Shown: positions 1-26,888 of the stretch, piece by piece | Layout: the number at the start of each line of letters is the position of its first letter | Numbering within the stretch: the stretch's first letter is position 1 | Source: a virus | Taxonomy: Duplodnaviria; Caudoviricetes | IMG/VR virus record: IMGVR_UViG_3300048442_000200 | Span: 1 to 26,888 of that record | Strand: one strand, 5' to 3' | DNA: 26,888 bases | Made by a program: the position numbers and the translations under genes | The notes under the pieces: generated by a model | What the model saw: only the letters and a program-made list of their open reading frames with translations | What the model was told of the DNA's origin: nothing | The model's database searches: none

Positions 1-19
1 CACGACGCTCTTCCGATCT
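1..19 (+). other. Illumina TruSeq adapter remnant (sequencing artefact)
   Basis: CACGACGCTCTTCCGATCT is the 3' end of the TruSeq read-1 adapter (...CTACACGACGCTCTTCCGATCT) and sits at the very start of the window. Confidence 0.95.
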
Positions 20-322
20 TTCTTCAGGTACTTCTGTCTGACGAATTAGATACCAGTCAGTTGGAGCAAGTAAGGTAGCAGCTATGTTTTTCTGTTCTGT
101 AATCCATTGCTGTTTAAGCTCGTCAATGTCTTTAGGATTATCAATACCCCAGTAGAAACGTTGATCGAAGTAAGATTCAGGATTAGGTGCTACCCAAGTA
201 ATACCTAAGGCGTCACGTTGAGCTTGCGTTGAATTACGGAGCCAGTTGGCGGGGTATTGGTTGCCGTTGACATCAGTAAACGCCTTATCTAGAGGTAAGG
301 GTTTGTCATTGTAGTAATACAT
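20..322 (-). CDS. Tail fibre-associated protein (possible assembly chaperone), 3' truncated; not in the ORF track
   Basis: ATG at 322, open to the adapter: MYYYNDKPLPLDKAFTDVNGNQYPANWLRNSTQAQRDALGITWVAPNPESYFDQRFYWGIDNPKDIDELKQQWITEQKNIAATLLAPTDWYLIRQ... The QYPANWL, DQRFYW and LAPTDW motifs are typical of proteins encoded next to marine phage tail fibre genes. Confidence 0.7.
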
Positions 323-342
323 AGGTAAAAGTAGAGTTAGGT

Positions 343-2742
343 TTAACGGGCAATACCGCCATTACTGGAGACCGGGTGTTCAGCAAATGCGACGTATAGG
401 TAAGTCTCGCCATTGGAATTGAACTGATTTGTAGTACCTCTTGGCTGAAAGCCATTGCTGAAAATGTCTAAATTGTAAGTAGCTGAACTGTTTTCAGTAC
501 CAGTTTGGTCAGCAAACAATATATTTCCAACGGTGTTATAAGTGGATCTGGCTGTGTCATACATAAGCCAAGAGCCTGTTCTTGATGCGGCTTTGATCAG
601 TATCCACCTTGGCTTAAACCCAGTGTGTATATAAAAACCTTTTGTAGACCCATTACCTTTGTAACTAGACATTACGCTATAACCTTCAACAGGTGTCATG
701 CAGTAGGCCACGTAAGTATCACCACTGTTTCCTGTGTAGCTATCACCAGAGACAGAGACGACACTAGAAGTAGGTGATGTATTGCCCCATACGTTATATG
801 TGTTTGCACCAGCAGTGCTGTCAAGCATCAAATACTGTGTGTTTGGAATAGCTTTATGCCATAAGCACCATGCTGCTGAAGTATTGCGCCTTTTAACCAT
901 GACAAATTCAGGAGCAGCATTTAGACCATGACCAAATGTTCCACCTTCTGTGCCGGTATAAGTACAAATACTGACCCCAGCAGTGGGGTTGGCTCTTACT
1001 TGTGAAGTTATGCTGCCGTCAGTGTTAGATACCGTGGAATCTCCAGCGTCCCAGGCCCAACCAACTATCGTCTTCGAGTTGTTATTGACATTGGCCCACG
1101 CTCCTAAATCAAATCCGTCTGAATTAAAAGCTGTCAGTGACGTTGAATATGCCTGTTCAGCATCAGATGCATCTGATTTTAAAGCGTTTGTAGCGCCACG
1201 AATTGTGTCAAACAGAAAATGGCTTCTTGCGGATTCCGAACGTACTTTTATCCACGCAAAATCTGGACTAAATCCATAACCTGAAATTGTTTGAGTTGAA
1301 CTGTTACCAGTCCATAGCTTCGTATCAAAATACTGACTGCCATCCGCAATCGCTGGGGTCGGTAAGTTCGATGTGCATAACGCCTTGTAGCCGCTGAGAG
1401 GATAGCTGAAGGCACGTTGGCCGAAGTTGGCTGTATACGTTCCAGTTCTAGTTTGACCATCAAAATTGTAGACAAAGGGGGTGTATCTTGCAGCCGTGAT
1501 CGAAGTTGAACCATTAGCTGTGCCGTTTAAGTAAGCGTAGAAATTCTGATTGTCTAAATCGTATGCAATACCAATAACATCACCAACACTGCATTCGGTT
1601 AGCCCATCGACAATAGTATTATTGTCAGGACCTTTTATGACGCCATTTCCACCGTACTTATAACTGTGATACCTGGGATCTTTTTCTAGCGCATCTACAT
1701 TAGCAATGCCGACGTTCGTTTTAAATACTCTACTTGAACTTGAAAAAGAATCAATGGTAATCTCAAAATACCACTTACCTGTTAAGGTGGCAAAAGTTCC
1801 CAAAGCAAAGTCCCTGCTAGTAGCAGTGCTAGTTGAAGTCAAAGATGCCGATAAATTACCGTTAGAAAGCGTACCACCATTACGCAAATCAAGTGGATTT
1901 AGTGTACAGTAGTTCCCACTAACTTCTCCACCAAGTCCAGTATCTGTCTGCGTGCCGTTGGTTGGTGAGTCAACTAGGGAGTCGTTACCTGCACCGGCTG
2001 CAACACTTAAATTATGAACTGTGAAGTCATTCCCGTTTCCACTGCTATCAGTACCAAGAGCAGAAACACTACTGTTATCACTGAAGTCAAGATGAAACCC
2101 TTGAGACCCATATGTTCCAGTGAATTCAGACATCTGCCATACATTGTTGGCGTCATACTGACCGAAGTCAGTTGGGTCTAATACTTGACCATCGATGAAG
2201 TTAATTTCGGCTAGATAAAAGCTAGCATATTTACCATTACTTAGTTTATTAACTCCTATGAAAATTGTGTTTGTACTATTTATAGTTGTATTACTATTTT
2301 GATTATAATTACAATTTGATGTAAATGCAAGCTCTCCATTTACATAAAACATGAAACGATCATCACTTTTAGTTGTATCACAAGAAACAACAATGTGACG
2401 CCAAGCTGATGTATCTCTGTACAGAGCTGTTCCAGGATTATTTTGCCCATTGCCTCCAAAATGACCAATGCCTGAGCGGGAGAATCTTAACTGTGGATCA
2501 GTATTGCTACCTATATTACCAAAACCCCATGAATCATTGTCATTGGTGCTAAAAAAATGATTATTGTTAGTACCAAGAATATCTACTTGCTTTACCCAAC
2601 CACTCCAGGTCCACTCCTGGCGGTTGCCAGTAGCACTTGGGGTTCGTTTGAGATAACTTGAGTCTCCTTCGTTAAATCTAAGACTGCGTCCTGGAGGAGA
2701 GGAGCCAGTAGAAGTAGATCCATAAAAAAATTCGTTTAACAT
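343..2742 (-). CDS. Virion/tail fibre-associated lectin-like protein (ConA/LamG-like domain, SPRY/B30.2-like domain, repeated YTGNG-type C-terminal modules)
   Basis: 799 aa, rich in Gly/Ser/Thr/Asn. LamG-like motifs (WTWSGWVK, WRHIVVSCD, FYVNGE, YLAEINFIDG), SPRY-like motifs (GKWYFEI, GDVIGIAYDLD, ANFGQ), repeated [WY]TGNxS...GFxPxxxxIK units. Start overlaps the tail fibre stop. Confidence 0.75.
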   Translation of the reverse strand: MLNEFFYGSTSTGSSPPGRSLRFNEGDSSYLKRTPSATGNRQEWTWSGWVKQVDILGTNNNHFFSTNDNDSWGFGNIGSNTDPQLRFSRSGIGHFGGNGQNNPGTALYRDTSAWRHIVVSCDTTKSDDRFMFYVNGELAFTSNCNYNQNSNTTINSTNTIFIGVNKLSNGKYASFYLAEINFIDGQVLDPTDFGQYDANNVWQMSEFTGTYGSQGFHLDFSDNSSVSALGTDSSGNGNDFTVHNLSVAAGAGNDSLVDSPTNGTQTDTGLGGEVSGNYCTLNPLDLRNGGTLSNGNLSASLTSTSTATSRDFALGTFATLTGKWYFEITIDSFSSSSRVFKTNVGIANVDALEKDPRYHSYKYGGNGVIKGPDNNTIVDGLTECSVGDVIGIAYDLDNQNFYAYLNGTANGSTSITAARYTPFVYNFDGQTRTGTYTANFGQRAFSYPLSGYKALCTSNLPTPAIADGSQYFDTKLWTGNSSTQTISGYGFSPDFAWIKVRSESARSHFLFDTIRGATNALKSDASDAEQAYSTSLTAFNSDGFDLGAWANVNNNSKTIVGWAWDAGDSTVSNTDGSITSQVRANPTAGVSICTYTGTEGGTFGHGLNAAPEFVMVKRRNTSAAWCLWHKAIPNTQYLMLDSTAGANTYNVWGNTSPTSSVVSVSGDSYTGNSGDTYVAYCMTPVEGYSVMSSYKGNGSTKGFYIHTGFKPRWILIKAASRTGSWLMYDTARSTYNTVGNILFADQTGTENSSATYNLDIFSNGFQPRGTTNQFNSNGETYLYVAFAEHPVSSNGGIAR

Positions 2743-4421
2743 TACGAGATACCTTCTGATACATTGCCCAATAGGATTACAGAGGCACTCTGAACATAGA
2801 ACGGAATAATTGCAGGGAATGAAGCAATAGTAGGGGCTGAACCTGATGGGAATTTAAAGTAACTACCCCATACCACAGGTCCTGCTGTAATACGAATAAG
2901 ACCTGAAGTACCAGCTACACAGTTAGATGGGTTAGGAACAGTAATTGCTCCACACGTCCAGTGATTGCCTGTTGATAAATCAAATGCACTTGCTGTAATA
3001 GTGCGTTCAGTTGTTTCAAGCGTTCCTGTCATCGTGCCACCAGTCAGATCTAGTGCTCCTACATCTCCTGCATCTAAAACAACAACACCTGTAGAACTAT
3101 TAACACTATCAACAGGAGCAGCGGAGGGGATTGTTGGCGTGTTACTTAAATCGGCGTAATCGCCTGAGAAAGTTGTAACCGTGACAGCACCAGTCGATCC
3201 GTTTACCGATGTCACCGCATTGACCTGAGCTCCAGCTTCGATACCATCGAGCTTCGTGTGATCAGCATCTGTGAAGTTCTGATCAGTCTGTACATAGTTG
3301 GCATCAATAACCGTGTTGGGATCGATTGTTGGAATTGTTGGCTTATTTGTTAGATCGTCGTAATCGCCAGAGGTTGCAACTGTAGATAAATCAGCAGGCT
3401 GAACTGCAGTACCGATATCTGTAAGCTGGGTAGAAGTAGCAAATTTATTAGTGGTAGATGAATCATCGATATCATCAGCATCAAGTACAACAGCACCCGT
3501 GAGAGTATTAATAGACTGAACACCAGAATCCTCAAGAGCATCCTCAACTGCCTGTGCAGATGCAGCCGCAGCAGTAGCTGAAGCTTGGGCAGCAGTGGCT
3601 GAGGCTTGCGCGGCTGTAGCGGTTGTAGAAGCAGCAGTAGCAGCAGTGGTAGCATTATTGGCTGCTGTTTGAGCTGTACTTACACCACTAAGTGCTGAAG
3701 TTGCGTTTGTATTAGCAGTAGTAGCTAAAGTACTAGCTGCATTAGCCGTAGAAATAGCGGTGGCGGCGTCGGTAGAAGCTTGTGTTGCGTCGGTAGAGGC
3801 TTGAGTAGCAGCACTCGCAGCGGAATTTGCAGTTGTAAGTGCTGTACCGGCGTCTGTTGTTGCAGTATTTGCAAAGCCCTGTGCAGATGTAGCTGCAGTT
3901 TGAGCAGCAGCAGCATCAGCAGCAGCTTGCGTGGATGCACTTACAGCAGAAGAAACACTTGACAGGGCCGATTGAGCACTTGTTTCAGCAGTATGGGCTG
4001 AGTTTTCAGCAGCAGTAGCCGCTGTAAGAGCTGCTGCAGAATCTATAAGGGCATCATCTGCTTTATCTAGTGCCTGATTAGCTACAGACGTTGCACTGCC
4101 TGCATCAAATGTGGCCTCCTGGACTACATACAATGCTTGGGTAAAGTTATCGTTTAAGTCCCTAGCTCTAATTGCAGAGCCAGGAAAAAACACTGCCTTT
4201 AAATCCGTATCATCTGTGTCTCTAAAAATTGAGACATTTGCCCCAGATGCAGGGGCAGAATTAAGCTGAATTGTTGTAGCATTAGCAAAGGTATATTCAG
4301 TTGTTAGTACGTCATCAATTTTTACATTGATATCCGCAATTTCGATATATGGGAATGTAAATGAATAGAGAACGGTTGAGCCATTCCCTACATAACTATT
4401 TGAAATAACTGGGTTAGACAT
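2742..4421 (-). CDS. Tail fibre protein (T7 gp17-like N-terminal anchor, Ala/Thr coiled coil, fibre repeats)
   Basis: N-terminus YVGNGSTVLYSFTFPYI...FFPGSAIRARDLNDNFTQALYVVQE matches the T7 gp17 tail-attachment domain. Position after the gp16-like gene fits. Confidence 0.9.
   Translation of the reverse strand: MSNPVISNSYVGNGSTVLYSFTFPYIEIADINVKIDDVLTTEYTFANATTIQLNSAPASGANVSIFRDTDDTDLKAVFFPGSAIRARDLNDNFTQALYVVQEATFDAGSATSVANQALDKADDALIDSAAALTAATAAENSAHTAETSAQSALSSVSSAVSASTQAAADAAAAQTAATSAQGFANTATTDAGTALTTANSAASAATQASTDATQASTDAATAISTANAASTLATTANTNATSALSGVSTAQTAANNATTAATAASTTATAAQASATAAQASATAAAASAQAVEDALEDSGVQSINTLTGAVVLDADDIDDSSTTNKFATSTQLTDIGTAVQPADLSTVATSGDYDDLTNKPTIPTIDPNTVIDANYVQTDQNFTDADHTKLDGIEAGAQVNAVTSVNGSTGAVTVTTFSGDYADLSNTPTIPSAAPVDSVNSSTGVVVLDAGDVGALDLTGGTMTGTLETTERTITASAFDLSTGNHWTCGAITVPNPSNCVAGTSGLIRITAGPVVWGSYFKFPSGSAPTIASFPAIIPFYVQSASVILLGNVSEGIS
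3536..4100 (-). repeat. Ala/Thr/Ser heptad-like coding repeats (coiled-coil shaft of the tail fibre); boundaries approximate
   Basis: Tandem 7-aa units such as ATQASTD-ATQASTD and ATAAQAS-ATAAQAS, with degenerate 21-bp DNA repeats. Confidence 0.75.
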
Positions 4422-4422
4422 A

Positions 4423-7400
4423 CTACGGATTGTTTAGTTCTAGTAATTGCTGATAAGACCGTTCGGCACTTTTAGATCTTCCAGCTAAAGCTTGTTTCTC
4501 GTACTCACTTTGCTTCTTTAATTTCTCGTCTAATTGTCTTGCATCCTCAGACCTTGAATTAATATATTGATTAACTGCATAAGTTCTAAGATCTGCAATC
4601 TTCTCAACTGTGTTTGTGTACCAGGGCATTTTTTCTTTAGGAGTTGGAGACTCAAGCCACTCCTTATATTGCATTTGAAAGCCTTCAGTCTTAAAATGGT
4701 TTACTAACATTTGCTCAAGGCCCATCCTCCCATTACCTGGCTTTGCCATGATCTTATTGACTTCGTGCTTAGTAGTAGCACTAAGTGGTATCTTTTTGTA
4801 GTGATTATTTAGCTCTAGTGTGTAATCAATGCCATACCTGACTAAACCTTCAATCGCTTTGCTTTCATTAACATCTGTAATACTAAAAGGCGTGAGAATG
4901 TTGGTTCTGGCTTGAGCATCGTTAATGATAGGCTCACCAGATAAAGGGGAAATTTTTTCAGCACCTAAAAAGGCTTTAGAAAGGGGTAAAGTTTCAGCCA
5001 TGTACCTTTCCATGCTGGAATTATATTCCCGAGCTCCAGGGACAAGGAAATTGTTAAAGTCTTTGAGAGCCCCTCCATACTTGGTAAATGCTCTTAGGGT
5101 GTTAGCCAGCAACGTATCAGGAAGTGTGGAGTATTTTCGTCGGCCATTCAACACTTCATCAATGTAACCAACAGAATCAACCAAGCCCTTTAGCCAGGAT
5201 TGCTCAAACATTGCAAATGCAACAGAATATGTAGCTTGTGAAAAAACTTCGTTATAATCATCATACCTATGGCTGTTGTTCATTACATAAGCAGCATCCG
5301 CATACATACTGAGAACCGTAGAGATGGGGCCTAAGAAACGATGGCTATACCACTTACCATTAATTTTAAATGAATGGCGTGGAGCTTTTAATTCATCCAG
5401 CGCTCTTTCGCCTCGATCAACGTGACCAGATCCTGTTAGTACACCATTTAAAGCCATGTTAGTGGCTGTAATACCAATAATGTATGCAGCACCTTCACGC
5501 CCCTTGTAAACAGCCTTAAGAAGTTCATCATCTCCTTCAATAACCTTTTTATATTCCCGCATAAAATTAAGGCCAGACGGAGTCAGCCTTGCTACCCGAG
5601 GCAAAATTGGCATAAACTGGGGGGTTTGTGCGAGAATATTTGCAGGAGTTTTGACAAAAGGAAGAGCAGCACTTGCTAGGACACCCCCTTCTTTAATGGC
5701 GTCGTCCATTTTAGCAATAAACCCTGTTAAATCTTGCTGAAAGGTATCTTCTTTAGAGCGTTTAAGGGCAATAGGATCCGTAATAGAAAAATCCTCATCA
5801 AACTTGCTCTTAATTAAGTCATTCAACTCATCAGCACTATAAGTTTTTCCATCTTTGGCAATCTGAGTTAAATAGTCAAACTTTGCAGACTGCCTTGCTG
5901 AGATGACACGGAACGCAGCGTCAGTTGAGTTCATAGCTCGCGTGGCGTATTGCCCAGCCGGGGTGGCTAGTAAGTAATACTGAGCCCTTACAAAAATTGC
6001 TGTAGCTCTCTGGCCTCCAGTTTGGGCTCGAGCATACATATTATCAACTTGCTCAGCCATATTTCTTTGAGACATAAGGTATCCACGGGCTACCTGCGCG
6101 TCACCTGTTTTCTGCCATTGAATTCGGGCGGCCTTATAAGAATCACCTAACCCACCAAAAATGGAGCCATACATTGCAAGAGCAGCTTTAGCTTGTTGAG
6201 GCTTGAATAAAGAACCGCCTGCAGCAAGTAAGGGTTTCATAGCAACGTTAAATCCCGTACCAAGAATGTTCCGCTCATGAGTCCTCAAAGAAGACAAATA
6301 GGCGTTATACATAGTAGTACGGAAGTTCTGACCGCTAATACGTGCAGCCTGCTCTGAAAAGACTTCAATAAGTTCAGGGTTACCATCAGCTAATACAAGG
6401 CCTTCACCCAAGACATTCATTTTATCAATGGCTTTAGGGTCCCCGGCTTTAATACCTGCACGAATACTTTCCCATTCAGCTTGAAACTCATTTAGTTTTT
6501 TATCAACTTTAGGATCTGGAGCAGTAGGGGCATCGAAAGCACCTTGTTCTACCTTTCGGATCAAATCCTCAATTGGTTCATCGGCTTTTAAAGCTGCCAT
6601 AGCTGAGCCTTTATAGCTACGTCCTTTGATAACTTCCTTACCTACACCAATAAGATCATCAATAATCATGTCTGACTGACGGGTAGCATCGCCACCCTTA
6701 GACATGATTTCCTGCATCAGAGGCACTTTTTCAGTAATCTGATTAGCAAGATCCTGGATAATTGCACGACCAGCAAGATCACCATAGATAGTACGAATAA
6801 CAGGCATAGGTAGGCCCGCGTCATCGACTACGCTATGTAAAAGCTCCATAGCTGAAGCGTCTTTATTCTTCCAGGCGGTAATGAGATCTCTAACCTTAGC
6901 TTTAGATTCGGGGGTAGTTTTTTTATTATTAGCCCGGTAATCATTCATCTCCACCTTAAATTCTTCTGGCATCATTCCAAATGTCAGATCGCCCATACCA
7001 TCTTGAGTGGCATTGAGCTGCTTCTTCATAGCATCGGTGGTTAGTGGGTTGGTGGACGTTCGAGGTACAGCAGAACCAAACTCTGGCTGTGCTGCCTGTT
7101 GAGCAGCTACGCCTCTTATAGGGTAGGAAGCAGACTTACCTGACCTCTCATTTGGTTCGTATAGCTGTTGTTCCTTAGTTCCACTATTTGCCACATCTTC
7201 AGCCTTACGTTGTTCATACCCAGGACGGCGGGTGTGGATGGGTTTAAATGCAGGATCATCTAGTAGATCAGACATCTGTGTTTGCCTTAACCCCTGACCC
7301 TTGGTATTTACATAGTTAGGAAATTTAAACATCTCCAGCTCAAGCTGTTTATTGATAATTTTTGCATTTTCAATTGCTTGCTCGGCTACTTTATCACCCT

Positions 7401-8547
7401 TAACTTTTAATTTTAGCTCTTCAAGTTCTTTTAAAACCTCTCCGGTCTGGCGAGCTAACTGCGAATCATCTAAGCTAGTAATTTCCTGAAAGATAATCTC
7501 ACCAGCCTCGGTAACTTGAGGTGGGAGTTCTTTGGCAGGAATTTTGCGGGCATCCATAACAGGCTTATAGATATCTCCAAAGACTTTTCTAAATGCCTTA
7601 TAGGTAAGATCAATACCATCCACAGCCTTTTCCATAAGGCCACCCTCGGCCATATTTTTAATACGGCGAATGTATTCATTATCTTCATCCTTGTGGGCGA
7701 GAGCATCAAGAAACCCTGTCTTTTTCATAATATTCCCAATACCTAAGAATTCGGTATCTTGGGCCATATTGACAAGATTTCCATCTCCCGGTGTATAAAC
7801 TAAATCTGCAATTGCACCAACAGTAAAATTTCTGTGAGCCCTTTGAATTTTACCAATAAAACCAGGCTTGCTGGCTACTGATGGGCCACCAGGAATGACT
7901 GCATTAATCACTCTAGCGTTGCTCATAAAGCCTAGAAGTGCAGCTCCGAGTTCACCTATCTCAGTGACAGGTTTAGCACCTACTAAATTAAACTCGGCCC
8001 CTTCATATTCTGAAGTCCAAGGAGCTGGTTCATCACCACGCAGTCCTAGAGCAGATCCAGCCGTATCGACAACCAGTTTGCCAACTTGAGCAGCAGAGTT
8101 AATAGGGGCAGTAAAGACAGGCATAAGAGCCCTTTCTGCTTCACCAGTGGCCTTACTTAAAACATTCTGGCTATCAAGACGCCTTACATCAGAGGCATCG
8201 ATCTCCTCTCGAATTTCATCATAGTCGCGATCATCAAAAGCATCTTTGATAAATGCAAGACCATCCTTAACATATTTGTCTACTACTGATTCATTCTCTA
8301 AAGCCTTTTCCCCATAAGATTTTTCAGGTTCAGCCGGTGGCTTTTCTGCAGGGGTTTCTGGTGGGGGTGTTTCTGGTGGTTTTTTAGAACCTTCGATATC
8401 CTCAACGGTTAGCTGGGATGGATCAATAATGTTTGTGCCTTCTGGGGCTGCTGTTTCTTGGTTGATTGATAATTGAGCTTCTTGCTCTTTGTCCGGCGTA
8501 CCGTCCATACTATCAATCCATTGTTGGTACGTTGAACGCTCTTCCAT
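4423..8547 (-). CDS. Internal virion (ejection) protein, gp16-like
   Basis: 1374 aa, last and largest internal protein before the tail fibre. Carries LPFVKTPANI and GVLTGSG motifs seen in gp16-like proteins. Confidence 0.75.
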   Translation of the reverse strand: MEERSTYQQWIDSMDGTPDKEQEAQLSINQETAAPEGTNIIDPSQLTVEDIEGSKKPPETPPPETPAEKPPAEPEKSYGEKALENESVVDKYVKDGLAFIKDAFDDRDYDEIREEIDASDVRRLDSQNVLSKATGEAERALMPVFTAPINSAAQVGKLVVDTAGSALGLRGDEPAPWTSEYEGAEFNLVGAKPVTEIGELGAALLGFMSNARVINAVIPGGPSVASKPGFIGKIQRAHRNFTVGAIADLVYTPGDGNLVNMAQDTEFLGIGNIMKKTGFLDALAHKDEDNEYIRRIKNMAEGGLMEKAVDGIDLTYKAFRKVFGDIYKPVMDARKIPAKELPPQVTEAGEIIFQEITSLDDSQLARQTGEVLKELEELKLKVKGDKVAEQAIENAKIINKQLELEMFKFPNYVNTKGQGLRQTQMSDLLDDPAFKPIHTRRPGYEQRKAEDVANSGTKEQQLYEPNERSGKSASYPIRGVAAQQAAQPEFGSAVPRTSTNPLTTDAMKKQLNATQDGMGDLTFGMMPEEFKVEMNDYRANNKKTTPESKAKVRDLITAWKNKDASAMELLHSVVDDAGLPMPVIRTIYGDLAGRAIIQDLANQITEKVPLMQEIMSKGGDATRQSDMIIDDLIGVGKEVIKGRSYKGSAMAALKADEPIEDLIRKVEQGAFDAPTAPDPKVDKKLNEFQAEWESIRAGIKAGDPKAIDKMNVLGEGLVLADGNPELIEVFSEQAARISGQNFRTTMYNAYLSSLRTHERNILGTGFNVAMKPLLAAGGSLFKPQQAKAALAMYGSIFGGLGDSYKAARIQWQKTGDAQVARGYLMSQRNMAEQVDNMYARAQTGGQRATAIFVRAQYYLLATPAGQYATRAMNSTDAAFRVISARQSAKFDYLTQIAKDGKTYSADELNDLIKSKFDEDFSITDPIALKRSKEDTFQQDLTGFIAKMDDAIKEGGVLASAALPFVKTPANILAQTPQFMPILPRVARLTPSGLNFMREYKKVIEGDDELLKAVYKGREGAAYIIGITATNMALNGVLTGSGHVDRGERALDELKAPRHSFKINGKWYSHRFLGPISTVLSMYADAAYVMNNSHRYDDYNEVFSQATYSVAFAMFEQSWLKGLVDSVGYIDEVLNGRRKYSTLPDTLLANTLRAFTKYGGALKDFNNFLVPGAREYNSSMERYMAETLPLSKAFLGAEKISPLSGEPIINDAQARTNILTPFSITDVNESKAIEGLVRYGIDYTLELNNHYKKIPLSATTKHEVNKIMAKPGNGRMGLEQMLVNHFKTEGFQMQYKEWLESPTPKEKMPWYTNTVEKIADLRTYAVNQYINSRSEDARQLDEKLKKQSEYEKQALAGRSKSAERSYQQLLELNNP

Positions 8548-8570
8548 TTGGATTATCTATAATGAGAAAA

Positions 8571-8608
8571 TAGTGGATGATCAGAAGGCGTACCAACTGA
8601 CCATCTAG
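8571..8608 (-). terminator. Intergenic stem-loop (terminator or RNA processing site)
   Basis: Minus strand GAUGGUCAG-UU-GG-UACG-CC-UU-CUGAUCAUC, followed by CACUAUUUUCU, between the gp15-like and gp16-like genes. Confidence 0.5.
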
Positions 8609-8611
8609 TTT

Positions 8612-11600
8612 TTATTGACCCCAGCCATAAGTACGTGCATGACCAAACACAAGGTCTGCATATTCCATTGACTCTTCATTCCCTGGGATAGGTCCACCGT
8701 ATTTATCGACGTTGCCTTCACCAGCGTTATATGCTGTAAGAGCTAAACGGTAATCACCGTTATACTTTTTAAGCAGATATGCCATGTGTTTAGCGCCGTA
8801 ATCGATAGCCTCAGTAGGGTTGAGAGGATTAACACCGGGGTGAAATTCAGTCATGATTTGGGCTACCCCTTGAGCCCCTGCGGAGCTAACTCGGGTGCCA
8901 TCAATAACATCGGGCGCAAATGAATCACTTTCTTGGTGTAGTTGACCAGCATAAATACCTGGATCAATTCCGTGTTTAGCAGCAGCTTCAGCAATGGCGG
9001 AGCCATATCCTCCTGGGACGTTTGCACTCAGGAATGTTTGAGTAGAAACGCCCCTATACTGAAATGCAGTTGTGTTTCCAGTAGAGATCCTGGTGTCAAT
9101 AACAGGAAAATTAACAGGCTGCTGACCTTTAAAGTATTCATTTATAGATCTGTTTATTTGGATGTCGGATGAAGAGGGGCTTCTCAAAATCCGGTAGGTA
9201 TTTCGGTCAAAAGATTTAATATCATTCATTACCGCTTCGAGTTTTTTTTGTGGACTAGCACTTGCAAAGCTTCCACCCAAGTATTTCTCAGCGGCTGCCA
9301 GACGTACTGAATTGCTTTCAATTGCATCATCTAAAGCAGTAGCACCCATTGTGGTAACTTTATCTCCAAACAATACCGAAGAATTTTTAGTCATCCCAGC
9401 GGCCTGGAATGTGGTGTAAGTAGTCTGAGGTGAAGAAAAGTCTACCTTTGTTTTACTAGCAATGCCTGCGTGAACATTGTCATATTCATGAGCCACTGCT
9501 TGGGCTTCTATAAAAGCTTTAGGCGTAACGTTAAAACGTTTAGCAGCTTCCAAAGTTCTAGCAGAATAGTTAGTGCCACCCTGATTCCAAACCTCAGCAT
9601 CTGCTACAAAATTTGTTCGGCTTAAAATTAAATCTTCTGTACCGGCACCTTGGAGGAGCTCAGAGATAGGTGTATTCATATAGGCAAAACTCATCTGCCC
9701 TGTAATTGGGTTGATACGCCCATTAGGAGGTAAAGACCCATAACCAGTACCTAAAAGGCTAAACTTAAAACCATCTCGATCAAAGGGGGCTAGGTCTGCA
9801 TCTTCACTACCTAATACATTGGTAATTTTTAGAAGTTCTTTTTCAAACTTACCTGTAATGAGTCTATCTTTCTCTACTTGAGGCAAGTCCTTAGGCATCT
9901 GAGCGATAAAGGTTCTCATCTCTTGTTCCAACTTGGGAGCTAGTTGTCGAGCAGTAATGGCTATAGTTGTCCTGACATCGCCAGGATCATGTATTCCACC
10001 TCTTTCGATCTGTCCTTCATACTTGCCAACAATTGTTCTAAGGGTGGACTCAATATTACCAAGACCAGCGGCCTTCATCTCAATAGTAACTTCGTCTCGT
10101 AGTTTTATGTCCTTTTTGAGGATAGTAATAAACGCAGGGTCTAAAGATTTAGACCTTTCCCACTTAAGAACCTCTTCCATAGAAGGCGTATCACCATTAG
10201 TTATCCGTTCCTGAATTGATTTTTGAAGAGTCATAGACTCTCTACCGTCATCAACAAGAGAGTCGATCTGTTCCTGAGCATAAACATTGCCAGGAAAATT
10301 TTGACGCAAGTAGTCTTTAGTCTTATTCCTTAAATCAAGGCTCAGATCAGTATCTATAGTATTCCGCAATTTCTGGTTTAACTCACCCATTATACTGTCA
10401 ACTTCAGCCTCCTTTACAGCCGATGCAGCAGTTCCTAATGTATCTTCTAATTTTAATTTGTTTTCAATAGCTTTAAGAATTATTGGTCGATAGTAGTCAT
10501 CTTTTTCAAAAGTAGTTCCTGAATTTCCTGGTACTTTTTCTACGTTAAGTAATGCTCTAGCATCATCTGCATCGCCTAATTTTAGTAGGTCTTTGAGTGC
10601 CTGCTCTTGACGATCTCGGGTAGGAAGTTTAATAAACTTAGCTGATATGTAAGAAGCTTTATCTATGGCTTCCCAAGCCCCCTGATAATCTTTAGCGGCT
10701 GTTCGTGAAGCAGCCAAGGTCTTGCCTGAGTCATAATTATTTGCCTCAGAATATGCTCTTTGTATAGCACCCCATCTTAACTGAGTATTATTTCTAGCCA
10801 TCTTTGCCTGATTACCATACGCCATCAAACCTTCGGCACCATCAGCCTTTGTAAGCTGGTCAGAGTTACCTAAGTAGTCTGCAATATCTGCAATAGCATC
10901 ATAGACATCATCCTCAGTGGCACCTGCACGGATCATCTCCATCAGATTTAATTCTCGACCTTGAAAGGGGATTTTAGTATTCGGATCTTGCACAGCCTCA
11001 TTAAGCCTTGAGGGGAACAAATTGCCTTTAGACCTAATATCAGCTTTGGCTAAGTTTCGAGCTGTCTCTACTCTTAAAGCTGGGGCTCTTAATTGCTGAG
11101 CCTCAATTACGCTTGTAGCCGTGGATTGAATACCTGCTTCTCTAGCCCTATTTTCAACATCAATTTGTGCATCATCTATAATAGAAGAATGAGCAGTACC
11201 GTCACTGATCTTAATTTTACCAGGCATGTTGTCAACGCTAGCCTGGTACTCTTCATTTTTTTTATCTACTAAGGCTGCTTGATCCTTATAGACCATACCA
11301 CCAAATTGGATAAGACCCATTACAGCAGTCTTAACTACTTGAAAATTAGCATTATCAACATTGGCCTTAAACTGCATGTGTTGCAGTTGTAGGTTGTTAT
11401 CAGCTCTTTTGGCAGAATGCTCTGACTTAAGCTTATTTGTAGCCTTTAACTGCTCCAGCTCTAAAGAGTTTTTTTCAACAATTTTTTTATATTCAAGTGC
11501 GTTCTTGTCTTTTAACTGATTAATACTTACTTTACCCTTTTCAGTTGTCTGGTCCATTTGAAGATTAGCCTGAGCCAGCATTTTGCTGATCTCATTATTG

Positions 11601-11884
11601 GCAGTATCAACCTGCTGCTCTAGCTTTAATTCTCTAGCAGCTTGGTCTAGTTGATCTTTAAGAACCAACGCGGCTACTTGATCGGCAGATTGACGCTCAA
11701 GGTTTGACGTTTCGTCCTTTCTTTTAGCCTCTTTATCTAATGTCTGCAGATTCCGTTGAGTACGTTTACCCTCATCTAAAATATTTTGGGTATTGGAAAT
11801 AGCTTTTTCAGGATTGTATTTTACACGTCTTTCCTTGCTTTTGTATTCAGAATTGGACTGGCCGCCTTGGTAAATTCGTGACAT
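8612..11884 (-). CDS. Internal virion protein, gp15-like, with C-terminal lytic transglycosylase (SLT) domain
   Basis: 1090 aa with a coiled-coil N-terminus. C-terminal SLT motifs: AAAKHGIDP...QES (catalytic Glu), SSAGAQGVAQIM, ALTAYNAGEGNV. Confidence 0.85.
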   Translation of the reverse strand: MSRIYQGGQSNSEYKSKERRVKYNPEKAISNTQNILDEGKRTQRNLQTLDKEAKRKDETSNLERQSADQVAALVLKDQLDQAARELKLEQQVDTANNEISKMLAQANLQMDQTTEKGKVSINQLKDKNALEYKKIVEKNSLELEQLKATNKLKSEHSAKRADNNLQLQHMQFKANVDNANFQVVKTAVMGLIQFGGMVYKDQAALVDKKNEEYQASVDNMPGKIKISDGTAHSSIIDDAQIDVENRAREAGIQSTATSVIEAQQLRAPALRVETARNLAKADIRSKGNLFPSRLNEAVQDPNTKIPFQGRELNLMEMIRAGATEDDVYDAIADIADYLGNSDQLTKADGAEGLMAYGNQAKMARNNTQLRWGAIQRAYSEANNYDSGKTLAASRTAAKDYQGAWEAIDKASYISAKFIKLPTRDRQEQALKDLLKLGDADDARALLNVEKVPGNSGTTFEKDDYYRPIILKAIENKLKLEDTLGTAASAVKEAEVDSIMGELNQKLRNTIDTDLSLDLRNKTKDYLRQNFPGNVYAQEQIDSLVDDGRESMTLQKSIQERITNGDTPSMEEVLKWERSKSLDPAFITILKKDIKLRDEVTIEMKAAGLGNIESTLRTIVGKYEGQIERGGIHDPGDVRTTIAITARQLAPKLEQEMRTFIAQMPKDLPQVEKDRLITGKFEKELLKITNVLGSEDADLAPFDRDGFKFSLLGTGYGSLPPNGRINPITGQMSFAYMNTPISELLQGAGTEDLILSRTNFVADAEVWNQGGTNYSARTLEAAKRFNVTPKAFIEAQAVAHEYDNVHAGIASKTKVDFSSPQTTYTTFQAAGMTKNSSVLFGDKVTTMGATALDDAIESNSVRLAAAEKYLGGSFASASPQKKLEAVMNDIKSFDRNTYRILRSPSSSDIQINRSINEYFKGQQPVNFPVIDTRISTGNTTAFQYRGVSTQTFLSANVPGGYGSAIAEAAAKHGIDPGIYAGQLHQESDSFAPDVIDGTRVSSAGAQGVAQIMTEFHPGVNPLNPTEAIDYGAKHMAYLLKKYNGDYRLALTAYNAGEGNVDKYGGPIPGNEESMEYADLVFGHARTYGWGQ

Positions 11885-11892
11885 TTAAAGAG

Positions 11893-11908
11893 CCAGCCCG
11901 TAGACTGG
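11893..11908 (-). other. Intergenic cUACGg tetraloop hairpin
   Basis: Minus strand CCAGUC-UACG-GGCUGG followed by CUCUUU, in the 29-nt gap between the gp14-like and gp15-like genes. Confidence 0.55.
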
Positions 11909-11913
11909 AATAG

Positions 11914-12867
11914 TTAGGTAGGTATCTCAAAACCAACAAAGTTAGGTACTTCAGGCATTTGAGGTAGATAAGGCATTTCAGGGTTGAAGCCGACTTTGCT
12001 TTCAGCTTGTCGATTCCCTTCAAGGTTTTGTTGGAATGCGTTGTCCATATTGATTAGAGCAGTGTCATAATCAGCTTTTAACATTGCTTCTGTGGCTGCA
12101 ACATCTCTACCGGCTTGCCGTTCAGTATCCAACGCTAGAAGACCAACAGACTGTCCTGTACGGCCCGTGGCTAAGATCGAACCCTTGGCTCCGATAGATT
12201 TAGCCAAAATAGTTTGCGCTTTAAATGCAGCCTCTTTTCGCTTTTCTGATAATTGTGATTGTTCACCAAGATAAACTCTATTAGCAGCCTCAGCATTGGC
12301 TATTGACTGTTTAGTAGCAGTCTCGCGCTGGTCTTGATACACCCGACGATCAGTCTGATTTTGTTGCATGAGCATGTTTCGCTCACGCTTAACTGCTTCA
12401 CGCTGTTGCGTATATTTATCTTTTAAAGCATTATTTAATTGTTGGATCTGTAGATTTCGACCTTCTGCAGCCTGCTCAACTTGCAACCGTTGGGCTGACT
12501 GTGTTTGCTGCAGGTTTAATCTTTGTTGATCATAAGCCAGACGCTGTTGCTGAGCCAATCCATCAGCCTGCTGACGCTGTTGCATCATCTGGTTCTGAAA
12601 GTTTTGCTGCATTGACTGCTGCATCTGCATCTGAGCTTGTTGCTGTTGCATCTGCATCTGAGCACGCTGCTGTGCTACTTGCTGAGCTTGGGATCGGTTC
12701 TGCATCTGAATACCGGCCTGTGCATTCTGATACTGCATTTCCATGGAGGCAGCAGCTTGGGCTGATTGTTGTTGGGCTGAATAGATACCCATACCGACTG
12801 AGGCAGCAGTGGTAATACCACCAACGATGTATGTGGCTGTTGCTGCAGCGCTTATTGGTTCGCACAT
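11914..12867 (-). CDS. Internal virion protein, gp14-like (Gln-rich)
   Basis: Starts MCEPISAA with a hydrophobic Gly/Ala segment, typical of gp14-like proteins; GRTGQSVGLL motif; syntenic position. Confidence 0.75.
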   Translation of the reverse strand: MCEPISAAATATYIVGGITTAASVGMGIYSAQQQSAQAAASMEMQYQNAQAGIQMQNRSQAQQVAQQRAQMQMQQQQAQMQMQQSMQQNFQNQMMQQRQQADGLAQQQRLAYDQQRLNLQQTQSAQRLQVEQAAEGRNLQIQQLNNALKDKYTQQREAVKRERNMLMQQNQTDRRVYQDQRETATKQSIANAEAANRVYLGEQSQLSEKRKEAAFKAQTILAKSIGAKGSILATGRTGQSVGLLALDTERQAGRDVAATEAMLKADYDTALINMDNAFQQNLEGNRQAESKVGFNPEMPYLPQMPEVPNFVGFEIPT

Positions 12868-13310
12868 AGTTTTACTACTTCATAATATGGAATATTGAAA
12901 GGTGGTTGTGGAATTGCTCTTAAGGCTTTGAAGCCAAGAAATCTGAGAAATCTGTGGTGTAGTTTATTTCTCGAATCGCATAAGGCATACACCATTTTAT
13001 ATGGCTTTGTAAGAGTATCTATATGCCTCTTAGCTTGCCTTAAGAATGTCAGACCCATAGTCTCTAAGGCAGGGGTACAGAGGGTCCAGATACCAGCATT
13101 ACCATCGTCATCAGGGATTACCCCACCTATTCCTGCTAGGACTCCTTTGTAGTTAGTGAAGGCGAAGGTGTCCTCGCACATAAGAACACCTAAGACACAA
13201 TTAAAGGGTGTACGCCCTAATCCTTCTATTTCAGAAAGATCAGCAGGGCGTAGGTTTTGAGATACATAAATAGCATCCTCTAAAGTAGCTTTACGGATTA
13301 AGTGCTTCAT
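12852..13310 (-). CDS. gp13-like protein (internal virion protein A family, GNAT-like fold)
   Basis: NLRPADLSEI...GIWTLCT...N..HHRFLRFLGF pattern of T7 gp13 homologues; follows tail tubular B. Confidence 0.8.
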   Translation of the reverse strand: MKHLIRKATLEDAIYVSQNLRPADLSEIEGLGRTPFNCVLGVLMCEDTFAFTNYKGVLAGIGGVIPDDDGNAGIWTLCTPALETMGLTFLRQAKRHIDTLTKPYKMVYALCDSRNKLHHRFLRFLGFKALRAIPQPPFNIPYYEVVKLCANQ

Positions 13311-16300
13311 CGTCTAGCGATTCCTCTCGTGGAGTAGTGGCCTTCCCATGAGTAGGAGGTGAGAGCAGCAGGTAGGGGTCCATCTGCTTTGATAGTAAGG
13401 CGGGTTAGATCACCACGACCATAGACACCAATGGCTCGAACACCATCTTCCTGAATAGACGCTGTATCAGCTTCATAAATATCAGCCTGTACCACCTCTA
13501 GCGGGATAGTTCGTGTTGCATAGCCCTTCTGATCTACTGAACACTCATAACGACCTGACATAAATACATTGATATAGACATTCTCAATCATTGGTGGATT
13601 ACGTCTATCTGCTTTGTTTTCTTCTTTTACAAAGAAAGATGGTAATTCAACAACCATGTCATAGCCAACACCAACAATAATATCGTATTCTGCCAGTCTA
13701 TTGCTGACAACAAAGTAATCTCCTGTGGAGTCTGTTTGAGCGTTCCCACTGACATAGAATGTTTCAGAACCACCGTAAGTAGCAGCAAGAAACAGAACTC
13801 CATTTCCCTTGGCTAATCCACTAGGTACGGATACCTTGGTATCACCATTTGATAGAAGTTGAAAAGTTACCCGAGTTTCATCAACCCAGTGGTCAAGTCT
13901 AGGCTGGAACCTACTACCTAATGCGGCGATAGGTGCTGTATCAGGATCATCAACTAGCTCAAGTTTAGACAGAATAGTATTAGATCCATTGCGACCAATA
14001 AAGTAACCAGTATCATGATCGAAGGAGGCTAACTTAATGTCTGTAGGCATTTTCCATGTAGTCCACCCAGCTAGCTGACGTTGGTTGCCTGTATTAAAGA
14101 ACTTAAATACATAAAGATTCTCAGTACCATCCCCCATAATTATGAGGGACTGGTTAGGGACAGAAACAATATGGCTAAGTCCTGGAGGCACTAGCTCTGG
14201 GACAATACGGGTGTTATCAGTGATTTCTGGTCTGGAAGATAAGGAGTCTGTAGCCAACTCAAAGACTTTTGTAGCTGTATTGCTTTCTGTCGTAAAGAGA
14301 ATAGATACTCCAGTCTCAACAGGTTTAATAGAAGACTTATAAGCAAAATTAGACACCTCATCTAGTTTAACTGTAGATGGACCAAAAGCCACATCTTCAG
14401 TACTCATAAGAAACTGACTATTTTCCGCAAATAAAAGCAAACCTTTAGGGGTACCAATAGCATGTTTGAGGATTGCTGGCCTTGTAGTTGAGGTTGACAT
14501 ATCAATGGGATCTGCATCGCTAATAGCAATAGCTGAACCCTGGAAGAAATTAAAGTAATCCCCAGCTTGAGAGAGGACAACAGTATCATCAGATAAAAAA
14601 CCAAGACGATTCTGATAAAAGAATGCCTCTCTAATAGTTTTACCCACAAACGTTGGGGCAGGTGATGTTACTTCATCCCCTACTTTTCTGTCTTGCCAAA
14701 AGTTGTTCTCGTCGAACTCCTTGGTTAACGGCCTTAGGGTAAAAGTACCATCAGACTCCCTAATGAGGGCATGTGGCATTGTATTAGGATTTAAACTTAA
14801 GGGTATACCTGGTTTAATAGTTTCTTCCCAAGCTCCTTGTCCAGGGATACTACCTTCAGTTTTAAATTTTACATAATAGTCGTCAGCATCAGATGCTTCA
14901 GTATTAGCAATTTTTAAAACTATGCCGTCCTCACATTGTGGTGGTAATAGCGATACATCATTAACGGTATCTTTAATACCATATAAAGCGTTGTTAGCTA
15001 CTCCTCCTCTTGTTTGTAAGTTGAAATCGCGTCCATCTGTCCTGTCGATGATAATTACATTACCAACAGGTCTAGCAGTGTAACCACTTAATCCAACAAT
15101 ACTGTTTACTAGGCTAGATACAACTGAAGATGAAGTCAACACTCCAGATGAAGTATCACTTGGTGTTGTAAATGTTGCTGAAGCTTCAGCCTCATAGCTA
15201 TATGAGAAGGTTGTCTCTTCAACTTTTACTGTGTAATTTCTCCCAGAAAGAGTAACATCGACAGTGTCACCAATTTCCCAGTTTAAGCCACCATTATTTA
15301 AAGATACGGTTGTCTTATAAACAGACTTGTAATCATATTGAAATGACTTATCACCTTGCTGCACTCCAGTCACAGTTAGTAAAAGCGAATAAGTGCTACC
15401 TACAGGAATGACACGGGGTTCTGGATCGTCTTGAAGTACTGTAATCTGTTGGGTAGTAGTATCAAGAATAATCTCCTCCATCCCCTGCGTCCAAATATCA
15501 TCGGAGTTACTTATTGTGTAGCTATTAATAAAAGCATCGGTAATGATATATTCATGGGAAATATTTCTAACTTCTACCCGGACTTCAACTCTAAATCCTA
15601 GTTCACCAGCAGGGGTCTGTATTACATGATCAGAGTATAAGTAAGACCCTTCTGCATAATTTGAGGCATCGCCATGCTCAATAGTTGCCCAAATATTTCG
15701 ACCATAATCACTATGACCGAATTGAGCACCACCATCGACATTAATCCGAGTTGGATAGAAGTCACCTTCAATCTCAGTTGTTACAAGTGTTGGAGTACAT
15801 GTTGTATCTAATCTAAAGCCCAGCCCTGCCTTGTTACCAGAGCCATTCTCTGTGAAGTTTTGGATGCCAACGTCTGAACAGACCCCCGTATCCTCCTCTT
15901 CAAAAGAAGCTGGAGAGACTGATAACCTCGAAGCACGTCGTACTTTAACTTGATTTACTGCATCACCATCTCGCAGAAAATCAACTGCATAGGTGGTGTT
16001 ATAGGAAACTTGGTTGATGACTACCAAAGCCTGCTTTAGACCAGCAGCTTGAGTCACAGACGACATCGATACAACCTTCTCAGAATTGACGAGGAAGGTG
16101 TAGTCATTAATCGTTAATGGGTTTAGGTTACTTACGTCATTAACTGCAATATATGCAGAAGCCTCACCCTCCATTTGGACGGTACGTTCTTCACCTGTAT
16201 CAGCCGTAAATACTCGCACCACTTGGGTGCTACCACTACGATACACACATACAACATAGCGATCTTGGTTGTCCCTAAATACAGGAAACCACTTTGCATC

Positions 16301-16480
16301 GACTGGAATGTCAGAGCCTAAATTTTCAATAAACTCAGTTCCTGGGCGCTTAGTACATCCAAAGGTAGGATCTAAATAGACGTTGGTTGCAAGTCTTACC
16401 TGTCCCGGTATCTTTACCGAATCAGGTTGGGCACTAATTCCACCCAAGACATTGCCTATAGTTTGGGAGATAGCAGACAT
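13307..16480 (-). CDS. Tail tubular protein B (gp12, nozzle)
   Basis: N-terminal ISQTIGNVLGGISAQPD...GCTKRPGT, plus FFYQNRLGFLS, SQAGDYFNFF, DPID and C-terminal WEGHYS motifs. Confidence 0.95.
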   Translation of the reverse strand: MSAISQTIGNVLGGISAQPDSVKIPGQVRLATNVYLDPTFGCTKRPGTEFIENLGSDIPVDAKWFPVFRDNQDRYVVCVYRSGSTQVVRVFTADTGEERTVQMEGEASAYIAVNDVSNLNPLTINDYTFLVNSEKVVSMSSVTQAAGLKQALVVINQVSYNTTYAVDFLRDGDAVNQVKVRRASRLSVSPASFEEEDTGVCSDVGIQNFTENGSGNKAGLGFRLDTTCTPTLVTTEIEGDFYPTRINVDGGAQFGHSDYGRNIWATIEHGDASNYAEGSYLYSDHVIQTPAGELGFRVEVRVEVRNISHEYIITDAFINSYTISNSDDIWTQGMEEIILDTTTQQITVLQDDPEPRVIPVGSTYSLLLTVTGVQQGDKSFQYDYKSVYKTTVSLNNGGLNWEIGDTVDVTLSGRNYTVKVEETTFSYSYEAEASATFTTPSDTSSGVLTSSSVVSSLVNSIVGLSGYTARPVGNVIIIDRTDGRDFNLQTRGGVANNALYGIKDTVNDVSLLPPQCEDGIVLKIANTEASDADDYYVKFKTEGSIPGQGAWEETIKPGIPLSLNPNTMPHALIRESDGTFTLRPLTKEFDENNFWQDRKVGDEVTSPAPTFVGKTIREAFFYQNRLGFLSDDTVVLSQAGDYFNFFQGSAIAISDADPIDMSTSTTRPAILKHAIGTPKGLLLFAENSQFLMSTEDVAFGPSTVKLDEVSNFAYKSSIKPVETGVSILFTTESNTATKVFELATDSLSSRPEITDNTRIVPELVPPGLSHIVSVPNQSLIIMGDGTENLYVFKFFNTGNQRQLAGWTTWKMPTDIKLASFDHDTGYFIGRNGSNTILSKLELVDDPDTAPIAALGSRFQPRLDHWVDETRVTFQLLSNGDTKVSVPSGLAKGNGVLFLAATYGGSETFYVSGNAQTDSTGDYFVVSNRLAEYDIIVGVGYDMVVELPSFFVKEENKADRRNPPMIENVYINVFMSGRYECSVDQKGYATRTIPLEVVQADIYEADTASIQEDGVRAIGVYGRGDLTRLTIKADGPLPAALTSYSWEGHYSTRGIARR

Positions 16481-17076
16481 TAGTATCCTTGCAGTGTATT
16501 AATTGGGTTGTATGAGTTGTATTGAGTAAAGCCATCGTTGGTGTTAAATATATTATAATCACCTTGCTGGGTGTCATATTCCATCAACGTTGCACGCGAC
16601 ATAACCTCTTCTCGCTGTCCAAAGGCTACGGCTTCAGAAGAGCCAACAGAGCGTCCTGCAAAGACATTGCCAGCTCTGATAGTGATGTATTCTTTAGCTG
16701 CTTCAGGTAGTTCTTCAAAGTCAAATAACCAGACTACGTCAAGGTTTTGACTACCTTCAAAAATATAAGTATGAGTTTGCTTATTATAAAGCTTACCACC
16801 ACGGATTACAAGAAAGCTATTGGTACGACCATTGCTATCAATAGCCAGAACATTATCAGGAACTCCAATGGTTCCATCAGTATTTGGAGTGAAGGGGTAG
16901 GAGTACTCAGAGTTAAAAATCCACCCTTCGGATTGGACTGCAATATTTACCTCAGCCAAGACAGACTCAGCCATCTCAACTAAAGGGTTGCCACCATCCA
17001 ATGTTGTTGTGGGGGACTGACCAATGTTAGTAAGTACCCTGTTTACTGCTGCTAGTTTTGTTGTTTTAGTAGCCAT
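16480..17076 (-). CDS. Tail tubular protein A (gp11)
   Basis: TKLAAVNRVLTNIGQSP, VQSEGWIFN and FEELPEAAKEYITIRA motifs; directly after the capsid gene. Confidence 0.95.
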   Translation of the reverse strand: MATKTTKLAAVNRVLTNIGQSPTTTLDGGNPLVEMAESVLAEVNIAVQSEGWIFNSEYSYPFTPNTDGTIGVPDNVLAIDSNGRTNSFLVIRGGKLYNKQTHTYIFEGSQNLDVVWLFDFEELPEAAKEYITIRAGNVFAGRSVGSSEAVAFGQREEVMSRATLMEYDTQQGDYNIFNTNDGFTQYNSYNPINTLQGY

Positions 17077-17091
17077 TAATTTCTAGGGAAT

Positions 17092-17123
17092 GAGAAGCCC
17101 CGAGGACCCGAAGGTCCAAGGAG
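17092..17123 (-). terminator. Hairpin after the capsid gene (T-phi-like terminator)
   Basis: Minus strand CUCCUUGGACC-UUCG-GGUCCUCGGGG then CUUCUCAUU, right after the capsid TAATAA. Same position as T7 T-phi, but the U tract is weak. Confidence 0.65.
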
Positions 17124-17130
17124 TTATTTA

Positions 17131-17594
17131 TTAAGCAGCTTGGATAGAACCAGCTACAGAAACACGCAGAGTGTCACAACCCATTGCCAATTTACCGACG
17201 ATTAGGTCGCCTTGGAATTGGACATGGTAGTCTCCACTTGTGGTTTCGATGCTTGGGCCAATAGCCTCAAGCGTACCGGCGGCTTCCTTTTGGAAGACAA
17301 GGCCCGCAAGATTGGAACAATCAACCTTATAGTCGTTGTTCTCGCCGCTAACATCAGTGTTGAAGTTAGTGCCATACATTTCTGCAAGCACGTTGGACTT
17401 ATAGATACGAATACCGGCGATAGAGTAGAGACCTTTGCCGCTATTCATATCACCCTGAGTATTTCCAATCTCTCGATTGAGAATATTCGTGTCCACGGAG
17501 GAAATCAAACTGTAGTACTGACGTGGGCTGAGAACAGCACAGCGTCCGTCTGCAGGAGCATTACGCTCATCAAGTACAGCAGCAGCTTCAAAAA
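17131..17594 (-). CDS. Major capsid protein (gp10), exon 2
   Basis: FEAAAVLDERNAPADGRCAVLSPRQYYSLI...IAGIRIYKSN...QGDLIVGKLAMGCDTLR is the C-terminal half of a T7-type capsid protein. It joins exon 1 in frame after intron removal. Confidence 0.93.
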
Positions 17595-17820
17595 CGTGTA
17601 ATTCCCTACTTTCATAGGGCACAGACTATATCTTCATCCCAGTGGGATGTCGGACGCTATTGGTGTATTACGTGACACGCTTGTCACACCACCTAGTCGT
17701 TGCACCTTCCCCGCAAGCGTGCGGGGCTTGGCTCAGGATTGCCTTAGGCTTTCGCCCTTAGGTTTCCCTGAGTTCATCCGATTTCACTTATATGTTGCCA
17801 CATAAGGGGCCAATTCATTT
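17595..17820 (-). ncRNA. Group I self-splicing intron, 226 nt, no internal ORF
   Basis: Exon ends in U and intron ends in G. P1 GGCU/GGCC with U-G at the splice site; P2 CUUAUGUG-GCAA-CAUAUAAG; P3 UCGGAUG/CGUCCGA; P4 CUCAGG/CCUGAG; P5 with GAAA loop; P6a CCCCGCA/UGCGGGG; P7 GACUA/UAGUC; J8/7 GAAGAUA; P8 CAUCCC/GGGAUG; P9 CCCUAU-GAAA-GUAGGG. Confidence 0.95.
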
Positions 17821-18352
17821 AGCCATCTACGATTGCCTGAGCATCATTACTATTACCAGTACCGATGTTAACTTGAAAGCCACCAGGCTCATCAGTTACA
17901 ACGGAAGATTCGGTAGCGCCTTTAGCAAGAACGCGAGCGATACGCTGATCATAATGCAGGGCTAAACTTTCACCGATTTGCTTGGAGATCTCCGAACGTG
18001 CTGACCACTGGCTGAGCATCTCATCCAGGTCATAAATGAACTGGCTGCTATAGAGCAAGTCGTCCATGATAATTGTTTTTTCGTTCGACTTCAGACCAGC
18101 GTCGGGTCCGATAGGAGTTCCAGGGGTGTGATACCCGCTGGAGAGTTTGCCAGTCAGCAAGAACTGCTTGCTCTTACCACCACGAAGGGAGTAGTTACGA
18201 ACGAGTCCTTTGAAGATTGTGGCGTCGTTGAATGCGTTGAATACTTCGCCAGAGAAAAGTTTAAGGCTTGTGGCGTAGCGAGTATCATAATCCTGGGAAG
18301 GAGTACGTGAACCGTTAGCAACGTTGTTACCTTGAAATGCTGAAAAAGTCAT
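17821..18352 (-). CDS. Major capsid protein (gp10), exon 1
   Basis: LKLFSGEVFNAF, LRGGKSKQF, YHTPGTPI, EKTIIMDDLL and RSEISKQIGESLA are T7-type capsid motifs. 532 nt + 464 nt = 996 nt = 331 aa plus stop. Confidence 0.95.
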
Positions 18353-18491
18353 TATTTGTTTAAAGAGGTTTGTTAATGAATCAAGCCTCTAACCGGTTAG
18401 AGATATTTAGTTGTATTGACATTTGCTCTATAACTTGAGCGAAAGCTTTCGCCAAAGGGTTATCCGTCGTAACGGGCCTCGATGGCAAAGA

Positions 18492-18534
18492 GGTAGAAAA
18501 GGAATCGAACCTTTCATTAAGCACCAGCTCTACC
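18492..18534 (-). ncRNA. tRNA-like minihelix (acceptor-like stem plus T arm, no anticodon arm)
   Basis: GGUAGA-GCUGGUGCUUAAUG-AAAGG-UUCGAUU-CCUUU-UCUACC: a canonical T loop on a 5-bp stem, directly stacked on a 6-bp closing stem. Confidence 0.45.
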
Positions 18535-18607
18535 AGACACCCCAGCCTTCCGGGTCCAGGGTTCCATAAACCATCCCCTCAGGTTTTACAACCGGAAGGT
18601 ACCTGTA

Positions 18608-18724
18608 TTAGTTGCCCAGGGTAGGCACGACTTTGGCGTAAGACACACCGCGATAGGTGAGCTTTGCCATTCTTGCAGCGGCCTTTTGAGCTTTAACTGC
18701 AGCACGTACTTGAACGTCAGTCAT
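18608..18724 (-). CDS. DUF4278-like small basic peptide (38 aa); not in the ORF track
   Basis: MTDVQVRAAVKAQKAAARMAKLTYRGVSYAKVVPTLGN*. Contains the LxYRGVxY signature of DUF4278; GGAG Shine-Dalgarno 7 nt upstream; preceded by the riboswitch class known to precede this family. Confidence 0.85.
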   Translation of the reverse strand: MTDVQVRAAVKAQKAAARMAKLTYRGVSYAKVVPTLGN

Positions 18725-18741
18725 GAGGTTTCTCCAAAAAG

Positions 18742-18791
18742 CCTGAGCCCCGTTCCATGCTTCAGGTGTTATGCGCCCATAAGGGTGAACG
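18742..18791 (-). promoter_or_regulatory. Glutamine-II (Downstream-peptide) riboswitch
   Basis: CGUUC-A-CCC-UUAU-GGG-CGCAUAACA-CCUGA-AGCAUG-GAACG-GGGC-UCAGG: P1 CGUUC/GAACG, P2 CCC/GGG, conserved CGCA, pseudoknot CCUGA/UCAGG; directly upstream of a YRGVxY peptide. Confidence 0.85.
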
Positions 18792-18802
18792 AACTTTGGA
18801 GA

Positions 18803-19654
18803 TCACATAAGGTCGCCAGATCGAGCCAGCTTCTCTTCAACATCCATACGATATGCAGGATCAGATGAGTAGCGGGGATCAGCAATAGCCCTAGCCAGTT
18901 CTGCCTGACTACGGAATGCCTTGCTCTTACTGGGAGCCTTCTTACCTGTTACCAGGGGGGCCTCATATCCTTCGACAGACTTCCAACGATTGCTTAAAGC
19001 CTCAACAGCAAAGCCGAGAGCCGCTGCATTGTTGGAGTTAGCTACTTGATTGAACTGATCAATCTCAGCCTCATTCAAGTTCTGGCCTGCCCATTGGATC
19101 ATCTGACCATAGGCTTCATCACCGCCAACAGAGTCACGAATCGACTTGAGCTGTGTGGCTGTAGCTGCGTCTTGAGTGTTCTTAGCTGTCTGAACAGCGT
19201 GATACTTAAAGTAGGTCTCAATCAGGGCCTTGCTATCCATAGCGGATAGGGTTTCCATATCATTAGAAGTTAACCCCCCTTCAGCATCAAAACGGGTAGC
19301 AATCTCAGTGAAGGTCTTAACATTTTCACTGATCTCTACCTCCTCCCCTTTCTCCTCTTCATCAGGCTCTGTTGACTCCTCAGAGGACTCTTCTCCTTCC
19401 TCAGGCTCAGACTTACCAAGCTTAGACTGTAGCTCGTTGTAGGCCTTTAGAAGGTCATCTTGTGAGCGGAACTTACCGCCAATGAGAGATACATCTTCCT
19501 GCTCAGATTCGTTCTGAGCCATCCGACGATCACGATCTTCGGTCTGGGCTTGGATGAGTTTCTCACCCTGCTCTAGTGCTGCAGTCTCTGCGGCTTGCTG
19601 CTCAGTGCTAACACCCTCGGAAGGGTCAAATGTAATGCGGGTTGGATTTGCCAT
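18803..19654 (-). CDS. Capsid assembly scaffolding protein (gp9)
   Basis: Acidic. GKFRSQDDLLKAYNELQSKLG, VGGDEAYGQMIQWAGQNL and FRSQAELARAIADPRYSSDPAYR motifs. Confidence 0.95.
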   Translation of the reverse strand: MANPTRITFDPSEGVSTEQQAAETAALEQGEKLIQAQTEDRDRRMAQNESEQEDVSLIGGKFRSQDDLLKAYNELQSKLGKSEPEEGEESSEESTEPDEEEKGEEVEISENVKTFTEIATRFDAEGGLTSNDMETLSAMDSKALIETYFKYHAVQTAKNTQDAATATQLKSIRDSVGGDEAYGQMIQWAGQNLNEAEIDQFNQVANSNNAAALGFAVEALSNRWKSVEGYEAPLVTGKKAPSKSKAFRSQAELARAIADPRYSSDPAYRMDVEEKLARSGDLM

Positions 19655-19912
19655 TTAAAATGTTGTGGAGGTTACGTTTCCAAAGGTGGGGCGTACTTTG
19701 CCTTTCTTGACATATTTACCAGCCGTAGATTTAGAGGTTCCTTCTACTTTTTGCTTGACCCCATAACTCACCTCTTTGGACGACAAGGCCTCTTCAATTG
19801 GAGTTGATTCATACGCATCGTTGTGAGGTGTTTGTGGATTGTCTGCCTTAAAAGAACCATTAGGCTTGCGGGCTCGTCGGCGCTTGTTGGCTGCCTGGGT
19901 TTTGTTGTCCAT
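19655..19912 (-). CDS. Small basic hypothetical protein
   Basis: 85 aa filling the portal-scaffold gap; its stop abuts the scaffold ATG. RARxxxGxFxADxPxTP motif; overlaps the portal 3' end by 53 nt. Confidence 0.7.
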   Translation of the reverse strand: MDNKTQAANKRRRARKPNGSFKADNPQTPHNDAYESTPIEEALSSKEVSYGVKQKVEGTSKSTAGKYVKKGKVRPTFGNVTSTTF

Positions 19913-21491
19913 CTGGATTCATCATTTGTTCAACCATTGGAGACTTAGACAGTTGTCCAGCTTGTTCCAATAGTGTTTGTTGTTGTTGCCGTTCTTGTGA
20001 TGCTTGACGCTCTTGGGCGAGAGCTTGCTCATCTTTAACTAAGCCTAAGGATTCGATACCGCTAGCTGCTGCTAATCGGCGTAGAAACTCACTTGGATCG
20101 ATGTATTGCATCATCACTTCAGGACCCATGCCTTGAGCAATGGTTGTCACAAACTCCATCAGAGCTTGGCGATCTTGACCACGGCCAATACCATTTAAAC
20201 CAGCCACAACAGTTGGCATAACCAAACCCTTAGGAAGTTTAGGAATGCCTTCCATACGCTGAAGGGCTTGCAGCTTACGAGCCAGATAAGGCCGTAGCAA
20301 GGTTGATGTTAGACCTGAATAAATACCACCGAGCTGTTCATTCAGCTCCTGTGCAACGGCGTTAACCTCTGCAGCAGTAGTTCTCTCAGAGTCACGAACA
20401 GCACCATTCATAATCAAGAACGCCTCAGAGATTCTCTGGGTCAGGTTCTGGATCATCTGTTGGACTGTTCCGAAGTCTGCGGTCTTGCCTACTTGAACAA
20501 CACCGACATCATCAGGACGTCCTTGGATAATTGCCCCATTCTGAGCGCGGGCTAATGATTGGGGCTTCGTTGTTGCAGATGGAGACACAAGAAAAACAAC
20601 CTTTGCTGCTGCTGCACTACCTTCTACAAGGGCTTGCATCAACTTTTCTAGGCTATTTAAATCCCCAAGGAACTCTTCTACGCGACCCCTACCGTAGCTT
20701 TCACCATCGCAGTGGTTAAAGGTGATCGGCATCCACGGAGTTGTTTTGACTGGTGAAGAAGATCGTGATCCGGGGATAACCTTCCCGTCACACTCTTGAT
20801 ACCACTTGTGTTGACCGTCCTCGAGCTTGACGTGGGTAAACACCACAGCGTCATCGCTTTGACCTTTATTCATTGAAGAGGCCACACCAAACTTAGGCCC
20901 GTCTTCGCCTACGGCGTTCACGTCCTTGTCTGTGTCTAGAGGTTGGAAACCTTTTGGTAGTAGTTCACGGGAAATAATTTCCTTAGTGACGATCTCCTGG
21001 ACGTTATCATTACCATCCCGTGCAATAACATATCGGTCTAAGGGGTAGACCTTTAATGTTTTCTTGGCGTCATAAATAAGAGCATTACCTGTAACGATCA
21101 AATGCTTCATTGCTACATGAAGTTGAACCCGGTCTGTTGTTTCAGCAATTTGCTGCATGACCATCTTCTCCATCTTGGAGAGGGCTTGATCAATCTGACT
21201 ACGGGTTTCAGGTGCAGCCTCTGGGATCTTCTTTAGCTCTAGATCATTAATCTGTAATTTAAAAAATGAGGTATTGAGAGGGAACAAACTTAACATAAGC
21301 TTGGCCGCCAGGACGTTACAGCCCTTGGCTCCTTGTGACTGCCACGGTGTAGCTAGTCGCTCTCCATTCGCATGACCTTCATCTGTAAGAAGGTATGGAA
21401 GTGTGAGTTTTGCACATGTCCGAGCTACATCTAAGAATTGTTCTCTATCTGACCTCAGGGTTTCATAACGGGCCTGAGCATTTGCATTCAT
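19860..21491 (-). CDS. Head-to-tail connector (portal, gp8)
   Basis: PWQSQGAKGCNVLAAKLMLSLFP, GESYGRGRVEEFLGDL, RDSERTTAAEV and GLNGIGRGQD motifs. Confidence 0.97.
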   Translation of the reverse strand: MNANAQARYETLRSDREQFLDVARTCAKLTLPYLLTDEGHANGERLATPWQSQGAKGCNVLAAKLMLSLFPLNTSFFKLQINDLELKKIPEAAPETRSQIDQALSKMEKMVMQQIAETTDRVQLHVAMKHLIVTGNALIYDAKKTLKVYPLDRYVIARDGNDNVQEIVTKEIISRELLPKGFQPLDTDKDVNAVGEDGPKFGVASSMNKGQSDDAVVFTHVKLEDGQHKWYQECDGKVIPGSRSSSPVKTTPWMPITFNHCDGESYGRGRVEEFLGDLNSLEKLMQALVEGSAAAAKVVFLVSPSATTKPQSLARAQNGAIIQGRPDDVGVVQVGKTADFGTVQQMIQNLTQRISEAFLIMNGAVRDSERTTAAEVNAVAQELNEQLGGIYSGLTSTLLRPYLARKLQALQRMEGIPKLPKGLVMPTVVAGLNGIGRGQDRQALMEFVTTIAQGMGPEVMMQYIDPSEFLRRLAAASGIESLGLVKDEQALAQERQASQERQQQQTLLEQAGQLSKSPMVEQMMNPDGQQNPGSQQAPTSPQA

Positions 21492-22114
21492 TAGTTTCTA
21501 AGGCTAGAGGTACCACGAGTTGCTCTACGTGAGCGGGCTTGGATAGATTTAGGCGAACGGATAATTGCCATACGGTTGCCAGTATTTGTTAATTCTGGTG
21601 CAGGTGGAGCAGCAATACTCATAGGAGTGTTAGGAGCGGGGGCCGGTAACATTGGCTCCTGCTGCCGCCTAGGGGCTTGTACGACAGGCATCTGTTGCTG
21701 CTTTGGCATATAAACGGGCTGATTCATCATCTCTTCCATCAGCTTCTGCTGTGTCTTAGCGTCAGCTAACTGATCGGCACGCATACGTTCATATTGTTCT
21801 TCTAGCTGCTTCTGTTGATCCCTAGACTGGCTTTCATATGTGTTCTTGTCGACCTGAGCGTAAATCCTGTCCATCTCAGATTGCTTATCAATATTATTAA
21901 TGTCTAGATCTCTTGCAGCTCTCCTGAAGTATTTATCGCCCATTGCATCATCGACACGATTCTTAAATACCTGTTCATTGATCTTTGCTAAATGTTTGTT
22001 CTTCTTAATCTTATTAATGCCAAGCTGTTGCTGCGCTCTAAAAATCTCAGGGTTAGCATTTATACCTTGATAAGGATTAACCTTCCTGGCTTTTGGTGGG
22101 GAGGGACTAGACAT
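21491..22114 (-). CDS. Hypothetical virion protein (gp6.7/gp7.3-like position)
   Basis: 207 aa with a Pro/Gln-rich linker and basic C-terminus RRATRGTSSLRN, like T7-family pre-portal proteins; stop overlaps the portal start. Confidence 0.65.
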   Translation of the reverse strand: MSSPSPPKARKVNPYQGINANPEIFRAQQQLGINKIKKNKHLAKINEQVFKNRVDDAMGDKYFRRAARDLDINNIDKQSEMDRIYAQVDKNTYESQSRDQQKQLEEQYERMRADQLADAKTQQKLMEEMMNQPVYMPKQQQMPVVQAPRRQQEPMLPAPAPNTPMSIAAPPAPELTNTGNRMAIIRSPKSIQARSRRATRGTSSLRN

Positions 22115-22277
22115 TATTCATCTTAGATAAAATGTATTCCACAACTGAACGTTGACCAGCTCGATACATAATCGTTCTGTTTTCGTCTGTAGGTGTGGGG
22201 TTGATCGGTGGATACATTTCCTCCAGCTCATCGACCAAGGCTTGGAGGTTCTTATTACCTGGCAGGATATTATCCAT
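22107..22277 (-). CDS. Conserved small podophage protein (56 aa); not in the ORF track
   Basis: MDNILPGNKNLQALVDELEEMYPPINPTPTDENRTIMYRAGQRSVVEYILSKMNNV*. The IMYRAGQRSVVE motif recurs in T7-like phages upstream of the portal. Overlaps both neighbours by 8 nt. Confidence 0.85.
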   Translation of the reverse strand: MDNILPGNKNLQALVDELEEMYPPINPTPTDENRTIMYRAGQRSVVEYILSKMNNV

Positions 22278-22989
22278 ACTTAGGGAGGTTTACATTTGAG
22301 GTCTCAAAAAAGCTGGGCATCCTAGCCCTTTGCGTTTCAGCAAGTCCTGCAGCCTTTCCAGAGGCGTAGAGGCTGTCGCTTTGTTTGAGCCAGAAGTCTT
22401 TGTCAAGGTACTTGTCCTCATTGGTTGATAGGCCATCCATCACCCAAGACACGGTTGCCTTGCGTAGACGATTAAGGGCTGGGGTTGATACTTCGCCCAG
22501 GTCTTTTGCACACATAGCATGGAGAAGTACGTGGGTCTGTTCGTCTCGTGAGATATCGGCAGATATACTTCGCAAGAACATATCTCCATTAAATCTGAAC
22601 AATGGGAGAAGTACAAAAAAGACTGAACGCTCCAGAATCGCCGTCTTGAGAATTGGATGTGACGGATCGCTGAGCCAAGCTTTGCGTATGTTTTGGGCTT
22701 CGCGTTCATACTTTGGGTTAGTCCCGTGAGCGTCAACGACGTAGCTAAGAGCAAGATCGTGTTTATCTTCATCAGCCATGTTTGATCGAAGAGCAGGAAT
22801 GACACCAGGGTCATCAGGTAGATCCCGCTCTAAGCCTTGGGCAAGCATCTCCTTTACTGGTAATTCAAGAGTGCGAAGGGCTAGTGCCCTATAAATTGCA
22901 TCTTCAGAGCCTGCTTTAAATTTTCCTTTTTCACCGGCAACGGGGGTCCAGGTCCTCTTACGGGACATCACTTTCAAATAGTTAGACAT
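22270..22989 (-). CDS. nrdB: Ribonucleotide reductase beta subunit (cyanopodophage class I type, ferritin-like)
   Basis: Di-metal carboxylate pattern LELPV, DEDKH, LERSVFF, DEQTH; immediately downstream of the alpha subunit. Confidence 0.8.
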   Translation of the reverse strand: MSNYLKVMSRKRTWTPVAGEKGKFKAGSEDAIYRALALRTLELPVKEMLAQGLERDLPDDPGVIPALRSNMADEDKHDLALSYVVDAHGTNPKYEREAQNIRKAWLSDPSHPILKTAILERSVFFVLLPLFRFNGDMFLRSISADISRDEQTHVLLHAMCAKDLGEVSTPALNRLRKATVSWVMDGLSTNEDKYLDKDFWLKQSDSLYASGKAAGLAETQRARMPSFFETSNVNLPKYG

Positions 22990-24375
22990 TTACTCAGCAC
23001 AAGATGAACAAAGAAGAGGATCATCTTCGGTATCAAAACCAAAGAGATCTGCGTAGTCGTCTCCCTCTAGCAATGACGCAGCATCATCCTTGCGGAGTGT
23101 GTCTGGATTTACTTGCAAAGAGTAATAAATAGAGGTTTGGGGAGAGTCAAACCAATCATTAATAAATTTATCGTCGTATGTAATTACATCGCTCCAAGTG
23201 TTGAAACTATAGCCATGGAACAAATTTGTATCCTCAAAGGTACGGCAGATCTCGTCTGCGACCAACCGGTATGTGTCCCATCCTACCGAACTCGCAATTT
23301 CGACAGGACCGTAGTCGAAAGATGCAACACCATGCGTGTCACTATCTCTATCGACATGCCTACTAATAGGAGGAGCAATCTCAGGCGCTGTTGTATATCC
23401 ATCAAGATCTTTGTAGCGGTATGAACAGCTAGCTGTAGGGGCAATGGTAAACGCTCTTTCCATTTTATTAACCCGAGCAATTTGTGCGGCTGTTGATACA
23501 GCTCGAACCCACTCTCTTGCCATAATAATTGCAGGAGTGATGTCTGTATCTGTTCCGTCATTAACTGCCTTAAGCGCCTCACCGAATTGAAGATAGGAAA
23601 CACCATGAATACGAAGAAAGTTAGCTAAACCCAAAACACCTAGACCTACCTGGCGATCTTTCCAGGAAGGTAGATATTCACCAGTATCTCCAACCCCTGT
23701 CTTGCCATGTAGCTCACAAAGCTGGGACATACCTGCAGTAAAAGCAGGAACTAAGTCCTCTATATTACATTGACCGAGCTGAATGTGTTGTAGCAAACAA
23801 GTACCGCGTGAAGGAATTTTGATCTCCAAACATACATTACCAAAAAGTCTATTACCAAACCTATCATAGGTAATCTTGTTTAACCAAATATCACCAGATT
23901 GGATAGCTTTAAGGATTTTATTTCTTAATGGCTTTGACAAGGTATTCCAAGATTCACGGGTTACATCAATACATTTTTTAACCCAAGGTAGATCTTTACG
24001 TGGTGCATCTACAAACTCTTCGATATCATCATGCGTGGCGTCAATATGAATAACTACTGCGCCCCCCTTATAAAATCCTCCTCTGCGTAAAGTTTCATTA
24101 AGTCCACTGTATATCCTTGCAAACGACACTGGGCCTGAAGAGCAGAGACCCTTTCCATTCTCTGTACCCCTTGGACGGAGTTCAGATAAATGAACAGCGA
24201 CTCCCGCGGCATTCCGTAGGGCGTGGCTGACGAAAGTCCAGCTCGCTTGTATTCCATCGGCTCCCTCCATGGAGTCACTAACATTAATACAGGTGCATGA
24301 GACAGGTAATTTATTATCTGGATTGTCGAGCCAATCTTGTACTCGACCGGTGCGGGCAATAAAACGATCAGTCAT
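22990..24375 (-). CDS. nrdA: Ribonucleotide reductase alpha subunit (compact cyanopodophage type)
   Basis: PVSC, GNVCLE (NxCxE), VGLGVLGLA, TIAPTASCS, SIYY tyrosine pair and C-terminal CSSC. Confidence 0.92.
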   Translation of the reverse strand: MTDRFIARTGRVQDWLDNPDNKLPVSCTCINVSDSMEGADGIQASWTFVSHALRNAAGVAVHLSELRPRGTENGKGLCSSGPVSFARIYSGLNETLRRGGFYKGGAVVIHIDATHDDIEEFVDAPRKDLPWVKKCIDVTRESWNTLSKPLRNKILKAIQSGDIWLNKITYDRFGNRLFGNVCLEIKIPSRGTCLLQHIQLGQCNIEDLVPAFTAGMSQLCELHGKTGVGDTGEYLPSWKDRQVGLGVLGLANFLRIHGVSYLQFGEALKAVNDGTDTDITPAIIMAREWVRAVSTAAQIARVNKMERAFTIAPTASCSYRYKDLDGYTTAPEIAPPISRHVDRDSDTHGVASFDYGPVEIASSVGWDTYRLVADEICRTFEDTNLFHGYSFNTWSDVITYDDKFINDWFDSPQTSIYYSLQVNPDTLRKDDAASLLEGDDYADLFGFDTEDDPLLCSSCAE

Positions 24376-24758
24376 TAAACAAGGTCAATAAGGGTGGGTT
24401 TTTTGTAGTTTGGGCCTTTGATTACCTTTCCGTCCTCTCGTTTAATCGGTTTCAGATCATCATCGAGTTTGGATAGGTTGGATTGATGCACACGAGTCAA
24501 GGCCTCATCTAGATCCCAGCCTGCGGTAGCGGAATACTGGTAAGCCACATACACCAAATCAGCCAATTCTTTAAGACAGGCTTCTCTTGATCGTTGGTTC
24601 TGTAGATATTCATTAGCCTCACAGTGTGCCTCGAGAAACTCTTCGTATTCCTCAGAGATCAAACGCTGCTGCATCACTAAGGTAGAGGGACTGAAGTGAT
24701 TGATCGGTTGTCCCATCAGCTTCCTGAAGGTCACTGCTTCTTTCTGGTGCTCGTACAT
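24375..24758 (-). CDS. MazG-like NTP pyrophosphohydrolase
   Basis: LISEEYEEF...LKELADLVYV...VHQSNLSKL...REDGKVIKGPNY motifs. Confidence 0.88.
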   Translation of the reverse strand: MYEHQKEAVTFRKLMGQPINHFSPSTLVMQQRLISEEYEEFLEAHCEANEYLQNQRSREACLKELADLVYVAYQYSATAGWDLDEALTRVHQSNLSKLDDDLKPIKREDGKVIKGPNYKKPTLIDLV

Positions 24759-24948
24759 CTTTAAGGGCTCGGTTTAGGTATGCGATGGCTTTGCGAAGGT
24801 CATCTTCGCGGGATTCTCCTGGTTTGGCACCAGCACGGCACACGTACTTGATGACGTTGCCTAGTAGATAATCCATGTCTTGGTCAACAATGAAGTCCCA
24901 GACCTCAATCTTTCCAAGTTGATAATGATCAGGACTATGCTTCGACAT
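24652..24948 (-). CDS. DUF3310 protein (T7 gp1.7-like nucleotide kinase domain)
   Basis: SPDHY, IEVWDFI, GNVIKYVCRAGAK and DLRKAIAYL motifs. Confidence 0.85.
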   Translation of the reverse strand: MSKHSPDHYQLGKIEVWDFIVDQDMDYLLGNVIKYVCRAGAKPGESREDDLRKAIAYLNRALKDVRAPERSSDLQEADGTTDQSLQSLYLSDAAAFDL

Positions 24949-25672
24949 TTGGTGTGATGAGGATAGGCGTTTGCTTTTCGGTGTCCCAGTCTTCCGTCTG
25001 GAGGATCCGGGCTAGGCGGAGATTACGGAGGGCGTCGTCGTATGTAAGTCCTGCATTTTTAAATGCATCAACAACAGCAGGCCAGTAATCACCTTTAGCT
25101 TTGTCAAGGATTATCCCGGCACGTTTTGGGCCAACGCCGATACATCCGGCATAGCCATCTGTACTGTCACCTGTCAAAGTTTGCTCGTAGAGTTTTCGCT
25201 CAGCATCTGCTGGATCAACAGTCCACTCTTCTTTAAGGTTGTAAAGACGGCATGGTATTTGTTGTAGATCCTTATCAGGAGAGATTAGAACAAAGTTGGT
25301 GAACTCACCAGATGTAGCAGCAATACCTAACGCATCATCAGCTTCTAAGTTTGGGATAATGATTGATGGATAAGTTTCCATCCCCCAGTTCTTAAGCTTT
25401 AGATAACCGCAAGGCTTCCTTTTTGTCCTGTTTCCTTTGTAGCTTGGGTCAATCTGTTTCCTGAAATTTTTAGTGTCAGTGAAATAAAGAGTTAGATCAT
25501 CAGAGTCAAACCTTGTTGTCAGCTTATTTATCTCTTGTTTGACAATCTGTTTACCTCGCTTGAAGTCACCAACAATGACAGTCAGATCAGGGTTGTACTC
25601 CTGCTCCTCTTCTGCCGCTGATGCTGCTCGATACCAGAAAAAGTCTGCATCGATTAATAGCTTAGTCTGCAT
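24935..25672 (-). CDS. 5'-3' exonuclease (gp6)
   Basis: LLIDAD, YKGNR, LEADD, SPDKDL and GDSTDGYAGCIGVG motifs. Start placed at MQTKLLIDAD (25672), which overlaps the upstream stop, rather than 25714. Confidence 0.93.
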   Translation of the reverse strand: MQTKLLIDADFFWYRAASAAEEEQEYNPDLTVIVGDFKRGKQIVKQEINKLTTRFDSDDLTLYFTDTKNFRKQIDPSYKGNRTKRKPCGYLKLKNWGMETYPSIIIPNLEADDALGIAATSGEFTNFVLISPDKDLQQIPCRLYNLKEEWTVDPADAERKLYEQTLTGDSTDGYAGCIGVGPKRAGIILDKAKGDYWPAVVDAFKNAGLTYDDALRNLRLARILQTEDWDTEKQTPILITPNVEA

Positions 25673-26105
25673 TGGTTGGTTGAGTGGAAGTGGTTTTGTA
25701 ATAGCGGTTGTCATTGGCCCAAAAGTCTTCCCATCCGCTAGGGATGCGGCCTTGAACCCAGCTCACCTCCCAATCAGCGATATCCCCCTTAGGGGTTACT
25801 GCTACTGGATAGACAGGTTCTTTAACCGTAAATGCGTTGGCGCATTTCCAGCTCCCCTGGCTCCAGGTGCGGCATTTAACGTCTACCTGTAATAGGCCAA
25901 GTTTTGGATGGATAATGACAATATCAGTAGGCCCAGTGCAACCGACATTTTGAAAGACTTCACAGCCTTTCCAGTGGGATAACAACTTGACGTACTGCTC
26001 GGCTATGTCTCCAAGTCGGTTAGGGCTAATGACAGTCGGCCCAGGAATTTCCGATCTTATATTCAGAGTCGAGAGCGCATCGGAAACGAAATTGGTGTTG
26101 AACAT
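25662..26105 (-). CDS. PD-(D/E)XK endonuclease, free-standing (start uncertain)
   Basis: RLGDIAE...GCEVF...GPTDIVI...QVDVK gives the E...D...DxK catalytic pattern. Confidence 0.7.
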   Translation of the reverse strand: MFNTNFVSDALSTLNIRSEIPGPTVISPNRLGDIAEQYVKLLSHWKGCEVFQNVGCTGPTDIVIIHPKLGLLQVDVKCRTWSQGSWKCANAFTVKEPVYPVAVTPKGDIADWEVSWVQGRIPSGWEDFWANDNRYYKTTSTQPTNAD

Positions 26106-26888
26106 CTTTCATTGCGTAAGTGGTGATTTCGCCAGCCTGCTCTGCTTGGCTAGGTGCAACGGATAGCTGAACCTCGTCGTGGATAAAACCCAAAGGGGTG
26201 TAATCGATGCCAGCTTCCTGCAACATCTCGTTAATTCGTAATAACCAGGCCTTGCACAAAACAGCGCCCATTGACTGCAAGCAGTAATTAAGAGCTGCAT
26301 GACGTTTACCTTGTAGTCGTATAGGCCGACCATCAAGACCTCTAAGTACATCAGTCTCGGCTCTACTTTGGATTGCTTTGTTTAACTCTGCAAATCCATC
26401 TAGGTCATCCATAATACGTTTACGGATTTCCTTGCCTTTAGCTGTTGCTTTACTCTTTGATGCACCGGCAACAGTGCCAATCTTGTTATCACCACCGCCA
26501 TAAATCATCGAATAAGTTACACCCTTCGATGTAGATCTGTCGGTTCCGTAGATACTGGCTAGCTTACTGTGGATGTCGCCTTCAACAACTTCTTTGGCAA
26601 ACTTGCCTCCATCAAAGGGGTGCAATATATGCCCTAAGCATCGAAGTTCGAGGCCAGAAGCATCACATCCGACCTGTACTCTGCCCTTACCTGGGTAGAA
26701 TAATTCACGATAATCATGGGCAGACGGGGTCTGCGCTAAATTTGGCCCAACATGGCAATTTCTGCCGGTATTTGTGTTAAGGAAGCAGGAATGATGAATC
26801 TTACCTTTCCTCTCTTTCTTCAGCCAAGCATTCTTGCCGTCTGACAATTGGCCTAGGTGTTTCTGAAGTTCAAGAATACGGGCAAACT
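26026..26888 (-). CDS. DNA polymerase family A (gp5), C-terminal part, 5' truncated
   Basis: Frame is open to the window end (FARILELQKHLGQLSDGKNAWLK). Motif A DASGLELR, motif B RSTSKGVTYSMIYGGG, motif C HDEVQ, ends WADCH. Confidence 0.97.
   Translation of the reverse strand, partial: FARILELQKHLGQLSDGKNAWLKKERKGKIHHSCFLNTNTGRNCHVGPNLAQTPSAHDYRELFYPGKGRVQVGCDASGLELRCLGHILHPFDGGKFAKEVVEGDIHSKLASIYGTDRSTSKGVTYSMIYGGGDNKIGTVAGASKSKATAKGKEIRKRIMDDLDGFAELNKAIQSRAETDVLRGLDGRPIRLQGKRHAALNYCLQSMGAVLCKAWLLRINEMLQEAGIDYTPLGFIHDEVQLSVAPSQAEQAGEITTYAMKDVQHQFRFRCALDSEYKIGNSWADCH

Follow-up and report, generated by a model that had tools for sequence, protein, structure and literature searches.

The major capsid protein gene of a T7-like cyanopodovirus is split by a compact group I intron without an open reading frame. 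The intron lies in a stretch of 26,888 nt, positions 1 to 26,888 of IMG/VR record IMGVR_UViG_3300048442_000200, which is referred to below as the window. Its structure, its boundaries, its spliced RNA form and its patchy distribution among related phages are all directly supported, and there can be very little doubt that a spliced, ORF-less group I intron is real here. The whole account, in which the intron is likely self-splicing and, encoding no nuclease itself, likely spreads at the DNA level, is probably correct.

The window comes from the genome of a T7-like cyanopodovirus whose main genes are all on the minus strand, among them those for DNA polymerase, exonuclease, ribonucleotide reductase, portal, scaffold, capsid and tail tubes. 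By capsid protein, the closest isolates are S-TIP28 (85%), P60 (76%) and Syn5 (72%), in agreement with the cyanopodovirus identity given in a preliminary description made from the sequence alone. The capsid gene is located between the scaffold and tail tube A genes, and S-TIP28 has the same order. The interrupted gene consists of the following parts:

17821..18352, minus strand: major capsid protein exon 1, 532 nt, 177 codons plus 1 nt, ending in the P1 substrate GGCU
17595..17820, minus strand: group I intron, ORF-less, 226 nt, IA-type architecture with a P7.1/P7.1a insert between P7 and P3
17131..17594, minus strand: major capsid protein exon 2, 464 nt, from the rest of codon 178 to the stop

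Joined, the exons form 331 codons plus stop, with the junction AIVDG/FFEAAA. Exon 1 matches positions 2-119 of the Pfam Gp10A-like family and exon 2 matches positions 126-278; PF21703 is found in both exons, with PF05396 upstream and PF17212 downstream, and the protein matches the Syn5 capsid structure 4bml (E 3.6e-80). The split gene encodes a T7-like (gp10A) major capsid protein collinear with its intronless relatives. The earlier proposal of one continuous 331-aa capsid protein thus stands, as the halves match consecutive parts of the family and relatives are collinear across DGFFEA. In three overlapping searches codon 178 was uninterrupted in 79 of 80, 71 of 72 and 77 of 80 loci, and the carriers of an intron at this site within those searches were L206/L278, which are one genome, and L292. 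L206 (also G001) is a complete record of 45,303 bp with terminal repeats, 99.96% identical to the window over 4,459 nt around the capsid gene. Since this separate, complete twin genome carries the same capsid intron, the intron is not an assembly artefact.

Other features of the neighbourhood were recorded. A glutamine-II riboswitch (RF01704, 44.8 bits, 18742-18794, minus strand) lies between the scaffold and capsid genes and precedes a 38-aa DUF4278 ORF (18608-18724, minus strand). A link between riboswitch and intron was rejected, because the riboswitch was found at 12 of the 20 related loci, both where an intron is present and where it is absent. In a promoter and terminator scan, matches were no more numerous than in shuffled sequences. 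Two loci, L031 and L255, show a capsid frameshift near codon 190-196 without an intron, probably a sequencing error.

The group I assignment is confirmed by a covariance match to RF00028 at 17603-17830 on the minus strand (107.6 bits, E 2.4e-27, against a gathering score of 50). Seven U/G-bounded, frame-restoring cuts are possible across the interrupted gene. The cut 17595-17820 scored best of the seven against the joined protein, a comparison that is partly circular, and it reproduces the DGFFEA context of intronless relatives; the other six were rejected because they disagree with the relatives and with the joint seen in RNA. The fold of the intron has a z-score of -4.28, and none of 200 shuffles was equally stable. 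The longest ATG-started ORF inside the 226 nt is 52 aa, so that, as had been noted, no homing endonuclease is encoded by the intron. The structural elements are as follows, all on the minus strand:

17808..17824: P1, exon 17824-17821 paired with guide 17811-17808, U.G at the 5' splice site
17787..17806: P2 hairpin, GCAA tetraloop, 8 of 8 pairs changing on both sides
17704..17781: P3 5' strand (17781-17775), P4, P5, P6 and P6a, with loop L6a at 17720-17715
17662..17693: P7.1/P7.1a, with loop 17682-17677 complementary to L6a
17624..17698: P7 (17698-17694 with 17628-17624), predicted guanosine-binding site; P3 3' strand (17656-17650); P8 (17649-17635)
17595..17622: P9.0 (17622-17621 with 17597-17596), both pairs changing on both sides; P9 hairpin (17619-17604); terminal G (17595)
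17589..17592: predicted P10, 3' exon +3 to +6 with intron nt 4-7 (17817-17814)

A structure of 72 pairs was compared on 23 related introns. In total, 96.4% of cells were paired, versus 81.9% in shuffles, and both-side changes were found in 39 of 72 pairs (0 of 500 shuffles; slid controls 36-46%), with the reservation that the slid controls are at a disadvantage, the structure having been drawn on the window's own sequence. Changes on both sides are nevertheless real in P1, P2, P6a, P7.1, P7.1a, P8, P9.0 and P9. P3, P4 and P7 are invariant in all 23 introns and are therefore evidence of conservation rather than of covariation. The P1 helix is 100% paired, with 3 of 4 pairs changed on both sides across the 23 introns, and its U.G pair (exon U 17821 with G 17811) is kept in 22 of 22 aligned rows. 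The P1-P9 core, the U-G pair at the 5' splice site and the terminal G previously reported are accordingly all present in a structure that co-varies. P10 comprises only four pairs in this intron and is weak at some site-74 introns; across the family, 126 of 185 are paired in one register, compared with 31-46% in four shifted registers.

The loops L6a and L7.1a are complementary hexamers that are predicted to form a pseudoknot, with 98.6% of cells paired. Two of its six pairs swap together in 5 of the 23 introns, in which the two sequences are exchanged. This pairing is presumably the one named P11 in class IA introns. In 1991, Jaeger, Westhof and Michel reportedly took P7.1/P7.1a plus the P11 pairing as defining IA1; in the present family, P7.1/P7.1a and the P11-like loop-loop pairing are both present and co-varying. 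Pseudoknot loops swapped between lineages constitute a clean natural covariation in a 226-nt ribozyme.

The spliced form was found in marine RNA. Eleven runs contained part of the capsid gene, and the comparison of the joint covered seven, X1-X6 and X8. These data are assembled contigs that carry neither strand nor level, and an absence of intron cover was not counted as evidence. In run X1 (study P1), a 639-nt contig with 0 mismatches skips exactly 226 nt, its short side being 244 nt; along 20 kb, matches to X1 were confined to the capsid gene and its leader, with the exception of a single 32-nt partial match. Run X3 (study P2, 454 data) contains the 17594/17821 joint with one extra A in a homopolymer. 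The X2 contig ends at 17594, and X4, X5 and X6 cover exon 2 only. The proposed boundaries are therefore reproduced as an exact joint in RNA contigs of two studies. The nearest intronless allele among about 230 capsid loci is 86.9% identical, and 79 of 82 intronless contexts have C at exon position +2, where the RNA joint has U; for these reasons the joined form is best read as spliced mRNA of the window's strain. It is extremely improbable that the joined contigs derive from an intronless DNA allele and that the intron is inactive or an artefact: although RNA origin is not provable from contigs, and the comparison covered RNA runs only, no intronless allele above 87% identity occurs among those loci, the mismatch-free joint has the carrier-type +2 U, a second complete genome contains the intron, the capsid gene is essential and the intron structure co-varies. 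The unspliced frame stops in the codon spanning the 5' splice site, and unspliced RNA would therefore yield just a 177-aa fragment. With the spliced form present in RNA, this agrees with the suggestion that capsid production depends on splicing.

The preliminary description had called for a survey of marine viromes; scans of viral contigs yielded intron-plus and intron-minus capsid alleles and a family at nine sites. Intron-only patterns gave 107, 9 and at least 119 loci in viral contigs (about 160 estimated for the last), and a first pattern gave 17. The 125 distinct cores extracted belong to T7-like capsid genes (57) and psbA (31) or are without gene assignment (37), a distribution in which the capsid share is biased upward because the patterns were designed from capsid introns. 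The capsid sites, by codon in window numbering, are:

codon 37: 3 cores
codon 74: 16 cores
codon 108: 1 core
codon 115: 12 cores
codon 178: 3 cores
codon 203: 3 cores
codon 204: 2 cores
codon 302: 5 cores
codon 307: 12 cores

The capsid introns are about 195-231 nt and are found in both P60/Syn5-like and P-SSP7-like capsid groups. None of the 57 cores could hold an endonuclease; all are ORF-less. Two introns occur together in each of 8 contigs. Boundaries were set by eye at site-115, site-203 and many psbA introns. Intron-blind protein searches found intron-bearing loci in 2/80, 6/72, 5/80, 3/80 and 6/80 cases, all inserts being short; the resulting carrier frequency of 2-8% is rough, since the search sets overlap and include the queries' own contigs. 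No cultured cyanopodovirus with an intron was present among the best 60 of 68, 40 of 60 and 30 of 100 matches of three intron queries, and the Synechococcus matches listed for these queries were S-CBWM1, S-SRM01 or S-PM2 only.

In a tree of the cores, built from 157 columns with rough supports and unsettled bootstraps, a single starred clade holds all 57 capsid cores together with 28 from psbA and requires the host gene to have changed at least four times. Sites 74, 302 and 307 are each scattered across this tree. The site-74 introns L262 and L436 have their first 15 nt and guide in common, with cores of two lineages; such same-site introns with different cores point to core exchange. Exon ends recur, with GGGU at sites 37, 74 and 307, GGCU at 115 and 178, and most others one base different. 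A preference of insertion sites for conserved protein windows was weakly supported (p=0.035, six merged clusters) and was not adopted.

Structural variants were observed in the family. At site 74, L262/L265/L266, L361, L363, L364, L402, L436 and L468 are without P2, like all site-115 introns, and in most of these introns P1 is longer, at 6-8 pairs; comparison of P2-less with other site-74 introns suggests separate arrivals at that site. L425, L457 and L460 (site 203) and L379 (psbA) end about 7 nt past P7, apparently without a P9 hairpin. In the podovirus-like contigs L422, L437 and L439, the family motif is followed at a short distance downstream by a T7-like capsid gene; L422 and L437 have the intron in psbA and may thereby link the two host genes.

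Members were also seen in other settings. In L465 (about 100-350), a family member lies beside a frame with a motif that we take to be that of HK97-type capsid proteins, possibly a capsid intron of another phage type. L654 and L663, capsid fragments with a site-307 intron in a gammaproteobacterial MAG, are probably mis-binned viral contigs. In Vibrio phage VnaP (L488), the annotation divides the terminase large subunit into four pieces, two of which are separated by a related intron. Apparently the same intron family occupies the tRNA(CAT) anticodon loop of marine gammaproteobacteria (L653, L656-L659, L664, L667-L672) of the genera Alteromonas, Pseudoalteromonas, Vibrio, Shewanella, Colwellia and Rheinheimera. 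ARAGORN missed all seven of these genes that were tried, and rough exon joins, of uncertain boundaries, restored tRNA(CAT) in three of four.

Site 178 provides the information on movement of the intron, from the only three independent alleles known (the window, L292 and L120). Their exons are 69-76% identical, whereas the introns of the other two are about 94-96% identical to the window's. Each carrier has an intronless sister, at 87, 93 and 94% identity. In a capsid tree of 48 proteins (9 carriers and 39 of 70 thinned intronless ones), the starred branches force three changes, and the AU test rejects the site-178 carriers as one clade (p=3.8e-10). L292 is identical to its intronless sisters over 61 nt upstream; L120 departs from its sisters at -2 and +2 and is sister-type again by -8 and +11, and the alleles share at most about 10 flanking bases. 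Because each carrier has an intronless sister and the shared flank is so short, the site-178 intron has likely moved laterally. The identity of the introns is weakened as proof of recent transfer by non-coding controls: the window and L120 are about 85% identical in the riboswitch, and in the downstream intergenic control 52 of 52 aligned bases match in L292 and its intronless sisters alike. The argument for transfer therefore rests on the tree and the flanks.

The tiny flank fits gain at the DNA level, with very short co-conversion, better than repeated loss. It likewise fits such gain better than pure reverse splicing, because the recipient's +2 base would then be retained, and exon +2 is U in all three carriers. 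P10 was considered as the cause of this shared U and rejected, as +2 faces U in the supported register and is unpaired either way. Later recombination that eroded longer tracts could also have produced the short shared flanks.

No nuclease was found beside the capsid gene (21 of 26 candidate ORFs scanned), and none lies inside the 57 cores. Only three candidates were found in the twin genome, all far from the capsid gene: a 90-aa HNH nuclease near the terminase, an endonuclease I and, behind the polymerase, a PD-(D/E)XK-like ORF. In the window the last of these is:

25662-26105, minus strand: 147-aa ORF directly after DNA polymerase, about 8 kb from the intron

Its PD-(D/E)XK-like character is a lead only (an Atlas cluster with 12% PDDEXK_5), and no informative Pfam or PHROG name was obtained. 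Two of 4 intronless genomes and 2 of 5 with the intron have the ORF, and three of the four copies in other genomes have stops inside the match. Such a patchy ORF might resemble a free-standing mobile nuclease; it was rejected as the nuclease of this intron because it is some 8 kb away and its presence does not track the intron. The arrangement of collaborative homing, a free-standing nuclease beside the host gene, was not found at the capsid gene. Since no nuclease was found inside or beside that gene, the agent of spread is one that we infer.

The chemistry, protein-free splicing and the route of spread are likewise inferred, as follows. By standard group I chemistry, guanosine bound at P7 would attack after the U of the P1 U.G pair; the 3' site would be aligned by P10 and P9.0, and exon ligation would restore the 331-aa capsid protein, with the L6a/L7.1a loop-loop pair likely bracing the fold. 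During co-infection, the intron would be copied into intronless alleles at the same site together with few flanking bases. The most likely agent is a nuclease, unlinked or rare, that cuts the recipient allele (homing in trans), or else short-homology phage recombination. Cores would likely be exchanged by recombination between capsid and psbA sites while the site-specific P1 end stays put. The intron is most likely a near-neutral passenger, tolerated by the phage, as we propose, because it splices well.

Spread through RNA, as the source of new sites and perhaps also of new alleles, is the foremost alternative to this DNA-level account, though an unlikely one. The excised intron would reverse-splice into the most abundant transcripts (capsid, psbA, tRNA), after which a reverse transcriptase, from the host or co-infecting, would together with recombination fix a DNA copy. 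Nine sites within one gene, all with ORF-less introns, and the reuse of exon ends (GGGU at 37/74/307, GGCU at 115/178) would be expected from it, and very abundant RNAs make up the family's known hosts, with 57 cores in capsid genes, 31 in psbA and further members in tRNA(CAT)-type genes. PMC3984707 regards the occurrence of related introns at several positions within a single gene as the best circumstantial evidence for such a route. However, the flanks should then be those of the recipient, yet the rare +2 U is present in all three site-178 carriers and L120 differs at -2; no reverse transcriptase was found among 45 ORFs scanned in the window and the twin genome; core swapping can make old introns resemble recent jumps; and related introns are also found in terminase and polymerase genes, with 37 of 125 cores lacking a gene assignment. 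It is correspondingly doubtful that nuclease-free ribozymes colonise the most abundant RNAs of infected cyanobacteria, capsid mRNA at nine sites and psbA mRNA at several, by reverse splicing and retargeting of the guide, followed by short-homology recombination between lineages.

Somewhat less probable is that the intron is an old vertical resident, lost repeatedly through recombination with intronless alleles and not moving at present. Structured RNAs are indeed strongly conserved in these phages, and loss through allele replacement requires no special enzyme. Carriers of any intron, however, make up only about 2-8% of alleles, and the site-178 carriers are each nested among intronless alleles, so that vertical inheritance would need many precise losses. 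Less probable again is retention of the intron as a regulator of capsid output, with splicing that tracks light, GTP or translation, a role of the kind proposed for the psbA intron of S-PM2. That related intron shows a light-dependent ratio of spliced to unspliced RNA (PMC5931967), and X8 contains an unspliced-form contig of a 97%-identical relative, with flanks of only 30 and 22 letters. Against a regulatory role, more than 90% of alleles are without an intron, its position varies over nine sites and the glutamine riboswitch occurs both with and without it.

Introns of this kind are known, but the phage group, an abundant one, is new for them. The rarity first attributed to a capsid-gene intron was overstated, as such introns have been published for LittleE (Pope et al. 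2013, PMC3706429), for Tuc2009 as cited in that paper, and for the Delta and Zeta groups of crAss-like phages (Yutin et al. 2021, PMC7886860). In LittleE, splicing was demonstrated by RT-PCR and N-terminal sequencing; as in the window, the intron is in the major capsid gene, the exon ends in U, the intron ends in G and splicing occurs in vivo. In contrast, LittleE is a mycobacteriophage siphovirus with an 819-bp, nuclease-encoding intron assigned only tentatively to group I, whereas the window belongs to a T7-like podovirus, and its intron is 226 nt, ORF-less, a clear RF00028 match and part of a nine-site family. An ORF-less intron of 265 bp is described in a tail gene of BAKA (PMC3706429). 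The group I introns of the crAss-like phages resemble the present family in being in the major capsid gene, several per gene, but those described were found through endonuclease domains in large gut phages; here the introns are ORF-less and the genomes about 45 kb.

The cyanophage psbA introns (S-PM2/S-RSM88, S-CBWM1, S-SRM01) are similar to the window's in size and P7.1 architecture, and the window's intron is 77% identical to S-CBWM1 intron 2 over 74% of its length. The S-PM2 core falls outside the clade that joins the 57 capsid and 28 psbA cores. The psbA introns of S-PM2 and S-RSM88 are ORF-less and lie beside the free-standing F-CphI, which mobilises by collaborative homing as described in PMC6083498; they differ in host gene, and the capsid gene has no adjoining nuclease gene. 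That T7-like phage introns are in the polymerase gene holds for introns in print; the published one is nuclease-encoding, unlike the ORF-less capsid intron. No report of capsid introns in T7-like cyanopodoviruses was found in a literature search that reached few subscription papers, so that a prior mention is possible. Nothing about capsid introns was obtained from PMC9860041, PMC8557907, PMC10580990 and PMC7902536, and PMC3984707, PMC11878797 and PMC12350094 provide general intron background.

Roughly 2-8% of metagenomic cyanopodovirus capsid genes are split, and gene callers therefore report two fragments; capsid-based surveys can miss or misplace such genes. The lack of a cultured cyanopodovirus carrier among the matches listed may explain why the family went unnoticed. 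Its existence weakens the view, expressed in the Discussion of PMC11878797, that phage introns prefer DNA-metabolism genes. If the RNA route were true, the family would offer a case from nature, open to culture, of group I intron transposition through RNA, as has long been proposed. With nine sites, no nuclease, close intronless sisters and the culturable relatives Syn5, P60, S-TIP28 and P-SSP7, the family is suited to comparing homing in trans, recombination and reverse splicing as routes of spread for ORF-less introns.
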